In this document: positions 1-57,492 of the stretch, one piece after another
Position numbering within the stretch: position 1 is the stretch's first letter
Layout of the letters: each line of letters begins with the position of its first letter
Source of the DNA: a virus
IMG/VR virus record: IMGVR_UViG_3300045988_172985
Coordinates: 1 to 57,492 of that record
Reading direction: 5' to 3' (one strand)
Length of the DNA: 57,492 nt
The notes under the pieces: generated by a model
What the model was told of the DNA's origin: nothing
The model's database searches: none
The model's input: only the letters and a program-made list of their open reading frames with translations
Made by a program: the position numbers and the translations under genes

Positions 1-55
1 AGATAACCAACCATTACATTATCATCAGATTGTTTAGGTACTGTTACAGGAGAGC
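1..55. repeat. terminal duplication, identical to 57438..57492 (circular-assembly overlap)
   Basis: Bases 1-55 recur exactly at 57438-57492, and an ORF reads through the join. Confidence 0.9.
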
Positions 56-377
56 CTATTCTTCTAAGGCACCTATATTTAGGTCCTTTTAAATAGTTAT
101 CTATTATTCCTGCTATCTCTCTGACATTTTGTTTAGCAGTTTTAGTACGAGATTGTTCACATTGTATTGTAAACTGATATGAAAGGTTTGTAACTCTTTC
201 TGTCTCGTCAAAATATCTAGCATTATCGCTATTTTCTATTTCTTCGATGGTGATACCTGGATAATTAAGAGTTGGATATAACTCATAAATATCTTTGATG
301 ATAATATTATTATATTCAGTATACTTTGTAAATTCTTCTCTTAGATCGTTAACTAACTGGTCAATTAATGTTATCAT
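1..377 (-). CDS. neck/tail-completion protein, 143 aa; wraps the circular junction and ends at 57383
   Basis: ATG at 377 follows a GAGGTG RBS. The frame is open to base 1 and continues via the duplicated end to TAA 57383-57385. It sits between the gp10-like gene and the tail tube gene. Confidence 0.5.
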   Translation of the reverse strand, partial: MITLIDQLVNDLREEFTKYTEYNNIIIKDIYELYPTLNYPGITIEEIENSDNARYFDETERVTNLSYQFTIQCEQSRTKTAKQNVREIAGIIDNYLKGPKYRCLRRIGSPVTVPKQSDDNVMVGY

Positions 378-390
378 ATTATCACCTCGA

Positions 391-948
391 TTATTTAAAA
401 AACTTTATAGCATTATTTATTTTTTTCTTAACAATTTCATCTTTTATTTCATTTACATATAAAGATGTGTTGAACATTTGCTTACCACTAGGAACACCTT
501 CAGTATAACCTGTTTTACTATCAAAATAAGGTTTTCCTTTCATTGGATTATAGAACCAATAATGTCTTCCGTTTTTACTTATGTGTGTACTAACAACAGG
601 TCCACTGTTATATGGATTTAAAAAACTAAATTCTGATTTTTGTGGATGTGGGTCGTCAGCACCTTCTTCACCTATACCAAACTCGTCATAAATTGAATTT
701 GGTCCTGACAAAGAAATTATTCCATCTGCACCGTTATCAGTTCTATCTGAATCACCAGATACAATACTTTTTTCAACACCTGTTTGCGGTGCGGAACTAT
801 TTAATATACTTGCTTTTGTGGCACCTTTAAATACTAACTCTTCAACACTTTCTTGACCAGCAATAATTATGTTTTCTTTTAGTGTATCCATTTTACCAAG
901 AAGTATATTAATACCTTCAACACCTTCTTTATTTAAAGATATCTTCAT
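391..948 (-). CDS. HK97 gp10-like head-tail/tail component (185 aa)
   Basis: Position in the connector block, stop/start overlap with neighbours, and an N-terminus typical of the gp10 family by eye. Confidence 0.45.
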   Translation of the reverse strand: MKISLNKEGVEGINILLGKMDTLKENIIIAGQESVEELVFKGATKASILNSSAPQTGVEKSIVSGDSDRTDNGADGIISLSGPNSIYDEFGIGEEGADDPHPQKSEFSFLNPYNSGPVVSTHISKNGRHYWFYNPMKGKPYFDSKTGYTEGVPSGKQMFNTSLYVNEIKDEIVKKKINNAIKFFK

Positions 949-1295
949 TATTGTTTTGCACTTAATTTCTTTAATGTAACTTCTACACTATTAAGTGATA
1001 TGAGAGGTTCACTATCTACTTGATAGTCAGCTTCTTTACATAACTCATCATATTTTTCAATAGGTGTATTTATAAAAACCCTATCGCCTGTATGAAATAT
1101 ATCTTTGTATTCTAGGTCCGCTTTGATTCTAGCATACATTGGATATTCCATACCAAGTGCGATTAAATCACTATCACTATTGGTAGATTGATAATTTATC
1201 TTTATAAGTTTTGGTTTTGTGAAAAGTCTTATACCGTTTTCTTCATATTGATTACATAAATAAATGCTTCTTTTATTTCTTTGTAAACAACGCAT
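948..1295 (-). CDS. head closure / head-tail adaptor protein (115 aa)
   Basis: Size and position between the connector and the gp10-like gene. Confidence 0.4.
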   Translation of the reverse strand: MRCLQRNKRSIYLCNQYEENGIRLFTKPKLIKINYQSTNSDSDLIALGMEYPMYARIKADLEYKDIFHTGDRVFINTPIEKYDELCKEADYQVDSEPLISLNSVEVTLKKLSAKQ

Positions 1296-1305
1296 TATAT
1301 CACCT

Positions 1306-1635
1306 CTACTTCACGAGAGGAATAATTTGTGATGTGTATTTTTTAGGATAATCACTATCGGAACTATATGTTCTAACTATTCCATTTTCTGTGTGAGCAA
1401 CTTGTCCTTCAGCTCCTATTTTAGCAATTGAACTTCTAACCATAGGAATGATAAGATACTCATATTTACTATCATATAATGCTGTGGCGGTTGGTGTGAA
1501 ATTTCTACAACGATTTATTTCTCCTATAGCAAGTTTTATCTCAGATAGTAAAAATTCGTCAGAGTATCTTTCAAACTTTCTTGCCTCTAAATCCACCACA
1601 AGTTGGTTAAGTAGAGAACTCATTGTATCATTCAT
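1306..1635 (-). CDS. head-tail connector (gp6-like) protein (109 aa)
   Basis: Size and position downstream of the capsid gene. Confidence 0.4.
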   Translation of the reverse strand: MNDTMSSLLNQLVVDLEARKFERYSDEFLLSEIKLAIGEINRCRNFTPTATALYDSKYEYLIIPMVRSSIAKIGAEGQVAHTENGIVRTYSSDSDYPKKYTSQIIPLVK

Positions 1636-1639
1636 GTTA

Positions 1640-1885
1640 TCACCACCTGTTTTTCTTAGATACGGCAGAAGAAGTTTTAACTTCTGACGATTTCTTAAGT
1701 TGTTTTTTTAGGTTATCTTTTTCATCTCTGAAAACTATTTCCTTTATTTTTGTATTGGAGTTTGCTTCAATCTTGTTGCCAATTGGTACTAGATTTAAGT
1801 CTTCCCCTTTTAATTCTAATTTGATTTCACTATATGTTAAAGGAGATATTTTAACATAATATTTTCCATTTATTAAATAAATCAT
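1640..1885 (-). CDS. hypothetical protein (81 aa, basic C-terminus)
   Basis: Internal ATG at 1885 follows an AGGAGG RBS. The longer ORF-track start (1921) lacks an RBS. Confidence 0.4.
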   Translation of the reverse strand: MIYLINGKYYVKISPLTYSEIKLELKGEDLNLVPIGNKIEANSNTKIKEIVFRDEKDNLKKQLKKSSEVKTSSAVSKKNRW

Positions 1886-1886
1886 A

Positions 1887-2081
1887 TTATTCCTCCTTTT
1901 TATTCTTCTTTTGTGAACCAACCTTTTCTTCTTTTTGAGATACCTCTGTTTTAGGTATTTCTTTAGTAACTTCTTTTACTTTAGCATCTTTAATAATTGT
2001 GTAACCAAGGGGTTTGAAAAAATTTTCAAACGCACCTTTAGTTACTTTTTTCATATCGTTATTTTTATGTATTAATATCAT
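1887..2081 (-). CDS. hypothetical Lys/Glu-rich protein (64 aa)
   Basis: ORF coupled to the capsid gene stop; start uncertain (alternative ATG at 2054). Confidence 0.3.
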   Translation of the reverse strand: MILIHKNNDMKKVTKGAFENFFKPLGYTIIKDAKVKEVTKEIPKTEVSQKEEKVGSQKKNKKEE

Positions 2082-2083
2082 AC

Positions 2084-3124
2084 TTAAGCAGCTGTATTAG
2101 TATCAACGATTACGATTTCATTTGCTCTTTCAAATGAAGGTAATGCTACCATAGATACTTTAGTTTCAACATTAACTGGGTCTTCTGTTCCGTAAGTTGT
2201 AACAGCAACACCATTGTCAACGATAGACACCTCAGCATTTAATGAGTTACTTAAATCACTCTCTTCAGGAGTTACACCAAAGTGAGTATTACCAAGAGTT
2301 CCTTCAGGCATTAATACTAAAGTGTTATCTGGTACATATTTAACAGCTTTCCCACTTTCATCAACATATACATTATCGTATACATAGATTGAAATACCTG
2401 TTTCGTTATAGATATAATCTAATGCTCTAGCAGTAGTTACATTTACAGTACCATTAGCGAATACATAGATTGCATTCTTAAGAGCAGTATTAGTTCTAAA
2501 GTTTTTAGCAACACTTGAGTTACAAACGGCTCTAGTGATTACTACACCTTTAGCCTTCATATCTTCAACAAATTTAGTGATGTCTCCGATAATATCTGCA
2601 CTTGGATCAGACCATACAGTTGTAACATCTACTTTTTGGTCAGCAGGAACACCGTAGTCGTAATCATATGCTTGACCATTGCTAGCCATAGTGATTGTAC
2701 CAGCAGTTAATGCTTCCATTCTCATTCTTTCAAGTGTTACTCTAGTAGCCTTAAGTAAAGTGATTTCGTCATCAAAAATCTTTGTTAAGATTTGATTAAT
2801 CATTTGTTCATTGTTAGTTTGCATTAATGTGTTTAGGTTTTGTCTTAGTTCTTCATCAATATACATACTTTCTTTGAAGAAAGGCATTTTTGTTGAATAC
2901 TCTTCGAAACCTTGTCTATCTCTTCTGATAGCCTTAGTGTCATAAGCAGCAAGTCTTAAACCAACTGGTTGGTTTTTAGCACCTTTAATCCATTCTAGTT
3001 TAATACCGATCTCTCTTACAGCAGGGAATAAAGTTTCACCTAGTAATGGTTGCTCATTAACATTTTTTTCAATCCAGTATTGTGCTATATTTTTAGCAGT
3101 TACTAAGTCAAATATTGATTTCAT
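2084..3124 (-). CDS. major capsid protein, lambda gpE-like family (346 aa)
   Basis: The C-terminal region (VPDNTLVLMPEGTLG..TYGTEDPVNVETKVSMVALP) parallels lambda E. The scaffold/decoration/capsid gene order matches lambda Nu3-D-E. Confidence 0.8.
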   Translation of the reverse strand: MKSIFDLVTAKNIAQYWIEKNVNEQPLLGETLFPAVREIGIKLEWIKGAKNQPVGLRLAAYDTKAIRRDRQGFEEYSTKMPFFKESMYIDEELRQNLNTLMQTNNEQMINQILTKIFDDEITLLKATRVTLERMRMEALTAGTITMASNGQAYDYDYGVPADQKVDVTTVWSDPSADIIGDITKFVEDMKAKGVVITRAVCNSSVAKNFRTNTALKNAIYVFANGTVNVTTARALDYIYNETGISIYVYDNVYVDESGKAVKYVPDNTLVLMPEGTLGNTHFGVTPEESDLSNSLNAEVSIVDNGVAVTTYGTEDPVNVETKVSMVALPSFERANEIVIVDTNTAA

Positions 3125-3507
3125 TAATAAGCACTTCCTTTCACGAATATAATTCTATCTACACCAGTTACATCAGGTATGATTGTTTGAATTGTAGAAT
3201 CCAATTTAAGCATATCGATACAACCAGCAAGAATTAAAGTTCCATTTCCTTTTCCGTCTGAATCTAATACAACATCGTGTAGTAAGATACCATTAGCAGC
3301 ATATTTGTTGCTTGAACTATCTTTAGTAGAAGCAGTGAAAGCTGTGTCTCTAGCAGTGATATCACCAACTAGTGGTTGTCCAGCAAGCATAGTTGCACCA
3401 GCAGTTCCTGATACTCTAACAGGTAATGCAATGTAGTATGATTCTTGACCGATTAAGATTTGTTTTTGATTTTTACTATAATCAGTAGTTTTGATCATGT
3501 TTGCCAT
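3124..3507 (-). CDS. head decoration protein (lambda gpD-like / DUF2190-like, 127 aa)
   Basis: Size and position immediately upstream of the E-like capsid gene; ATGA-type overlap with it. Confidence 0.5.
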   Translation of the reverse strand: MANMIKTTDYSKNQKQILIGQESYYIALPVRVSGTAGATMLAGQPLVGDITARDTAFTASTKDSSSNKYAANGILLHDVVLDSDGKGNGTLILAGCIDMLKLDSTIQTIIPDVTGVDRIIFVKGSAY

Positions 3508-3527
3508 ATTTTATCTTCCTTCCTTTT

Positions 3528-4142
3528 TTATCTTTTAAAATAATCAACAGTTTGTGTTTTAGGTGAGTTTAATTTTGCAAGTCTTGAACCTAAATCGTCT
3601 TCTTTAGACTTGGAACTATCACCTTTTGTTTTCTTACCAAAGTCTCCCATAGAGTCTTTAGTAGCATCTTGCTTACCTTTTTCGTAAGCATCTTTAACAG
3701 CCTTGTTAAGATACTTAGCAATTGCTGTTGTTTTAGCACCATCTTCTGAAACAATGTTATCAAGGAATGTAGCAAATTCAGTATCGTCTTCTTCTATTTT
3801 AAGAATAGACTTAACATCAGCAGTGTTACCAATAGCCATACTCTTATTAGAATTTAAACTATTTGTTTTTAATAATTCTGTTAATCTCTGAATTTCTTTG
3901 TCCTTATTTAGCTTTTCTTGCTGTGCTTTTTCATCATCAGTAAGTTTAGCATTTAAAGCATTTTGCTTTTCAGTGATAGTTGCTTGTAGAGATTGAACAT
4001 CTCTTTCATATTTGTTTTTATCTACATATAGACCTGTAGATAGGTCGGTGAACTTTTTACCAGCAAAGAAATTATTAACATCTTCAGCTGTCATATCTGC
4101 TTTATATGCGTCACCCATCATATCTTTCAAATTCTCAAACAT
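3528..4142 (-). CDS. scaffolding protein (204 aa, coiled-coil, charged)
   Basis: Lys/Glu/Asp-rich helical protein between the portal and capsid genes; AGGAGG RBS. Confidence 0.6.
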   Translation of the reverse strand: MFENLKDMMGDAYKADMTAEDVNNFFAGKKFTDLSTGLYVDKNKYERDVQSLQATITEKQNALNAKLTDDEKAQQEKLNKDKEIQRLTELLKTNSLNSNKSMAIGNTADVKSILKIEEDDTEFATFLDNIVSEDGAKTTAIAKYLNKAVKDAYEKGKQDATKDSMGDFGKKTKGDSSKSKEDDLGSRLAKLNSPKTQTVDYFKR

Positions 4143-4304
4143 TGAGTTCCTCCTTTTACAGTGTTTTTAACATCTTCTCTGATGTATGTAAGTGGTAATT
4201 TTATAAACGCTCTACCACTTGAGCGATATATAACAAAGAATGTGTCCTTTTGACTTCTAGATATCTTTAATTAGTCTTCCGAAGAAACTAAAGGGACAGT
4301 TTCT

Positions 4305-5816
4305 TTATTCCGTTGTTGTGGCTACATTAGTAACATCTTTATCTAAATCTTCATCATTCTCGGGTAACTCTTCTGTAGTTTCCTCAGCGACACCTATTAC
4401 AGTTTGTGCTCTTTCTTCTTTCTCTTTCTTTCCTCTCTCAACCATTTCATTAACACGATTTGTAAGTCCAGAAAGTTCAAGACAATCGACAATTGCAAGT
4501 TCTCCAGTTGCAACTAGTGTACTAAATACAGATGCTCTTGAAGATAAGTTATCCATAGAATGTCTATTTAATGTGACATCTATATCAAGTGCAGTTAAAT
4601 CTTGTGGCACAATACCCAACTTTTTAAGTATTTCAATACCGACTTCAACCTGTCTTTTCTTAGCTTTTTTAATAGATAGTTCTTTTAGTTTCGCAACTAT
4701 CTCTAAATCTGTCCAACCATTTCTATTTAAAACGGCTGTTCCGGTATCTCCACCACCATTGTTTGCGTTTTCTCTGTTAGGAATACCTGTTATAATATTT
4801 CTAACATCATCTAAGTATTTTCTAATATTTGCAACACTAGTGCTATCTAATTGTGGTGAGATAAACTTCGCATCAACATTTCCACCATTTGGTGCAAATA
4901 ATTGAAGCAATCTATTTTTCTTAACATCCGCAAGTGTTGTATCCTTTTCATCATCATCAAACTGAGCACCTAGTACAACAAGTAAACTTCTAATTGTACC
5001 TTCAATATCGTTTAAACTATCACTTGCGACAATATTACTAGCATTCATTGCCGGTATAGCAAGTTCCCAGTCTCCCGTTAAGAATAACGAATTTTCAAGC
5101 ATTGTTATAGGATCTTTTCCGATTGGATTTGCAGTTGATTCTACTTTTTCTTTATTCGTTACTACCATAAAATAATTATTTGTATAGCAGTTATATATCT
5201 CATCACCGGTATCCTCGTTTTTAAAGCGTGTAGCAGACATTATTTGAGGATTACCTATCTTATTACCTTGAACAACAAAAGTTGTTCTAGGGTCCAAATA
5301 ATCAACTTTAAGAGGTACTAGCGGTGTGTTATCTTGTGATATATCTTCACTAGGAAGTGTTATATAATAACCAACACCACAAACAGAAGCATATGTTTCA
5401 GCATTAATATCTGTTTGGTATAATTCTTCATAATCATAAGCATCGTTTAAATCTTGCACAGCGTCTTTTTTCTCAATCTTCTTTGCGATAAATTCAATTG
5501 GATTACCAAGTGTATAGCCAACAATTTCTCTTGTTGTCGGATAAGCGTAATTTATTACAACTCTATTATTAACGTTTGATGTCTCGGATGCACTTCTATT
5601 TAAAATGTCTTGTTGACCCAGTACGTAATTAATTAGGTATTTGCAGTCGCTTTCATTCTCGCTATGAACTTTTTCTGCTTTTTCTAAAACTTCTATAACA
5701 TTTTGAGGAGTAACCTCGTCATAATCTAAGATAATTCTCTGTCTACCATAATGTAATGACGAACTAGATGAACTAGATGAACTAGTTGTGGTTGTTCCGT
5801 TCAATATACTCACCAA
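4305..5816 (-). CDS. portal protein (about 500 aa)
   Basis: Size and position directly after the large terminase. Acidic C-terminus. N-terminal T4-S9 run. Non-ATG start is uncertain (TTG/GTG at 5816-5811 or TTG at 5804). Confidence 0.75.
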   Translation of the reverse strand: MVSILNGTTTTSSSSSSSSSLHYGRQRIILDYDEVTPQNVIEVLEKAEKVHSENESDCKYLINYVLGQQDILNRSASETSNVNNRVVINYAYPTTREIVGYTLGNPIEFIAKKIEKKDAVQDLNDAYDYEELYQTDINAETYASVCGVGYYITLPSEDISQDNTPLVPLKVDYLDPRTTFVVQGNKIGNPQIMSATRFKNEDTGDEIYNCYTNNYFMVVTNKEKVESTANPIGKDPITMLENSLFLTGDWELAIPAMNASNIVASDSLNDIEGTIRSLLVVLGAQFDDDEKDTTLADVKKNRLLQLFAPNGGNVDAKFISPQLDSTSVANIRKYLDDVRNIITGIPNRENANNGGGDTGTAVLNRNGWTDLEIVAKLKELSIKKAKKRQVEVGIEILKKLGIVPQDLTALDIDVTLNRHSMDNLSSRASVFSTLVATGELAIVDCLELSGLTNRVNEMVERGKKEKEERAQTVIGVAEETTEELPENDEDLDKDVTNVATTTE

Positions 5817-5863
5817 CCTTTCAAAAATAAAAGAGTCACACTAAAAAGCATGGCTCAAGGGCT

Positions 5864-5998
5864 CTATTTACTAAATTCTATTTCTTTCTTACAATATTTA
5901 CACCATAAGAATATTTTAATATAAACACTGTCCTTCTTTATCTTGAAAAGTCTTTTTCCACAATATGGACAGCAAACATCTGTTTTATTTTCTTTCAT
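5864..5998 (-). CDS. Cys-rich zinc-ribbon mini-protein (44 aa, CPYCG..CKYCK)
   Basis: Hand-translated ORF MKENKTDVCCPYCGKRLFKIKKDSVYIKIFLWCKYCKKEIEFSK. It resembles the Cys-rich KTR-type small proteins of Firmicutes. Confidence 0.45.
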   Translation of the reverse strand: MKENKTDVCCPYCGKRLFKIKKDSVYIKIFLWCKYCKKEIEFSK

Positions 5999-6026
5999 TA
6001 TATCACACTTTCTGTTGTTTGTCAAA

Positions 6027-7781
6027 TTAAAGTCCCAATTTATCTAGGGATACCTTGATGCTTGCTCTACCTACCGAACCGGTACCAAGTAAGTTTATTA
6101 TTAGACCTGCTAAGCTATCGGGAGCATCATCATGTTGTGTCTTTTGTATTGATCCTAATTTTTGTGACCAATTATATAAATTCTGCATAAAATTATTATA
6201 TTGTACATTATCTTTTCTTTTCTCATAAGATTTGAAATATATTCTAAAGTTACCTTGCTCTGTTGCAATACCTTTTATTTCACTTTGGCAACTAAGTATT
6301 CTATCTAACTTACTTTTCGTTGTAGGCACTTTATGTGTTGTAATATTACATCTATAACCATTTTGTTTAAGGTCTCTTTGTACCATATCGGCATATAATT
6401 TACCACCATTATTCTCTTCAAAGCCTGCTTTTGTAACATGGTGTTCCATTATTTTATTAACAACAAGTGGTCTTGTTTTATCATCGTCTAATTTATTAAC
6501 AAAAAGAACGTCTTCAACATAACAATCAACACCGTACTGATATATGATTGGCATTGAATAGTAGTCTTCACCACCATGAGCAACATCGGAATAACAAAGT
6601 ATTCTATCGGGTTTTTCATCCGGTAGTTCTTGATAAAATGTAAGTTGGTCCTCACTGAATGGTCTACCTTCTCTTTCAATAGGTTGACCCAAGTATTTTG
6701 CAGAGAATATAACAGGGTCTTCTGCAAGTTGTAAATGATGGTAATATTCTTTATCAAAACCTTTACCATAATCGTATTCAAAATTACTCTCACCATTTTC
6801 GTCATAACATGGAATGTTAATTATTTTTATTCTTTCACTATCTATTTCCCCATAAATAGCAAGTAGTCTACCAATAACATCGTTAAGCGACCAACGAGTT
6901 GCTATATGTATTTCAGGACATGGTCTATATTTACCATCCTTACAAAGTCTTTGTACTTTTCTATCTTGAATTGTACTTGTGTAAGTGTAGAATATTTTAT
7001 CAAGTCTGTTTGGGTTGTTAGCTTGTTCAATGTCCTTTATGAGGTCATCACAATATAATATATTACTTGCCTCAGCAAGACCTGTTGTACCACCATCGAT
7101 TGATTTGAAAGTTATGGTATGAAATCTTTTATTATGGTTTAAATCAATCCAGGAATATTCCGCTGATTGATTAATAATAAAGTTTTGTGGGAATATTTCA
7201 CCATATCTATATTCCTCACTAGTCATTAAATTAAGCATTTCATTATAAAAAGATTGTGATAATGAAGTTGAGTGACCAGAGCCAAGTATTGATCTTTCTG
7301 GGTATAAACCAGCCATAAATGATAAAAAGAATAATCCTGTTGTGGATTTCGCCGTTCTAGGTGGCATGGATACGAATAAAAAATCTAATTTGTCGTCTGC
7401 CATATCCTGCATTGCCTGTATAAGACCGTGCTTTTCAAGTACTCTTTTTCTCGGTAAAAAGAATTGTTTTTCTTTTGGTCTATTCCATTCTAGTGCTATG
7501 CAGTATGCTCTAAAGTCTCCCCATCTTGCTCTAGTATCGTAACTAGCAAGAAGTATTTCACTAACTTTATTTTTCTCTTCCGTTTTAACATCAAAAGCAA
7601 TTTTTTCTATTTCTTTTGCAACTTCCATTGTTTTTTCTTGGTTTTTAAGTTCATCGTAATCTCGCATAAGCGTATACAATAAATCCAAATAAGCATATTG
7701 TGTTTTATCTTTTGCTCTTTTTCTTAAATCTTCACAGTGCACGGTTCTCTGATATATTTCGTTTAATTTATTATCCACCAT
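6027..7781 (-). CDS. terL: terminase large subunit (584 aa)
   Basis: Walker-A-like PPRTAKST, a C-terminal nuclease-like acidic region, and position upstream of the portal gene. Confidence 0.85.
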   Translation of the reverse strand: MVDNKLNEIYQRTVHCEDLRKRAKDKTQYAYLDLLYTLMRDYDELKNQEKTMEVAKEIEKIAFDVKTEEKNKVSEILLASYDTRARWGDFRAYCIALEWNRPKEKQFFLPRKRVLEKHGLIQAMQDMADDKLDFLFVSMPPRTAKSTTGLFFLSFMAGLYPERSILGSGHSTSLSQSFYNEMLNLMTSEEYRYGEIFPQNFIINQSAEYSWIDLNHNKRFHTITFKSIDGGTTGLAEASNILYCDDLIKDIEQANNPNRLDKIFYTYTSTIQDRKVQRLCKDGKYRPCPEIHIATRWSLNDVIGRLLAIYGEIDSERIKIINIPCYDENGESNFEYDYGKGFDKEYYHHLQLAEDPVIFSAKYLGQPIEREGRPFSEDQLTFYQELPDEKPDRILCYSDVAHGGEDYYSMPIIYQYGVDCYVEDVLFVNKLDDDKTRPLVVNKIMEHHVTKAGFEENNGGKLYADMVQRDLKQNGYRCNITTHKVPTTKSKLDRILSCQSEIKGIATEQGNFRIYFKSYEKRKDNVQYNNFMQNLYNWSQKLGSIQKTQHDDAPDSLAGLIINLLGTGSVGRASIKVSLDKLGL

Positions 7782-7786
7782 ATCAC

Positions 7787-8035
7787 CTACGCTTTATATC
7801 TAAATAATTCTTTATATAGTTGTTCATCTTTTATTAATTTTTCTTCATTATCAAAAGCATTTAAATATTCCCAAATAATATCACATGTTCTCTCTTTTAA
7901 GTAACGCCTCGAATAGATATAGTATTTATATATTTGTTTTTCTTTAATGCTCGAATAATTAAAAAGCTTACTAACAAACTCTCGCTTGCTATAAAACTCA
8001 CGATATCCAAAAAATCTAAGTCTATCATCGAACAT
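7787..8035 (-). CDS. hypothetical protein in the usual small-terminase position (82 aa)
   Basis: The start was moved to ATG 8035 (GAGG RBS). The longer ORF-track version runs through a promoter, a terminator and the tRNA. Confidence 0.4.
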   Translation of the reverse strand: MFDDRLRFFGYREFYSKREFVSKLFNYSSIKEKQIYKYYIYSRRYLKERTCDIIWEYLNAFDNEEKLIKDEQLYKELFRYKA

Positions 8036-8063
8036 ATAATCAACCTCGTATTCTTCTAAAATC

Positions 8064-8092
8064 ATTTTAACATACGAGTGTTTGATTGTCAA
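8064..8092 (-). promoter_or_regulatory. sigma-A-type promoter of the packaging/head/tail operon
   Basis: -35 TTGACA (8092-8087), 17-nt spacer, -10 TAAAAT (8069-8064), read on the minus strand. Confidence 0.6.
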
Positions 8093-8093
8093 T

Positions 8094-8126
8094 ATAAAAA
8101 GAAAAATCGCACCTTGAGATGCGATT
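8094..8126 (-). terminator. intrinsic terminator closing the ncRNA/tRNA unit
   Basis: Minus-strand AATCGCA-loop-TGCGATT hairpin followed by TTTTTCTTTTT. Confidence 0.7.
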
Positions 8127-8145
8127 CTACTGAGGATTGTTTGTG

Positions 8146-8219
8146 TGGAGGTAGTAATAGGATTCGAACCTATGCTTGTGGTTTTGCAGACCACTGCCTT
8201 CCCGCTTGGCTATACTACC
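8146..8219 (-). tRNA. tRNA-Cys: tRNA-Cys (anticodon GCA), CCA encoded
   Basis: Hand-folded cloverleaf. Acceptor stem GGTAGTA/TACTACC. Anticodon arm GTGGT-CTGCAAA-ACCAC. T arm ATAGG-TTCGAAT-CCTAT. 3' end TCCA. Confidence 0.9.
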
Positions 8220-9052
8220 AAAAGGGGAAAACACCGTTTATTGAAAGGATTATTAAAAACTAAAAATGGAATTATTTATCATATTAGTATTAACGGTGTC
8301 TTCACTAGCAATTAAGTGAGTTTAGGAAAAATAAGAAAATATCAAAAACCTAAACTCTTATTTAGAAAGGGGCACTACTATCGTACTAGTTATTTGACAA
8401 TATTATATTACAGATGGTCCTCCCATTAATTCTTACTAGACATCTATTATTCGGTCACTGGGTAGTATTAGCCCAAAGCAAGTAGCGAACTATACTTCTC
8501 TAATACCATGTCAAAATCCCAAACCAGAATCCTTACTAGCAATTTTCACACACAGTTGGGTCACAATTTAATTCTGGAGCCAAATCGTGATAAATGCTCT
8601 GTTAATTGTTACTTTTTTACCATTTACTTCCTCGTGTGGTTTTGTGCGAAAATACCGAGTTCTAATCTTATAGGATATTGCTATCCATCAACCACACTAT
8701 TACTTATGGTATCTTATTTTTCCCTCACTCGTACCAATAGAGGTAGTACTAATAAGTTTTATCATTATCCTACGCTTGGACATGTTTTATAGTTGTAATC
8801 GATTAGGCTCGTACCTTATAGCATTCTAATAAGAACCACTATTTTCTCATTCCCTAGTTTCTAGGTCCCAGTACGGCATTTTACAATGCCGACAAACTCT
8901 ATCCTCCATAAGTCTGCACTAATAGATAAAAAGCATTGAGAAAATATCCTTACTATATTGTGTTATAGTCTTTCATAAGGTTCCTATATAATATTGTCAA
9001 ATAACTAGCACTAAGTAGCAATAATGCAATGCGGTAATCATATTCTTACCAC
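8220..9052 (-). ncRNA. large (~830 nt) highly structured noncoding RNA, co-transcribed with tRNA-Cys; ROOL/GOLLD-class candidate
   Basis: Has its own consensus promoter and no RBS-preceded ORF. Nested long-range helices: 8386-8408/8986-9008, 8442-8449/8920-8927, 8524-8530/8571-8577, 8634-8641/8690-8697, 8231-8238/8292-8299. Many local hairpins. Visibly less AT-rich than its flanks. Confidence 0.6.
8386..9008. repeat. perfect 23-bp inverted repeat arms (8386-8408 and 8986-9008) enclosing 577 bp
   Basis: CTAGTTATTTGACAATATTATAT at 8386-8408 is the exact reverse complement of 8986-9008. Confidence 0.9.
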
Positions 9053-9058
9053 AATTTA

Positions 9059-9087
9059 ATAATACCATATTATTTCATATTAGTCAA
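9059..9087 (-). promoter_or_regulatory. promoter of the large ncRNA / tRNA-Cys unit
   Basis: -35 TTGACT (9087-9082), 17-nt spacer ending TGG, -10 TATTAT (9064-9059). Confidence 0.7.
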
Positions 9088-9090
9088 GTG

Positions 9091-9924
9091 TTATTTCACC
9101 ACTTTTTCACCATTTTCATCAACACGCATCCAATGAAAACCACCACAACTAAGTTCCTCTGGTTTTTTAAGTGCTTCATAGAAAAAGTTCGCATTTCCAA
9201 AACCATTTTTCTTAATCCATTCTCTTGCTGCTTTTCCTGTTTCAAATATCTCTCCTGTCTCTAAGCATTTAACAGGAGAGCCGTTTACAATTTCTTTGGC
9301 ATCTTCATGTTTATCTACATCGTAAAGCATAAACCTATAACCTTTTGTTCTAATTCTACTAGCCTGACCTTTTAAAAAATCTCTAACTGTACCTCTCGAT
9401 AAACCTAAATCTTTTTCACATGCCGTAAAACTTTCATACAATACCCCCGTATCAACACACAAGATAGGGGTTTTTAACTTCGTACCACTGCTTTTCTGTT
9501 TATCCATTTTTTCAACTTGTTCTTTTTGAGCCATAAGTTTTTTCTCTAATAATTTCTCTCTTTCTGTTTTAATCTTACTCCTTTGACTGGGTCCTTTTAC
9601 ATATCCAACAAATTCAAATGTAAATTTAATTACTTCCCCAAGATACTCAATATCAACTGTATACTTTTTCGTAAACTCTAAATTTACATCTAATTGTTCT
9701 TTCTTACCAACATATACTTCATGTGCAAGTTTTCCAGTTTCAACCCCCGCCATATACTCATATATTATTTCACCCACTTGAATCATTGTGAGTGAAGTAT
9801 TGTTTATAATTAAAAATTTCTTATATTGCTTAATTTTTTCTGCTTCACCTTGACCATATAATTCAACAGCCCTCTCATGGATCTGTTTTAATTTCGCTTT
9901 CTGTACTTGTTCAATTGTTGTCAT
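9091..9924 (-). CDS. DNA-binding protein with two C-terminal NUMOD1-like repeats (277 aa)
   Basis: Repeats ILCVDTGVLYESFTACEKDLGLSRGTV..KGYRF and VKCLETGEIFETGKAAREWI..GFHW resemble the DNA-binding modules of homing-endonuclease-associated proteins. GGAGG RBS. Confidence 0.45.
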   Translation of the reverse strand: MTTIEQVQKAKLKQIHERAVELYGQGEAEKIKQYKKFLIINNTSLTMIQVGEIIYEYMAGVETGKLAHEVYVGKKEQLDVNLEFTKKYTVDIEYLGEVIKFTFEFVGYVKGPSQRSKIKTEREKLLEKKLMAQKEQVEKMDKQKSSGTKLKTPILCVDTGVLYESFTACEKDLGLSRGTVRDFLKGQASRIRTKGYRFMLYDVDKHEDAKEIVNGSPVKCLETGEIFETGKAAREWIKKNGFGNANFFYEALKKPEELSCGGFHWMRVDENGEKVVK

Positions 9925-9940
9925 AACTACCTCCGTATAT

Positions 9941-9970
9941 AATAAAAAGAAAAGGTATGATAACCTTTCC
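9941..9970 (-). terminator. terminator-like hairpin inside the 5' leader of 9091..9924
   Basis: Minus-strand GGAAAGGU-UAUCAU-ACCUUUUC with one G-U pair, then UUUUUAUU, about 15 nt before the RBS. Confidence 0.45.
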
Positions 9971-10025
9971 CCCTATCAATGAACAAAGCGTGTACTAGGA
10001 AAGATTTTCCTTCAAACACAACTAT

Positions 10026-10054
10026 ATTATACCATAATATTCAAAACAAGTCAA
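10026..10054 (-). promoter_or_regulatory. promoter of 9091..9924
   Basis: -35 TTGACT (10054-10049), 17-nt spacer ending TGG, -10 TATAAT (10031-10026). Confidence 0.7.
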
Positions 10055-10221
10055 GAAAAAAGAGCCCCATATGGGGCGAAATTGTAGTAAAAAGCTTTTT
10101 TCGATGTTTGTCGGAACACCTAGCCGAATAGTTTCCCTCCCTTGAAACCATTAAAACATGGATGTTTCCCAATTACAATACTACAGGAATCGAAACATCT
10201 AATGAACCTGATTCATGAATC
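10055..10221 (-). ncRNA. candidate sRNA (~165 nt) bounded by its own promoter and terminator
   Basis: Promoter at 10228-10256. Terminator GCCCCAUAUGGGGC plus a U-run at 10055-10078. Internal helices include GAUGUUUC/GAAACAUC, GUUUC/GAAAC and CCAU/AUGG. No ORF. Confidence 0.55.
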
Positions 10222-10227
10222 AATATT

Positions 10228-10256
10228 AATATACCATATAATTCAAAATAAGTCAA
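10228..10256 (-). promoter_or_regulatory. promoter of the 10055..10221 sRNA candidate
   Basis: -35 TTGACT (10256-10251), 17-nt spacer ending TGG, -10 TATATT (10233-10228). Confidence 0.65.
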
Positions 10257-10442
10257 CTATTTTTTATAAATAATCGAAAATACTTCCCCAACTTTTTTAT
10301 TTGTAACATAAGTTTTCGTTATATCACGATTCACCTCAACGATAGGTTCTATTCTAACCTCAATGTTTTTATCGTCTTCGACTAACTTTATCATTCTTTC
10401 CACATTATCCCTTATCAGGGCAATCTTCTCTTCTTTATTCAT
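10257..10442 (-). CDS. hypothetical protein (61 aa)
   Basis: ORF overlapping the upstream gene's stop (ATGA-type), in operon orientation. Confidence 0.45.
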   Translation of the reverse strand: MNKEEKIALIRDNVERMIKLVEDDKNIEVRIEPIVEVNRDITKTYVTNKKVGEVFSIIYKK

Positions 10443-11416
10443 TATCTTCTCCTTATTAATTTCTTACCTTCAAATACTTCAAGTGTAGGTTCTATACTAT
10501 AAATATTACCTTTATCATCAACCTCAACATCAACCCAATAGCAGCTTTTTTCATTTTTAAATCCCATGCTTCTCGAAAATGGGGTATCATCTTCTAAAGC
10601 ACCAACTTGAAAACAATGTTTTCCCATATAATACATATACATTGCATTATGAAAATGTCCTTGCATAACAATATCGATTTTCTTATCCTGTGGAAGTGTT
10701 TCAACATAACGCTGAAGTTTATAACTAAGACTATAACTTCTACCCCCACCACCATGATGCATGTGTATTCCGACTTTTCCGATTTTCAAATCCGCTGTAT
10801 CCGGATTTAAATAAACTAGGTCTTCTCTTTCTCTTGATATTGCTTTACCCATATCTGAGCCACCATTTTTAAAATAAGTGTCCATGTGGTTTCCACCGAT
10901 AAAGAATGTCTTACCACTAAAATGTGGGTACTTATTTACAACATAATCTAAATGCTCGTCGAAACCAACACATCTAAGTTCATAAATATGTTGAGGACGA
11001 TTTAGATACATTCCGTCAAGCACATCTCCACAGTGCAAAACATATTTGATACCTTTACTTTCTGCTTTATCGTAAAGATAATTTAAGATATCGATTCGAT
11101 CTGCTTTATTTGTAAGATGTGAATCACTTATCATAAGAAGCGACAAATGATGTGTATTATCAGGGATACTATACACTCCAGAGTTTTCAATAGGCTTTTT
11201 AAGTTTTACAAGTTCACCATCAATATAATCAACTAAAAAACCTTCTTCTTTTAAAATCATCGCAAGACCTATTAACTCTTCTTTCGAAAGTCCTACTCTT
11301 TCTACCATTTCCTCAAGCGGAATACCTTTTTTTATAAGGAATTTCACCTTATTAATTATCTCTTTTTCCAAGTCTATCACCAAGAATAATATATCATAAA
11401 AAATAAGAATATGCAA
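10442..11416 (-). CDS. calcineurin-like metallophosphoesterase with an N-terminal winged-helix-like region (up to 324 aa)
   Basis: Motifs ISDSH, HCGDVLDG and GGNHMD, plus His-rich HMHHGGGG. The start is uncertain. Confidence 0.65.
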   Translation of the reverse strand: MHILIFYDILFLVIDLEKEIINKVKFLIKKGIPLEEMVERVGLSKEELIGLAMILKEEGFLVDYIDGELVKLKKPIENSGVYSIPDNTHHLSLLMISDSHLTNKADRIDILNYLYDKAESKGIKYVLHCGDVLDGMYLNRPQHIYELRCVGFDEHLDYVVNKYPHFSGKTFFIGGNHMDTYFKNGGSDMGKAISREREDLVYLNPDTADLKIGKVGIHMHHGGGGRSYSLSYKLQRYVETLPQDKKIDIVMQGHFHNAMYMYYMGKHCFQVGALEDDTPFSRSMGFKNEKSCYWVDVEVDDKGNIYSIEPTLEVFEGKKLIRRR

Positions 11417-11422
11417 ATTTTT

Positions 11423-11629
11423 TCACATATTCTTATTTATTTCTTCTTCAATATCTTTTTTCGCATTATTTAAAATATTTGAAAGAGCTTTAATATGTTG
11501 ATATAACGCATTTAAATCATCTGATTGTATATCATATAAATCAGGCGATATTGATATATCCCCGTTTTGCATCATTTCTCTTAAAAGACATATAACCATC
11601 TTTTTTGCTGCTTTAACATTGTCTGTCAT
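11423..11629 (-). CDS. hypothetical protein (68 aa)
   Basis: Start trimmed to the ATG at 11629, which overlaps the end of the MazG gene. Confidence 0.4.
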   Translation of the reverse strand: MTDNVKAAKKMVICLLREMMQNGDISISPDLYDIQSDDLNALYQHIKALSNILNNAKKDIEEEINKNM

Positions 11630-11960
11630 TATTTTCTCCTTCAATCCTAGCAAGCTGCCTATCAATTTTTTTATAAACAATATCCATAATATTATTTTCA
11701 TTTAACTCATAATAATATATAAACTGATTTAAAAGAACTAAAGTATCTGCTATTTCTTCTTCTAGGTGCTCTTTTTCATGTTTTGTATGAGTCTCACCAC
11801 ATCCACATTCGCAGCAAGTTACAATCTGCTCTTCTAAATCCATAACCGCTTCTATTACTTCAAATGATTCTTCGTTAAACTTCTTCAACTGATTTCTATA
11901 TCCATAATATTCTATTATATGTTTTAATTTTTCGTTTAAATCTTTATTTATATCCATCAC
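11613..11960 (-). CDS. mazG: MazG-like nucleotide pyrophosphohydrolase (115 aa)
   Basis: EESFEVIEA ... EEEIADTLVLL is the EExxE...ExxD signature of the all-alpha NTP-PPase fold. Confidence 0.65.
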   Translation of the reverse strand: MMDINKDLNEKLKHIIEYYGYRNQLKKFNEESFEVIEAVMDLEEQIVTCCECGCGETHTKHEKEHLEEEIADTLVLLNQFIYYYELNENNIMDIVYKKIDRQLARIEGENNDRQC

Positions 11961-12178
11961 TTTTCTCCTTTTAATTTATTTACTTCATCTATTATTTCTA
12001 TTTCATCATTTAAAAAATCTATAAATTCTATTTCGCTTCTTTTCCCCAATTCTTTATAAATATAATAATCTAAACTTTCCCAACTTTTGTGTTCATATCT
12101 TGCATTTCCATATTTTACTTTTGCTTGAGTGCTTATTTCCCCTGTTGCCATCTTATCTAACATTTCTATTATTTTCAT
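11957..12178 (-). CDS. hypothetical protein (73 aa)
   Basis: Overlapping-stop operon ORF. Confidence 0.4.
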   Translation of the reverse strand: MKIIEMLDKMATGEISTQAKVKYGNARYEHKSWESLDYYIYKELGKRSEIEFIDFLNDEIEIIDEVNKLKGEK

Positions 12179-12378
12179 TGTTCATCAAACCTCCATTCTA
12201 CATAACTTTTTAAATACCTTATTTGTAGTTTTATTTTATGACCATTAATTTCTAATATAGTCCATTCTATTTGCCCTATATAATGAGTAGTTCCTTTTGT
12301 GTTTGATAATATGTCATCTATTATTGAGCCAATTGCTAAATAATTTAAACTAGAATTATTTATTATTTTCATACTCAT
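12175..12378 (-). CDS. hypothetical protein (67 aa)
   Basis: Overlapping-stop operon ORF. Confidence 0.4.
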   Translation of the reverse strand: MSMKIINNSSLNYLAIGSIIDDILSNTKGTTHYIGQIEWTILEINGHKIKLQIRYLKSYVEWRFDEQ

Positions 12379-12773
12379 TCTCCTATTCTATATTCCATAT
12401 TTTTAAATCGCTCTTTTGTTACTATTGATTTGATATCTTCATTTCGTTTCCAAATAATATATTCCCCACCCTCATCATAACCTCTAGTACCATTATCAAT
12501 CCATATTTTTCCATCATAGCCTCTTTTTATTTCTTCCGCTATGTATCCATTAACATAATCTCCAACTTCCAAAATATCAATTATGTTATAACTTGATTTT
12601 GTTATTTTATTGATATTTTCTTTTTCATTCAAATCTATAAATGTTATAAAGTCTTCGTAACATTGATATAACCAATTATCACAATATGCAATATTATCTT
12701 CTATATATTCTATTTTTGCAATTCTACCGTAGCAATTACGAACATACATATTTTCTTTAAGTTCTAATTTCAT
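12375..12773 (-). CDS. hypothetical protein (132 aa)
   Basis: Operon ORF with a GGAGG-like RBS. Confidence 0.45.
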   Translation of the reverse strand: MKLELKENMYVRNCYGRIAKIEYIEDNIAYCDNWLYQCYEDFITFIDLNEKENINKITKSSYNIIDILEVGDYVNGYIAEEIKRGYDGKIWIDNGTRGYDEGGEYIIWKRNEDIKSIVTKERFKNMEYRIGE

Positions 12774-12782
12774 GTTTACCTC

Positions 12783-12983
12783 CTAAATATGCAAAATACT
12801 ATTAATAATATCTTTTAACCATTTATTTTCTTTTTCATATTTACTTAAAACATTTTCTAAATTATTAATTCTATTTTCATAACGATTTCCTTGTTCTTCC
12901 AATTGCATATTTAAATATCTATTTTCAGCATCTTTTTGTTTATACATTTCTCCATAATTACAAGATACTTTATTTTCTTCCAT
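12783..12983 (-). CDS. hypothetical coiled-coil protein (66 aa)
   Basis: Operon ORF. Confidence 0.4.
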   Translation of the reverse strand: MEENKVSCNYGEMYKQKDAENRYLNMQLEEQGNRYENRINNLENVLSKYEKENKWLKDIINSILHI

Positions 12984-12994
12984 TATTTATCATC

Positions 12995-13201
12995 CTACTT
13001 TCCAATAAATTCTTTTATAAGTATGCCAGCCATAACAATTATGAGTATTATAAACATACCAATCAAACTAAAATAAGTCCAACCTATTAAATCCCAATCA
13101 ATTTTAGTGGTTTCTCCAATGCATATATTTATATATTCATGACTTCCTACATTAGTTCGTTCTACTAAACAACTACTCAAATTTACATTTATATTATCCA
13201 T
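12995..13201 (-). CDS. hypothetical membrane protein (68 aa, C-terminal TM helix)
   Basis: Hydrophobic stretch WTYFSLIGMFIILIIVMAGILI. Confidence 0.4.
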   Translation of the reverse strand: MDNINVNLSSCLVERTNVGSHEYINICIGETTKIDWDLIGWTYFSLIGMFIILIIVMAGILIKEFIGK

Positions 13202-13204
13202 TTA

Positions 13205-13426
13205 TTACCTTCTCCATTCTATGTATGGTTTTATATCTTCCTTGCTTCTTAGGAAGTACCCTATAACTATATATTTACCAGTCACATCTATAAAAGAACC
13301 TATAGAACTGTCATCATCATAATATTTTTCTAACTCTTTATCTATTTTTTCATAATTATGAATGAATGGTATTTTAAAATAAATGTATAACCTTCTTCCA
13401 ACTTTTTTAATTTTACTTGGTTTCAT
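13205..13426 (-). CDS. hypothetical protein (73 aa)
   Basis: Operon ORF. Confidence 0.4.
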   Translation of the reverse strand: MKPSKIKKVGRRLYIYFKIPFIHNYEKIDKELEKYYDDDSSIGSFIDVTGKYIVIGYFLRSKEDIKPYIEWRR

Positions 13427-13852
13427 TTATTCTACCTCTTTTAATATATCTAAAATTTTATTAAAATCTGCACTCCACATCTGAAAACCACGTGTACATT
13501 TTTTGCCGTCATGTTTCCCATATTGTTTTATCAAGTTCATTATTTTATCAATTACTTCTTGTTGCTTTTTGTTTTCTTGTTGTAATTTTTCTAATTTTTC
13601 ACAATTACTAGGACATTCAATATCTTGTTCTATCAGTTCTTGGATTTGTATGCTAGCATCATGTAATTGTTCTTTTAATTCCTTGTTTTCTTTTTGTAAT
13701 CCTTGATATTTATTTGAAATATAATTAAAATCTTTTAAACTTAAATACCTATTCATTGAATAAATATCTTCTTCTTTGTACCAATAATTAAAATAATACA
13801 TCACTTCATCTATATTTTTAAAATGGTCAAACTTATATTCTTCTATTTCCAT
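13427..13852 (-). CDS. hypothetical coiled-coil protein (141 aa)
   Basis: Operon ORF with contiguous stop/start junctions. Confidence 0.45.
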   Translation of the reverse strand: MEIEEYKFDHFKNIDEVMYYFNYWYKEEDIYSMNRYLSLKDFNYISNKYQGLQKENKELKEQLHDASIQIQELIEQDIECPSNCEKLEKLQQENKKQQEVIDKIMNLIKQYGKHDGKKCTRGFQMWSADFNKILDILKEVE

Positions 13853-14065
13853 TTATTCCACCTCTTCCATAGGAAGTATCTTTAAATATTCTATTTTATT
13901 CATATCTAAAAGTGTTCTCCAATATTGTTCTTTATAACCATAATTAGTTTGAATAATATCTACTCCCAATAATCTTATATAATTATCAAAAAAATCAATT
14001 GTTTCTAAATTATGTCCACCGGCTTTGCAACCATTTTTTTCTTTATATTCATAATAATATTTCAT
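13853..14065 (-). CDS. hypothetical protein (70 aa)
   Basis: Operon ORF. Confidence 0.4.
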   Translation of the reverse strand: MKYYYEYKEKNGCKAGGHNLETIDFFDNYIRLLGVDIIQTNYGYKEQYWRTLLDMNKIEYLKILPMEEVE

Positions 14066-14066
14066 T

Positions 14067-14156
14067 TTATTTATTCCAATCCTTTATTATTATAATTAAT
14101 CCGATAACTCCTCCTATACCAACTAATCCCCAGAATATTAATGGTATATATAACAT
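14067..14156 (-). CDS. tiny membrane peptide (29 aa)
   Basis: Hand-translated MLYIPLIFWGLVGIGGVIGLIIIIKDWNK behind an AAGGAG RBS. Below the ORF-track length cutoff. Confidence 0.35.
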   Translation of the reverse strand: MLYIPLIFWGLVGIGGVIGLIIIIKDWNK

Positions 14157-14175
14157 AAATATTTAATTCTCCTTC

Positions 14176-14340
14176 TTATTCCAAATCTATAACATCATCT
14201 ATTGTTGCATCCCAGATAACTTCTATGCTATCATTAATAAACTTTACATTTAAATATTGGCGATTAAATAATTCGCTATACCCATATGTGATACATTTTA
14301 TATTGCTTTTCATAAATAAATTATCTTTAATTTTTAGCAT
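14176..14340 (-). CDS. hypothetical protein (54 aa)
   Basis: Hand-translated ORF filling the gap. Its start overlaps the end of 14327..14656. Confidence 0.35.
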   Translation of the reverse strand: MLKIKDNLFMKSNIKCITYGYSELFNRQYLNVKFINDSIEVIWDATIDDVIDLE

Positions 14341-14656
14341 TATTATCACTTCCTACCATCTTTTTATATTTTTTTATACAACCTCTAATTCCAACATTAT
14401 CGCTAAATCCAATACTTGGAATATATAATTTACCTGTATAACTCCAAAAACTCATTAATACTTTTCCTTTGCTATCTAATAAATTAAAATGTCCTATAGT
14501 TTCATTACATAACTTATAAGGAATATTGTTTTCCTTAAATTGTTTTTTAGCATATTCTAATCTATCGTTAAAACAGTTTTCTCTTTTTTCTTGTGCTTGC
14601 TCTTTTAATATCGGACTTATATTTCTCCAGTAGTCTGCTAATGTATCATTATCCAT
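14327..14656 (-). CDS. hypothetical protein (109 aa)
   Basis: Operon ORF. Confidence 0.45.
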   Translation of the reverse strand: MDNDTLADYWRNISPILKEQAQEKRENCFNDRLEYAKKQFKENNIPYKLCNETIGHFNLLDSKGKVLMSFWSYTGKLYIPSIGFSDNVGIRGCIKKYKKMVGSDNNAKN

Positions 14657-14668
14657 TTATCCCACTCC

Positions 14669-14962
14669 TTACTTTTCCGGCATCTCAAAAATTGTTATTT
14701 TTCTAATTGTCTTTTTGATTTCATCCTGACCGTAACCTCTAAACATACTAGAGGCATTGTTACATAAATCCATCCTATATCTCGCTATTAATACATCTTC
14801 AATCATATTTAACACTTCGAGTGCTCTTTCTTTTGATTTATAGTGTCCTAGCATTGTTTCTTCATGGAATATTCCGAAATCCTCACCGGTTTTTGATATA
14901 GGAATATATAATTTACTATTAATTGGAACTAATTCCATTTTATCTTGACTTCTAATCCACAT
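14669..14962 (-). CDS. hypothetical protein (97 aa)
   Basis: Operon ORF. Confidence 0.45.
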   Translation of the reverse strand: MWIRSQDKMELVPINSKLYIPISKTGEDFGIFHEETMLGHYKSKERALEVLNMIEDVLIARYRMDLCNNASSMFRGYGQDEIKKTIRKITIFEMPEK

Positions 14963-15276
14963 TAGATTATCTCCACCTTTCCACTAGGGTTCTCTAGGCA
15001 TGCTATTCTAAGATTTTTTAAAGATTTTAAAAGTCCTTCGTACGAACCCCATCCATTTTCCGGATTTAATTTTTCATATTCTTCTTTGTTTTCTATTAAA
15101 TCATCAATAGCACGATTTAAAACTGGAATGGCGTCTTTACATTTCATACCATTAAGTAGTTTAAACCCAAGATTTTCATCAAAACATTTATAATACATAG
15201 GGGCAAGATTATATGTAATATTATCTTCATACACATCTACTACTCTTTTTGCTTTTACACTGACATCTAAACTCAT
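14962..15276 (-). CDS. hypothetical protein (104 aa)
   Basis: Operon ORF with an AGGAGG RBS. Confidence 0.45.
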   Translation of the reverse strand: MSLDVSVKAKRVVDVYEDNITYNLAPMYYKCFDENLGFKLLNGMKCKDAIPVLNRAIDDLIENKEEYEKLNPENGWGSYEGLLKSLKNLRIACLENPSGKVEII

Positions 15277-15293
15277 TATGATTCCTCCTTTTT

Positions 15294-15509
15294 TTATTTT
15301 AAAACTTTACCTGTAAAATACTCATATACATAATTTATCATCTCTCTTTTTGCATTAAATATATCAATATTCCTTCGGTAACTTCTTTTATAAAAATCTT
15401 CTTCTGCTACTCTATACATGTCTTCATAATTCTTTACTGATTCTGTATAAAGAGCATACAAATATTCTAATTTTTCTAATAGTTCTTTTATTTTGTTTGT
15501 ATTGTCCAT
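15294..15509 (-). CDS. hypothetical protein (71 aa), first gene of the leftward early operon
   Basis: Lies directly downstream of the promoter at 15531-15559. Confidence 0.45.
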   Translation of the reverse strand: MDNTNKIKELLEKLEYLYALYTESVKNYEDMYRVAEEDFYKRSYRRNIDIFNAKREMINYVYEYFTGKVLK

Positions 15510-15530
15510 TATATCAGTCCCTTCTATAGT

Positions 15531-15559
15531 TATTATACATAATTATTCAAGATAAGTCA
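15531..15559 (-). promoter_or_regulatory. promoter of the leftward early operon
   Basis: -35 TTGACT (15559-15554), 17-nt spacer, -10 TATAAT (15536-15531). Confidence 0.7.
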
Positions 15560-15564
15560 ATATG

Positions 15565-15843
15565 TTTATAAAAAATACACCCATCAACTAAGATGAGTGC
15601 TTTTCAGCAACATGCTAAAATTGGACTGAGAAAACACCAACTTTTAAAGCAAAGTATTTTTCAGCACAACTTAAACAAATGGTTTGAGAAAACACGGGTA
15701 GTGTACAACAATTAATCATGAACAATTTTAAAAAATCACATGAACTAAAAGATTTAGAATTGAAGTAAAAAATTAATTATAATAAATCTTTTAAAATTAT
15801 ACAAATCAAATGAAAAAATTATAAAATGTTTTAGTGCTTTCTC
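15565..15843 (-). ncRNA. candidate sRNA (~280 nt) containing two paralogous ~41-nt stem-loops
   Basis: Promoter at 15851-15879. Terminator CACUCAUC-loop-GAUGGGUG plus a U-run at 15565-15598. The repeats at 15596-15636 and 15653-15694 fold only in the minus sense (G-U pairs). No RBS-preceded ORF. Confidence 0.55.
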
Positions 15844-15850
15844 AATGAAT

Positions 15851-15879
15851 ACTATAGCAGATGATTAGTGTTTTGTCAA
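15851..15879 (-). promoter_or_regulatory. promoter of the 15565..15843 sRNA candidate
   Basis: -35 TTGACA (15879-15874), 17-nt spacer ending TGC, -10 TATAGT (15856-15851). Confidence 0.65.
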
Positions 15880-15940
15880 TATGTTTTTGGTTGATTTGTA
15901 GAATGGTGTAGAATAAGGTTTTGTGATTTTTAATTTTGCT

Positions 15941-16010
15941 AGAGCCCTTGCCCCGGGTTGGGGGGCTTGTTTTGGTATATACCCCACCCCGACGGGTAAG
16001 CTTGATCTTT
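15941..16010 (+). other. isolated GC-rich hairpin cluster in an otherwise AT-rich control region
   Basis: GCCCC-gggttgg-GGGGC (15949-15965) followed by TTGTTTT. The same G-run can alternatively pair with the CCCC/CCCC runs at 15981-15989. Confidence 0.35.
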
Positions 16011-16032
16011 TTTCTGTTGTTGTTAAAAAAGT

Positions 16033-16061
16033 ATTGACTTTTTTTGTAGAATATGTTACAA
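16033..16061 (+). promoter_or_regulatory. promoter of the 16095..17363 operon
   Basis: -35 TTGACT, 17-nt spacer, -10 TACAAT. Confidence 0.65.
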
Positions 16062-16094
16062 TTAATACATACAAAGAAAGGAAGAAAGAAAGAA

Positions 16095-16517
16095 ATGAAA
16101 AACAGTTATTTTATAAGTGCATTAGATAATTATATCAATGCAAAAGCAAACAAAAAAGAGTGCTACTATATGAATACAAACATAGTTAATTATAGGACAT
16201 TAACAGACTTTATATTTACAGACATGATATTATGTAACAATATTGTTAACTATAGCGACAATTGGGACTTAGAATTAGGCGACGATTACGACGAAGAAAG
16301 TCAAGAAAATATTGAAGTTTATCAATATTACATTGTTGACTTTGATAATTGGCGACTTGAAAAATACAAGGAATATCTAGAAGAAACAAAAAAAGAAAGT
16401 AATTTACTTTTGTGGTATGACTATGAATTAGATATTTATATATTAGGCATTTCTCATTATGGCACTAGCTGGGACTATGTACCTACTGAAATAGAAATAA
16501 AACAAGACGAGGAATAA
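16095..16517 (+). CDS. hypothetical acidic protein (140 aa)
   Basis: Start moved to the ATG at 16095, behind a purine-rich RBS. Confidence 0.45.
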   Translation: MKNSYFISALDNYINAKANKKECYYMNTNIVNYRTLTDFIFTDMILCNNIVNYSDNWDLELGDDYDEESQENIEVYQYYIVDFDNWRLEKYKEYLEETKKESNLLLWYDYELDIYILGISHYGTSWDYVPTEIEIKQDEE

Positions 16518-16522
16518 ACACG

Positions 16523-16738
16523 ATGTATACAATCAACATATACAAGTTCACACTTTTAAAAGTCGGCAAGAGAAAAAAGAAATATTTTGAATTACTAGAA
16601 AGCTATAAGCACATTGATGCTAAAGAAGTAAGTAAAAAAGATATAGAATTAAGAAAAATATACAATGATTGGAATATCTATTCCGATATCGTAGACGAGA
16701 CAACAAAAAATGAAATGATAAAGAAAGGGATGAGCTAA
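16523..16738 (+). CDS. hypothetical protein (71 aa)
   Basis: Operon ORF. Confidence 0.4.
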   Translation: MYTINIYKFTLLKVGKRKKKYFELLESYKHIDAKEVSKKDIELRKIYNDWNIYSDIVDETTKNEMIKKGMS

Positions 16739-16739
16739 A

Positions 16740-16868
16740 ATGATAAAATTGTTTATCAATATTACTAAATTATTAATAGTTTTACCTATGCGTCTAGCAC
16801 TTTATTTATTAAAGGTAGTATTCTTGCTACCTTTAGTAATTATAAGAAGTTTAGGGGGCGGTAAGTAA
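16740..16868 (+). CDS. small hydrophobic membrane peptide (42 aa)
   Basis: Hand-translated MIKLFINITKLLIVLPMRLALYLLKVVFLLPLVIIRSLGGGK. TAATG overlap with the next gene. Confidence 0.35.
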   Translation: MIKLFINITKLLIVLPMRLALYLLKVVFLLPLVIIRSLGGGK

Positions 16869-17092
16869 TGGACGATAAAAAAATAAAAAAGCTATATGAT
16901 AGAATAAAAAGAGGGGAAAACATTAAGGAAATAGAGGGGAAACGCGTACAAGTGTACGCTTACACCTATATTTATTTACATAAAAGATATACAAAAGAAA
17001 TGATTAAATGCCTAAGTATATGGTCTACTATACCGATAACGGAACAAAAGGAAATTGAAAAATTAATAATAGAGGTGGTTAAAAATGTATAA
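16868..17092 (+). CDS. hypothetical protein (74 aa)
   Basis: Operon ORF with a GGGGGCGG RBS-like tract. Confidence 0.4.
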   Translation: MDDKKIKKLYDRIKRGENIKEIEGKRVQVYAYTYIYLHKRYTKEMIKCLSIWSTIPITEQKEIEKLIIEVVKNV

Positions 17093-17363
17093 TTTTAATG
17101 AAATATTGGAATATAATAACAAAAAGTTAAAAAGGATAAATGCTAGAAAGGTAAATAATTTATTAAAACAAAAAAATGATATTATAATTTACTGTCTACC
17201 AAATAAGCTAAACTATAAAAATGCTTTTATTAATGGTTTCTTTGAGGTTGAAAAAAACAAATATAACGACTATTACGATTGTATTAATTCAATAAATGAA
17301 ATTAAATATTATAATTTATCTGATGAGTGTGGTAACAATCTTGTTTACTACATAGCAATATAA
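17085..17363 (+). CDS. hypothetical protein (92 aa)
   Basis: Operon ORF with a GAGGTGG RBS. Confidence 0.4.
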   Translation: MYNFNEILEYNNKKLKRINARKVNNLLKQKNDIIIYCLPNKLNYKNAFINGFFEVEKNKYNDYYDCINSINEIKYYNLSDECGNNLVYYIAI

Positions 17364-17370
17364 AAATATA

Positions 17371-17427
17371 AAGGTATAAAAAATAAATATACCTTTTTTG
17401 TCGTGGCACTTAAAAGGTGCCTTTTTT
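17371..17427 (+). terminator. two tandem intrinsic terminators
   Basis: AAGGTATA-loop-TATACCTT plus a T-run, followed by GGCACT-loop-GGTGCC plus a T-run. Confidence 0.7.
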
Positions 17428-17784
17428 AATACCTTTTTAGCTACTTTTTTACTAAATGCGTTTTAAAGGCGTTTATTTGCGTTTTAAGAGACTTTTTTAT
17501 TTTATGGTATAATTACACTATTTTAGTTTTAACCGCTTACTATGAGTAAAAAATTAAGGGATAACGACCGGTTGGAAGTGTGGCTGAAGAGTGCGTAAAC
17601 TTCTTCAAATATTTTTGATTAAAAAATGTTTTGGTTTTTGAAATGCCTAAAGTGGAACGGGGGTTTATAGTAAAATATTTTAATTTTTCTTCCAATAACT
17701 CGAACATTTTTTGAAAAAATTGATTTTAAAAAAGGCGAACATTTGTATAAATATATAGCGAACAAGTGTATGCTTTTTTAGGTA

Positions 17785-17811
17785 CAAAAAAAGTGTAATT
17801 TTGTTACACTT
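17785..17811 (-). terminator. intrinsic terminator of the TerS-like gene
   Basis: Minus-strand AAGTGTAA-loop-TTACACTT followed by TTTTTTTG. Confidence 0.65.
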
Positions 17812-17820
17812 GGTTGACAT

Positions 17821-18663
17821 TTATTTGTCTTGTTCTAGTGTCAACTGCTCCTCGATCATCTGTATGCTATCACTCTCGTGAACCCTTGAATTTAAAGGGG
17901 TTAAGCTTACCCTAAGATTAGAGCTATCAGACATGGAAAACCAGTTCTTGCTAAGGAAAGTATATAGATTTGAGCTGATTGTACCGTCTATTGCACCTAG
18001 TAAAGTTACATCGTGAGCTATCTCATAAAAGTTACAAACAAATGTATGACTTTTACAGTTTTCATCTTGTTTACTCTTATTAAGTCTAGTACTATCAACA
18101 CCACTATAAGCACAAAGACCACTAATAGTAGGTACTTGCTTAGTATTCTTACATAACATGGTATAGTCAATAATATCTTCAATAAGCTCATCTTCACTAA
18201 CTGTTTGCTTTTTAGATAAACAATTCTGAATAAACCTACCATACATATTATCCAAATAGCTACTAACATTACTATCACTAAATAACTTACCTACCTTAGA
18301 GACTGCATACTGTTTTGACTGATTACTCTGTAGTCTATCAATCGTACTAGCTAGGCGATCTTCCTTACTAGTGTTGTATCTAGCCGTCTTTCTATTACTA
18401 GAATTTTCTGAATACTCAACACTTTTACATAACTCTTCTTCTAATCTTCCACTATCTCTAAATATATCTATAATCTTCTTTTTATCTTCTTCTTTTTTCT
18501 CATCACTATCATTTGCAACATCAATATTTAACTTTTTTAATTCTTCATCTAATAATTTAACATCATAAATTTTTTTATCAATACATAACTTTTTTAATTC
18601 TTCATCATTTAATTTTTTAATATCATCTAAAGTTTTAACATCTTCCCTTTTTAATTCTTGCAT
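17821..18663 (-). CDS. terminase small subunit-like protein (280 aa), monocistronic
   Basis: The C-terminal half (VPTISGLCAYSGVDSTRLNK ... LLGAIDGTISSNLYTFLSKNWFSMSD) follows the Terminase_2-type TerS pattern by eye. The gene has its own promoter and terminator. Confidence 0.5.
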   Translation of the reverse strand: MQELKREDVKTLDDIKKLNDEELKKLCIDKKIYDVKLLDEELKKLNIDVANDSDEKKEEDKKKIIDIFRDSGRLEEELCKSVEYSENSSNRKTARYNTSKEDRLASTIDRLQSNQSKQYAVSKVGKLFSDSNVSSYLDNMYGRFIQNCLSKKQTVSEDELIEDIIDYTMLCKNTKQVPTISGLCAYSGVDSTRLNKSKQDENCKSHTFVCNFYEIAHDVTLLGAIDGTISSNLYTFLSKNWFSMSDSSNLRVSLTPLNSRVHESDSIQMIEEQLTLEQDK

Positions 18664-18685
18664 ATTAGTATCACCACATAAATAA

Positions 18686-18714
18686 AGTATATCATACTTT
18701 TTAAATTATGTCAA
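18686..18714 (-). promoter_or_regulatory. promoter of the TerS-like gene
   Basis: -35 TTGACA (18714-18709), 17-nt spacer, -10 TATACT (18691-18686). Confidence 0.6.
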
Positions 18715-18768
18715 CATAATATACAACCATGTATATCATTATCTTTAAAAATAATGCCTAAAATCTTT

Positions 18769-19104
18769 GGTTACACTTATAAAATAAGGCTTTACAAGAT
18801 TTGTAACCTAACAAAATAGCTTTGGTTACAATTTTGGTTACTTTCTAAACCCTTATAAAATAAGCCTTTATCTTATTCTCTTTCTTTTTGTAACCTAGTA
18901 ACCAAGTATATAAAATCAGAAAAAGTATATAGTACAATATAATGACAAGTATAATAATAAAAAAATAAGTGTATTTTTATGTATGTATAATTTTCCGCCT
19001 ATATAGGAAATTTAAATTTTTGGTTACAACTGGCATAAACCCTTATAAATAAAGGGTAACCAAGAGGTTACCAAGTGGTGTAACTTGTAACCAAAATAGT
19101 TACA
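18769..19104. repeat. at least 10 copies of a TTGGTTACA-type motif in both orientations, plus three CTTATAAA(A)TAAG palindromes
   Basis: GGTTAC at 18769, 18824, 18835, 19022 and 19067. GTAACC at 18803, 18890, 18898, 19057 and 19087. Degenerate copies at 19080 and 19099. Confidence 0.8.
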
Positions 19105-19115
19105 AAGTGGGTTAA

Positions 19116-19145
19116 TATTGAATAATATTGAATAGTATTGAATAA
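19116..19145. repeat. three tandem 10-bp repeats TATTGAATAR
   Basis: tattgaataa / tattgaatag / tattgaataa. They end about 22 bp upstream of the -35 at 19168. Confidence 0.85.
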
Positions 19146-19167
19146 TTATAAAAACGATGCCATTTTT

Positions 19168-19196
19168 TTGACATGCCGTTATTTCGTACATATTAT
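19168..19196 (+). promoter_or_regulatory. rightward early promoter P1
   Basis: -35 TTGACA, 17-nt spacer, -10 TATTAT. Confidence 0.6.
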
Positions 19197-19260
19197 GACT
19201 TTTTTTGAATAATATTATTAAAAAAACAAAGACAATTTTTTGACATGTTATTAAAAAATC

Positions 19261-19289
19261 TTGACATGATATTGTCATTGTGATATTAT
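19261..19289 (+). promoter_or_regulatory. rightward early promoter P2
   Basis: -35 TTGACA, 17-nt spacer, -10 TATTAT. Confidence 0.6.
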
Positions 19290-19313
19290 ATTTTACGAAA
19301 GGATAGATGTGTC

Positions 19314-19640
19314 ATGCCATTTATTATGATAGGAAAAGAAAAATATGAGATTGATTATGTATTATATAGCAATGATATGCGACTTATACTTTTTAAATAT
19401 AATTCAAGAAAAAGATTAAAAAAAGAATTAAGAAGTGTGTTTAATACAAATAGTTTTGTTGTTTTAGAAAAACGGCTTGATAAGTATAATTTAAAATTAG
19501 AATTAGTTATGAAAACAAGAGCATTTGATTATTATGAGATAAAAACGAAAAATATTTATGGTGGTCGTGTTAAAACTAATAATAATGACGGTATGAAAAT
19601 TAAGTTTAATTTAAGTAGTGTGAAAGGAAACGAAGAATAA
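19314..19640 (+). CDS. hypothetical protein (108 aa)
   Basis: First ORF after P1/P2. Confidence 0.45.
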   Translation: MPFIMIGKEKYEIDYVLYSNDMRLILFKYNSRKRLKKELRSVFNTNSFVVLEKRLDKYNLKLELVMKTRAFDYYEIKTKNIYGGRVKTNNNDGMKIKFNLSSVKGNEE

Positions 19641-20038
19641 TGACAAAAATAAATAGGAATATTAATTATCCCGAAATTGATGAGGGTATGGTTATTAAAT
19701 TTGATTTTATTAATATGGATAATGAAGACAATTTTAGACTTTATTATGTTACAACACCTTTTAATGGTTTTTTACCTATGCTTAGACCTATTATTATGGG
19801 GCTTGATAGTTATAATAAAACGCTTGAAGACATCAATAAAGAATTAGCAGAGATTAAGACAACTTGTTTTTTAATGGAAGTACATGAAACTTATAATTAT
19901 TATGAGATATATGCAAATAGTAGAATTACGAAAGAAGTTATCAAAAGAGCAATTGCTCCAAAAATAGATTTTACTAGTATTAGTGTTGGAACTTATCAAA
20001 AGAGCAATCGCCCTGAAAATAAATTTTATGAGTATTAA
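19640..20038 (+). CDS. hypothetical protein (132 aa)
   Basis: TAATG-coupled ORF. Confidence 0.45.
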   Translation: MTKINRNINYPEIDEGMVIKFDFINMDNEDNFRLYYVTTPFNGFLPMLRPIIMGLDSYNKTLEDINKELAEIKTTCFLMEVHETYNYYEIYANSRITKEVIKRAIAPKIDFTSISVGTYQKSNRPENKFYEY

Positions 20039-20047
20039 TATTAAATA

Positions 20048-20075
20048 AAGTATATAAAAATATATACTTTTTTTT
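20048..20075 (+). terminator. intrinsic terminator
   Basis: AAGTATATA-aaaa-TATATACTT followed by a T-run. Confidence 0.65.
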
Positions 20076-20160
20076 CATACTTTTTTCTCTTTAATTCATA
20101 ATAAAATCAACGCTTTTTTGACTTTTATTGAATTTTTTTACAATAATTTTAAAAAAAGTG

Positions 20161-20189
20161 TTGACTTTTTTAACAATAGGTGGTATTAT
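20161..20189 (+). promoter_or_regulatory. promoter of the small-acidic-protein array
   Basis: -35 TTGACT, 17-nt spacer ending TGG, -10 TATTAT. Confidence 0.65.
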
Positions 20190-20221
20190 TGAATTACCGA
20201 AAGGGAAGAAAGGATGATTTT

Positions 20222-20452
20222 ATGAAAGATATTTATGTTGATATCAGAAATGATTATGTTATGCAAGAGGTATTTAAAGGAAAAGACTTCGTGTCAATTG
20301 AAGATTTACTTGATACCATTGATAGCTTAATGGGGGATCTTGATGAAAAAAATAAGAAGATTAAAGAATTATCAGAATTTAAAGATAATATGTGTAATAA
20401 AATAGAAGATAACCCATATAGTTATTACGGTGTTAATGAAAATGATTTTTAA
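20222..20452 (+). CDS. small acidic protein (76 aa)
   Basis: Start trimmed to the ATG at 20222; Asp/Glu-rich. Confidence 0.45.
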   Translation: MKDIYVDIRNDYVMQEVFKGKDFVSIEDLLDTIDSLMGDLDEKNKKIKELSEFKDNMCNKIEDNPYSYYGVNENDF

Positions 20453-20493
20453 TGAAATATGAAAGTATAAAAGAAAGTGAGGAAGATTAGATT

Positions 20494-20754
20494 ATGAAGT
20501 ATAAAATATTAGATACTGAAAAAATAGTAGATGAGACATATTTGAGAAAATTATTGTTTGATTACGAATTAGAGGATATTGTAGATAATAAAGATAATTT
20601 TTTCAAAGGCATATATGACATCAAAAGTCAATGTAATATGCTGAAAATAGCACAAGAGGGAGAATTTGATGTTGTATTATATTATTTATCTACTAATTGG
20701 GGTGTAGATGTAGATTGGGTTATAGATATAGAAGAAGTTAAGGAGAGTGAATAA
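20494..20754 (+). CDS. small acidic protein (86 aa)
   Basis: Ends ..KESE inside the conserved junction AAGGAGAGTGAATAA. Confidence 0.45.
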   Translation: MKYKILDTEKIVDETYLRKLLFDYELEDIVDNKDNFFKGIYDIKSQCNMLKIAQEGEFDVVLYYLSTNWGVDVDWVIDIEEVKESE

Positions 20755-20756
20755 TT

Positions 20757-20975
20757 ATGGTTAATAAGATTATTTTAAGAGATAGTTGTGATAGTCAATA
20801 TGATGATTTAATTACTTTTGATAAAGATGTATCGCTTGATGACATTGAAAGAGTAATTGAAGAAGTTAAAAATAGTAATGAGGACTATACAAATGAAGAT
20901 ATCTATAAAGAATTGAAGAAGTTATCATCATTTGAAATTGAGTGGATAGGAGACTACGATATTGTTGAATATTAG
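20757..20975 (+). CDS. small acidic protein (72 aa)
   Basis: Asp/Glu-rich; array member. Confidence 0.45.
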   Translation: MVNKIILRDSCDSQYDDLITFDKDVSLDDIERVIEEVKNSNEDYTNEDIYKELKKLSSFEIEWIGDYDIVEY

Positions 20976-20993
20976 AAAAGGAAGTGAATAGTT

Positions 20994-21239
20994 ATGATGA
21001 ATAATAGTTTGTATGATAATGGAGATTGTTTATTAGGACAAGTAAGTGTAATAAAAAAATATATTCATGATGAGTTTAAAGATAGTGAAGATTACGAAGA
21101 TTTATTAAAAGAATTAAATAACTATGATGAGGATAGTATAGTGGTTATCAATTATGATAACATGGGGTATTTGGGTTATAGCATAGATGAGTTTACTAGA
21201 AGTGATATTATTTATATTGAAAGTAAGGAGAGTGATTAA
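20994..21239 (+). CDS. small acidic protein (81 aa)
   Basis: Ends ..KESD inside the conserved junction. Confidence 0.45.
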   Translation: MMNNSLYDNGDCLLGQVSVIKKYIHDEFKDSEDYEDLLKELNNYDEDSIVVINYDNMGYLGYSIDEFTRSDIIYIESKESD

Positions 21240-21240
21240 G

Positions 21241-21459
21241 ATGTTAAATGATATATTAAATAAATATTTTGATTTAAAAGAAAATCATAATAAAAGAGAA
21301 TATTATAATAGTTATAGTAAACTTGTTGATTTAATTTATGATTTAGGAGATTTAGGAATATTCTATAGTAGTGGAGATAGTAATATCTTCGTTGATAAAT
21401 TAGATGATATAAGAGATGATTTAGAAGAAAAAGCAATAAGGAAATGGGAGAGTGAATAG
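21241..21459 (+). CDS. small acidic protein (72 aa)
   Basis: Start trimmed to 21241; ends ..WESE inside the junction. Confidence 0.45.
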   Translation: MLNDILNKYFDLKENHNKREYYNSYSKLVDLIYDLGDLGIFYSSGDSNIFVDKLDDIRDDLEEKAIRKWESE

Positions 21460-21460
21460 T

Positions 21461-21685
21461 ATGAAAAAAGAAGTATTAAATATTATGGAAGAATTAGAGA
21501 GGTTAAGTAGCAAAGATTATAGGACTTTTGAATTAGCACTTGCATTGTTCTTGAGAAGTGATAGAGATGTAGTAAAATCATTATCAAATAGAGAATTAAA
21601 AAAATTAGATAATACAATTTATTATAGTGATTACTTTATGAGTGATGATTTAAGAGATTATGTTGATAGTGTTGTGGAGGGATAG
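21461..21685 (+). CDS. small protein (74 aa)
   Basis: Start trimmed to 21461. Confidence 0.45.
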   Translation: MKKEVLNIMEELERLSSKDYRTFELALALFLRSDRDVVKSLSNRELKKLDNTIYYSDYFMSDDLRDYVDSVVEG

Positions 21686-21687
21686 TA

Positions 21688-21906
21688 ATGTTTAAAAAAG
21701 GTTTAGAGGAAGAATTTAATGATTGGCTTGATAATACCGAGTTTAACAGTGAAGTATTTGATAAAGTTAATGATTTAACTGATGTAGACAAAAATTATAT
21801 TATAGACAATATATTAGATGACGCAGAGTTAACACAAGAGATGTTTAATTGTTTTGAGTGGTATTTGAATAATTACCTAGATATACATAAAAAGGAGAGT
21901 GATTAA
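21688..21906 (+). CDS. small acidic protein (72 aa)
   Basis: Ends ..KESD inside the junction. Confidence 0.45.
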   Translation: MFKKGLEEEFNDWLDNTEFNSEVFDKVNDLTDVDKNYIIDNILDDAELTQEMFNCFEWYLNNYLDIHKKESD

Positions 21907-21907
21907 A

Positions 21908-22036
21908 ATGATTAAAACATTATATAATGAAATAAATTATGGAGATATGGTAGAATTATTTTATGATACTAACAATAAAAAGTATATCTTGATTATAAAT
22001 AATAAAAAACTAATATTGGATAATAAAGGAGAGTGA
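21908..22036 (+). CDS. mini-protein (42 aa)
   Basis: Hand-translated MIKTLYNEINYGDMVELFYDTNNKKYILIINNKKLILDNKGE. It ends inside the conserved junction. Confidence 0.35.
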   Translation: MIKTLYNEINYGDMVELFYDTNNKKYILIINNKKLILDNKGE

Positions 22037-22041
22037 TTAGT

Positions 22042-22383
22042 ATGGAAAAGAAATATATTCATTATAAAAAAGTAGAGGGTAATTTTGGTATAGAAATAGA
22101 TGAGAGTGTAGCTAAAAAATATATAAAATTAAAAAAAGAAATAGCACGCCTTGAAAAAGAGCTTGCTCCTATTGAAAATAAATTAAAAGAAGATAGTATA
22201 GATGTGTTATCAAAATTAGAAGAGAAGAAGTTTACTTCAAATGATATTAATATTACTTATATAAAACCATATATCAAAAATAGCTTTGATACAACTAGAT
22301 TTAAAAGTGAAAAACCTACTCTATACAAGAAATATATAAAAGAAACAAATGTAAAAGCAAGTGTTAAAATTGAGGTGGTATAA
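22042..22383 (+). CDS. hypothetical coiled-coil protein (113 aa)
   Basis: ATG at 22042 follows the conserved junction RBS. Confidence 0.45.
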   Translation: MEKKYIHYKKVEGNFGIEIDESVAKKYIKLKKEIARLEKELAPIENKLKEDSIDVLSKLEEKKFTSNDINITYIKPYIKNSFDTTRFKSEKPTLYKKYIKETNVKASVKIEVV

Positions 22384-22384
22384 A

Positions 22385-22783
22385 GTGGGAATAGCAAATA
22401 TAGAACAAATGATAAAAAAATGTGGGAATAACCCTAGAGTTTTTAAAAATGATGGATCACTTACGAAACAAGGAGAAAAAACTCTAGAGCAGATGAAAGA
22501 AGTATTTTCAATGTTTACTAGTGAGAGTGGTTTATTATCAGATGAGTATAAAAACAATGTTTTTTCTCGCATTGATAACATAATTAATAATAATAAGATA
22601 GATACATCTTTAAATGGATCATTACATACAACCATAACAGACAAAGATAAAGAGAAAATATATTCCCTTTATAGGGAAAAAGGTGTAACACAACAATCTC
22701 TTGCAAATGCTTATATGGTAAGTCAACAAAGAATAGCGTACATTATAAAAGAAATGAAAGAAAAGAATGGTAAAAAAAGTTAA
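22385..22783 (+). CDS. putative DNA-binding protein, C-terminal HTH (about 132 aa)
   Basis: GVTQQSLANAYMVSQQRIAYIIKE is HTH-like. Probable GTG start behind GAGGTGG. Confidence 0.4.
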   Translation: MGIANIEQMIKKCGNNPRVFKNDGSLTKQGEKTLEQMKEVFSMFTSESGLLSDEYKNNVFSRIDNIINNNKIDTSLNGSLHTTITDKDKEKIYSLYREKGVTQQSLANAYMVSQQRIAYIIKEMKEKNGKKS

Positions 22784-22817
22784 AATGTGATACAATAATT
22801 ATAATGAGGTGGATAAG

Positions 22818-23030
22818 ATGACAAAAAAAGAAGCGAGTAATTTTTATGATAAACTATCAGATCGTGAAAGAGATTTTATGTTTAAATTGATGTTATCATA
22901 CGAAAAATTAGAAAAAGATAATAAAAACTTGCAAGGTAGAATAGAAAACCTAGAGAAAACACTTGAAAGAAAAGAACAAATTATAATTGAATTACGACTA
23001 GAATTAGCAGAAGAGGGTAAAAATGCTTGA
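22818..23030 (+). CDS. hypothetical coiled-coil protein (70 aa)
   Basis: ATG follows a GAGGTGG RBS. Confidence 0.4.
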   Translation: MTKKEASNFYDKLSDRERDFMFKLMLSYEKLEKDNKNLQGRIENLEKTLERKEQIIIELRLELAEEGKNA

Positions 23031-23226
23031 TAAATCAATTGAATATGGTAAAGAAAAGAGAAAAGTATATAGAGGTGCAAAAGCTGTTGATAAGTGCTGT
23101 AGAAATCACGGTAGTTGTAAATGGTGCTTAGAAAACCGACTTTATAGTAGTAGAAAGAGGAAGATGATGTATGAAAATAATGATATCAAATGTAATTGTA
23201 ATAAAAAATCCGACAAAAGAAATTAA
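23023..23226 (+). CDS. small Cys/His-rich basic protein (67 aa)
   Basis: CCRNHGSCKWC motif. It overlaps the helicase start by 56 nt. Confidence 0.35.
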   Translation: MLDKSIEYGKEKRKVYRGAKAVDKCCRNHGSCKWCLENRLYSSRKRKMMYENNDIKCNCNKKSDKRN

Positions 23227-24601
23227 AGACTTTTGTATAAAAGAACTTACATTTAAAAATCCGGAATATCAGAAGAAGTTAAAAATGGGTTTTTATGCTT
23301 ATGGTACTCCAAAAGAAATAAAACTATATGATATTTATGAAGATAACTTATATGTTCCTACCGGTTTCTTTAATGATTTATGGAAAAAACATCCATATAT
23401 TGATGATTATATTGATTATAGTACATCAGTACCTATTGAAGTTACAAGTAATATAAAACTTAGAGATTATCAAGAGCCGGCGGTTAGAGCAGTTAAAGAA
23501 AACATGTGCGGTATTATATCTATGGGTTGTGGTATGGGGAAGACTTGTACTTGTATAGAGTGTATTTGTGAGACAAAACAAAAAACATTGTGGATAGCCG
23601 GTACTATTGATCTAATTAACCAAGCAAAAGAAACGGCAGAGAGTTTGACTAGTTTAAAAGTTAGCTTAATTACTGATGGAAAATGTGATACATCAGGAGA
23701 TATGGTGTGTGGTACTCCACAATCAATAATTAAGTTTATTGAAAATGGTACTTTAAAATCAGATATGTTTGGCTTTGTAGTACAAGATGAGTGTCATCAT
23801 GTCTCGGCAAGCCCAAAGTCTATGCAAATGTTTAGAAGATGTATAGAACATTTTGCGAGTAAATATAGAGTTGGTTTGACGGCAACTTGTTGGCGAAGTG
23901 ATGGACTAGAGGGTTGTATATTAAAAATAATGGGTGGTATTATCTACAATGTAGAACAATATAAAGATAAGTATAGATGTGTATATAATAACGAGGTGTT
24001 ATTAGAATTACCTATGAATAAGTTTCAAGTACCGGCAATAATTAAAGTTATTGAAACGAACTATAATATAATTGATAAACCTGTGTATGATAAAAACGGA
24101 GGTACACTTCAGTTTGCAAGTTTGATTACAAATATATCGGAGGATAAAGAAAGAAACGACATTATTATTAAAACATTAAAAGGTATTGAGGGAAGTACAA
24201 TTGTATTGTCGGATAGAACATCACAACTAGATTATTTATGTGGTAAGGTAAATAACGGGGTAGTAGTTACCGGAAGTACTCCGAAAAAAGTAAGAGAAAA
24301 GGCACTAAACGATATGAGAGAGGGTAAAATAAAATATTTGTTTAGCACATATCAGCTTGCCAAAGAGGGACTAGACATTCCTATACTTGAAAATCTAGTT
24401 ATGGCAACTCCTGTTAAAACTTTCTCAACAGTAAAACAAGCTGTTGGTAGATGCCAAAGACCTTATGGCAACAAATGTGTTGCAAGAGTTTATGATTTTA
24501 TGGATAATGTGGGTATGCTTTATAACTTCTTCAATAAAAGACGAAGTATATACAGAAAGAATAATTGGGATATTGAAAACATTTATTTAGGAGGGGATTA
24601 A
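23171..24601 (+). CDS. DExH-box superfamily-2 helicase (476 aa)
   Basis: Walker A GCGMGKT, motif II VVQDECHH, and motif VI-like QAVGRCQR. Confidence 0.75.
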   Translation: MKIMISNVIVIKNPTKEIKDFCIKELTFKNPEYQKKLKMGFYAYGTPKEIKLYDIYEDNLYVPTGFFNDLWKKHPYIDDYIDYSTSVPIEVTSNIKLRDYQEPAVRAVKENMCGIISMGCGMGKTCTCIECICETKQKTLWIAGTIDLINQAKETAESLTSLKVSLITDGKCDTSGDMVCGTPQSIIKFIENGTLKSDMFGFVVQDECHHVSASPKSMQMFRRCIEHFASKYRVGLTATCWRSDGLEGCILKIMGGIIYNVEQYKDKYRCVYNNEVLLELPMNKFQVPAIIKVIETNYNIIDKPVYDKNGGTLQFASLITNISEDKERNDIIIKTLKGIEGSTIVLSDRTSQLDYLCGKVNNGVVVTGSTPKKVREKALNDMREGKIKYLFSTYQLAKEGLDIPILENLVMATPVKTFSTVKQAVGRCQRPYGNKCVARVYDFMDNVGMLYNFFNKRRSIYRKNNWDIENIYLGGD

Positions 24602-24661
24602 TATGATATTAATATTATTACTTGTGGGTTTATTTATGATATTAATAGGAGCAGATTTTTA

Positions 24662-24880
24662 ATGACATTTTCACAATTAATTATATATGAAGGTATAAAG
24701 AAATATTATAAAGCGAACGGATGTATGCCTACACTAAGAGAATTAGCAAACATCTGTTCGTTATCTAGTAGAGGTAATGTATTCACACATTTGCATAACT
24801 TAGAAAAACTAGGTTATATTGAAATAATAAAAAATAAAAAAAGAGGTATTATATTAAAAGGAGATGGTAATAATGGATAA
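24662..24880 (+). CDS. LexA N-terminal-domain-like winged-helix protein, no protease domain (72 aa)
   Basis: GCMPTLRELANICSLSSRGNVFTHLHNLEKLGYIE matches the LexA DNA-binding-domain pattern by eye. Confidence 0.5.
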   Translation: MTFSQLIIYEGIKKYYKANGCMPTLRELANICSLSSRGNVFTHLHNLEKLGYIEIIKNKKRGIILKGDGNNG

Positions 24881-25205
24881 ATTAGATATACAAACATATG
24901 TTCGTAATAATCAAGATACTATATATAGATTATGGAAATACAAAAAAGTATTTACACCTTATGAAATCAAAGCAAGGTTTAAAGATGAAAGTATTTATGA
25001 AGAGGATATTTGTACATTTGCAAAAATAGAAGAAGTTATTTGCTTGCCAAATGATATGCTAATAAAGTTTAGAGTTATGTTTGAGAATTTTGTATGTGAT
25101 GATGAGGAAAAAAACTTTATTGATAGTGGGTTTTATATATTTGAAAGATTATCAGATATAAAGTTATCGGAGTATGATCGTGATAATGGACGAGAGATAC
25201 AATAA
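24873..25205 (+). CDS. hypothetical protein (110 aa)
   Basis: Start trimmed to the ATG at 24873, behind GGAG. Confidence 0.4.
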   Translation: MDKLDIQTYVRNNQDTIYRLWKYKKVFTPYEIKARFKDESIYEEDICTFAKIEEVICLPNDMLIKFRVMFENFVCDDEEKNFIDSGFYIFERLSDIKLSEYDRDNGREIQ

Positions 25206-25365
25206 ATTACTTGGGGCATATAAAAAATTAAAGAAAAAATTAGATATGATTGAAGATATGTATTTCTCGCATATGCGAACATGTGCTGAAAGAGAAGCTC
25301 ATATAAAATATTTAGAGTGGAAAGTTAAAGATTTGGAGGAAAGATTAAATTATGATGACAGATAA
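25174..25365 (+). CDS. hypothetical coiled-coil protein (about 60 aa)
   Basis: Operon ORF; start uncertain (25174 or 25186). Confidence 0.35.
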   Translation: MIVIMDERYNKLLGAYKKLKKKLDMIEDMYFSHMRTCAEREAHIKYLEWKVKDLEERLNYDDR

Positions 25366-25702
25366 AGATTATAATGCAGTTGCACTTGAACTTGTAAAGA
25401 TGAGTTTGGAAAATATAACAAAAGTTGATTTAGGTGATGTGTATCTTGACCCTAATGATATTACAAATGATACTAATATGATAGACCTAAGTTCGCTTTA
25501 TAATTATTATTACGAAAAAATAACAGAAAACAATAAGCAAAAAGTGGAACACTTCTCTATAGTAAAAAATACGGAAAAAAGTTCTAATAACTCTGAGTTT
25601 TTGCAAAGACTTAGAGAAAAAATTGTTGAAAATTCAGGAGACATGGAACCTAGAGTTAACACATTATTATTAAATATGATCGATACAGAACTTAAAAAAT
25701 AA
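25352..25702 (+). CDS. hypothetical protein (116 aa)
   Basis: Operon ORF. Confidence 0.4.
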   Translation: MMTDKDYNAVALELVKMSLENITKVDLGDVYLDPNDITNDTNMIDLSSLYNYYYEKITENNKQKVEHFSIVKNTEKSSNNSEFLQRLREKIVENSGDMEPRVNTLLLNMIDTELKK

Positions 25703-25727
25703 TTTTACAAAATGTCACGAAAACAAG

Positions 25728-25756
25728 TTGACATTTTTTTTATTTTATAGTATGAT
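25728..25756 (+). promoter_or_regulatory. promoter
   Basis: -35 TTGACA, 17-nt spacer, -10 TATGAT. Confidence 0.6.
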
Positions 25757-25789
25757 TTAATCACAGAGTAGCATTGTGAGGTAGATATA

Positions 25790-26062
25790 ATGAAAACAAC
25801 TCAAAACCCTAGAATATATTTTCTTAAAAATAAATATAATCGTAAAGAACTACTTGGTGGTAGAAAGATTAATTATGTAAGCCGAGAGATATGTTATAAT
25901 AGAGAACATGTAGCACTCATACTTAAAGGAGAATTTCCTTGTAGTAAGAAAACGGCTGAAGATTTAATCAATGCTTTATCACTAAAAGGTAGTCTTGACG
26001 ATTATTTTTATATGATGAATAAGGAGGAGTATGAGACATGGAAAAAGACACTAAAGAATTAA
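25790..26062 (+). CDS. hypothetical protein, possible HTH (90 aa)
   Basis: ISREICYNREHVALILKG is weakly HTH-like. Confidence 0.35.
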   Translation: MKTTQNPRIYFLKNKYNRKELLGGRKINYVSREICYNREHVALILKGEFPCSKKTAEDLINALSLKGSLDDYFYMMNKEEYETWKKTLKN

Positions 26063-27441
26063 CAAAAGAAGACTTACTCAATCCTGATTTCATTCCTAGT
26101 ATATTTGAGAATTATAAAGACCCGCAAGAAAGAGAAGAAGTACTTACCGAAATAATGGAAATTGGCAAAACTTACAAGGTGGGTGGAAAATTAAAAGATG
26201 CAATAGGAAGATGCACACAGGCGGAGCAGAGTATTGCTGGTCAAGTGTTTAACTTTTTAATTTTTAATAAATCAGGTAATCCTGAAGTAACTACACAAAA
26301 CTTTTTAAATATTTTTGAGAATGATCCTAAAATATCTAATAATGTTAGGTATGATGAATTTTCAGGGATAGTTAGTAGATTTAAGAATGGTAAATGGGTA
26401 CCATGGACAGATTCAGATGATTCCGATTTAATGTGTGATATTGAAAAAGAATATAAAATATATAACTCTGATAAATATTATAAAGCGTTTGATAAATTTA
26501 TAAAAGATCGTGCGGAAAACCCGCTAAAAGAATTAATAGAAAGAGAGCCATGGGATGGTGTTCCGAGACTAGATAGATTTTTAATAGATATATTTCATTG
26601 TGATGATGAAAGATATACTGAAGAAGTATCTCGTATGATATTTTATGGTGGTATTAGCCGTTTATATGACCCCGGATGTAAATTTGATTATATGCCAATA
26701 TTTATAGGAGCTCAAGGAACTTATAAAAGTACCCTTGTTAAATGGCTTGCTTTAGAAGAAAAATATTTTAGAGAGATATCTACAATTGAAGGTAAAGATG
26801 CTATGGAAATACTTGAAGGTGCTTGGATATGTGAGTTTGCGGAATTACTAGCGATGGTAAGAACTAGAGAAGTTGAAGCAATGAAAGGCTATATAAGTAG
26901 GACAACAGATACATTTAGAAGAAGTTATGATAGAAGAGTATCACATGTTCCTAGAAGCTGTATTTTTATTGGAACAACAAACGAAGAAGAGTTTTTAGTA
27001 GATAAGACAGGTAATAGAAGATATTTACCTATTAAGATAAGAACAAAAATGGGTGAGTTTTATGGAAAAGAAGAAGAGATAAAAAATTATATATTAGCTT
27101 GTTGGCGAGAAGCTCTTTATTTATATAATCATGGACAGACTTATTTATCACTACCTCTTGATGTATATGAAATTGCTGTTAGAAAACAAGAAGGGGCTGT
27201 TGAGGATGACCCTAAAGTTGGTTTAATTAGAGAATATCTTGATAATCAAGAAGTTGGATATAAAGTTTGCTGTTTAGAATTATTTACAAAATGTTTAAAT
27301 GGAATAAAGAAGAACTATGATAGAAGTGCATCTCGTGATATTGGTAGGATATTAAATAATATACCTGGTTGGGAACGAGGAGAGAAAACAACAAGACTAC
27401 AAGACTATGGTGTTCAGAAGTATTGGGAGAAAATGGAATGA
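26038..27441 (+). CDS. VirE-like (virulence-associated protein E family) P-loop ATPase / primase-associated helicase (467 aa)
   Basis: Walker A GAQGTYKST and Walker-B-like WICEFAEL; family-typical length. Confidence 0.65.
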   Translation: MEKDTKELTKEDLLNPDFIPSIFENYKDPQEREEVLTEIMEIGKTYKVGGKLKDAIGRCTQAEQSIAGQVFNFLIFNKSGNPEVTTQNFLNIFENDPKISNNVRYDEFSGIVSRFKNGKWVPWTDSDDSDLMCDIEKEYKIYNSDKYYKAFDKFIKDRAENPLKELIEREPWDGVPRLDRFLIDIFHCDDERYTEEVSRMIFYGGISRLYDPGCKFDYMPIFIGAQGTYKSTLVKWLALEEKYFREISTIEGKDAMEILEGAWICEFAELLAMVRTREVEAMKGYISRTTDTFRRSYDRRVSHVPRSCIFIGTTNEEEFLVDKTGNRRYLPIKIRTKMGEFYGKEEEIKNYILACWREALYLYNHGQTYLSLPLDVYEIAVRKQEGAVEDDPKVGLIREYLDNQEVGYKVCCLELFTKCLNGIKKNYDRSASRDIGRILNNIPGWERGEKTTRLQDYGVQKYWEKME

Positions 27442-27486
27442 TTTAGATTAAAAAGTAATTTTATATTACTTTTTTTAATTTTCCTA

Positions 27487-27515
27487 TTGACTTTTTTTGT
27501 AGAATAGTGTAGAAT
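27487..27515 (+). promoter_or_regulatory. promoter
   Basis: -35 TTGACT, 17-nt spacer, -10 TAGAAT. Confidence 0.6.
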
Positions 27516-27536
27516 TAAATTAAGAAAGGAGATAAC

Positions 27537-28505
27537 ATGAAAACATATTATAAAAATAAAAGAAATAAAGTAGGGTTATCACAAAGTGATATGGCTAGGG
27601 AACTTGGTATCCCTTGTGTGAAATACGAGCAAATAGAGAGAGGAGAAATAAAAATGCCAAAAAAATTAATTGATAAGTTTAATGAAATAATTACTCGTGG
27701 TAATAATATTCATTCACTTGAAAAATTAGAACATGAAAGAGAGGTGAATGAATATATTGATTGGTTAATTAAAGATGATCATTTAAAATTAGAAATGAAT
27801 ATGTTTAATATATCAACTCGAAACGAATTAGGACAACTATTAGGATATAAGGACGGTACAATACTTAGTAAATTATTTTCTGGAAAATATGCAAATGGTT
27901 ATGCTTATGATTTAAAAAATAAAATATATTTGTTTTTTCATGATGAACTTAATATGCAACCAAAAAAATTAAATAAACAAATATCAAATAAACAAAAATC
28001 AATTACAAGTAAATTAAAAAAATATTGCGAAACTTATGGGTTAACACAATCTGAATTGTCTAAACAGATGTGTATGAGCCAACCGACTATTAATAGACTT
28101 TTAAAAGAAACACGAATAGTGGGTAATTCAACTTTGAGTAAAATAGATATCTTTTTAAAGAACAAAGGTTTTAATAACGATTGTGTAGAGTCAACCGTAG
28201 AAGAAAAATCTGTACCACAAGCTATGTTTTTAGAACCAACACCAAACGAAGACACAGATATGCTTTTCCCAGAGTTACCAAGTGACGATTCTAATATAAC
28301 AGTTGTAGATTTTGACTTAAATAGTTCTGAAAAAACTACTGATGTTACTATTCCTGATGAAACAGATTCAAAAGAACTATATAGTATCAAAAAGATATAT
28401 AGTGAAAATCATGAAAAGATACAAAAATTAACTGAAGAAATTAATAAATTAGTACAAAGAGAAGCTGTACTACTAGATATACTAAAAGAAATTGAGAGGT
28501 TATAA
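27537..28505 (+). CDS. double XRE-type HTH protein with an acidic C-terminal region (322 aa)
   Basis: Two HTH segments: GLSQSDMARELGIPCVKYEQIERGE and GLTQSELSKQMCMSQPTINRLLKE. Confidence 0.55.
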   Translation: MKTYYKNKRNKVGLSQSDMARELGIPCVKYEQIERGEIKMPKKLIDKFNEIITRGNNIHSLEKLEHEREVNEYIDWLIKDDHLKLEMNMFNISTRNELGQLLGYKDGTILSKLFSGKYANGYAYDLKNKIYLFFHDELNMQPKKLNKQISNKQKSITSKLKKYCETYGLTQSELSKQMCMSQPTINRLLKETRIVGNSTLSKIDIFLKNKGFNNDCVESTVEEKSVPQAMFLEPTPNEDTDMLFPELPSDDSNITVVDFDLNSSEKTTDVTIPDETDSKELYSIKKIYSENHEKIQKLTEEINKLVQREAVLLDILKEIERL

Positions 28506-28507
28506 TT

Positions 28508-29209
28508 ATGGATTTAGCGATTAAAGTTTACGATATCGATTATTCGTTTTTATTAAAAAATTATATAAACCCTGAGTATTGGAATAAATCATGGCATTTA
28601 TTTGTGTATAAAGATTTTGTATTTGATTTGTCAATGAGTAGTATTGATTGTGAAGATAAAAAAATTTGTTTTAAAATTAAAGGAACACACTGTGAAGACA
28701 GCAGGGCTACTTATATTTATTATTACCTTAATAACACAACAATACCTGTGCTTAAAAAACAAATAAATGGTGCGATAATAAGTGTTATGGAAAGTCTTGA
28801 AAAATATGAAATTCGTGAGCAAAACGGATATAATCATCTATGCAAATTAGAATATGAAGAAAACGAACAATTAGAAAGTTTAGCAGTTGATTTCTTAGAT
28901 GAGCACGGAATTGATAATAAAAAATTAAGAGAACTATTTATAGATGATTACAAAAGTGCTTATAGTACTATGTATGAAAAAAAAGAAGCATATATTGAAA
29001 ATAACTTATATACTGTGTTTACAGATATGTATGTTACATTCACAAGTATCACTAAAGATGAAACACGACTTAACAACATACTTACTAAAACAAGAAGCAC
29101 TATTGATTTAAATAAAATCAATAAAGAACTTGAAGAGTATGGTTGCACTCTAACTTCAAAAGAGCATTTAGAATATTTAAAAGATGGTTTAGAGGAGATT
29201 GAGATATAA
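28508..29209 (+). CDS. hypothetical protein (233 aa)
   Basis: Operon ORF. Confidence 0.45.
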   Translation: MDLAIKVYDIDYSFLLKNYINPEYWNKSWHLFVYKDFVFDLSMSSIDCEDKKICFKIKGTHCEDSRATYIYYYLNNTTIPVLKKQINGAIISVMESLEKYEIREQNGYNHLCKLEYEENEQLESLAVDFLDEHGIDNKKLRELFIDDYKSAYSTMYEKKEAYIENNLYTVFTDMYVTFTSITKDETRLNNILTKTRSTIDLNKINKELEEYGCTLTSKEHLEYLKDGLEEIEI

Positions 29210-30015
29210 TGAGAGGTGTTTGGGAAAAATTAAACATCCTATATGTGAACAAAGGTCTTAGAATATTTCCAGTAATGGAAAATGGAAAATTACCAATACT
29301 AAAGAGTTGGCAAACAGAATGTTCGGCATCGTTTACACAAATTTTGTATTGGATTGAGAACACTAAAAATTGTAATTGGGGACTTCCAGCAACACCAAAT
29401 AATCTATTCGTTATAGATTTAGATGTACATGATGAAAGTAAGAATGGGATAGAAAACTTTGCGAAGTTGCTTTCTGATATCGGACTATCATGTGAAGAAG
29501 CGAATACTCTTATCCAAGTTACACCATCAGGTGGTAAACACTTAATATATTTATCGGATAATGAATTAAAAGAAGTTGCAAATACTTCACAAAGTTTTGA
29601 TAAATATCCAGGTATTGATGTTCGTACAAGTGGTTATATAGTAGTTGAACCATCAGTGATAAATGGTAAAGAATATAAGTTTACAACAGATATTGAGCCA
29701 CAACCTATGCCAGAAAAATTAAAAGAGTTTATATTGAATAACTCTGAAAAAAAAGGCAAAGAAAAAACTCCTTATGTTAAACCTAAGGAGCAGGTTGAGA
29801 TTGGAAATCGTGATACTTCGTTATTTCAATATATAACTCATTTATACTACAAAACAGATTTAGACTTTGACGAAATATTACTACTAGCCGAAGTGTTTAA
29901 TGAGAGTTTTGAAGAACCATATCCAAATCGGGATGTTGAATATAAGGTTAAAAAAGCTTTTGAAAAATCTCGTGGAAATAGAATAATAATTAATGTAGGA
30001 GGGGAAGATGAATAA
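29209..30015 (+). CDS. bifunctional primase-polymerase (Prim-Pol) domain protein (268 aa)
   Basis: FVIDLDVHD (DxD) and TPSGGKHLIY (sGGxH) motifs. Confidence 0.65.
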   Translation: MRGVWEKLNILYVNKGLRIFPVMENGKLPILKSWQTECSASFTQILYWIENTKNCNWGLPATPNNLFVIDLDVHDESKNGIENFAKLLSDIGLSCEEANTLIQVTPSGGKHLIYLSDNELKEVANTSQSFDKYPGIDVRTSGYIVVEPSVINGKEYKFTTDIEPQPMPEKLKEFILNNSEKKGKEKTPYVKPKEQVEIGNRDTSLFQYITHLYYKTDLDFDEILLLAEVFNESFEEPYPNRDVEYKVKKAFEKSRGNRIIINVGGEDE

Positions 30016-30217
30016 AGACAATAAATATACTAATGATTATAAAAAACTAGAAAAAAGAAAGATATTAAGTGAAATAAATATGTTTATTAGTATAGTCAAT
30101 GTTCTTGTGAGTGGTTTAAATGCTTTTATATTCCACAATGAAATATTAACATATATTTGTGTAGTTTTACTAATTATAACCATCACAACTTTTGGTTATT
30201 TGATAGTAACAGAATAA
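30008..30217 (+). CDS. membrane protein (69 aa, 2 TM helices)
   Basis: Hydrophobic segments FISIVNVLVSGLNAFIF and ICVVLLIITITTFGYLIV. Confidence 0.4.
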   Translation: MNKDNKYTNDYKKLEKRKILSEINMFISIVNVLVSGLNAFIFHNEILTYICVVLLIITITTFGYLIVTE

Positions 30218-30318
30218 AAAAATTGAGGAGGAGTCCTCAATTAAGAAATGAACAAAGTGCTAAAGTTAATTTAACACTAATATATTATAACATATTTGTG
30301 AAGTTTAGTAAAATCTAT

Positions 30319-30347
30319 TGACTTATAGTGAATAATTATGTATAATT
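30319..30347 (+). promoter_or_regulatory. promoter
   Basis: -35 TTGACT, 17-nt spacer, -10 TATAAT. Confidence 0.65.
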
Positions 30348-30365
30348 TAGATAGGAGGTAAGGTT

Positions 30366-30596
30366 ATGGACTTTAAAGAAATGATGAAGCAAAAGAAAAT
30401 GGAACTATCGATGAGCAACGCACAATTTGCTGAGTATATTGGTAAGCATCGTTCGTGGGTCGTTGCACTATTTAATCCGAATGCAATACCAAGACCTCTA
30501 AGAGAAACAACGATGTATGTACTTCATGATAAGTTAAAAATTCCGTTTGAAGTAATGGAAGAATATAACGAAAAAGTTTTAGAAAGTAGAGGTTAA
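30366..30596 (+). CDS. XRE-like HTH protein (76 aa)
   Basis: MSNAQFAEYIGKHRSWVVALFN is HTH-like. Confidence 0.45.
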   Translation: MDFKEMMKQKKMELSMSNAQFAEYIGKHRSWVVALFNPNAIPRPLRETTMYVLHDKLKIPFEVMEEYNEKVLESRG

Positions 30597-30599
30597 GAT

Positions 30600-30989
30600 A
30601 TGGGTCTTAAACAACAAGTTGTAGGAAAAACATGGGAACAGGAAATAATTGATGCTTACTATGATAAAGGTTGGCAACCATTTAAAATACCGACAGAAAT
30701 AAAAGGAACCTGCTTTGATATTATTTTAATTAAAAACTCTAGTTGCATGTGTATCGAAGCGAAACATATACAGGGTGATAAGTTGTATTTTAAAGGTAGC
30801 GGACTTTCAAAAAAACAAGATGAACTAAATCATTTTGTGAGCCATTGTAAAACCAATGTTTATATTTTTGTTAAGTCAGACAAAACAGGATGTTTTTGGA
30901 CAAGTTGGATAGAGGCTAAAAACCATTTTCTAAAAAAAGGTTATATTTGTAAAGAAGATTGTATAGATATGGGGGGTATGTTAGAGTGA
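30600..30989 (+). CDS. PD-(D/E)xK nuclease, Holliday-junction-resolvase (Hjc)-like (129 aa)
   Basis: FDIILI ... CIEAKH is a D...ExK arrangement. Confidence 0.5.
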   Translation: MGLKQQVVGKTWEQEIIDAYYDKGWQPFKIPTEIKGTCFDIILIKNSSCMCIEAKHIQGDKLYFKGSGLSKKQDELNHFVSHCKTNVYIFVKSDKTGCFWTSWIEAKNHFLKKGYICKEDCIDMGGMLE

Positions 30990-31804
30990 TATGTAAGTTT
31001 GGCGATAAGTTAGAATGTTATAGTTCTAATGGTAAATCGGTTTTTACGATTTCAGCGGACGGTATAAACTTTGAGGGATTAGACTGGGATGATTATTATC
31101 ACATGTTTGATGAAGCATATTATTCAACTAATCATGACTCAGTTACACTAGAAACAGGTGGTATAACCTGTAATGGTAAAACAATTAGAAGTTATATAGA
31201 TTTGCTTGACTCGCAATTTTATAATTTAGAAGGCGAAGATTGTTTTTTAGAAGAAGCGAGAAACTTTAATCCTTGTGATTATTGTTCACTTGCTGATGAA
31301 CAAAAGACATATCAAGCAATTATGAATAAATGGGGGAGTAAATGGAAATATGAATATAAAAATAAGGAGGAGAAAGAAATGAATAAAGTTTTAGAATTAC
31401 ATTATGAAAGAAGAATAAAAAAATTAGGAGAGTTTTATAAAGAACTTAAAGAACAAGAATATAATGAATTAGAGGTTGTTAAAGAATTTAATAATGTTGT
31501 TGAAGAATATAATAACAAAATGCAAGAATTAATGGGAAAATATAGAGAAGAAGATGAAAATATGTCTTTGATACATAAAACAGGCTATAATGAATACCCT
31601 TATGTACTTAGTCACGCCGTTAAAGATGACATTATTAAATCTTTAGGCAAACAATATGAAGAAGATAAAAAAGCATTACTTGAAGAAAAAGAAACAATCG
31701 CAGCTGTTTTATCACTAAGTGAAGATAAAGATTATCAAGTTGAAGTATTGAAAAACTATGAAATACTTGATAAAAAAGGCATGATGATAGAGGATGATGA
31801 ATAA
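30986..31804 (+). CDS. hypothetical protein with a coiled-coil C-terminal half (about 272 aa)
   Basis: Probable GTG start at 30986; the maximal ORF starts at 30959. Confidence 0.4.
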   Translation: MICKFGDKLECYSSNGKSVFTISADGINFEGLDWDDYYHMFDEAYYSTNHDSVTLETGGITCNGKTIRSYIDLLDSQFYNLEGEDCFLEEARNFNPCDYCSLADEQKTYQAIMNKWGSKWKYEYKNKEEKEMNKVLELHYERRIKKLGEFYKELKEQEYNELEVVKEFNNVVEEYNNKMQELMGKYREEDENMSLIHKTGYNEYPYVLSHAVKDDIIKSLGKQYEEDKKALLEEKETIAAVLSLSEDKDYQVEVLKNYEILDKKGMMIEDDE

Positions 31805-32007
31805 TGGATGAACCTATTTTTAAAAACTATAAAGAAAAACAAGCATATTATAGAGAGAAATATAAAAATAGGGGAACTATCATTCACATAAGTAAGGTAA
31901 TTGATAGATATGGAAAAGTAAAACAACCTGGAAAAACTTATCATAGTGAGAAAGGTGAAGCCCGTACTATTAAAAGAAGAGCAAAAGAAGAAAAAATGAA
32001 AAAATAA
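31804..32007 (+). CDS. small basic protein (67 aa)
   Basis: TAATG-coupled ORF; Lys/Arg-rich. Confidence 0.4.
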   Translation: MDEPIFKNYKEKQAYYREKYKNRGTIIHISKVIDRYGKVKQPGKTYHSEKGEARTIKRRAKEEKMKK

Positions 32008-32074
32008 GAAAGGAGAAGAAACTTAAATTATTATTTAAATAAATGGGTTTCTTCTTTTTATATTTGGAGGAATT

Positions 32075-32296
32075 ATGGTCAAATATACTAAGTTTGAATT
32101 AATAGAACGAATATTAACTGGGTTAATAACTGATGGTAGTTATTGGTTAATTGATAAGGTACTTTGTAAATGGGATGATGAAGGTAAACGCTTTCTTTTA
32201 ATAATGAACCCTAATAGAATCACCGGTTTTGAATTTAATGATTTAAATGAAGTTGTATATGAACTTGTAGATTATGAGGTGGAAAGTAATGAATAA
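32075..32296 (+). CDS. hypothetical protein (73 aa)
   Basis: GGAGG RBS. Confidence 0.4.
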   Translation: MVKYTKFELIERILTGLITDGSYWLIDKVLCKWDDEGKRFLLIMNPNRITGFEFNDLNEVVYELVDYEVESNE

Positions 32297-32492
32297 AAAT
32301 ATTGGTGATATGACAATAGATGAGCTAAAGGACTTTATCATTGAATTACAAGAAGAAAATGGTAGATATGAGAGAATAATCGATAAAGCAATAGCATACA
32401 TAGAAGGTTTGGAAGAAAACGAATGGATATCTTTCGGACGAAGTATTCTATTCGATATATTGAAAGGTGATGAAAATGATAAAAATAATTAA
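32289..32492 (+). CDS. hypothetical protein (67 aa)
   Basis: Start trimmed to 32289, behind GAGGTGG. Confidence 0.4.
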   Translation: MNKNIGDMTIDELKDFIIELQEENGRYERIIDKAIAYIEGLEENEWISFGRSILFDILKGDENDKNN

Positions 32493-32682
32493 AAAAGGAT
32501 ATAAAATAAAACCCGAAGATATTGTTTATGTAAAAAAGTGTTATGTTTGTGGTTGCAAATTTACTTATCAATTAAATGACTTACATATGGGATATGATGA
32601 TGTATATATTACTTGTCCCGACTGTGGTTATAGTCGTTCTATATTTTTTAAGAAGAAATACAAAGGTGATAAAAATGAGTAA
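32467..32682 (+). CDS. zinc-ribbon protein (71 aa)
   Basis: CYVCGC ... CPDCGY. Confidence 0.4.
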   Translation: MMKMIKIIKKGYKIKPEDIVYVKKCYVCGCKFTYQLNDLHMGYDDVYITCPDCGYSRSIFFKKKYKGDKNE

Positions 32683-33109
32683 AAAAGTTTTAATATATGA
32701 TACTGAAACAAAAGGTGTTGAACAATACAATATATATAATCAGATGGATACTAAGAACTATAATTGTTTTGCAGTATCTAAAAAAGATTCTAGTGAGGTT
32801 ATTCCGCTACATTACGGTTTTCAATTAATTCTATCTGAAGATGAAAAAGCACTAGAGTTAGAGCCGGAATTAAAAGAAGCATTACAAAAGTTTAATATAA
32901 ATAAAGAATTGGTTGATAAAACAAACGAATTGGAAAATGTAAAAAAACAAATGGAAGAAGAACTTGTTCGATTAAATAAAATAAGGACAATTAATGAGTT
33001 TATTACAAAACATATATATACATTTTATAATTCTAAAGAGACTGTGTTTGCGGACTATGTTACAGATTATGTGCATGACCAGGATGACATAGATGAATAT
33101 GATTGGTGA
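32675..33109 (+). CDS. hypothetical protein (144 aa)
   Basis: Start trimmed to 32675, behind AAGGTGA. Confidence 0.4.
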   Translation: MSKKVLIYDTETKGVEQYNIYNQMDTKNYNCFAVSKKDSSEVIPLHYGFQLILSEDEKALELEPELKEALQKFNINKELVDKTNELENVKKQMEEELVRLNKIRTINEFITKHIYTFYNSKETVFADYVTDYVHDQDDIDEYDW

Positions 33110-33115
33110 TAATCG

Positions 33116-33358
33116 ATGAATATACTAAAAAATAATTTTACGGTAATGGGATTGGTTGAAAAATTTCTCGAAGAAACAGATTATAAAATAAAGCCCATTG
33201 ATAGAGAAATCGAAGTTGAGGATATGCTTGAAGTCGATAAGGAAACAGGGAAAGTTATAAATTACGGCTCAATAAATGACATTATAAACACCGAGGAATT
33301 TAAACAGTGGTTTAAGTTAAAATTAGAAGAAGAAGGTGTTGATAATGGATGTATATAA
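33116..33358 (+). CDS. hypothetical protein (80 aa)
   Basis: Operon ORF. Confidence 0.4.
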   Translation: MNILKNNFTVMGLVEKFLEETDYKIKPIDREIEVEDMLEVDKETGKVINYGSINDIINTEEFKQWFKLKLEEEGVDNGCI

Positions 33359-34052
33359 TTGCAATAGTTTGGACATATTCACACAATTAATAAAAAAATA
33401 TAAAGATGAACATATCATTATTGTCACAGACCCTCCGTTTAATATTGGTTATAAATATAATGAATATTTGGACAATATGGATGAAACAGAATACTACGAA
33501 ATGATAGAGTTTTTCATAAACGATTTGCCAAGTGTAATTATCCATTATCCTGAACAGCTATATAAAATATCATTTCAGATTGGGAAGTTCCCTGAGAAAG
33601 TAATTAGTTGGGTTTATAACTCTAATACAGCAAAACAACATCGAGATATTGCTTTTTTCGGAATCAAACCAAACATGGCTCAAGTTAGACAACCTTATAA
33701 AAATCCAAACGATAAACGAATACAAGAGCGAATCGCCAAAGGTTGTGTGGGAGCTAAATTATATGACTGGTGGGATATAAATCAAGTTAAAAATGTTAGT
33801 AAGGAAAAGACAACACATCCGTGTCAAATGCCATTACAAGTTATGAAAAATATTGTAGGCATTTTGCCGTATGATTGTGTAATAATCGATCCCTTTATGG
33901 GAAGTGGAACAACTGGAGAGGCTATCATTGAAATGAATAGAATACAAAATGCTAACAGAAAGTTCGTTGGTATTGAAATCGATGAGAAATATTTCAATAT
34001 AGCGAAAGAACGAATAGAAAAAGCACAAAATAAATGGGATGATTTGGATTAA
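33345..34052 (+). CDS. DNA methyltransferase, N6-A/N4-C type (beta-class motif order) (235 aa)
   Basis: Motif IV TDPPF near the N-terminus and motif I IDPFMGSGTT near the C-terminus. Confidence 0.7.
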   Translation: MDVYNCNSLDIFTQLIKKYKDEHIIIVTDPPFNIGYKYNEYLDNMDETEYYEMIEFFINDLPSVIIHYPEQLYKISFQIGKFPEKVISWVYNSNTAKQHRDIAFFGIKPNMAQVRQPYKNPNDKRIQERIAKGCVGAKLYDWWDINQVKNVSKEKTTHPCQMPLQVMKNIVGILPYDCVIIDPFMGSGTTGEAIIEMNRIQNANRKFVGIEIDEKYFNIAKERIEKAQNKWDDLD

Positions 34053-34068
34053 TGAGAGAGGTGTAGCA

Positions 34069-34407
34069 ATGGAATTTTGGATGAATAATAGGCGATGGAC
34101 TATAGAAGAGGTCAACAGCGATTGGTTATTGACAGAATATAGAAAAGAAAACGATAAAGGTGTATATTGTTTTGGTTTAACGAGATATAATGAGCAAGCT
34201 ATCTATATAAATACTGAGGTACATAGAGATGTTAAAAAACAAACATTGTATCACGAGTTAATGCACTGTTATTTATGGAACTATGCTCAAAACTTTGATG
34301 AAGTAAGTGAGGAATTATTATGTGATATATCAGCAAATAGTCATGATATCATACATAAAATTGCAGAAACATACTTTGAATACTTTGAGTTGAAAGAGGG
34401 TGATTAG
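34069..34407 (+). CDS. HExxH metallopeptidase-like protein (ImmA/IrrE- or SprT-like) (112 aa)
   Basis: LYHELMHCYLW motif. Confidence 0.45.
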   Translation: MEFWMNNRRWTIEEVNSDWLLTEYRKENDKGVYCFGLTRYNEQAIYINTEVHRDVKKQTLYHELMHCYLWNYAQNFDEVSEELLCDISANSHDIIHKIAETYFEYFELKEGD

Positions 34408-35026
34408 ATTGCGATATCTAAGTATATTTGAAAAAGATAGTGATATATTGGTGGCTATCGATGACATATTTTTAAAAAACAAATGGTACGATTTAGATTG
34501 TACTTATTCAAAAGGTGTGTTTTATAAAGATATTAAAGAACCACGATTAAAAAGTGATTTGATTCCACTAAACAAATATATTATTAAAAGTGATTGTACA
34601 GAACTTAATTTTATTGATGATAATAGTCTGAATAGTATAGTCTTTGATCCACCGTTTCTCTTTAGAAAAAGAAAGAGTGTGAATAATGATAAAATTAGTG
34701 CAAGATTTACATATTTTAATAGTTATGATGATCTACAAGATATGTATAAAAGGTCACTAGATTGCTTTAAAAGAAAATTGAAAAAGGGTGGATATGTTTG
34801 TTTTAAATGTCAAGACATGACTGATGGAAAATTTTATTGTACTCATAATTTTATAATCAATTATGCTGAAAAAATAGGATTTGAATTAAAAGACATTATT
34901 ATTAAAAAGAGTAAAACTAAATTACAAAGAGATGCGAAACAACAAAATTGTGTTGCAAAGATACATAGTTATTGGTTAATTTTAAAATTGAAAGAAAGTG
35001 ATAATAATGGATTTTCCAACATTTGA
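34400..35026 (+). CDS. second putative DNA methyltransferase (about 205 aa)
   Basis: IVFDPPFLF (motif IV-like) and DLDCTYSKGVF (possible degenerate motif I). Non-ATG start (GTG 34400 or TTG 34409). Confidence 0.4.
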   Translation: MIRLRYLSIFEKDSDILVAIDDIFLKNKWYDLDCTYSKGVFYKDIKEPRLKSDLIPLNKYIIKSDCTELNFIDDNSLNSIVFDPPFLFRKRKSVNNDKISARFTYFNSYDDLQDMYKRSLDCFKRKLKKGGYVCFKCQDMTDGKFYCTHNFIINYAEKIGFELKDIIIKKSKTKLQRDAKQQNCVAKIHSYWLILKLKESDNNGFSNI

Positions 35027-35897
35027 CGAATTATTAGATAGAATTTTCTATTGTGATTCAGAGGTCTTCGCACACGACACACTATTCGTATTTATCTCTC
35101 ATAAAACACAGGAACGATTTGTTTTTCACAACTCAACTTGTGATGAGTATCAGAATTTTATAGATGAGTACAACCCAATACTTGTAACATACAATGGGAA
35201 GTCCTATGATAAATATATCTTAAAAGCATGCTTGCTTGGATATTCACCTGAGGAAACCAAAGAGATAAATGATTTTATAATAGGTGGAAATAATGGATGG
35301 GAATATCCTTTTCAGGGTTATTGTGAAATGCCACCACTTTGGGATTTGTTCGATTGCATTAAAACATTTAAATCATTGAAAGAAATCGAAGGCAATTTAA
35401 GAATGGATATTACAGAAACTACAATACCATTTGACCTTCCTGATAAATGGAATAAACAACAATTTGAGGAAGTATTGTATTATTGTACTATGGATGTTAA
35501 AGCATTGATACCATTATTTAAAAGACTTTTGAATAATTATAAAGCGAAATATACAATTTGTAAATTGGGTAAAATAGATCCACAAAAAGGATTAGGGATG
35601 ACTGATGCTAATTTAACAGCAACATTGCTTAAGGCTGAAAGGCATGATTATGATGATGCGTTTTTATACACATATCCAAGTGTGATAGACAAAAAAAAGA
35701 TACCACAAGAAGTATTAGATTATATCGATGATTTGATAGCACATAATGATTTGAATTATAAAAGAGAAGCACCATCAGTAAAGTATGACGACTGTATTGT
35801 CCAACTTGGAGTTGGTGGTTGTCATGGAGCAAAAGAAACAACATTCATATATAATAGAGGGGATGTATTGATGTGTAAGATAAATAAGGTGAATTAG
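34998..35897 (+). CDS. family-B DNA polymerase, N-terminal 3'-5' exonuclease part (split gene)
   Basis: Exo I FYCDSEVF, Exo II YNGKSYDKYIL, Exo III YYCTMDVKAL. The ORF ends just before where polymerase motif A is expected. Confidence 0.65.
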   Translation: MIIMDFPTFDELLDRIFYCDSEVFAHDTLFVFISHKTQERFVFHNSTCDEYQNFIDEYNPILVTYNGKSYDKYILKACLLGYSPEETKEINDFIIGGNNGWEYPFQGYCEMPPLWDLFDCIKTFKSLKEIEGNLRMDITETTIPFDLPDKWNKQQFEEVLYYCTMDVKALIPLFKRLLNNYKAKYTICKLGKIDPQKGLGMTDANLTATLLKAERHDYDDAFLYTYPSVIDKKKIPQEVLDYIDDLIAHNDLNYKREAPSVKYDDCIVQLGVGGCHGAKETTFIYNRGDVLMCKINKVN

Positions 35898-35914
35898 ATT
35901 GAGGGTGATATTCT

Positions 35915-37843
35915 ATGACTAAGGTATTTAAAAATTTTGACGTATCAAGTCTATATCCCAACATAGTTAGAATATTTGGATATTCAAGTAGAAGTCAAAA
36001 GAATAAGTCAGAATATGTTGACACTTTAAAACTTCGTATGGATGCAAAACATAAACGTGTATCACAAGACTTTTTGGATAGCATAGACTCGACTAACGAT
36101 GATTTAAAAAGTGGTTTAAAATTACCAATCAATGCTTATACAGGTGCTCTTCGTGCAAAGTTCAATCCATTATACGATCCATTACAAGGTTTCTCAATAT
36201 GCACAACCGCTCAACAACTAATACTTCAATTAATACATGACTTAAAACAAGTACCAACTATTGAAATTATCATGGCGAATACTGACGCCGTGGGATATAC
36301 AATTGAGGAAGAATATCAACCACAAGCATTGCAATTTATAAAAGATTGGGAAGAATTAACAAATCTTGAAATGGAAGAGGATAACATTGTTAAAATGGTT
36401 ATGCGTGACGTAAATAATTATTGCGAAATAGTACAAGTTGGGGATAATGATTTTAAGGTAAACTATAAAGGTGGAGAGTTTAAAGGAAAACACAAGTTTA
36501 AATGGAATAAAGAAGAACGAATATTTGAATATTCATTCGATGATGAAATTGAAGCAAACTCTCTTACAATAGTTAGTGAAGCACTTCTTAAAAAATTGTT
36601 ATTTGATATTCCAATTGAAGATACTATCAATAATTGTAATGACATATTTAGGTTTCAAATGATAACACATCTTGGTGGTACTTATGAAAAGTGTGTTCAA
36701 GAAAGCCCAAATGGTGATATTGAACTTCAAAGAAATAATCGTATTTATGCTTCAAATGGAACAAGTGGAACTATAATCAAAGTTAAGCCAGATGGCAGAA
36801 GAGACAGCCTTGCACTCTGCCCACCCAATCCTATTGTTGATAATAAAAATGAGTGTACTATTGAAGATGTTAATAAACTGTGGTATATTAAGATTGCTAA
36901 TCAAAAATTAAATGATTTCCTAGGCATCAAAAGATTAACAGAATATAAAAAAGATGAACTACTAACCATGGCTAAAGACCTAGGTTTAGAAGTAGATAAA
37001 AAGACTAAAAAGGATGAACTAATAAAAATAATAGAAGAAAGAAATGAGGTAATGAAAATGGCTACAAAAAAAGTAGAAACAGAAGAAAAAGAAATAACAC
37101 AAAACACAGGTAATTGTGAAATTGCACTAAATATTTATCAAAAATTAAATATGATTAAATCTGAAATAGCAGAAATTGAGTTCCTTATGGATAAACAATT
37201 ACCAACTAATATGGGAAGTGGTGAGTACGCAAGTATTGGACAGTACTACACAGTACTTCAAAACGCATGTATAAAACACAATGTATATTTTCAATGGGAT
37301 GTTTTGACAAGTGAATTACATGAAAGTTTATTCAAACCAACATCAAAACCACCGCAACATGTATATGATGTTAAATGTGAAGCAACATTTATAAATCTTG
37401 ATAACCCAAGTGATTTATTAGTAATTGATACTATGGCTAGTGGCTCAGACATTTGCGACAAGGCTATTAGTGGTGCGTCAACAATGGCTTTTAGAAACTT
37501 CTTTGATAAAAACTTTACACCAAAGTATTTAAACCAAGGTGGTGAAGAAATTATCTCAGAAGAGGAAGAAAAAACTGAAGCTCCTAAAATACCAGCATAT
37601 ATTCCACCGCAAAAGAAAGAAGAAATAAAAGAAGAAGTTGTAAGTACTAAACAAAATAGTACAGATGAAGATATTAAAAGAGTTATTGATACTATTATGA
37701 AAATAAGAGATATGAGCAATAACCCTGAGTATGGTAAATCAACATTAAACACAATTATGACAACAGAGATAACAGCAGCAGATTTACTTTCAATAGAATT
37801 AAAATTAAACAATAAGTTAGATGAGTTAGGAGGTAATAAATAA
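35915..37843 (+). CDS. family-B DNA polymerase catalytic part fused in frame to a SAP-like linker and an ERF-type single-strand annealing domain (642 aa)
   Basis: Motif A FDVSSLYPN, motif B KLPINAYTGAL, motif C MANTDAV. From about residue 386 the sequence follows the ERF pattern (IYQKLNMIKSEI ... GSDICDKAISGASTMAFRNFF). An internal GAGGT lies 8 nt before the ATG at about 37057. Confidence 0.65.
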   Translation: MTKVFKNFDVSSLYPNIVRIFGYSSRSQKNKSEYVDTLKLRMDAKHKRVSQDFLDSIDSTNDDLKSGLKLPINAYTGALRAKFNPLYDPLQGFSICTTAQQLILQLIHDLKQVPTIEIIMANTDAVGYTIEEEYQPQALQFIKDWEELTNLEMEEDNIVKMVMRDVNNYCEIVQVGDNDFKVNYKGGEFKGKHKFKWNKEERIFEYSFDDEIEANSLTIVSEALLKKLLFDIPIEDTINNCNDIFRFQMITHLGGTYEKCVQESPNGDIELQRNNRIYASNGTSGTIIKVKPDGRRDSLALCPPNPIVDNKNECTIEDVNKLWYIKIANQKLNDFLGIKRLTEYKKDELLTMAKDLGLEVDKKTKKDELIKIIEERNEVMKMATKKVETEEKEITQNTGNCEIALNIYQKLNMIKSEIAEIEFLMDKQLPTNMGSGEYASIGQYYTVLQNACIKHNVYFQWDVLTSELHESLFKPTSKPPQHVYDVKCEATFINLDNPSDLLVIDTMASGSDICDKAISGASTMAFRNFFDKNFTPKYLNQGGEEIISEEEEKTEAPKIPAYIPPQKKEEIKEEVVSTKQNSTDEDIKRVIDTIMKIRDMSNNPEYGKSTLNTIMTTEITAADLLSIELKLNNKLDELGGNK

Positions 37844-37971
37844 TGAGTGCAGAATTATTATTAGCATTTATACTTGGTATCATAGGTGGTATATTATTAT
37901 CAGTAATAGTTGTCTTTGGTATTTTTAGAAAATTAATAAATCTTAGTAAGAAAGAATTGGATAATAAATAA
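37843..37971 (+). CDS. small membrane peptide (42 aa)
   Basis: Hand-translated MSAELLLAFILGIIGGILLSVIVVFGIFRKLINLSKKELDNK. TAATG overlaps at both ends. Confidence 0.4.
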   Translation: MSAELLLAFILGIIGGILLSVIVVFGIFRKLINLSKKELDNK

Positions 37972-39029
37972 TGGAATGGCATTACAGTGAAGATAGAAGA
38001 AGAATAATACTAGATACACCACCAAAACAACTCTTGAGAATAAGCGGTCACCGTATGGCAACTGTACTTGGATTAAATCATTTTGCAACACCTTTCCAAG
38101 CGTGGGCAGAAATAACTAAGTTATTAAAAGTACCATTTGAAGAAAATAAATATCTAATTATGGGTAGAGTAGCAGAGCCAAAAATAATAGATTATGTTAG
38201 AGATAAGTTCCCTAATGTAATGAGCATGGAAGAGTACTACGGGAATGCTATTGATGACTATCGTTATAATAATTTTAAATATGATAGCAAAATCTTTGGG
38301 GGAATGTTTGACTTTGTTTGTACAAAAAATGATAAGAAAACAATAACACTTATTGGTGAAATAAAAACAAGTGGGAAACCAGAACTATTCCAAAACAATA
38401 ATGTTCCTCAAGAGTATCTTTTACAAGCTGCTTTATATGCTAAACTAAAAGGTTTGGATAAAGTGTTGTTTGTTATTTCTATAGTAAACGAGGAAGATTA
38501 TATGCACCCGGAGATGTTTGTTCCAACCGACGAAAATACAACATTGATTGTAAAAAAATTAGACGATTTGTTTTTCGAAATAGATGGTGAATATTGTGGT
38601 ATCGATGATTGTATGAGAAAAGCTGAAGAATTTTGGAATAACTATGTATTAACGGGTATATCACCGGAGTTCGATGAAAAACTAGATAAAGATTATTTAG
38701 ATATAATAAGATCAAGTAAACCATCAAACGATAACGATTTATCAACACTTTGTCTTGAAGGTATAAGACTTGCGAAAGAAATAAATGAACTTAAAGTAAC
38801 ATCAGGTTTATCTGTAAAAGAAAAAGAACTTAAAACAATTGAAAAAGCTATAAAAGAGGTTATGCTAAATTCAAATTTAGATTGTTGTGAAGGATACACA
38901 TTAAAAAGAAATAGCAAACAAGTGTTCGATGAAGAGAGGTTCGCCAAAGAACATCCAAAATCGTACGAAGGATATTTAATAGATAAAGTTGAAGTAAAAC
39001 TTAGTAAAAATATAAAGGAGGATGATTAA
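37971..39029 (+). CDS. YqaJ/lambda-Exo-like recombination exonuclease (352 aa)
   Basis: PD-(D/E)xK core FDFVC ... IGEIKTSGK ... QAALYAKL; adjacent to the ERF domain. Confidence 0.6.
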   Translation: MEWHYSEDRRRIILDTPPKQLLRISGHRMATVLGLNHFATPFQAWAEITKLLKVPFEENKYLIMGRVAEPKIIDYVRDKFPNVMSMEEYYGNAIDDYRYNNFKYDSKIFGGMFDFVCTKNDKKTITLIGEIKTSGKPELFQNNNVPQEYLLQAALYAKLKGLDKVLFVISIVNEEDYMHPEMFVPTDENTTLIVKKLDDLFFEIDGEYCGIDDCMRKAEEFWNNYVLTGISPEFDEKLDKDYLDIIRSSKPSNDNDLSTLCLEGIRLAKEINELKVTSGLSVKEKELKTIEKAIKEVMLNSNLDCCEGYTLKRNSKQVFDEERFAKEHPKSYEGYLIDKVEVKLSKNIKEDD

Positions 39030-39031
39030 TT

Positions 39032-39265
39032 GTGTTTTACGATACAAAAATAATAATAAAAGCAAATATTAAAGATTACAATTTTAATGATTCTGGAATC
39101 AAATATATGAGCAAAATGAAAGGTTCGGATGCATATATATTAGATTTATTAGCTGTAAATTTTTTAGACATAGCAATAGATAATGGACTATCAAAAAAAG
39201 ATGTATTAGACCATTTTAAAAATAATTATGAATTAGTGTTAAAAGAAAAGGAGAGTAGAAAATAA
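39032..39265 (+). CDS. hypothetical protein (77 aa, GTG start)
   Basis: Operon ORF. Confidence 0.35.
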   Translation: MFYDTKIIIKANIKDYNFNDSGIKYMSKMKGSDAYILDLLAVNFLDIAIDNGLSKKDVLDHFKNNYELVLKEKESRK

Positions 39266-39738
39266 TGAAAATAAAATTTAATTTAAATAATTATGAACCA
39301 ATACCAGAAGGAGAACAAGTTTTAGAGATAACAAAAGCGGAGTGTAAACCATCTGGAAAACCTACAGGTTGTAGTGTTACATTTAAAGACGGAAAGGGAA
39401 GAATGCTTACAAACAAGTATGACTTTAATAATCCAACAGGACTTACAATATTTGCTATTCTTTGTAGACATGCTCTTGGTATGCAGGATATGGAAGAATT
39501 TGATACAGCGATAGATACGCCAAAACTTGTTGGAAAAAAAGTAGTTTGTGAAATAGTACATAATCAAGGCACACAAGCTAGAGAAGACGGTACTTATCCT
39601 ATATTTGCAAATATTAAAAAAATAGTAAGCGGTGTTGAAGAAGTTGATCCTAGTGATTTATCAGAAGATGATTTACTTCCTAAGGCTATGCAAACACCTA
39701 GAGCACAAATAGCAAGTAGTGTTGGTGACGATTTATAA
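39265..39738 (+). CDS. phage SSB-like protein (DUF669-like) with an acidic C-terminal tip (157 aa)
   Basis: N-terminal pattern NYEPIPEGEQVLEITKAE and C-terminal ..SSVGDDL; sits at the end of the recombination module. Confidence 0.45.
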   Translation: MKIKFNLNNYEPIPEGEQVLEITKAECKPSGKPTGCSVTFKDGKGRMLTNKYDFNNPTGLTIFAILCRHALGMQDMEEFDTAIDTPKLVGKKVVCEIVHNQGTQAREDGTYPIFANIKKIVSGVEEVDPSDLSEDDLLPKAMQTPRAQIASSVGDDL

Positions 39739-39740
39739 TT

Positions 39741-39766
39741 AAAAGACCAAGAGGTCTTTTTTTTTC
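39741..39766 (+). terminator. intrinsic terminator ending the replication arm
   Basis: AGACC-aaga-GGTCT followed by T9. Confidence 0.75.
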
Positions 39767-39842
39767 TAATTTATTTCAAATTAATCTAATATTTTTTAGT
39801 ACACTTTTTGAGATATACTTATTATAGATAGAGGTGATATGA

Positions 39843-40004
39843 ATGTATTGTAAAACCGATAGTTTTGAACATTGTGTTAAACAATCATTACAAATTGCCT
39901 CTATTTTTTGGTGTAAAAAAGTGGACTTCGATGACGAGATGTTAAATCAAAAAATTGAAGAAATTGTAAAATACATAGAAAGGATAGATGAAAATGTACA
40001 ATAA
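39843..40004 (+). CDS. hypothetical Cys-containing mini-protein (53 aa)
   Basis: Hand-translated ORF behind a GAGGTGA RBS. Confidence 0.35.
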   Translation: MYCKTDSFEHCVKQSLQIASIFWCKKVDFDDEMLNQKIEEIVKYIERIDENVQ

Positions 40005-40395
40005 TTATAACCCGTACAATCCGTACTTTAATAATCAACAAATACAAAATAGATATCAACCAATCGATCAAGCTATTGGTCCTAAACCCATGGGGCTTAA
40101 TGGCAAAGTTGTAGATAGCATTGACACAGTAAAAGGAATGGATATTAACCTTGACGGTACTGTTAGTTATTTTCCTTTAGCGGACGGTAGTAAAATTATT
40201 ACCAAACAGCTAAATAGTGATGGAACTAGTAAAATAGTTATCTATTCTCAAACTAAAGAGGATAATAAAGAGGTTAAATATATTACTAGTGAAGAGTTAG
40301 ATAAAGCCATTAAGAAAATTGATTTGTCCGATATAAAAGACGATATTAAATCTTTGAAAAAACAAATTAAAGAGTTGAGGGATAATGATGAATAA
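39988..40395 (+). CDS. protein with an Asn/Gln/Tyr/Pro-rich N-terminus (135 aa)
   Basis: MKMYNNYNPYNPYFNNQQIQNRYQP... followed by a globular region. Confidence 0.45.
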   Translation: MKMYNNYNPYNPYFNNQQIQNRYQPIDQAIGPKPMGLNGKVVDSIDTVKGMDINLDGTVSYFPLADGSKIITKQLNSDGTSKIVIYSQTKEDNKEVKYITSEELDKAIKKIDLSDIKDDIKSLKKQIKELRDNDE

Positions 40396-40615
40396 TCCGA
40401 TAAATATGATAAAAATGATGATGGGAAAAATGTCCCCAAAAGATATGGCAATGAAAATGATAGAGAACAATTCTAATCCAGTTTTTGCTAATCTAATAGA
40501 TATGGCTAATAGAGGTGACACAAAAGGTGTTGAAGAATTTGCTAGAAACATTATGAAGGAAAAAGGACTGGATTACGATACAGAGTTTAATAAGTTCAAA
40601 GATAATTTTAAATAG
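40385..40615 (+). CDS. hypothetical Met-rich protein (76 aa)
   Basis: Operon ORF. Confidence 0.4.
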   Translation: MMNNPINMIKMMMGKMSPKDMAMKMIENNSNPVFANLIDMANRGDTKGVEEFARNIMKEKGLDYDTEFNKFKDNFK

Positions 40616-40684
40616 GTGTCTACCATTTCGTTATAAACAACAAAATGGGTGATATAAAAAGAATAAAGAGGGGAGGTGAAATAA

Positions 40685-41521
40685 ATGAGAGGAGAAAGTT
40701 CTTTAAGTCCATCAGATGTTGCATTACTTGCAGGAAATAATGGAAGAAATAATGATGGTATGTTCGGTGATAACTGGGCATGGATTATTGTTCTATTTCT
40801 AATATTTGCTTTCGGTGGATGGAATAATGGATTCAGTGGCAATAGAGGAAATGGCTCTAACGGAAGTGGTTCAGTAATGGATTCTTACGTGCTTGCGTCA
40901 GACTTTGCTACTATTCAAAGACAACTTAGCGATGGATTTAATGATTTAACATCACAATCAAGATATATTCAAAATGGATTATGTGATGGTTTCTATAATC
41001 AAGCACAATTAATCAATGGTGTTAATACAAACATTGCTGGTTCAACTGCTGCACTACAAAATGCATTATGTCAAGGATTCAATGGTGTGAACCAAGGTAT
41101 TGTAACAAATGGTTATGAAACTAGAAATGCTATTCAAGGTGTAAGTTCACAATTAGCAAGTTGTTGTTGCGATATTCGTGAAGGTATCCAAGGTATAAAT
41201 TATAACTTAGCTACTAACACATGTGCATTACAAAACACAATGAACATGAATACTAGAGATATAGTAGATACTGTTAATGCAAATTATAGAGCACTTCATG
41301 ATGAGATTGTTGCTAATAGAATTGAAGATAAGAATGCTCAAATCGCTGCTCAGCAAAATGAGATTAATGCTCTTAGATTATCTGCTAGTCAGGCAAATCA
41401 AAATCAATACTTAATTGATCAATTAAAACCTTGTGCTTCACCAGCATATTTGGTACCAAATCCAAACTGTTGCTACAATTATAATGTAACAAGTGGTTGT
41501 AACGGATGTGGAAGTTATTAA
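40685..41521 (+). CDS. membrane-anchored Asn/Gln/Gly/Cys-rich repeat protein (278 aa)
   Basis: TM helix WAWIIVLFLIFAFGGW. Repeated IQNGLCDGF / LQNALCQGF / IQGVSSQLASCCC units. A coiled coil. A Cys-rich tail CCYNYNVTSGCNGCGSY. Confidence 0.5.
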   Translation: MRGESSLSPSDVALLAGNNGRNNDGMFGDNWAWIIVLFLIFAFGGWNNGFSGNRGNGSNGSGSVMDSYVLASDFATIQRQLSDGFNDLTSQSRYIQNGLCDGFYNQAQLINGVNTNIAGSTAALQNALCQGFNGVNQGIVTNGYETRNAIQGVSSQLASCCCDIREGIQGINYNLATNTCALQNTMNMNTRDIVDTVNANYRALHDEIVANRIEDKNAQIAAQQNEINALRLSASQANQNQYLIDQLKPCASPAYLVPNPNCCYNYNVTSGCNGCGSY

Positions 41522-41586
41522 TGCGTAACCCTATTTAGGAAACTCGATTACGAGAACTCGCAATCCCGTGTGATAACACGGATTTA

Positions 41587-41611
41587 AAGATAGGGTAATA
41601 CCTATCTTTTT
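41587..41611 (+). terminator. intrinsic terminator-like hairpin
   Basis: AAGATAGG-gtaata-CCTATCTT followed by TTT. Confidence 0.45.
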
Positions 41612-41673
41612 AAATGTGTCGGATTCGACACCTTTGGAAAAATATAAACAATATAAAGAAAGGAAATGATAAA

Positions 41674-42120
41674 ATGATTCAAGGATACAACGAGAGTATT
41701 GTTAGTTTACCAAGTAATTCTGCTCCTGTTACATTAACAACGGATTGTATAAGAACTAGGAGTACTTATAATTGGTTATGCCATTCACAAGGTTCACCAA
41801 TATATAAAATAAAACAAGGTGGAAGATATAGAGTATCTTTTAATACAAATGTAACATCGGCTGCAACAGGTGTAGTGGCATTTGGTTTGTACGCTGACGG
41901 TGTTTTAGTACCTGGCACAACTGTTATTGCTGATGTGGCTACAGCAGGTAGTTATTACAATTTATCTTTTGATAAAGAAGTGCCTATATGTTGTGGGACA
42001 TCTACAACATTAACTGTTGCTTCTGTTCCAAGTGTACTTAGTGGTGCAACACCAGCTGCAACAGTAACGCAAGTACCTACTATCCAAAACACTAATTTGA
42101 TTATCACGAGAGAGTGTTAG
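41674..42120 (+). CDS. BclA-C-terminal-domain / C1q-TNF-like jelly-roll protein (148 aa)
   Basis: GGRYRVSFNTNVTSAATGVVAFGLYADGVLVPGT ... NLIITRE follows the exosporium BclA-CTD pattern by eye. No collagen region is present. Confidence 0.4.
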   Translation: MIQGYNESIVSLPSNSAPVTLTTDCIRTRSTYNWLCHSQGSPIYKIKQGGRYRVSFNTNVTSAATGVVAFGLYADGVLVPGTTVIADVATAGSYYNLSFDKEVPICCGTSTTLTVASVPSVLSGATPAATVTQVPTIQNTNLIITREC

Positions 42121-42128
42121 GTGATATT

Positions 42129-42572
42129 ATGAATGAAATAAAAGAAAAAGTTGAAAAAATAATAAGTGATATGGGTGAAAGAGAACTAGAACCAAATGAT
42201 ATAGATATGCTTGGTAAATTAGTGGATATTCACAAAGATATTGCAAACGAAGAATACTGGAAGGAGAAGTTAGAAATGAGATACGGAAATTATAGAAGAG
42301 ACTATGATTATGATGATATGTCATACGGAAGAAGACGTAGAGATAGCCGTGGACGCTATATGAAATCAGGTAAAATGATGGATGATATGTATGACACATA
42401 TAACAGATATGACGAGTCAAGAAGTTATGGTGACAGAGGTGAAACAGCGAAATCTCTAGAATACATGATGCAATCAGCATATGATTTTATTTGTATGTTG
42501 GAAGATGAAGCTAATACCGACGAAGAAATGGATATCATAAGAAAATATGCCAGAAAAATCAGCGAGTTATAG
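42129..42572 (+). CDS. Arg/Tyr/Asp-rich low-complexity protein (147 aa)
   Basis: RYGNYRRDYDYDDMSYGRRRRDSRGRY core between helical ends. Confidence 0.4.
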   Translation: MNEIKEKVEKIISDMGERELEPNDIDMLGKLVDIHKDIANEEYWKEKLEMRYGNYRRDYDYDDMSYGRRRRDSRGRYMKSGKMMDDMYDTYNRYDESRSYGDRGETAKSLEYMMQSAYDFICMLEDEANTDEEMDIIRKYARKISEL

Positions 42573-42921
42573 ATATTATAATAATAATCCGAAGCACTTG
42601 CTAACTGATGATTGCGTTTTGAGATCTTTATCTGTAGCTGAGGGTATAAGTTGGAACGAGTGTCAACGAAAATTAAGTTATTTATCGGCTATAGAGGGAT
42701 TGATATTAAATGACGTGGAATTTGTTGAAAATTATTTAGATGAGCGATACCCAAGAAAATGTTATAGAAATATGACTATTGGAAAATTTGCCAGTGTTTG
42801 TCCAAAAGGAAACTTTGTTGTTACAACAGATGGTCATATAACAGCAATTATAAATAATATTATAGTGGACACTTGGGATTGCTCTGATAAGATAATGAAA
42901 TGTTGCTGGCAAATAAAATAA
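42547..42921 (+). CDS. hypothetical conserved-looking protein (124 aa)
   Basis: YYNNNPKHLLTDDCVLRSLS ... DTWDCS pattern; function unknown. Confidence 0.4.
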   Translation: MPEKSASYRYYNNNPKHLLTDDCVLRSLSVAEGISWNECQRKLSYLSAIEGLILNDVEFVENYLDERYPRKCYRNMTIGKFASVCPKGNFVVTTDGHITAIINNIIVDTWDCSDKIMKCCWQIK

Positions 42922-42924
42922 ATA

Positions 42925-42952
42925 AACCCCTTGTTTAAGGGGGTTTTCTTTC
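42925..42952 (+). terminator. intrinsic terminator
   Basis: AACCCCTT-gttt-AAGGGGGTT followed by TTCTTTC. Confidence 0.7.
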
Positions 42953-43035
42953 GATTTAAGAGACTTTAGTCTTTTCGGCTATAACTATACTATTTTTATA
43001 TTTTCATTAAACCTCGATTACAGAATCAAACGAGA

Positions 43036-43066
43036 CAATAATAAAAGAACTAGATTAACTAGTTCT
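43036..43066 (-). terminator. intrinsic terminator
   Basis: Minus-strand AGAACTAG-loop-CTAGTTCT followed by TTTTATTATT. Confidence 0.6.
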
Positions 43067-43297
43067 CTTTAAATAATCATACACCTTGGATATTAATTTT
43101 TTCAGATCATAGGTATATTTGAAATCGGATACACCTAATCTGAGTGAGGTATTAGTTCTAGTGTAATCTTTATTTAAGTAAAGTAACAGATTGGTTTCGT
43201 ATTCGTCAAGGTGCATCTTCTTGCATATATCCATAACATTGTTATAACATATGCTTTTAATGTACCTTTTCGTCTCAAGGTAGTTTTTCTTATCCAT
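43055..43297 (-). CDS. putative transcriptional regulator (80 aa)
   Basis: Start trimmed to the ATG at 43297, behind GAGGGA. LRLGVSDFKYTYDLKKL is weakly HTH-like. Confidence 0.35.
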   Translation of the reverse strand: MDKKNYLETKRYIKSICYNNVMDICKKMHLDEYETNLLLYLNKDYTRTNTSLRLGVSDFKYTYDLKKLISKVYDYLKRTS

Positions 43298-43412
43298 TTT
43301 ATCCCTCACAATATTATTATATTACTTTTAAAACATAAATTAATTAGAAATAAATGTTAAAAAAGTTAGGAATATAATAGCATAATTTGTGCTACTTTGA
43401 GTATATATAAAA

Positions 43413-43447
43413 TCGTAAATCTCGTAAATTTTCGTAGATATTCGTAA
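43413..43447. repeat. four helically phased TCGTA(A/G) repeats upstream of a -35-less promoter
   Basis: TCGTA starts at 43413, 43422, 43432 and 43442. An extended -10 (TGCTATTAT, minus strand) lies at 43382-43374. Confidence 0.6.
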
Positions 43448-43467
43448 TTATCAGTCGAAAATAAACA

Positions 43468-43689
43468 CTACAAAGTATTTTGTAATGTTAATTTTGCTCT
43501 TTCTTGAAGAGTCTTTTTTCTATTTCTGACAGTACCTTCGGAAATATTTAATTCTTTAGCGATATTGCAATTATTTTCCCCAAGTCTCCATAGTTCGAAT
43601 ATTCTTTTTTCACCTCGAGCAATATTGAAATACATGGAGTTTAATAAAAATGTATATAATGTTTCGTTTTCAACAATCTTATTTCCCAT
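43468..43689 (-). CDS. sigma-70 region-4 / LuxR-type HTH protein (73 aa), candidate late regulator
   Basis: RIFELWRLGENNCNIAKELNISEGTVRNRKKTLQERA. Confidence 0.55.
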   Translation of the reverse strand: MGNKIVENETLYTFLLNSMYFNIARGEKRIFELWRLGENNCNIAKELNISEGTVRNRKKTLQERAKLTLQNTL

Positions 43690-43712
43690 AAATTCCTCCC
43701 TTTTTTCTAGGT

Positions 43713-43742
43713 ATTATATCAAAAGTTGACAAATTTGTCAAC
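43713..43742 (-). promoter_or_regulatory. consensus promoter overlapped by a perfect 18-bp palindrome
   Basis: -35 TTGACA (43741-43736), 17-nt spacer, -10 TATAAT (43718-43713). Palindrome GTTGACAAATTTGTCAAC at 43725-43742. Confidence 0.7.
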
Positions 43743-43750
43743 TATTAACT

Positions 43751-43782
43751 TAAAAGAAAAGAGATGAACATTTATTCATCTC
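43751..43782 (-). terminator. intrinsic terminator of the lysis cassette
   Basis: Minus-strand GAGATGAA-loop-TTCATCTC followed by TTTTCTTTT. Confidence 0.65.
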
Positions 43783-44131
43783 GTAAATTACTATAGCATT
43801 CTCTTATAAAAGCGTCTTCACTTTCAAATATACCATTGTGAAGATGTAGTCTCTCCACTGCCGCTTCATAGTTAGCGATAAACACAAAGATACTTTCATA
43901 TTCAAATCTTGTGTGTGGAACACCTCTTCTTAGGTCTCCGGCAAATCTGCAAACTTCAAATCGCCAATGTTCCATGTCTTTTTTTAACGATGCTAATTCA
44001 TTATCATCTATCTTTTTTTCTAAAGGTTTTAATTTTCGGTCGAATAGTTTATTTATGATTGCTGAAAAAACTCCTAAAACACTAGATATTGTAAGTATGA
44101 GACCTAAGATTTCTTTAAAAATTTCTATCAT
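43772..44131 (-). CDS. N-terminally membrane-anchored protein of the lysis cassette (119 aa)
   Basis: TM helix ILGLILTISSVLGVFSAII. ATGA overlap with the endolysin stop. Confidence 0.45.
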   Translation of the reverse strand: MIEIFKEILGLILTISSVLGVFSAIINKLFDRKLKPLEKKIDDNELASLKKDMEHWRFEVCRFAGDLRRGVPHTRFEYESIFVFIANYEAAVERLHLHNGIFESEDAFIRECYSNLRDE

Positions 44132-44928
44132 GCTTTAATTAAATTTCCGTTTTTCAATTTATTTAATAGTTCAGTGTTTTGTTCAGCTGAACCACAATAA
44201 TTATTTATTCCGTTTACTTCAGCAAGTTGTGTACGATAATTATAAGAACTATCGATTCCTATTTCATTTAAAGCATCCACAATTGATACACCCGTGTATG
44301 ACGCATTAGATAAATAATCATATTTTGGTCTTAATAATTCGTTAACCCTAGTCTGAACTTCATCGTATCTATCACCAAGTGCTTTCTTTCTGTCTTCACC
44401 ATTTCCATAAACACCGTTTATAACCTCTTGTGCTAGTTCATCAACCGATTTTTGAGGTATTACCTCTTTGGTGTATTGTCTGACTTCCTCTTTTGATACA
44501 CCAAAATATGAATATGGATTAGACCACATACTAGAATTACCTCTTGGCTCATCGCCATAATAAGTACCATTTTTTCTATTATCTAAATGAGAATAATTAC
44601 CATCTATGTTTGCTATTCCATTTAACAATTTCATATCCCAAGCAACACATATTACAATCTTAGAAGGTATAATGTTGCCATTTTCATCATAATAAACACA
44701 ATCTGCCGCTAATCCTTCTGAATGGCGACCTGCAAAGCCTCCGATTTGTATATCGTATTCTCTGCATCTGTAGCCACTGGAGATTATACACTTACTTGCA
44801 TTTAACTTTTTAAATAATTCCTCCATTTTTTTTACTAGTTCTTCTTGAATGTAAATATTACCACAATGTTGGCATCTGAACTCCGAACTATGAAAGTGTT
44901 CAGTTATTTGTCTGTTATCTGTTATCAT
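44128..44928 (-). CDS. endolysin: M15/LAS-type zinc peptidase plus C-terminal cell-wall-binding repeats (266 aa)
   Basis: SGYRC..GRHSEGLAADC..YSHLDNR (H-D-H zinc ligands). A CW_7-like VINGVYGNGEDRKKALGDRYDEVQTRVNELL segment. Confidence 0.75.
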   Translation of the reverse strand: MITDNRQITEHFHSSEFRCQHCGNIYIQEELVKKMEELFKKLNASKCIISSGYRCREYDIQIGGFAGRHSEGLAADCVYYDENGNIIPSKIVICVAWDMKLLNGIANIDGNYSHLDNRKNGTYYGDEPRGNSSMWSNPYSYFGVSKEEVRQYTKEVIPQKSVDELAQEVINGVYGNGEDRKKALGDRYDEVQTRVNELLRPKYDYLSNASYTGVSIVDALNEIGIDSSYNYRTQLAEVNGINNYCGSAEQNTELLNKLKNGNLIKA

Positions 44929-44940
44929 ATTCGTTCCTCC

Positions 44941-45111
44941 TTAATCTTTATTATTTTTTACTGCTTGTGTTCCTAAAAAGAAACCTACGACAGTTGCTAA
45001 CACTGATTTCAATGTGTCATCTATTGGTATTTGCATAATAATACAATATGCAAATAGTAACATTACAGTCACCGTTATAAATGACTTTATATCATCCCAT
45101 GCTTTCTTCAA
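44941..45111 (-). CDS. holin (56 aa, 2 TM helices, TTG start)
   Basis: Hand-translated (M)KKAWDDIKSFITVTVMLLFAYCIIMQIPIDDTLKSVLATVVGFFLGTQAVKNNKD. GGAGGAG RBS 6 nt upstream. Lies directly upstream of the endolysin. Confidence 0.6.
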   Translation of the reverse strand: MKKAWDDIKSFITVTVMLLFAYCIIMQIPIDDTLKSVLATVVGFFLGTQAVKNNKD

Positions 45112-45144
45112 TTTTGTCTCCTCCTTCGTATTCTATCTCACAAT

Positions 45145-45173
45145 ATTATAACATATTTAATTTTTTTTGTAAA
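45145..45173 (-). promoter_or_regulatory. promoter of the lysis cassette
   Basis: -35 TTTACA (45173-45168), 17-nt spacer ending TGT, -10 TATAAT (45150-45145). Confidence 0.55.
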
Positions 45174-45178
45174 AGTAC

Positions 45179-45207
45179 TTGACTAATAAAGTCGAATATG
45201 GTATTAT
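45179..45207 (+). promoter_or_regulatory. promoter of the modular ncRNA
   Basis: -35 TTGACT (45179-45184), 17-nt spacer ending TGG, -10 TATTAT (45202-45207). Confidence 0.7.
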
Positions 45208-45214
45208 TAAATTG

Positions 45215-45248
45215 TCAAGAGGAGCAAAAGACAACTCCTGCCTCTTGA
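45215..45248 (+). ncRNA. module 0: 5'-terminal stem-loop
   Basis: TCAAGAGG (45215-22) pairs with CCTCTTGA (45241-48). Inner pairing AGGAG/CTCCT. Confidence 0.5.
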
Positions 45249-45280
45249 TTCAAACTATATTATTCTTTTAAATAAGATAT

Positions 45281-45444
45281 CGTTACCTTTTATAGGTAGC
45301 GTAGGATAAATGAGAGAGGGAGCAAAAGTACAATGCCTAGTAGAACCCTATTAGGAGGATTTTGAAGCCGGACTAGAGAAATCTCAATAGCGGAATGGAA
45401 TCGAAATTCATTTATCCTACGGTACTTATGAGAGTAAGTATCGG
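45281..45444 (+). ncRNA. module 1
   Basis: Hairpin 45281-45301 (loop TTTAT). A 13-bp helix, 45301-45313 with 45408-45420. Hairpin 45421-45442 (loop TGAGAG). Confidence 0.6.
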
Positions 45445-45470
45445 ACTTAAAAATATTAATTTCGTAATAA

Positions 45471-45602
45471 TGCTACTTTTTATAGGTAGCATAGAGTAGA
45501 TAATTATTATAACCTGTTCTATGAGGTTGACTATATAAATCAATAGAACAATGGGAAAATATAGTCCTTGTCTATTCTATGGTACTTATGAGAGTAAGTA
45601 CC
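45471..45602 (+). ncRNA. module 2
   Basis: Hairpin 45472-45490 (loop TTTAT). A 14-bp helix, 45490-45503 with 45568-45581. Inner hairpins 45511-45528 and 45529-45566. Hairpin 45581-45602 (loop TGAGAG). Confidence 0.6.
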
Positions 45603-45628
45603 TTGTTGATTCACTTAACTTTAACTTA

Positions 45629-45778
45629 GACACCTTTATAGGTGTCGCCGAGATTATGGTTGTTTATAATTTTACAAGTAACTATAAATAAATGACTGTT
45701 TGATTTCTTTTAAATAAAAAATTCCTTGAAATTGTTGTTTGAAGTTACCATAGTCTCGGTGATGCTTATGAAAGCATC
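45629..45778 (+). ncRNA. module 3
   Basis: Hairpin 45629-45646 (loop TTAT). A 13-bp helix, 45647-45659 with 45748-45760. Hairpin 45761-45778 (loop ATGA). Confidence 0.6.
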
Positions 45779-45807
45779 GAATCGACTACTAAATACATCA
45801 TTCTATT

Positions 45808-45845
45808 TAAAAAATCAGGATTTAATTATCCTGATTTTATTTTAT
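45808..45845. terminator. bidirectional intrinsic terminator
   Basis: A 10-bp stem AAATCAGGAT-ttaatt-ATCCTGATTT, flanked by an A-run on the left and a T-run on the right. Confidence 0.7.
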
Positions 45846-46037
45846 GTCTTCTTCTACATATAAGTCATTTAACTTGTTTTCATCAAAGTTATCTGCTAAA
45901 AAGATAATAGTTGCATAATAAGGTTTGTGTTCTTTTTCTGTTTCTGTAGCAGGTGTATACACATCATTAATATCTCTTATGTGTTTATTTTCATCTGCAA
46001 TTAATATCTTTTTCTTTCCATAATTTCTTATCTCCAT
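45837..46037 (-). CDS. hypothetical protein, last gene of the tail operon (66 aa)
   Basis: AGGAGG RBS. Confidence 0.45.
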   Translation of the reverse strand: MEIRNYGKKKILIADENKHIRDINDVYTPATETEKEHKPYYATIIFLADNFDENKLNDLYVEEDIK

Positions 46038-46046
46038 AATTACCTC

Positions 46047-46835
46047 CTAACTAATTGTCCAACCTTTTGCTTGAGCATTACTTAAAGCTGTTTGTCCTTC
46101 TTCTGAAGTTAACTTTGCTAAATTATTAGTTCCGAGTACAACTTTCTGAGGTTTACAACCTTTTGTTTTTATATCGTATAATCCATTTAATGTGTTAATT
46201 AAACTTTGTTCTGTAAACTTGCCACTAAAATTCATATTTATTGTATAATATAAAAAGTTTTCCGAAGCTGTGGTTAAAAATGCTTTTCCTATATTTTCAA
46301 AGCCACCAAAATCTGTTAAATTGTTTATACTATCAAATACACCACTTATATTTGTCACTTTTTCACAATTTATTTTATTTAATTTAAGCAGAGCTCTACA
46401 ACTTTGAAATGCATTCGACATATCTTCCTTTGCTGTGATGTTTTTTAACCATGGTATTTCCTTTAGTTCTGATGCACCATAGAACATTTGATATAAACTA
46501 ACTTCGTTACTAGGAAAAATTACTTCAGGTAACACTGTTTCATCAAATGGAAATTCTCTAAACATATACGCTGTGCGTGTACCTTCAGCTACATACAATG
46601 GACTTCTCCATTTCTTTATGTTCTGTTTCCAACCAGGGTTTATATAAGTACCACCAATTATATTCTTATCGAAATAATCGTTTATATCAACACCACCTTG
46701 TATGTTAGCAACCTTTGGAACTAAAGTTGTAAATGTTTCATCATTTGTAGCATCTACACCTTTTGCTACTAAATTTGTTACTAATGTTGTTTTATCTGTT
46801 TGAAGTTGAGTTAAATATTCTGCGGTTGTAGCCAT
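46047..46835 (-). CDS. tail fibre / receptor-binding candidate with BspA-type leucine-rich-repeat-like C-terminal region (262 aa)
   Basis: N-terminus TAEYLTQLQTDKTTLVTNLVAKGVDA is typical of fibre proteins. YQMFYGASELKEIPWL..SNAFQSCRALLKLN..VTNISGVFDS is LRR-like. Confidence 0.5.
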   Translation of the reverse strand: MATTAEYLTQLQTDKTTLVTNLVAKGVDATNDETFTTLVPKVANIQGGVDINDYFDKNIIGGTYINPGWKQNIKKWRSPLYVAEGTRTAYMFREFPFDETVLPEVIFPSNEVSLYQMFYGASELKEIPWLKNITAKEDMSNAFQSCRALLKLNKINCEKVTNISGVFDSINNLTDFGGFENIGKAFLTTASENFLYYTINMNFSGKFTEQSLINTLNGLYDIKTKGCKPQKVVLGTNNLAKLTSEEGQTALSNAQAKGWTIS

Positions 46836-48187
46836 TATTTAGTCACCTCACTAACCGTTGTTAATGTAGCCAAAACAGTGTTTATATTTCCTACTTGGTT
46901 ATCAACATATTGCTTTGTTGCCGGATGGTAGTCTGCTGTAGGGGTGTAACTACTTTTATTAGTTTTGCTGAGAACAGGTAATGTTCTATTGTAAGAAGTG
47001 TTGTTGTGCGATGTCATTCCAAATGAAACTTTAGTCACTACACCTTTGGTAACTGTACAATCTATATATAACCAAGTTTTGTATTCTTCTAACTCGTTAT
47101 TACCATAAATATCAGTTTCAGTTCTATAAAACCACGGACTGTTAAATGATACTGATGCACTTATTTTATCGCTAAAGTCGATGTCTTTGATTTTTGGGCT
47201 AATATATACATTTCTATCTGAACTTGCTCTATAATTATACTGATTGTCGCTTCTTACAATTAATACCGTTTTCCCTGATAATGCTAAATCAAAAGCATTT
47301 TGCATAAATGTTATCTGTTCAGCAGAAGTGTTTGGAAAATCAGTTAATATTACATAATCTTCGTTTTCAATTATAGCATTAATAGTATTATTTTCTATAA
47401 CTATATTTTTACCAGCAGTTAGATTATCTTGCTTCTTTGCCAATTCTTCATTTGCCTCATCTTTTGTATAATAATTACTTAAATCAACCGAAGTATCACC
47501 AATATGCTCCCAAGAACCATTTGTATAAACATATTCATCATATAAGTTTTGTACACCAGGTTTTTCTTTCTTCAATAGATATATAGTATCAGTCTCACCT
47601 GTTTCCGGAAGAGTATCTACAACTTGCATTTTAACCGATCCAGGTTCTCCTTGAGGACCCTGTGGTCCTGGAGCACCATCTTTTACTTCAGTTCTAGTTG
47701 TATTTCCTTTTTTATCGGTAAGAACAATATCAACACCATCTTCTACTCTTTCTGTAGTTATATTAAGATTATCCATTTCTTTTATTTTTGCATTTGCAGT
47801 GTCAATCCACTCAGGATACTCATCTGGTATTTCTGTTGTGGCATTAATTGCTTCTTTTACCTCTAAGTAAAACTTATTACTTTTAAATACAGGGGTGCCT
47901 TCTGGAGTAGCATCTTCGGTTACTCTAAGTTGAAGATATATTCTTCCTTCTTTTGTAAGAAGGCTAGATTTTATTTCTAGTTGATATTCTTCTCCAACTT
48001 GATTCATTTGAAGATATCCTTTTTCAGTATCTCTTTCATATTCTAGGTATGCTATTCCTTTTGGGAAAGTACCTAGAAACTTAAATATAATTTTTCCTTG
48101 TAAGTTTTCATAACTTATACCAAGGACAGTTTCTTGTTTATAGACCATGCTGTTTTGGTCTATTTTAATAATCACATCTTTCATCAT
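46835..48187 (-). CDS. tail fibre protein with a short collagen-like segment (450 aa)
   Basis: GAPGPQGPQGEPG Gly-X-Y run; position in the tail-tip block. Confidence 0.55.
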   Translation of the reverse strand: MMKDVIIKIDQNSMVYKQETVLGISYENLQGKIIFKFLGTFPKGIAYLEYERDTEKGYLQMNQVGEEYQLEIKSSLLTKEGRIYLQLRVTEDATPEGTPVFKSNKFYLEVKEAINATTEIPDEYPEWIDTANAKIKEMDNLNITTERVEDGVDIVLTDKKGNTTRTEVKDGAPGPQGPQGEPGSVKMQVVDTLPETGETDTIYLLKKEKPGVQNLYDEYVYTNGSWEHIGDTSVDLSNYYTKDEANEELAKKQDNLTAGKNIVIENNTINAIIENEDYVILTDFPNTSAEQITFMQNAFDLALSGKTVLIVRSDNQYNYRASSDRNVYISPKIKDIDFSDKISASVSFNSPWFYRTETDIYGNNELEEYKTWLYIDCTVTKGVVTKVSFGMTSHNNTSYNRTLPVLSKTNKSSYTPTADYHPATKQYVDNQVGNINTVLATLTTVSEVTK

Positions 48188-48202
48188 ATCATCTCCTTTT
48201 TA

Positions 48203-49996
48203 TTAAATCGTCTTGGTTGGTTTTGTTTCATCCTCTATCATTAAATTAGCAACAGAATCCGTGACTTTTGTATAATTTACTATCATAAAAATATGCCAAT
48301 TCTCTCCGCTCCATCCAGTTTGAACTAAAAATTCATAGTATGTTGTGTCTATACAAACACTTAGTTCATCATGGGCTGTATTAGAGCCGTATTGTGTAAC
48401 AGGTAACATATATGTTAGTTTGGCTGCCTTTGTGCTTTGAACGAAAGCATGTTTTATGAATATTGTGTCTACATTTTCAATACCGTGAGCGTGTCGATTA
48501 TTAACAGTGGCTGAACAACCACTGTCGTGTATTATAACTTTTTGATATAACGGTTTTCCATCATACCATTTGCCTATTACAGTCTCATCTTCGGAATATA
48601 AAAACGGATTGTTACCATTGATTCTAAGTTCACCGAGAATATCAACAAAATTTTCACTCCACCAGAATATTGGAAATCCTCTTGGTATCTGAGCTACACT
48701 TTGTGTACTACTTAATTTATCTGTTACTATCACAATTATATCATATTGTTTTTTATAGTTAAATAACCCATCTACATTTATCGTACCAGAGAATGTGTTA
48801 TCTTTAATTGTTGGTGTTATTGTTCCACCGTTAGTATACTCTTCTATGCCCTTTTCTTTATATTTCCAAGTAACAACGAGTTCATTAGAAGTGGTTTTGG
48901 AAAACTTACCATTATAGTAATCACCCTTATATTCAATAGTGGCATCGCCTGTTGTCGGTTCTGTTCTTTTTGCTGAAGTTATAGTGATTGTTGGTAATAT
49001 GTAATCTATAAATGTGCCAGTACTACTAAGTGGAGTTTCAGTTGAATAATCTCTGCTATTTATCGCTTTTACAATAAAACTATTTTGGGTGGGATTTTGA
49101 ACATCGAATACTCTCTGTGTTAAATCACTTATATTGTTACCAGCGACTTGTAAGTATGATAATGTTGAGTTATCGTCGTTTGGCGATGTTATTTGAATTT
49201 GTGTTGTAATTCTTGGTGTACTTTTATATTTAATTATAACATTTTCATTACCGGTAAGTGTTTTTGTAGTTTCATTAGTATCAATTACTGTACCAGTTAT
49301 TACTGGTGAACAAAGTGCTTGATTTGCGACAACAGTAAGTGTTCCACTTTTAGAACCTACAAGTGTACTTCCGCTATATGTTCTAACTGTGATACTACCT
49401 TGACCACTTTTTTTATTAAATTGTTTGTAGTAACTTTTATCAGCATTGAAATTCCAAGTCCTAATACTTGTATCATATTTAACTTCACTATTACTAAGTG
49501 TGCCATCAGTTTTTAAATATTTGTTTGTCGTACCAAAACTAATTGATACACTATGAGAAAAATTAGCATATGGTGTTAATGTAAAAGAGGTTGTATTCTC
49601 AACATCGCAAGTGATATTTGGAGCAGGGGTTGCTCTTGGGATGGTGGTGAGTGGTAACGAACCGTTTGCAGATTTTGTACTATATACTTCGGAATAACCT
49701 TCAATATAAAAAGATACACTAGCTCTACCTTCCGAATCGTGCGGAACGTTATATATATAACCACTAACACTCCCGTCTTTTGCTGGGAACACTCCAGAAC
49801 TCCAACTTTTACTCTCATTGAAAACAACAGAACCATTAACAATTGCTTTACAATAAGAATCATACCATTGAGTTCCACCACCAGAAATATTTATCTCCCA
49901 ATAAATATTTGATGTATTATTCTCTATAGAATAACTTGATTCACTAACATTTAATGTAAATGTTCTTCCTGTGGAAGTAAAAGAACAACTTGCCAT
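48203..49996 (-). CDS. tail-tip / receptor-binding structural protein (597 aa)
   Basis: Ser/Thr/Asn-rich and predicted beta-rich; position after the Tal-like gene. Confidence 0.5.
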   Translation of the reverse strand: MASCSFTSTGRTFTLNVSESSYSIENNTSNIYWEINISGGGTQWYDSYCKAIVNGSVVFNESKSWSSGVFPAKDGSVSGYIYNVPHDSEGRASVSFYIEGYSEVYSTKSANGSLPLTTIPRATPAPNITCDVENTTSFTLTPYANFSHSVSISFGTTNKYLKTDGTLSNSEVKYDTSIRTWNFNADKSYYKQFNKKSGQGSITVRTYSGSTLVGSKSGTLTVVANQALCSPVITGTVIDTNETTKTLTGNENVIIKYKSTPRITTQIQITSPNDDNSTLSYLQVAGNNISDLTQRVFDVQNPTQNSFIVKAINSRDYSTETPLSSTGTFIDYILPTITITSAKRTEPTTGDATIEYKGDYYNGKFSKTTSNELVVTWKYKEKGIEEYTNGGTITPTIKDNTFSGTINVDGLFNYKKQYDIIVIVTDKLSSTQSVAQIPRGFPIFWWSENFVDILGELRINGNNPFLYSEDETVIGKWYDGKPLYQKVIIHDSGCSATVNNRHAHGIENVDTIFIKHAFVQSTKAAKLTYMLPVTQYGSNTAHDELSVCIDTTYYEFLVQTGWSGENWHIFMIVNYTKVTDSVANLMIEDETKPTKTI

Positions 49997-49997
49997 A

Positions 49998-51641
49998 CTA
50001 TTCTCCTCCTATCCAAAAGACACCTGTTCCTTCTATATAGTCAGGGCTTGTATAATCTTCAATTCTTGAATGCTGACCTATATGTAAATAGGTATTAACT
50101 CTTATGTTTTTTGCTATTACACCATCTTTATTAACAGTAAGTAAAGCATCTTCTATACCACCAGTGGCATCATATATAATCATACCATTAGCATTGATAT
50201 TTGTTTTTGTATCGGCATCTGTTTGCTCAATAGTTAAACCATCTTTGTCTAAAGTTCCCGCTGTTGTTTTAACAGAAGATACAACAGTCCCATCTGGTGA
50301 AGTACCACTTATGATTTCATTTATTTCTGTTTTTGTATATGTATCGGTAGTTGTATTTTTAACAAGAGTTTCGAGTGATGATAAGCCATCATCTAACGCT
50401 TTCGTTTTACTTACAACCTCTATTATAGTACCTTGTTGTTTATCTAATTCTATATAAACATTTTGCAAATCCTTATATAGTTTTTTATTATAACCTTTTG
50501 TATTCTCAGTTTTCGTATCTATTACACTTGATATAACACTTCTAATATGACCGGTATATTTAATTTCGTTATTAAGTGGTAATGTATATTTTTTATTACC
50601 ACTTGTATCTTCAACACAAATAAGTTTGTAACCCTTAACCCAAGGGTGTCCAATAGTCTCCACATTTAAAGGTGTAAATTCTATTCCAAATAAGATATTG
50701 GAGCCTTCTATTGCTTGTGATCTAAGACTTGTATTGTAAGTGATTGGGTTATCAAAAACATCAATTTCAGTTTCACCATGTTGTTGAATTGAACTAGTAT
50801 CAGTGTTTTCAACTCTTTCACCATCTACAGTCGATAAACCAACAGACACTTTATTAACTGGACCGTAATTTGTTTTCTGAAGTGTTAATGTGAAATATTC
50901 ATTACTATCTATAGTATCGATATTAGTAACGACAGTAGTATCTTTTTCAATAGCAGGGATATAACATTTATCATCCCAATCTATACAAACCCAAGAGTAA
51001 GCAAGTTGTGCAATTGCTTTCATAACATCTCTACAGCTATCTCCTGATACAAACTGATTACTACTGATTAAGAAATCGTCATTTACAAAAGATGTTGTTC
51101 CAAATGTTACACCAACTTGTTCACATACATACTTAGCAAGATTTATGGCTGTTATACCAACATTAGTTTCGCATAGAGTGGCAAAAGAAGTTGGGAAATT
51201 TGTACTAACATAATTATAATTAAAATCAGCATTAAATAAAATTGTTTTATCTAGGGATTCAAACTTTGTGTTATCCGATACATCATTGTTTTCCGGTTTC
51301 GTAACATAGAATGTTCCAAGCGAATACCAATTTTCTGTAGGATTTTCACCTAGTGATACAATGGCTAGTCTAAGTTCTAACTCTCTATCCTCAATGTTAA
51401 AGTCCTCACTTATATCCTGTAAATTACCTGTAAGGGTTCTAGCAACAAATTGTCCTATGAACCCTTGGTCAGGTACTAATCTGTCATCATCATAAGTCCA
51501 ATCTTTTACTGAATTGTCCTCCGTCAAAACTATTTCCTCTTCTGATTCATTTCTTGGTTTTACAATTATTTTTGTTTTAATAGCACATGTATTGTTTTTT
51601 AAAAGTAATTTATCACTATCTAATATTTCTGTATAAATCAT
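49998..51641 (-). CDS. tail-associated (Tal-like) baseplate protein (547 aa)
   Basis: Position two genes after the tape measure; size. Confidence 0.5.
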   Translation of the reverse strand: MIYTEILDSDKLLLKNNTCAIKTKIIVKPRNESEEEIVLTEDNSVKDWTYDDDRLVPDQGFIGQFVARTLTGNLQDISEDFNIEDRELELRLAIVSLGENPTENWYSLGTFYVTKPENNDVSDNTKFESLDKTILFNADFNYNYVSTNFPTSFATLCETNVGITAINLAKYVCEQVGVTFGTTSFVNDDFLISSNQFVSGDSCRDVMKAIAQLAYSWVCIDWDDKCYIPAIEKDTTVVTNIDTIDSNEYFTLTLQKTNYGPVNKVSVGLSTVDGERVENTDTSSIQQHGETEIDVFDNPITYNTSLRSQAIEGSNILFGIEFTPLNVETIGHPWVKGYKLICVEDTSGNKKYTLPLNNEIKYTGHIRSVISSVIDTKTENTKGYNKKLYKDLQNVYIELDKQQGTIIEVVSKTKALDDGLSSLETLVKNTTTDTYTKTEINEIISGTSPDGTVVSSVKTTAGTLDKDGLTIEQTDADTKTNINANGMIIYDATGGIEDALLTVNKDGVIAKNIRVNTYLHIGQHSRIEDYTSPDYIEGTGVFWIGGE

Positions 51642-51652
51642 TTAACCACCAC

Positions 51653-52060
51653 CTAGTGTCCTATTAATTGGAAATCATCCATCACAACCATTCTTCTACC
51701 TTCATAATTAACATTTTTATATTGTAAATCGTTGTGGTAAAATGTATCGGTTATATATGAATTAGTGCTTTCGTCCCATACTTCTACTGATAGATACATT
51801 CCAACACCTGATTGATCACCAAGAAGTGCATTCCAATATGTTCTAAATTGACTAGGTGTCATAGGTGGAAACCCCATCCATATTTTCGCTCTAGTGTGTG
51901 GAAGAACTTTTATATTAAGTCTTCCACTTGCTAGAACACCAGCATCTGTTACCTGAACAAGTTTAGGGGCAAACTTGAAAACTTCTCTTTTAATTGACGG
52001 ACTTTGAAATGTACATCCATTTATCTTTACGTAATAACCTTTAAAATTATCTTGTTCCAT
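51653..52060 (-). CDS. distal tail protein candidate (135 aa, short)
   Basis: Lies immediately downstream of the tape measure gene. Confidence 0.35.
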   Translation of the reverse strand: MEQDNFKGYYVKINGCTFQSPSIKREVFKFAPKLVQVTDAGVLASGRLNIKVLPHTRAKIWMGFPPMTPSQFRTYWNALLGDQSGVGMYLSVEVWDESTNSYITDTFYHNDLQYKNVNYEGRRMVVMDDFQLIGH

Positions 52061-52070
52061 ATTCTACCTC

Positions 52071-55000
52071 CTAAACATTAATTGTTCCATACTTATTATT
52101 TTGAAGTTTATTATATGATTGTTGACCTTTATATAAAGTCTCATTTCCAACATTAACTACATTTGTAAAGTTAAAGTCTGCTTCTTGAATAGCCTCTTTA
52201 ACACCTTGTTTAATACCTTGTACAATCTGCATATTGTTTGCAACAGCTGTTTGAGAACCAATACTACCAACCATTTCTGGTATTCCGTTTTCTCTAGCAT
52301 AGAAGTATTGCCCTTTTTCTGGGTAACCACCTGTTGCGTAACCTGCTACAATCTGATAAGACGCTTGTGTCTGACCATTAGATTGTAATTTTATTCTAGG
52401 GTAAGCTTTATTTCTAAGAGCATATATTACGCCATTTGCAAATGAGTTTCCAAAGGAATAACCAATATTCCATGCAACACCTGTTGAGAGTGTATTTTGA
52501 AAGAATGATTTTATGTTTCCTGCTGAGTTTTTCAACGCATTTCCAAAATCAGTCACTGTGTTAACAAGTTTATTATCTTTTATTGTTTTATATTGTGTAA
52601 CTAATTTTTTAATCGATTCTGTAACAGTATTAATAGTATCTATATTTATACCAGCAACACTAGTATAATAATTTTTAAAGTATCCACCAAATGTTTTTAA
52701 TTTAGCACCAAATTTGTCAATAGAATTATCACCAGTAAATAAAGCAACTAAACCGCCGCTGTTTGGTATCTCTTTTGCGAATGCACTTAGTGATTTAGCA
52801 GCATCAGCAGATTTTGTAACAACATCGCTGTTTATATCTTTAACATTATTATAGTATTGTGAGAAGTGTTTACCAAAAGTAGGTAATTGCTTTCCAAAAG
52901 CATCTAATGTATTATCACCAGCTATCCAACTCCATAAGCCACCTTGATTTGGTATTTGTTTAGCAAATTCTGTAACAGCTTTAGCAGCATTTGCTGATTT
53001 TTCTACTACACTTGGGTCTAATCCTGTAACTGCATCTCCGTATTCTTTCAAATACTTACCGAAAGTAGGTAATTGCTTTCCGAATGATTCAATATTTTTA
53101 GAACCAATACCTAAGAATCTAGATATACCATCAATCAAACTTGATACAGTTAATTCTAAAATTACATCCGCCATAGATTTAGCAGCATTAGCACTACTTT
53201 CATCTATGTTTTTTAACCCATCAAAGAACCCTTGAGCATTTGTCATAAAATTACTTAAACTAGTACCCACGCTTTCTAAACCTTCAAAAGATTTTTCTAC
53301 AAATCCTTTTACTATGCTACCAGCAAAACCACCAAGAGTTTCACCAAGCGTTGATAGTACCTTACCACCTTCACCAATAATCCAATTAAAGCCTGGTATT
53401 TGATTTAATCCACCTAAAACAACCAATAAACCTATTAATCCTTCAATAATTGTTTTGAATCCAACTATTCCAGATAATGCTACAACAGGTGTTGCAAAAC
53501 CTAGTGCAATAATATATGCTGAGAACACACCAAGTGGTATAGCAATTGACTCTAACCCTGTAAATAGTGCTATTAAAGTACCTATACCAGTAGCTACAAA
53601 TTCTTGTAATACATCAATACTCATTAATGCACCAATTACACCCATTAAAGCTACTGTACCCGCAACTATTGTTGCAAATCCGGCTAGTCCAAGTGCAACG
53701 GTTGCTATACCAACAGCACCTAAACCAACCATACCAGCACTAAATACTAGTAATGGTATTGTTACTTTTCCAAGTCCACTAAATACATTAACAACAGTAT
53801 CCAAACCCGTTGCAACTATTTCCTTTAAACCTGGTATTCGCATGAATGCACCTATGACACCCATCAATGCTGTTACACCACCAATGATTATTGCTAAGTC
53901 GGCTAATCCTTTTAAAACTGTAGAAGCTTTAGGTACTTGTATATCCGCTTTCCCACCGGCTTTCTCGGAACCTTCTAAAGTTTTAGATACCTCTGGTAGA
54001 CTAAACATTTTTTTAATAGATGCTGTTAGTGTTTTAACGACACTAGAACTAAATATTTTAATAATTGTTCCACTTATTAGAGTACCAACACCAAGTAATG
54101 CAGCCACTGTTGTTGATTTAAATTCTTTTCCAAATAATACACCAGCGATGGTTTGTCCAAGCCCTGCTAGAGCAGATTTTAAAGTTTCACCAATTTCTTT
54201 AAATATTGTTTTCCAATCCATACCAACAATTGCATTGTGTATTTTTATACTTAGTTCTTTAAAGTCAATAGATTGTACTATATTTTTTATAGACCTTATG
54301 AATCCAAGTAATATTTGTTCTAAAGATTTACTAAGTGTTTTCGTATCTATATTTGATAGTGTATCTTGAATGCCGGTTATAAGGTTAACCCATATATTAC
54401 CAAAGTTTGTAATCAGTACTTCAAAATTTATACTATTCAATGCCTCATTAATTTTAGTACCAAATAATGAGAAATCTACTTTTTCTAACAAGGTATTTAT
54501 GAAATTTGGTAGAATGGATAACGATATCATAATTGTTTTCGCTAAATTACTAGCATTAAGGTTCGTTAATAAACCATTGATAACATCTGCAATATTTGTC
54601 GCTAATTTCTTGGTAGTACTTAGTATTACATCCGAACTAGCAACAATTCTAACTGTAAATTCATTTATTAAATTAGCTATCTCTCTACCAACACCATTCC
54701 ATTTTCCAGTATCAAATGCTTCGTTAAACGCATCTTTAATTCTAATAACAGCGTCTACTAGCCATTGTATAGGTGTTAAGTCTATTTTATCCATGTCTAT
54801 TAATTCTGGTCCTTCGCCGGCAGATTTTGGAAATTCAACAACATTCAAGTCATCGAATTTTTGAAGATTACCTAAAGCATCTTTTGCTGATTTACTCCAA
54901 GTTGCCATTGCTTTTGCATTTGCTCTTGCTATTAAATCAATACCCGTGATAGCATATACAAATGAATAAATAACTCTTACAAATTGTTTAAACAATTCCA

Positions 55001-56069
55001 TAGCATATTCAATAGCCGGAGCAAGCTGGGCACCAAGTGCTCTCCAAACATTTGTACTAAACTTTGATAATTCACCATCTAATGCCAAATATTCACTAAC
55101 AGCTTTTCTAGTTAATGTAAATATAGTACGAGTACCAATTAATGCTAATGTTAATTGTTTAGCTTTACTAGCCGCTTTTTTAAACGAACGAACAGTATGA
55201 CCACCTATTGATGTTAAAGCACTTTTACCCAAATGTAAAACACCTTTATTTACACCAATTAACATCTTTTGAAACCTATTTAAAATAGGTGATGTATTTT
55301 TTGTATACTCTCTTATTTTGGTAATACCTATTCCATATTTATTAGCCATTTCAGAAAGTTTACTAGCACCGTCAGCAACATCTCTAAATTTATTTGCAAC
55401 AGGTGTTAAAGCATCTGATAATTGATTACTAACTCTAGTTATATTTTCCAAGGTAGACGCATCAAACTTACTCATAGCATCTGGTAATCTTTCTAAATTG
55501 GTTATAGCATTACCAAATCCTTTTCCGATACTAATGCCTTGTAAGGCTTTCAATGGTTCCACCATTTCAGGTATTGTTTTTAATTTTTCTGATATCGTAT
55601 CTAGTTTTGGAGCAACTGCAACTAAACCTTCTAAATTTTTTGCAAGTGTACCAACGCTTGTTGCTTTTGGGATTGTACTCAAAGATGACAAATTGGTTGC
55701 AACATCAGGTAGAACTTCTAGTTTTTTATCAAAATCCCCAAGTCCATCCGTTGTTTTTTTTAGTTCCCCCAGACCTTTAACAATTCCTTTGAATCCTGTT
55801 GGAGTTGGTATATTACTTAATTCTTGTAAAGTTGTAGTTACTTCTTCAAGTTTAGATATATTTGTTGCAATTTCACCCATGTCTTTACTAGATGATGCTA
55901 AATCTTTTAAGGATATTGATAATTTATTTAAACCGTTAAAACCACCTTTTATTGCATTTTTTAAAGCACTAAGTGATACAGCCAATTTATCTATATCTTT
56001 ACTAGCTTGCTCAGATGATGAATGTATTTCTATCGAGACTTTATCTAAAGTGACTCCTTGAGTCGCCAT
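52071..56069 (-). CDS. tape measure protein (1332 aa)
   Basis: Length, Ala/Gly/Ile-rich hydrophobic central segments, helical repeats, and position after the chaperone pair. Confidence 0.85.
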   Translation of the reverse strand: MATQGVTLDKVSIEIHSSSEQASKDIDKLAVSLSALKNAIKGGFNGLNKLSISLKDLASSSKDMGEIATNISKLEEVTTTLQELSNIPTPTGFKGIVKGLGELKKTTDGLGDFDKKLEVLPDVATNLSSLSTIPKATSVGTLAKNLEGLVAVAPKLDTISEKLKTIPEMVEPLKALQGISIGKGFGNAITNLERLPDAMSKFDASTLENITRVSNQLSDALTPVANKFRDVADGASKLSEMANKYGIGITKIREYTKNTSPILNRFQKMLIGVNKGVLHLGKSALTSIGGHTVRSFKKAASKAKQLTLALIGTRTIFTLTRKAVSEYLALDGELSKFSTNVWRALGAQLAPAIEYAMELFKQFVRVIYSFVYAITGIDLIARANAKAMATWSKSAKDALGNLQKFDDLNVVEFPKSAGEGPELIDMDKIDLTPIQWLVDAVIRIKDAFNEAFDTGKWNGVGREIANLINEFTVRIVASSDVILSTTKKLATNIADVINGLLTNLNASNLAKTIMISLSILPNFINTLLEKVDFSLFGTKINEALNSINFEVLITNFGNIWVNLITGIQDTLSNIDTKTLSKSLEQILLGFIRSIKNIVQSIDFKELSIKIHNAIVGMDWKTIFKEIGETLKSALAGLGQTIAGVLFGKEFKSTTVAALLGVGTLISGTIIKIFSSSVVKTLTASIKKMFSLPEVSKTLEGSEKAGGKADIQVPKASTVLKGLADLAIIIGGVTALMGVIGAFMRIPGLKEIVATGLDTVVNVFSGLGKVTIPLLVFSAGMVGLGAVGIATVALGLAGFATIVAGTVALMGVIGALMSIDVLQEFVATGIGTLIALFTGLESIAIPLGVFSAYIIALGFATPVVALSGIVGFKTIIEGLIGLLVVLGGLNQIPGFNWIIGEGGKVLSTLGETLGGFAGSIVKGFVEKSFEGLESVGTSLSNFMTNAQGFFDGLKNIDESSANAAKSMADVILELTVSSLIDGISRFLGIGSKNIESFGKQLPTFGKYLKEYGDAVTGLDPSVVEKSANAAKAVTEFAKQIPNQGGLWSWIAGDNTLDAFGKQLPTFGKHFSQYYNNVKDINSDVVTKSADAAKSLSAFAKEIPNSGGLVALFTGDNSIDKFGAKLKTFGGYFKNYYTSVAGINIDTINTVTESIKKLVTQYKTIKDNKLVNTVTDFGNALKNSAGNIKSFFQNTLSTGVAWNIGYSFGNSFANGVIYALRNKAYPRIKLQSNGQTQASYQIVAGYATGGYPEKGQYFYARENGIPEMVGSIGSQTAVANNMQIVQGIKQGVKEAIQEADFNFTNVVNVGNETLYKGQQSYNKLQNNKYGTINV

Positions 56070-56127
56070 AATCTCACCACCTTTTATTCTTAACTAAAGA
56101 AATTATGTGCACCTTAATTCCTTTAAT

Positions 56128-56583
56128 TTATTTATTTTCAAACATTTTTTTCGTAGCCCTAAACCAATTATTAAATCGAATTTGTGCTTTTAGTTTTTCG
56201 TTTTCGATTCTTTGTTGTTCCTCTATTTCTTTTTCTTCTTCACTCTTCATATCTTCCGCTAATTTTTCATAAAGGAATGGTTGTTCCGCATACGGTAGAG
56301 GCTTTGTACCTTTTTTAGAAAAAGGATGTAGTATAGGTGCCAATTTACCAATAGCATCGTATACATACATCCCCATTAGCCAGTTATTTTCGTCACGCTC
56401 TTTTAATTTTAATTTATGAGCTTTTCTGTAAAAAACTACCTCATATGCATCTCCATACCAGAAATCATGATAACTCATACCATAATTCATATATATTGGA
56501 CACATTTCCTCAAAAGTTTCGGTTAGAGAAGTATGCTCTACTTTTGATTTGTCTTCTTTGGAGACAAGTTCACTACTTCCCAT
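56128..56583 (-). CDS. tail assembly chaperone, frameshift-extension (T-like) part
   Basis: Overlaps the 3' end of 56538..56894 by 46 nt in the -1 frame, the classic G/GT arrangement upstream of a tape measure gene. Confidence 0.55.
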   Translation of the reverse strand: MGSSELVSKEDKSKVEHTSLTETFEEMCPIYMNYGMSYHDFWYGDAYEVVFYRKAHKLKLKERDENNWLMGMYVYDAIGKLAPILHPFSKKGTKPLPYAEQPFLYEKLAEDMKSEEEKEIEEQQRIENEKLKAQIRFNNWFRATKKMFENK

Positions 56584-56894
56584 TCTGCGTTTCCCTCGTC
56601 GCCTTCCGGTTCTTCGAAGAACGCTTCATAAGTTTCTTGTATCATAGTGACAAGTGCTGTTACCAGCTTGTCTTTATCCTTACATTGACTATAAATTTCC
56701 TCGGTCAATTCAGGTTTTATTTTTCTATGATTTTTAATAAATGCTCCTTGGAAAGCCATTTCAATATTTGAAAGAGGCTTTTCCAAAAACTCATTTACAG
56801 AAAATCCATTTTGTTCTAATAATTTGATAGACATTCTATCATATTCTAAGGTGTATGGAACACCTTTGTATGTTAAATTAATTTTAGTATTCAT
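56538..56894 (-). CDS. tail assembly chaperone (G-like, 118 aa)
   Basis: Position between the tail tube and tape measure genes; acidic C-terminus. Confidence 0.6.
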   Translation of the reverse strand: MNTKINLTYKGVPYTLEYDRMSIKLLEQNGFSVNEFLEKPLSNIEMAFQGAFIKNHRKIKPELTEEIYSQCKDKDKLVTALVTMIQETYEAFFEEPEGDEGNAEWEVVNLSPKKTNQK

Positions 56895-56910
56895 CTTTTA
56901 TTGTCCTTTC

Positions 56911-57381
56911 TTATTCTGGTTTAGCAGCTTTTTGTGGAGCACCAACCGGAGTTATGTAGTTAGTTATTTCTAGTACAGAATTTACTGAAGTTTCAGGTAA
57001 TCCCATTGCACTAGGGTTTCCTGGGAAATAGAACGCATCAGTAAGCCCAGGTACAACAATAGCAAACCAAGTTTTCTTTCCATCTGCTTTAGCTGTTTCA
57101 TACGCAGTCATTAAAGCATCCCATTTAGTAACTAAATCTTGAGTTAGGTTAAATGTGAACTCTAAAGCACCACCTAAATCTTTAAGACCATCTACATAAG
57201 TTTTGTACTCAAGCTCATCTAAAGTTGTAGTCTCTAGTGTATCTGGAGCAGGGTTCAAACTTGGTGTAGATTTAATTCCGTAAATTCTAGTATAACCAGT
57301 TGTTGGTCTAGTACCAGCAGTTGTTTCAACACAATAGTGTAATTGTACACCAATTGTTGATAAATCTATTCTTGTATTCAT
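56911..57381 (-). CDS. major tail (tube) protein (156 aa)
   Basis: Start trimmed to the ATG at 57381, behind AGGAGG. Size and position upstream of the chaperones. Confidence 0.6.
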   Translation of the reverse strand: MNTRIDLSTIGVQLHYCVETTAGTRPTTGYTRIYGIKSTPSLNPAPDTLETTTLDELEYKTYVDGLKDLGGALEFTFNLTQDLVTKWDALMTAYETAKADGKKTWFAIVVPGLTDAFYFPGNPSAMGLPETSVNSVLEITNYITPVGAPQKAAKPE

Positions 57382-57382
57382 T

Positions 57383-57492
57383 TTAATACCTCCTATATAT
57401 AGTATTTGTATCTCTCTCCAAGCAACAATCATATCTAAGATAACCAACCATTACATTATCATCAGATTGTTTAGGTACTGTTACAGGAGAGC
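57383..57492 (-). CDS. 3' part of the junction-spanning neck/tail-completion gene (same gene as 1..377)
   Basis: Same reading frame as 1..377 through the 55-bp duplication; TAA at 57383-57385. Confidence 0.5.
   Translation of the reverse strand, partial: SPVTVPKQSDDNVMVGYLRYDCCLERDTNTIYRRY

Follow-up and report, generated by a model that had tools for sequence, protein, structure and literature searches.

The window analysed here is a 57,492-nt stretch of DNA from a human-gut phage (positions 1 to 57,492 of IMG/VR record IMGVR_UViG_3300045988_172985). On its minus strand, to which all features below belong, a compact cassette lies directly upstream of a small ORF and the terminase operon, with the terminase, portal and capsid genes downstream. 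The cassette opens with a sigma-70-type promoter (9059-9087; TTGACT, a 17-nt spacer and TG-n-TATTAT, matching at 10 of 12 positions, with the TG of an extended -10) that begins 3 nt past the upstream gene's stop codon. A 44-nt leader extending to 9009 carries a hairpin (UGUGGUAA...UUACCGCA, 9030-9053; -11.8 kcal/mol, folding z = -2.3) at or beside the predicted transcription start, where it may act as a 5' stabiliser. Next come a 623-nt element closed by a 23-bp helix (8386-9008), a 166-nt spacer (8220-8385) and a tRNA-Cys(GCA) gene (8146-8219), the last identified by ARAGORN and by the Rfam tRNA model (70.9 bits), with U73 as its discriminator and a CCA end that is encoded and can be read directly. 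An intrinsic terminator (8094-8128), consisting of an 11-bp hairpin (8128-8103, z = -4.3) followed by a U tract, is the sole terminator-like hairpin on the minus strand within 7700-9400. Beyond it lies a second, highly conserved promoter (8092-8064).

The original prediction, made from the sequence of the window, had placed the promoter, the tRNA and the terminator at these positions, followed by the late-operon promoter. It had also proposed an ornate structured RNA of ~830 nt, which proves to be a composite of the leader with its 5' hairpin, the 623-nt element and the spacer, ahead of the tRNA and terminator. Only the element itself, ~620 nt, belongs to the large RNA, which we assign below to the ROOL family; the remainder is leader and non-conserved spacer. 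We infer that ROOL and tRNA-Cys are co-transcribed, because they share a single promoter, no terminator or good promoter lies between them, one terminator follows the tRNA, and the same layout recurs in related phages.

The region appears to be noncoding. As predicted, none of its ORFs is preceded by a ribosome-binding site, and those on the minus strand do not exceed 35 aa; its six ORFs had no match in Pfam and a single negligible match in PHROGs (E = 0.04), leaving no significant homology at the protein level. The 623-nt core folds far better than expected by chance (z = -7.0). The region had also been described as less AT-rich than its flanks, and this excess of GC is real but small (0.34-0.37 versus ~0.30 for the window). 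Given its location immediately 5' of the packaging genes on the same strand, the region could in principle be a cis-acting leader that controls their operon, or a decaying protein gene. We regard either as having next to no chance of being correct: a terminator and an independent promoter separate the region from the operon, the coding searches above give no sign of a former gene, and the covariance-model match and covariation described below already account for the conservation.

The structured RNA is a member of the ROOL family

ROOL RNAs are a family of ~580-660-nt RNAs of phages and prophages. To assign the element, positions 7900-9400 of the window were scanned on both strands against Rfam with permissive filters, listing matches up to E = 10. 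This sensitive scan returned a match to the ROOL model (RF03087) at 8393-9004 on the minus strand, with a score of 137.7 bits (E = 4.6e-30) against a gathering score of 99.1 bits, and covering the model over its full length (1-574 of 574). GOLLD, OLE, HEARO and raiA gave no match at E<=10 in the same scan. The covariance model thus identifies 8386-9008 as a genuine member of the known ROOL family, not a new kind of RNA. The proposal of a ROOL- or GOLLD-class RNA is therefore borne out for ROOL, and the alternative then offered, a new large phage RNA, falls away.

The match is absent from Rfam scans run with fast filters or in gathering mode, and both whole-window scans, including the E-value scan of all 57 kb, missed it. 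Therefore, the assignment rests on the sensitive scan, with the homologues described below in support. We attribute the loss in the fast filters to the AT-rich composition of this ROOL (34% GC), which carries a composition bias of 37 bits. These two properties set it apart from other ROOLs, as does its length of 612-623 nt (the Rfam match and the P1-closed element, respectively), compared with a family average of 581 nt and 659 nt for the structurally characterized env-120 ROOL. In other respects the likeness is extensive, and includes the end-to-end model match, a long closing helix, a multi-junction fold, a covarying pseudoknot, an L8:J6/8 pair, GNRA and L18 loop motifs, a variable internal linker, and a phage context with a neighboring tRNA.

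Helices and predicted tertiary elements of the fold

Of the 154 base pairs in the ROOL model, 131 are canonical in the window and 23 are not. The RNA is closed by P1, in which all 23 positions of the 5' arm (8986-9008) form Watson-Crick pairs with the 3' arm (8386-8408). P1 coincides with the top inverted repeat of the entire 57-kb window (26 nt, 96% complementary), and both sides change in 10 of its 16 model pairs across relatives. All six helices named in the original prediction are present and perfectly Watson-Crick (23/23, 8/8, 7/7, 8/8, 8/8 and 9/9), and so are its three hairpins; two of the helices, however, are not part of the conserved ROOL fold. These two, 8442-8449/8920-8927 and 8524-8530/8571-8577, compete with model helices, and their complementarity is missing in the relative L001. 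We rejected them as chance complementarities, absent from 75%-identical relatives.

We compared the fold with the published octamer contacts of env-120, mapping these by local sequence context rather than by number because the env-120 sequence in the supplementary PDF is 9 nt short (650 versus 659 nt). Another of the originally named helices, between GUGUGGUU (8690-8697) and AACCACAC (8634-8641, bordering the linker loop on its 5' side), with 8 of 8 positions paired, is predicted to be a pseudoknot already published for ROOL. It covaries, reading UGUGG/CCACA in the window, UGCGG/CCGCA in L001 and UGUCG/CGACA in L005, and its sequence context suggests correspondence to env-120 pairs 349-352:406-409. 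Significant covariation is listed in the published R-scape table for those pairs and for 307-309:333-335, the equivalents of the L8:J6/8 pair described next; a third published ROOL pseudoknot is env-120 458-461:578-581.

Several candidate inter-subunit contacts could be placed in the same way. The L8 loop (UUGGUA, 8732-8737) is complementary to UACCA in J6/8 (8707-8711), a complementarity retained with different sequences in L001 and L004-L006. By analogy with the solved octamer, this pair is probably the equivalent of the kissing contact B4 and would be intermolecular here; in env-120, B4 joins G307-A310 to U332-C335 and covaries in the family (PMC12286853). A hairpin at 8673-8686 has a covarying stem and a GNRA loop kept in every relative (GCAA in the window), which likely corresponds to the tetraloop that makes the A-minor contact B2 (G62:A366 in env-120; PMC12286853). 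The L18 hairpin (8481-8492) carries a conserved UCGC loop, whose GC (8485-8486) is a plausible equivalent of the self-pairing contact B6 (G565:C566 in env-120; PMC12286853). For B1, kissing complementarity amounts to 5 nt in a shifted register, between the ACACAA loop at 8958-8963 and UUGUG at 8562-8566, and is mismatched in L001.

The loop of the stem 8642-8647/8548-8553 holds a variable linker (8555-8633), a ~80-nt insert that does not align to the model and is the most divergent part of the RNA among relatives, including between the window and L001. It is the counterpart of the internal linker that is disordered in the ROOL cage (PMC12286853); in ROOLs this linker is conserved neither in sequence nor in structure. 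The small env-120 hairpin 528-543 has no equivalent in the window, where it is deleted.

Conservation and covariation among related phages

ROOL homologues scoring 150-193 bits were found in seven related phages; the window has the lowest score of the clade. In an alignment of 7 sequences, 75.9% of cells at model pairs are paired, versus ~42% when partners are slid, and both partners change in 57 model pairs, versus 11-21 in the slid controls; none of 500 shuffles reached the observed values. Related phages thus show strong conservation and strong covariation, as expected had the original prediction been right. At close range, among human-gut variants 97-98% identical, all 13 substitution events at paired positions retain pairing, one of them a double compensatory change from U-A to C-G. 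In comparison with the L001 group, double compensation is seen at 16 pairs. The ROOL fold is kept by compensatory changes in this clade.

These data bear on whether the ROOL has become an inert relic, or merely hitch-hikes, and is no longer of use to the phage. Such a history would fit the low score of the window, the loss of one peripheral hairpin and the 23 non-canonical model pairs. It sits poorly, however, with the full-length match behind a dedicated consensus-like promoter, with the lack of any pair-breaking substitution at paired sites among the near-identical variants, and with the doubly compensated pairs. Moreover, a ROOL lies just upstream of the packaging genes in 8 of 8 phages of the terminase clade. 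We consider decay or mere passage very improbable.

Searches beyond these phages yielded little. When the unit was compared by blastn with 50,697 phage genomes on deposit, only a short tRNA-like match was returned, and no close homologue in a cultured phage. In IMG/VR, a degenerate 16-mer from the ROOL 5' region hit 120 loci, almost all by chance, with two weak partial ROOL-like matches. Two terminase searches of bacterial genomes revealed no prophage with this ROOL; the matches were one contig of a 'Bacilli bacterium' metagenome-assembled genome (MAG) that ends at the terminase and one Flemingiibacterium MAG contig with no ROOL upstream.

The spacer, the tRNA and the cassette in relatives

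The cassette layout recurs in L001, L002 and L143 despite a diverged spacer: these relatives share the promoter, the place of the leader hairpin, tRNA-Cys and the terminator. All three have the same promoter hexamers and spacing, though the surrounding leader is only 57% identical. L001 has a leader hairpin of different sequence in the equivalent position (z = -3.1), and its terminator, also in the equivalent position, is a hairpin of different sequence followed by U9.

The spacer comprises two hairpin domains (8390-8304 and 8303-8227) and folds well (z = -4.2), in keeping with its earlier description as a 3' domain of the large RNA. Its sequence is not conserved, however: identity between the window and L001 is 47% in the spacer versus 78% in the ROOL, and the L001 spacer folds marginally (z = -2.0). 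L003 and L142 carry one uncompensated G-to-A change in a spacer helix, and L004 has a different 250-nt segment in place of the spacer, with a fold no more stable than those of shuffled sequences (z = -1.2). We dropped the idea of a conserved 3' domain, as the spacer cannot be aligned with 75%-identical relatives and is replaced in L004; from these comparisons it is best described as lineage-specific and outside the ROOL.

Of the 11 related sequences that were compared, 9 have tRNA-Cys after ROOL, and ROOL abuts tRNA-Met in L004, L006 and L007. In L004 and L006 the order is consensus promoter, tRNA-Met, ROOL, spacer and tRNA-Cys, and relatives carry arrays of 8-19 tRNAs. The window differs from other ROOL loci in that a single tRNA-Cys is all that remains of its tRNA island, within a self-contained promoter-to-terminator cassette. 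The high-scoring ROOLs of L005 and L007 have no tRNA downstream, and the link to tRNA-Cys is therefore not obligatory.

This distribution allows a reading in which the cassette is a tRNA-Cys expression unit and ROOL mainly its long, stable 5' leader or processing scaffold, with no independent role. The tRNA lacks a promoter of its own, and the recurrent tRNA neighbors on either side of ROOL are in line with such a unit. Yet L005 and L007 retain ROOL with no tRNA downstream, and conservation is far higher in ROOL than in the spacer between it and the tRNA. Other ROOLs, moreover, occur without tRNAs and are very abundant alone (PMC5737381; PMC12286853). A purely subordinate ROOL thus seems improbable to us.

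Within the tRNA, an apparent recurrent substitution hotspot was reinterpreted: replacement of the patch 8163-8205 in a single event fits better, since one allele is common to three close relatives and the window alone departs from it.

Discussion

ROOL RNAs have been found in phages beside tRNAs, and co-transcription was suggested (Weinberg et al. 2017, PMC5737381). The env-120 ROOL forms a protein-free homo-octameric cage with D4 symmetry (PDB 9MDS; PMC12286853). Beyond the observed family membership, conservation, covariation and cassette anatomy, the likeliest mechanism would be RNase P processing of a ROOL-tRNA precursor, with assembly of the ROOL part into an octameric cage. Host RNA polymerase would start at the strong promoter 9087-9059 and produce a primary transcript of ~960 nt, comprising the leader hairpin, ROOL, the 166-nt spacer, tRNA-Cys and the terminator. 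RNase P cleavage at the tRNA 5' end (8219/8220) would then yield functional tRNA-Cys and ROOL. The released ROOL, both ends clamped by P1, would adopt the flat multi-junction architecture of the family and self-assemble without protein into a D4 octameric cage of ~28 nm, as other ROOLs do, through the L8:J6/8 kissing pair, the GNRA A-minor contact and the L18 GC contact. The packaging and structural operon immediately downstream would be promoted separately. These steps of transcription, processing and assembly are inferred, and taken together with the identification of 8386-9008 as ROOL they form an explanation in which we place high confidence. As to what the cage does, our best guess is a link to the handling of tRNA or of translation while the phage infects its host.

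The GOLLD RNAs, also an Rfam family of large RNAs from phages and prophages, assemble into 14-mer cages and offer a parallel. They share with the window RNA a phage setting, a tRNA neighbor, a large and ornate build and a cage as the likely product; sequence and fold are nevertheless unrelated, consistent with the lack of a GOLLD match in our sensitive scan.

A closer parallel is engineered. According to a summary of Ling et al. 2025 (PMC12515178), a ROOL with a pre-tRNA fused at its 3' end still formed the octamer, and 3' cargo was displayed radially. The window resembles these constructs in having a tRNA precursor 3' of ROOL on what would be the same transcript, and differs in that the arrangement is natural and includes the 166-nt spacer. 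We speculate that the ROOL-spacer-tRNA-Cys linkage is itself functional, with the unprocessed precursor forming a cage that bears eight pre-tRNA-Cys on its outside, although we think this unlikely. If true, such a cage would be a natural counterpart of the engineered 3'-cargo constructs and could serve as a scaffold, protective store or decoy for the phage tRNA, possibly for defence against tRNA-targeting host nucleases or for timed tRNA release.

Two features, the persistence of tRNA-Cys as the only tRNA beside ROOL in this lineage and the replacement of its allele in the window, are compatible with a tRNA-bearing cage and are not proof of one.

The locus has two practical consequences, neither of which alters what is known of the ROOL family. 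It is a compact, natural and clearly bounded unit of promoter, ROOL, tRNA and terminator, and its human-gut phage clade offers graded relatives at 97%, 75% and ~65% identity, which suits it to the mapping of transcript ends and to deletion and assembly work. It also exposes an annotation gap, in that an AT-rich ROOL scoring well above the family threshold is silently lost in standard Rfam filtering. ROOL RNAs are therefore probably under-counted in low-GC phages.

A ROOL RNA in a compact minus-strand cassette

The original prediction of a ROOL/GOLLD-class RNA on the minus strand of 8094-9087 was right. As read from its sequence, the locus is a ROOL member in which we found the defining features of the family that sequence can reveal, with a less clear picture for one set of inter-subunit contacts. 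In a sensitive Rfam scan of 7900-9400, ROOL (RF03087) matched at 8393-9004 (minus strand) with 137.7 bits (E 4.6e-30; gathering score, 99.1 bits), spanning model positions 1-574 of 574, and GOLLD, OLE, HEARO and raiA gave no match even at E<=10. When the model alignment is placed on the window, 131 of 154 model pairs are canonical, and the 623-nt core folds far below shuffled controls (z -7.0). The stretch, where no RBS-preceded ORF had been seen earlier, holds no minus-strand ORF longer than 35 aa, and its six ORFs over the two strands had no Pfam match and a single negligible match in PHROGs (E 0.04).

The ROOL match went unreported by the Rfam fast-filter ("gathering") mode, both over the whole window and on 801 bases around the locus, and by a more permissive mode over all 57 kb. 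Its composition bias is 37 bits and its GC content 34%. The ROOLs of two related phage contigs, L001 and L002, were likewise missed in a 65-kb scan; taken alone, L001 yields 150.1 bits (L001 2946-3566). Because these scans drop the ROOL of the window, standard annotation would leave the locus blank, and AT-rich ROOLs are probably under-annotated.

The predicted promoter, tRNA-Cys and terminator were all located, and the cassette lies entirely on the minus strand. A 29-nt promoter-like site (9087-9059; TTGACT, 17 nt, TG-n-TATTAT) begins 3 bases past the stop of gene 9091-9924, which lies upstream, and is followed by a leader of about 44 nt, which starts with a hairpin (9053-9030) and runs to 9009. 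Next come the ROOL (9008-8386, 623 nt), a 166-nt spacer (8385-8220), a 74-nt tRNA-Cys(GCA) (8219-8146) on which ARAGORN and the Rfam tRNA model agree, and a 35-nt terminator with U tract (8128-8094), giving a predicted transcript of about 960 nt. The tRNA sequence has a discriminator U and an encoded CCA end, and the terminator-like hairpin (8128-8103) is the sole one on this strand within 7700-9400. A second promoter-like site (8092-8064; TTGACA, 17 nt, TG-n-TAAAAT) serves the small-ORF and terminase operon; it is almost invariant across seven aligned sequences, with less conserved surroundings. The region had been described as less AT-rich than its flanks: its GC excess over the window is real but modest. 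Gene 9091-9924 encodes a 277-aa product that matches, weakly and below threshold, a NUMOD-like DNA-binding domain known from homing endonucleases; its PHROGs match, to HNH, is weak too.

Conservation of the locus among related phages

Using the large terminase as a query, we retrieved seven IMG/VR contigs; a search with a ROOL 32-mer added three contigs from metagenomes, of which one is labeled human gut. Three relatives (L003, L141 and L142) are nearly identical to the window (about 97-98% over the cassette). Those with 90% terminase identity (L001, L002 and L143; the L001 group) carry ROOLs about 75-78% identical (150 bits in L001), and those with about 65% terminase identity (L004-L007) carry ROOLs scoring 175-193 bits. 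In all of these the ROOL is on the same strand, directly upstream of the conserved small ORF and terminase; none was found at that place in a Flemingiibacterium MAG relative with 40% terminase identity. The closest cultured phage by terminase, Clostridium phage Maintenon, is only 39% identical, and with cultured relatives so distant, the host can be placed only among low-GC, Firmicute-like gut organisms. We found no close homologue of the locus by blastn against 50,697 deposited phage genomes, and no prophage bearing this ROOL in two terminase-based scans of bacterial genomes. A degenerate-pattern scan for further ROOLs was noisy and unproductive.

In the L001 group, the promoter hexamers and their spacing, tRNA-Cys and the next promoter occupy matching positions, as do the leader and terminator hairpins, whose sequences are different. 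The spacer is only 47% identical to that of this group, whereas the ROOL is 78% identical, and we rejected the spacer as a conserved domain on this basis.

Selection on the ROOL fold

Covariation among related phages, proposed earlier as a check, was assessed in a seven-sequence MAFFT alignment, using the pairs that the ROOL model assigns and, as controls, 3' partners slid by 1-3 columns. Standard pairs fill 75.9% of cells, against about 42% with slid partners, and 57 pairs change on both sides, against 11-21 in the controls; none of 500 shuffles attained the observed values. In L003, L141 and L142 together, paired positions underwent 13 substitution events, one of them a double U-A to C-G change (8926/8905), and pairing is kept in all 13. 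Comparison with the L001 group shows 16 pairs with double compensation, 8 preserved by a single change, 3 new pairs and 11 lost ones, with 71 substitutions at unpaired positions.

Each of the six helices originally listed shows perfect Watson-Crick pairing, and all three hairpins were confirmed; their standing as parts of the fold is mixed. The 23-bp helix (9008-8986 with 8408-8386) is the ROOL closing helix, P1, in which 10 of 16 model pairs change on both sides; extended to 26 nt it is 96% complementary, and it ranks first among the inverted repeats of the entire 57-kb window. The hairpins at 8673-8686 (GCAA loop), 8853-8865 (GAAA) and 8874-8891 (GUAA) are likewise part of the model. Pairing of 8634-8641 with 8690-8697 covaries in the clade (UGUGG/CCACA, UGCGG/CCGCA, UGUCG/CGACA) and, on this sequence pattern, is a true pseudoknot, beyond what the nested Rfam structure can represent. 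Its sequence context equates it with pairs 349-352:406-409 of env-120, a ROOL of solved structure (PDB 9MDS); the published R-scape table lists these pairs as significantly covarying. Two further helices, 8442-8449/8920-8927 and 8524-8530/8571-8577, fall outside the model, compete with its helices and lack complementarity in L001; we regard them as chance matches in AU-rich sequence. The two helices assigned to a 3' domain lie in the 166-nt spacer and do not belong to the ROOL.

tRNA context

In L004 and L006, a promoter matching the consensus at 12 of 12 positions precedes a tRNA-Met that ends 5-6 nt from the ROOL, which is followed by a spacer of about 210-255 nt, unlike that of the window, and then tRNA-Cys; further tRNA arrays lie upstream (17 in L004, 6 in L006). 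In L005 and L007, a tRNA abuts the ROOL 5' end, and none lies downstream. These tRNA neighbors place the ROOL at the margin of a tRNA island or within one, which, judging from this comparison, is shrunk to one tRNA in the window lineage. Co-transcription of ROOL and tRNA-Cys would be the economical reading of the cassette, and was already suggested in the original ROOL description (PMC5737381).

The tRNA-Cys of the window is only 82% identical to that of its closest relatives (13 substitutions, 1 indel), against 98-99% for promoter, ROOL, spacer and terminator. Changes fall in the D-loop, anticodon stem (GUGGU/ACCAC versus UGGCU/AGCCU), variable loop and T-loop, and the anticodon loop is unaltered. 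One allele is common to L003, L141 and L142, another occurs in the window and a third in the L001 group (AAAGU/ACUUU); it looks as if a tRNA-gene patch, 8163-8205, was replaced in the window.

The ROOL-to-tRNA spacers, otherwise unrelated, each contain a stem of about 8-13 bp capped by a U-rich loop of about 12-22 nt (window 8318-8357; L001 about 3622-3668; L004 5284-5313). These hairpins might be targets of a nuclease or another protein, or a mere effect of AT-rich composition. The spacers of L004 (5101-5355) and L006 (5142-5349) are conserved between these two and have no Rfam match; that of L004 is visibly higher in G+C and folds no better than shuffles (z -1.2).

A second ORF-poor stretch of 725 nt (45112-45836) has a 66-aa ORF on one side and, on the other, a small membrane protein beside an endolysin-like gene. 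Its minus strand has a folding z of -5.8, the GC skew changes sign at 45200-45700, and a 27-nt inverted repeat pairs 45287-45313 with 45408-45434. A partly repeated module of about 123 nt (45478-45600) shares 98% identity with its counterparts in relatives whose flanking genes reach 72-87%. Relatives have tRNA-like sequences on the opposite strand here; in the window we detected no tRNA and no Rfam family. Possible identities of the stretch are a tRNA island in decay, a small mobile element and an unrecognized RNA.

Predicted cage contacts

Cryo-EM has shown that other ROOLs assemble, free of protein, into D4 octameric cages some 28 nm wide, inside which the variable linker is disordered (PMC12286853). 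We placed the window equivalents of the published inter-subunit contacts by local sequence context, the supplementary sequence numbering not being directly usable. For B4, loop UUGGUA (8732-8737) is complementary to UACCA (8707-8711), and relatives (L001, L004-L006) retain complementarity with differing sequences. The B2 GNRA loop (8678-8681) is conserved atop covarying stems, and the B6 GC (8485-8486) is present within the invariant UCGC loop. For B1, ACACAA (8958-8963) with UUGUG (8562-8566) gives only 5 nt, in a shifted register and with one mismatch in L001. A hairpin equivalent to env-120 528-543 (about 11-17 nt) is missing at about 8509-8510 in the window, L003, L141 and L142, retained in the L001 group and much longer in L004 and L006; this small peripheral element is not among the listed contacts.

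With B4, B2 and B6 equivalents present, the processed ROOL would be expected to form an octamer, an outcome we consider likely. By analogy with tRNA processing in general, RNase P would be expected to cut at 8219/8220, freeing the tRNA from the ROOL. A commentary on Ling et al. (PMC12515178) relates that ROOL still assembles with a pre-tRNA attached at its 3' end and that this pre-tRNA is displayed outside the cage; assembly of the unprocessed natural ROOL-tRNA precursor is possible in principle but seems unlikely.

Compared with a typical ROOL, this member lacks one peripheral hairpin, is AT-rich enough to evade standard filters, has its tRNA island cut to a single tRNA-Cys and sits in a tidy promoter-to-terminator cassette directly ahead of the packaging operon. 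Publications already cover the ROOL family, its occurrence in phages beside tRNAs, the co-transcription idea and the cage, and the window locus adds a further member.

Follow-up and report, generated by a model that had tools for sequence, protein, structure and literature searches.

A promoter-to-terminator array of stalk-mounted, exchangeable RNA cassettes in one lineage of human-gut phages

The array unit and its setting

The DNA analysed here (the window) is a stretch of 57,492 nt of viral sequence, IMG/VR record IMGVR_UViG_3300045988_172985. Between its tail-fibre and lysis genes, at 45179-45845 on the plus strand, lies a non-coding RNA unit of ~630 nt, the array. Its parts, together with the divergent promoter beside it, are as follows.

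45145-45173, minus strand: divergent holin/endolysin promoter, TTTACA, 17 nt, TATAAT with TG (11/12 match)
45179-45207, plus strand: array promoter, TTGACT, 17 nt, TGG TATTAT, an extended -10 promoter (10/12 match)
45214-45249, plus strand: 5' hairpin at the extreme 5' end of the transcript, 8 bp plus one G-U, 45215-45222 pairing with 45241-45248
45282-45442, plus strand: module 1 (fold z = -6.0), with hairpin a 45282-45300, stalk strands 45301-45313/45408-45420, cargo 45314-45407 (94 nt) and hairpin b 45421-45442
45443-45471, plus strand: linker between modules 1 and 2, A/U-rich, single-stranded, 29 nt
45472-45602, plus strand: module 2 (z = -6.7), with hairpin a 45472-45490, stalk strands 45491-45503/45568-45580, cargo 45504-45567 (64 nt) and hairpin b 45581-45602
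45603-45628, plus strand: linker between modules 2 and 3, 26 nt
45629-45778, plus strand: module 3 (z = -6.8), with hairpin a 45629-45646, stalk strands 45647-45659/45748-45760, cargo 45660-45747 (88 nt, A/U-rich) and hairpin b 45761-45778
45811-45845, plus strand: intrinsic terminator, 11-bp stem at 45811-45838 with a 6-nt loop, followed by a U-run and preceded by an A-run

The array promoter is conserved in the divergent locus L096 and stands back to back with the holin/endolysin promoter within the same accessory segment. The latter promoter is kept in every array-bearing locus and is missing from array-less relatives, in which the ATG start of the holin abuts the tail-fibre gene. The 5' hairpin occurs at the same place in all variants with differing sequences (leader types W, L2 and L096) and probably serves to stabilise the 5' end. 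Because an A-run precedes its stem, the terminator can act both ways; its sequence is conserved in all variants but L096, which carries another terminator. The next gene past it lies on the opposite strand, the array facing the 3' end of this convergent gene. A preliminary description of the locus had placed the extended -10 promoter and the 5'-terminal stem-loop (45215-45248) correctly, and its proposal of a bidirectional terminator holds for the order of A-run, stem and T-run, the stem being 11 bp rather than 10 bp.

The whole unit folds to -190.9 kcal/mol on the plus strand (z = -10.2), which is 37 kcal/mol better than the minus strand (-154.2 kcal/mol, z = -6.0), and none of 300 shuffles folds as well as the single modules. 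On the plus strand every wobble pair is G-U, an asymmetry that identifies this strand as the functional one, as had been argued from the first inspection. No ORF preceded by a ribosome binding site occurs in the region. The ORFs of 34-46 aa that can be read there run across module borders and are destroyed in variants with other cassette content; coding potential was rejected on these grounds. The signals, the strand bias of the fold and the lack of such ORFs are all consistent with the independently promoted, structured, non-coding plus-strand unit first described.

Stalks, cargos and cassette variation

Each module consists of a hairpin a, a closing helix around a cargo, and a hairpin b. The loops of hairpin a are UUUAU, UUUAU and UUAU in modules 1 to 3 and those of hairpin b UGAGAG, UGAGAG and AUGA. 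The closing helix has 13 Watson-Crick pairs in module 1 (45301-45313/45408-45420), 13 bp with 2 G-U in module 2 (14 bp counting C45490-G45581) and 13 bp with 2 G-U in module 3. These loops and helices agree with the preliminary description, as does the shared architecture. Its claim that the helix sequences are unrelated is correct for the closing helices and for module 3 only, since hairpins a and b are near-identical copies between modules 1 and 2. Likewise, a 26-nt linker was confirmed between modules 2 and 3, and the revised boundaries give 29 nt rather than 26 nt between modules 1 and 2.

A feature missed earlier is the complementarity between hairpin a (3' half and loop) and hairpin b (5' half and loop), by which the closing helix can be extended to a duplex of 26-31 bp in every module. 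In module 1 this gives a continuous 26-bp stalk (45288-45313 with 45408-45433), also seen as an inverted repeat (I1) with 27-nt arms that are 85% complementary. The extended stalk has ~31 pairs with one mismatch and one bulge in module 2 and 26 pairs in module 3 (45633-45659 with 45748-45774). The extended-duplex and three-helix forms are nearly isoenergetic (-52.2/-53.8, -44.5/-44.7 and -48.7/-45.8 kcal/mol for modules 1 to 3), and a compensatory C-G to U-A change in hairpin a of L098 favours the three-helix form. The extended duplex may thus not be the dominant form.

Comparison among modules and loci indicates that the stalk, not the RNA it encloses, is the conserved and selected part, its pairing being maintained through compensatory and G-U substitutions. 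In a set of 11 distinct module scaffolds, 99.3% of closing-helix cells are paired and 9 of the 13 pairs show double-sided changes, a 'covariation' that appears to come largely from a few paralogue/orthologue splits rather than many independent events, the sample being one narrow phage lineage in which most copies are >95% identical. For the a/b extension the paired share is 90.3% of cells, and pairing between a and b is retained where hairpin b is weak (b variants GGTGCCTATAAAGCAC and GGTGTCTATAAGGCAC). None of 500 shuffles matched the observed pairing or covariation, and slid registers pair at 36-51% only, which bears out the earlier suggestion that the helices covary. For module 3, RNAalifold on five orthologues including the divergent L096 chose the 26-bp stalk with no broken pair, whereas the enclosed cargo lacks conservation. 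Relative to module 3, L096 keeps all 26 stalk pairs, several by G-U single changes, around an unrelated cargo. Double changes in this stalk number three by hand comparison and two by RNAalifold, the difference arising because the innermost stalk pair falls in an alignment gap. All four point variants in scaffold helices preserve pairing (three are listed as paired, and the remaining one, on the 3' side of hairpin b, forms a U-G pair in the three-helix form), and the module 1 variants C45420T and A45436G retain theirs as G-U.

The cargos present a more varied picture. That of module 2 forms two hairpins, AACCU/AGGUU and GACUAUAU/AUAUAGUC, and the loop GUUCUAU of one is complementary to AUAGAAC in the other. 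Cargos 1, 2 and 4 are 98-100% conserved across variants. Two of the few substitutions seen disrupt predicted helices in cargos 2 and 3, and cargo 3 is very A/U-rich; certain cargos may amount to little beyond loops.

The three modules, taken at first as a fixed design, proved to be one state of a variable locus. Fifteen related loci show nine architectures with one to five cassettes each, and the only parts present in all 15 are the promoter with the 5' hairpin and the 3' terminator hairpin. One stalk (ATAGAGTAGATA/TATCTATTCTAT) carries three different cargos among the loci, and the stalk of module 2 carries another cargo in L067 and L075 and a tRNA-like one in L002/L003. The array is absent next to an identical 56-aa holin in L066, L071 and L072, and also from L009 and L010; these five array-less loci have the same holin or an endolysin whose N-terminal part is 99% identical. 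Exchange of cargos would most likely proceed by recombination within the repeated stalk sequences. With its own promoter and terminator, its position between conserved genes and its presence or absence among close relatives, the array is best read as an accessory, moron-like non-coding transcription unit of a gut siphophage.

Two cassette types in sister arrays are tRNA-like, with acceptor, D and T arms and no normal anticodon arm; the inner part of the stalk is the acceptor stem. Cassette T1 scores 44.5 and 43.4 bits against the tRNA model (RF00005), with a matched acceptor, G18 G19 in the D arm and UUCGAAU/UUCAAAU in the T arm. In place of the 17-nt anticodon arm it has 36 nt with no convincing 7-nt anticodon loop, from which T1 is judged to be tRNA-like rather than a decoding tRNA. 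The T arm of this cassette contains two compensatory pairs, and these changes together with the canonical D and T loops argue that at least some cargo is under selection. The three cargos of the window array gave no tRNA signal at E <= 10.

Relation to ROOL and other known RNA systems

The same phage carries a second RNA unit on the minus strand, 36 kb from the array.

8146-9087, minus strand: ROOL unit, comprising promoter and transcript start (9051-9087), 5' hairpin, ROOL, tRNA-Cys and terminator
8146-8219, minus strand: tRNA-Cys(GCA)
~8100-8125, minus strand: terminator of the ROOL unit

The ROOL RNA at 8393-9004 (RF03087) scores 137.7 bits (E = 3.4e-30; gathering score 99.1) and here stands on a ~32-bp stalk. 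A 37-nt promoter/transcript-start span with 29 specified bases occurs in exactly two near-identical copies in the window, one at the array and one preceding ROOL, with 0 expected by chance. The array is probably co-expressed with the ROOL RNA and the tRNA because this promoter is common to both. Neither the ROOL unit under a duplicated promoter nor the tRNA-like sister cassettes had entered the earlier picture of the locus. Base pairing between the array and ROOL was considered and dropped (whole-length duplex energy -211.5 against -207.6 +/- 9.3 for shuffles); a 12-nt identity between them (AGCGTAGGATAA, 45298-45309 and ROOL 8765-8776) is not significant (E = 1.7). A search for antisense targets elsewhere in the phage gave as sole candidate a 15-nt match in the same sense (E = 0.027), which was discarded.

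On present evidence from motif and protein searches, the array is confined to one lineage of human-gut phages, whose hosts are probably Erysipelotrichales-type. GenBank phages gave no DNA match to the array or to the 22 kb around it. IMG/VR was scanned with the hairpin-b 20-mer, a gapped a...b pattern and the terminator and promoter sequences, and the JGI metagenomes with the 20-mer; these scans recovered the array only in the same phage lineage; L005, L036 and L056-L061/L063 were set aside as chance matches in coding or unrelated DNA. In all, three public collections were searched by motif or protein, one of them with a single genome per species for 185,579 species, where an endolysin-based search found no array, the nearest match being a rabbit-gut 'Bacilli' MAG without one. 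Holin homologues of 64-87% identity have no array upstream, and the 66-aa neighbour and the DUF859 tail protein as queries retrieved the window itself or contig 170291 only. The closest cultured relative, Clostridium phage Maintenon (TerL 38.8% identical), has tRNAs; no ROOL lies at the syntenic site and the array was not found there.

The view that the array belongs to no known RNA class was put to a search of the whole window with the 4227 covariance models of Rfam 15, and it held: at gathering thresholds the array matches no family. For 45100-45900 at E <= 10 nothing scores better than miRNA-precursor and snoRNA models, which reach 15-21 bits, well short of their thresholds, and reflect long hairpins. 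The array gave no match to the ROOL or GOLLD models at E <= 10, and the true ROOL at 137.7 bits indicates that the search can detect ROOL in this genome. Ribozyme and 6S assignments were dropped for lack of an Rfam match. In the literature we found no description of such a stalk-mounted exchangeable RNA array.

The nearest parallels are the non-coding RNA islands of phages. ROOL (RF03087) and GOLLD (RF01998) are highly structured non-coding RNAs of Firmicutes phages and prophages; they often neighbour tRNAs or are transcribed together with them, and in some cases GOLLD has tRNAs inside it (PMC12286853, PMC5737381). The array resembles these islands in that its phage has ROOL and tRNA-Cys, its sister arrays hold tRNA-like cassettes and long stalks occur in both; it differs in being a string of independent cassettes with exchangeable content, not one large fold. 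It is akin to phage tRNA/ncRNA islands and possibly forms a new class.

Several other systems share part of this anatomy. In rRNA and tRNA operon precursors a leader-trailer duplex of >20 bp brackets the functional RNA, and cleavage of the stalk releases it. The array duplex likewise brackets RNA in a polycistronic precursor with predicted cleavage, but its stalk is repeated and portable, holds different small cargos and can refold into two flanking hairpins. Species 1 and 2 of the T4 tRNA region (rnaC/rnaD) are small stable RNAs sharing a precursor with tRNAs, their function is not known, and species 1 is an RNase III substrate; they have no likeness to the array in sequence or structure, no repeated scaffold and no cassette exchange, and their host is Gram-negative. 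ToxI/CptI arrays share with ours tandem structured units, one promoter and a terminator and are processed into monomers, and phages can carry such arrays, pseudo-ToxI among them, as anti-defence decoys. ToxI-type units are short (about 36-45 nt), near-identical repeats cut by the product of the adjacent toxin gene, and a ToxI-like array was rejected here on its units of 130-160 nt, unrelated interiors and the lack of a following gene on the same strand. By analogy only, the array recalls an integron in having one promoter and a variable number of interchangeable cassettes, each flanked by imperfect inverted repeats with strand-specific folding; unlike those of an integron its cargos are RNAs rather than ORFs, no integrase occurs in the scanned ORFs, and attC sites were rejected as the hairpins lack, by eye, the GTTRRRY R'/R'' core. 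Bacterial Y RNA (YrlA, RF02553), found in some phages, shows a similar modularity in that a long stem formed by its ends carries a tRNA-like domain. The YrlA model scored at chance level against a sister array (17.4 bits against 69, E = 0.86), and its topology differs because the array ends enter via the acceptor stem. With no Ro/TROVE in the Pfam matches, Y RNA was rejected.

The earlier exclusion of a tRNA, a CRISPR array, ToxI repeats and a riboswitch also stands for the window array. A CRISPR/TIGR guide array was rejected since the repeat families are limited to the a and b hairpins, spaced by 160-190 nt, and the CRISPR-DR match in the array is at chance level (17 bits against 35). A riboswitch or cis-regulatory leader was rejected since the array ends at a terminator facing the 3' end of the convergent gene. 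Pfam was run on 39 of the 67 ORFs of at least 100 aa and on the small flanking ORFs, and in these it found no transposase, integron integrase, Ro/TROVE, Cas-like or Nop-domain protein; among the 39 scanned ORFs there was also no RNA-related enzyme (ligase, Ro, RNase or CCA-adding enzyme).

Proposed processing and alternative explanations

The reading we favour, with a probability of roughly 0.5, is that the array is an accessory unit of stalk-mounted exchangeable cargos that is processed, putatively by RNase III, into trans-acting small RNAs. A strong sigma-A-type promoter would give one plus-strand RNA of ~630 nt, running from a protective 5' hairpin to the intrinsic terminator, as a string of cassettes with each cargo of 64-94 nt on a long stalk. 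The stalks would act as handles for processing and insulation. RNase III needs roughly two helical turns of duplex (at least 20-22 bp), and the early transcripts of phages T7 and SP82 have RNase III sites. The extended stalks, at 26 pairs in modules 1 and 3 and ~31 in module 2, are long enough for cleavage to be predicted, and the host enzyme would cut these long duplexes as in the stalks of rRNA precursors. Alternatively or in addition, single-strand nucleases may cut the A/U-rich linkers and halt at hairpins a and b. In this way the precursor would yield a number of stable small RNAs, about 90-150 nt long, or tRNA mimics, an outcome already suggested in the preliminary description, beside candidate decoy, sponge and scaffold roles, and still the best fit to the anatomy, with the cleavage itself predicted. 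Host factors would be the trans targets of the released RNAs, with tRNA- or RNA-handling enzymes or anti-phage nucleases as the likeliest conjecture.

Phage tRNA islands and ROOL/GOLLD are abundant, the latter as RNA-only cages, and their function is still not known. The same lineage keeps a second RNA-only unit under a ROOL-type promoter, with exchangeable stalk-mounted RNAs of which some imitate tRNA. The locus opens concrete tests: excision by RNase III, binding to ROOL or to tRNA-handling enzymes, and cassette content against host range. If the cassettes are anti-defence decoys, their presence, absence and swapping between gut samples would mark an RNA-based arms-race locus. The natural stalk is also of practical interest as a compact modular scaffold for several stable small RNAs per transcript.

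A more specific version is conceivable at low probability, in which the stalk is a new class of RNA platform, a portable 26-31 bp 'socket', and the swappable client RNAs, anticodon-less tRNA mimics among them, are expressed jointly with the ROOL nanocage RNA from the duplicated promoter and are partners or cargo of the nanocage, or decoys against defences that target tRNA or other RNA. Were it true, the cassettes would be the first candidate interaction partners for ROOL and an RNA-level counterpart of integron cassettes.

The stalk could also be the functional part in its own right, the array serving as a multivalent decoy or sponge for a host dsRNA-binding factor (RNase III, a defence sensor or a toxin) with the cargos as tolerated loops. 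Conservation of the stalk around replaced or unrelated cargo, its reiteration one to five times, the a-b pairing kept even with a weak hairpin b and the cargo helices left unsupported by the few substitutions observed would all fit such a role. We consider it unlikely because the tRNA-like cargos have canonical D and T loops and compensatory changes within themselves, and because cargos 1, 2 and 4 are nearly invariant; nor is any bacterial dsRNA sensor known for the presumed host.

The position of the array suggests a role in cis, as a transcriptional insulator or timer. Convergent transcription and the two-way terminator would block read-through from the tail operon, lysis would then depend on the holin promoter that arrived with the segment, and structure would merely stabilise an antisense RNA. 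The array does separate the holin from the last tail-fibre genes, runs on the opposite strand and has its promoter back to back with that of the holin; in array-less relatives the abutting holin must be co-transcribed with the tail-fibre gene. A terminator and a promoter would suffice for this, however, and one to five elaborate cassettes with compensatory changes, tRNA mimics and exchangeable cargo would be superfluous. Insulation is improbable as the main role and could be an additional effect.

Decay of a tRNA island, with the modules as functionless, drifting relics of phage tRNA genes whose leader and trailer pair, is quite improbable. It would account for the tRNA-like sister cassettes whose acceptor stem is the inner stalk, and for the frequent loss of cassettes and the phages without the unit. 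The window cargos, however, lack a tRNA signal at E <= 10, compensatory change has maintained the stalks instead of letting them erode, and every variant retains an intact promoter, 5' hairpin and terminator.

Very improbable is a DNA-level feature, such as MITE-, REP- or IS200/IS605-end-like palindromes, recombination sites or a single-strand origin with the RNA fold as by-product. In its favour, long imperfect inverted repeats surround variable centres, the breakpoints of cassette gain and loss fall in these repeats, and the terminator loop of L098 is inverted. Against it, the hairpin-b 20-mer is absent elsewhere in the window, hairpin-a-like 12-mers are no commoner there than chance, motif and protein searches of the three collections recovered the array only in this phage lineage, and the Pfam matches of the scanned ORFs include no transposase or integron integrase. 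The orientation also agrees with promoter and terminator, the wobble pairs are of the G-T type when read on the plus strand and not on the minus strand, and the plus-strand fold is better by 37 kcal/mol.

The array unit and its stalks

All protein genes flanking 45179-45845 lie on the minus strand, and an ORF check of the intervening 630 nt agreed with the preliminary description in finding no reading frame preceded by an RBS. The structural elements listed there were all found in place, and a promoter scan identified two near-consensus extended -10 promoters standing back to back.

Features of the array and its neighbourhood
48187-46047, minus: tail-fibre genes
46037-45837, minus: gene of 66 aa
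45811-45838: terminator hairpin with an 11-bp stem, an A-run upstream and a T-run downstream
45179-45207, plus: array promoter, TTGACT-17-TATTAT (promoter scan)
45173-45145, minus: holin-facing promoter, TTTACA-17-TATAAT (promoter scan)
45111-44941, minus: 56-aa holin-like gene with a TTG start
44928-44128, minus: M15/CW_7 endolysin

Judged from sequence, the case for plus-strand transcription signals in the array is firm. Folding energy is -190.9 kcal/mol (z = -10.2) for the plus strand against -154.2 kcal/mol (z = -6.0) for the minus strand, with single modules at z of about -6 to -7 each. Hairpin b, which follows the closing helix of each module, is approximately the reverse complement of hairpin a, which precedes it, loops included, and the bases that differ are transitions giving G-U pairs. 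As a result, hairpin a can pair through its loop and 3′ half with the loop and 5′ half of hairpin b. This pairing, missed in the preliminary description, extends the 13-bp closing helix to a stalk of 26-27 bp, or ~31 bp in module 2. In every module the three-helix form and the long-stalk form have almost the same energy (-52.2/-53.8, -44.5/-44.7 and -48.7/-45.8 kcal/mol).

Several lines of comparison indicate that the stalks are maintained, with counts that all rest on few independent events because the lineage is narrow. In an alignment of 11 distinct paralogous scaffolds, with the cargo (the RNA enclosed by the stalk) replaced by GAAA, 99.3% of closing-helix cells are paired and 9 of the 13 pairs change on both sides, while 90.3% of cells in the a/b extension are paired. 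The observed pairing or covariation was reached by none of 500 shuffles, and sliding the register lowered pairing to 36-51%. Among five sequences of the M3 (third module) type, RNAalifold chose the 26-bp long stalk with no broken pair; these include the related locus L096, with its endolysin only 76% identical, its cargo unrelated and its stalk pairs still intact. Set beside M3 by hand, L096 shows double changes at three closing-helix pairs (A-U to G-C, U-G to A-U and G-C to A-U) and at one pair of hairpin a (C-G to U-A). The RNAalifold tally is limited to the first two of these helix pairs, since an alignment gap covers the innermost one. Among near-identical copies, point variants such as C45420T, A45436G, G45647A and the changes in the M2 and M3 stalks of L074 keep plus-strand pairing as G-U or A-U and would be A-C mismatches on the minus strand. 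The retention of helices through compensatory change, first proposed from the three modules, thus holds for the closing helix and stalk across scaffolds and orthologues, and by this comparative evidence the stalks are strand-specific and selected. The predicted hairpin form, too, finds support in a single compensatory change, from C-G to U-A, in hairpin a of L098.

Cassette exchange and tRNA-like cargos

GenBank phages contained nothing resembling the array. Motif scans and contig look-ups by the same holin or related endolysins recovered the unit at 15 loci, every one of them in a single phage lineage, and the array loci with informative sample names come from gut or human-gut metagenomes. 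The window corresponds to ENA ERZ28575849 scaffold_365. Common to every array locus are only the promoter with the 5′ hairpin and the 3′ terminator hairpin, the latter differing in sequence in L096.

Cassette architectures (M1-M3, modules of the window; M4 and tRNA-like 1 and 2, cassettes of sister arrays)
M1-M2-M3: window, L035
M1-M4-M3: L067, L075
M1-M2-M4-M3: L068, L069, L073, L074
M1-M2-[180 nt]-M4-M3: contig 170291
M2-M4-M3: L097
One M3-like module: L096
M2 + tRNA-like 1 + insert + tRNA-like 2: L002/L037, L003
tRNA-like 1 + tRNA-like 2: L098
tRNA-like 2 only: L099

One stalk sequence (ATAGAGTAGATA.../...TATCTATTCTAT) bears three different cargos, and variant breakpoints fall within repeated stalk and hairpin sequences, which points to recombination between scaffolds. 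The Rfam comparison suggested in the preliminary description matched none of the window's three cargos to a family. Two of the few cargo substitutions break helices predicted by energy minimisation, and how cargos 2 and 3 fold internally is therefore only a prediction. Cargo 2 has two hairpins whose loops show perfect 7-nt complementarity, in which a G-C becomes G-U in one variant.

One sister-array cassette, tRNA-like 1, scores 44.5 and 43.4 bits against the tRNA model. Its acceptor stem of 7 bp is the inner part of the stalk, its D arm has GG, its T arm has UUCGAAU or UUCAAAU with two compensatory pairs between L002 and L003/L098, and 36 nt stand where the 17-nt anticodon arm would be. These features make it a mimic of tRNA rather than a decoding tRNA. 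The second tRNA-like cassette has a 14-bp acceptor-like stem with a canonical T arm directly after it; its 18-bit match to tRNA-Sec is at chance level. Across the compared loci, then, cargo is clearly exchangeable and some cassettes have the features of tRNA mimics.

The unit is absent from L066, L071 and L072 despite an identical holin protein, and from L009 and L010, whose endolysin N-terminal part is 99% identical. Presence and absence beside the same holin or a 99% identical endolysin N-terminal part therefore mark it as an optional insertion, and by its gene context it is a moron (an accessory transcription unit) that carried in its own holin promoter.

Where the array is present, the holin gene is preceded by this near-consensus promoter (45145-45173, minus) and a strong AGGAGG site and starts with TTG, whereas in the array-less phages the same 56-aa holin begins with an ATG directly abutting the tail-fibre stop; acquisition of the unit therefore rewired lysis-gene transcription. 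Upstream of the holin, L071 and L072 retain an apparent scar of the terminator 3′ half and U-tail (ATCC TTTTATTTTAT), adjoining a gene of 71 aa there and 66 aa in the window, suggesting that deletion of the unit produced at least some of the array-less phages. An HNH gene also lies upstream of the holin in these two phages, and an HNH/NUMOD4 homing-endonuclease gene lies between holin and endolysin in L097 (1977-2504) and L098 (1977-2504), which makes the tail-lysis junction a hotspot of mobile insertion. The array of contig 170291 (L004 ~60-240) has between cassettes 2 and 4 a ~180-nt extra segment with three small hairpins, a weak terminator-like hairpin and a T-run, which other variants are without. 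The L098 terminator (~1210-1250) has the stem of window 45811-45838 with its 6-nt loop reverse-complemented (AATTAA vs TTAATT), suggesting that the palindromic terminator was inverted or exchanged between strands.

A ROOL unit with the same promoter

A near-copy of the array promoter and transcript start, noticed while the window's single tRNA was being checked, lies at 9087-9051 (minus) and precedes ~870 nt of non-coding RNA. The two copies agree at 29/29 specified positions of a 37-nt pattern (TTGACTAAT, 8 free bases, ATATGGTATTATTAAATTGT) that has 2 matches in the window, with 0 expected by chance. The array unit is accessory, and its predicted promoter is common to the ROOL unit.

Features of the ROOL unit
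8393-9004, minus: ROOL RNA (RF03087), unannotated; 137.7 bits vs a gathering score of 99.1, E = 3.4e-30
8146-8219, minus: tRNA-Cys(GCA), after ROOL and before a terminator

The gathering scan of the whole window did not return ROOL, which was detected when the 1.1-kb stretch was searched alone. It sits on a leader-trailer closing stalk of ~32 bp. ROOL and tRNA lie upstream of the large terminase gene in 3/3 other array-bearing phages that could be checked, and more distant relatives also have both (175-193 bits). In L104 (TerL 65% identical) a seven-tRNA island stands directly upstream of ROOL (193 bits; 79-784 and 1277-1881), so the linkage of ROOL with tRNAs ahead of the terminase gene is a conserved trait of this phage group. 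The ROOL and GOLLD RNAs, whose function is unknown, occur in phages and prophages near tRNA islands, and form RNA-only cages suggested as possible holders of tRNAs (PMC12286853, PMC5737381).

The ~170 nt between ROOL and tRNA-Cys (8220-8392, minus) contain two further helices, GAGUUUAGG/CCUAAACUC and, around ~60 nt, ACACCGUU/AAACGGUGU, and may be another small stalk-mounted element of the ROOL transcript. The 12-nt AGCGUAGGAUAA occurs in the same sense at the hairpin a/stalk junction of module 1 (45298-45309, plus) and in a variable hairpin of ROOL (8765-8776, minus), so that ~10 bp could form between ROOL and the 3′ stalk strand of module 1; by itself the sharing is not significant (E = 1.7 against the window). 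A third sequence like the -10/start region of both promoters (TGGTATTATTGAATTA, 2 mismatches) stands at 20181-20196 (plus), where plus-strand early or replication genes begin.

Proposed processing and known systems

We infer that the array RNA would be a polycistronic precursor whose stalks are probably cut by RNase III, setting the cargos free. RNase III needs a minimum duplex length; cleavage is probable because the array stalks exceed it and resemble those of rRNA precursors. Alternatively, cuts might fall in the A/U-rich linkers, and hairpins a and b would then cap each module against exonucleases. With either site of cleavage in the proposed precursor, the 5′ hairpin and terminator would shield the ends of the whole RNA, and candidate targets of the freed RNAs are tRNA-handling enzymes, anti-phage RNA nucleases or ROOL itself. 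The stalks could instead be dsRNA decoys, or the unit a cis-acting insulator of the lysis genes, a DNA-level repeat element or a decaying tRNA island; none of the four accounts as well as a processed precursor for the conservation of the stalks together with selection on the tRNA-like cargos.

The array unit belongs to no Rfam family and lacks the features that define ToxI arrays, CRISPR/TIGR arrays, riboswitches, integron cassettes and Y RNAs. In its proposed way of working its closest likeness is to RNase III-processed multi-RNA precursors, and by context it belongs with phage tRNA/ncRNA islands. New in the array is a portable stalk scaffold with cassette exchange; we see only a modest chance that it represents a genuinely new platform tied to the function of ROOL. 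Among cultured phages, the nearest by large terminase (38.8% identity) is one that infects [Clostridium] innocuum.
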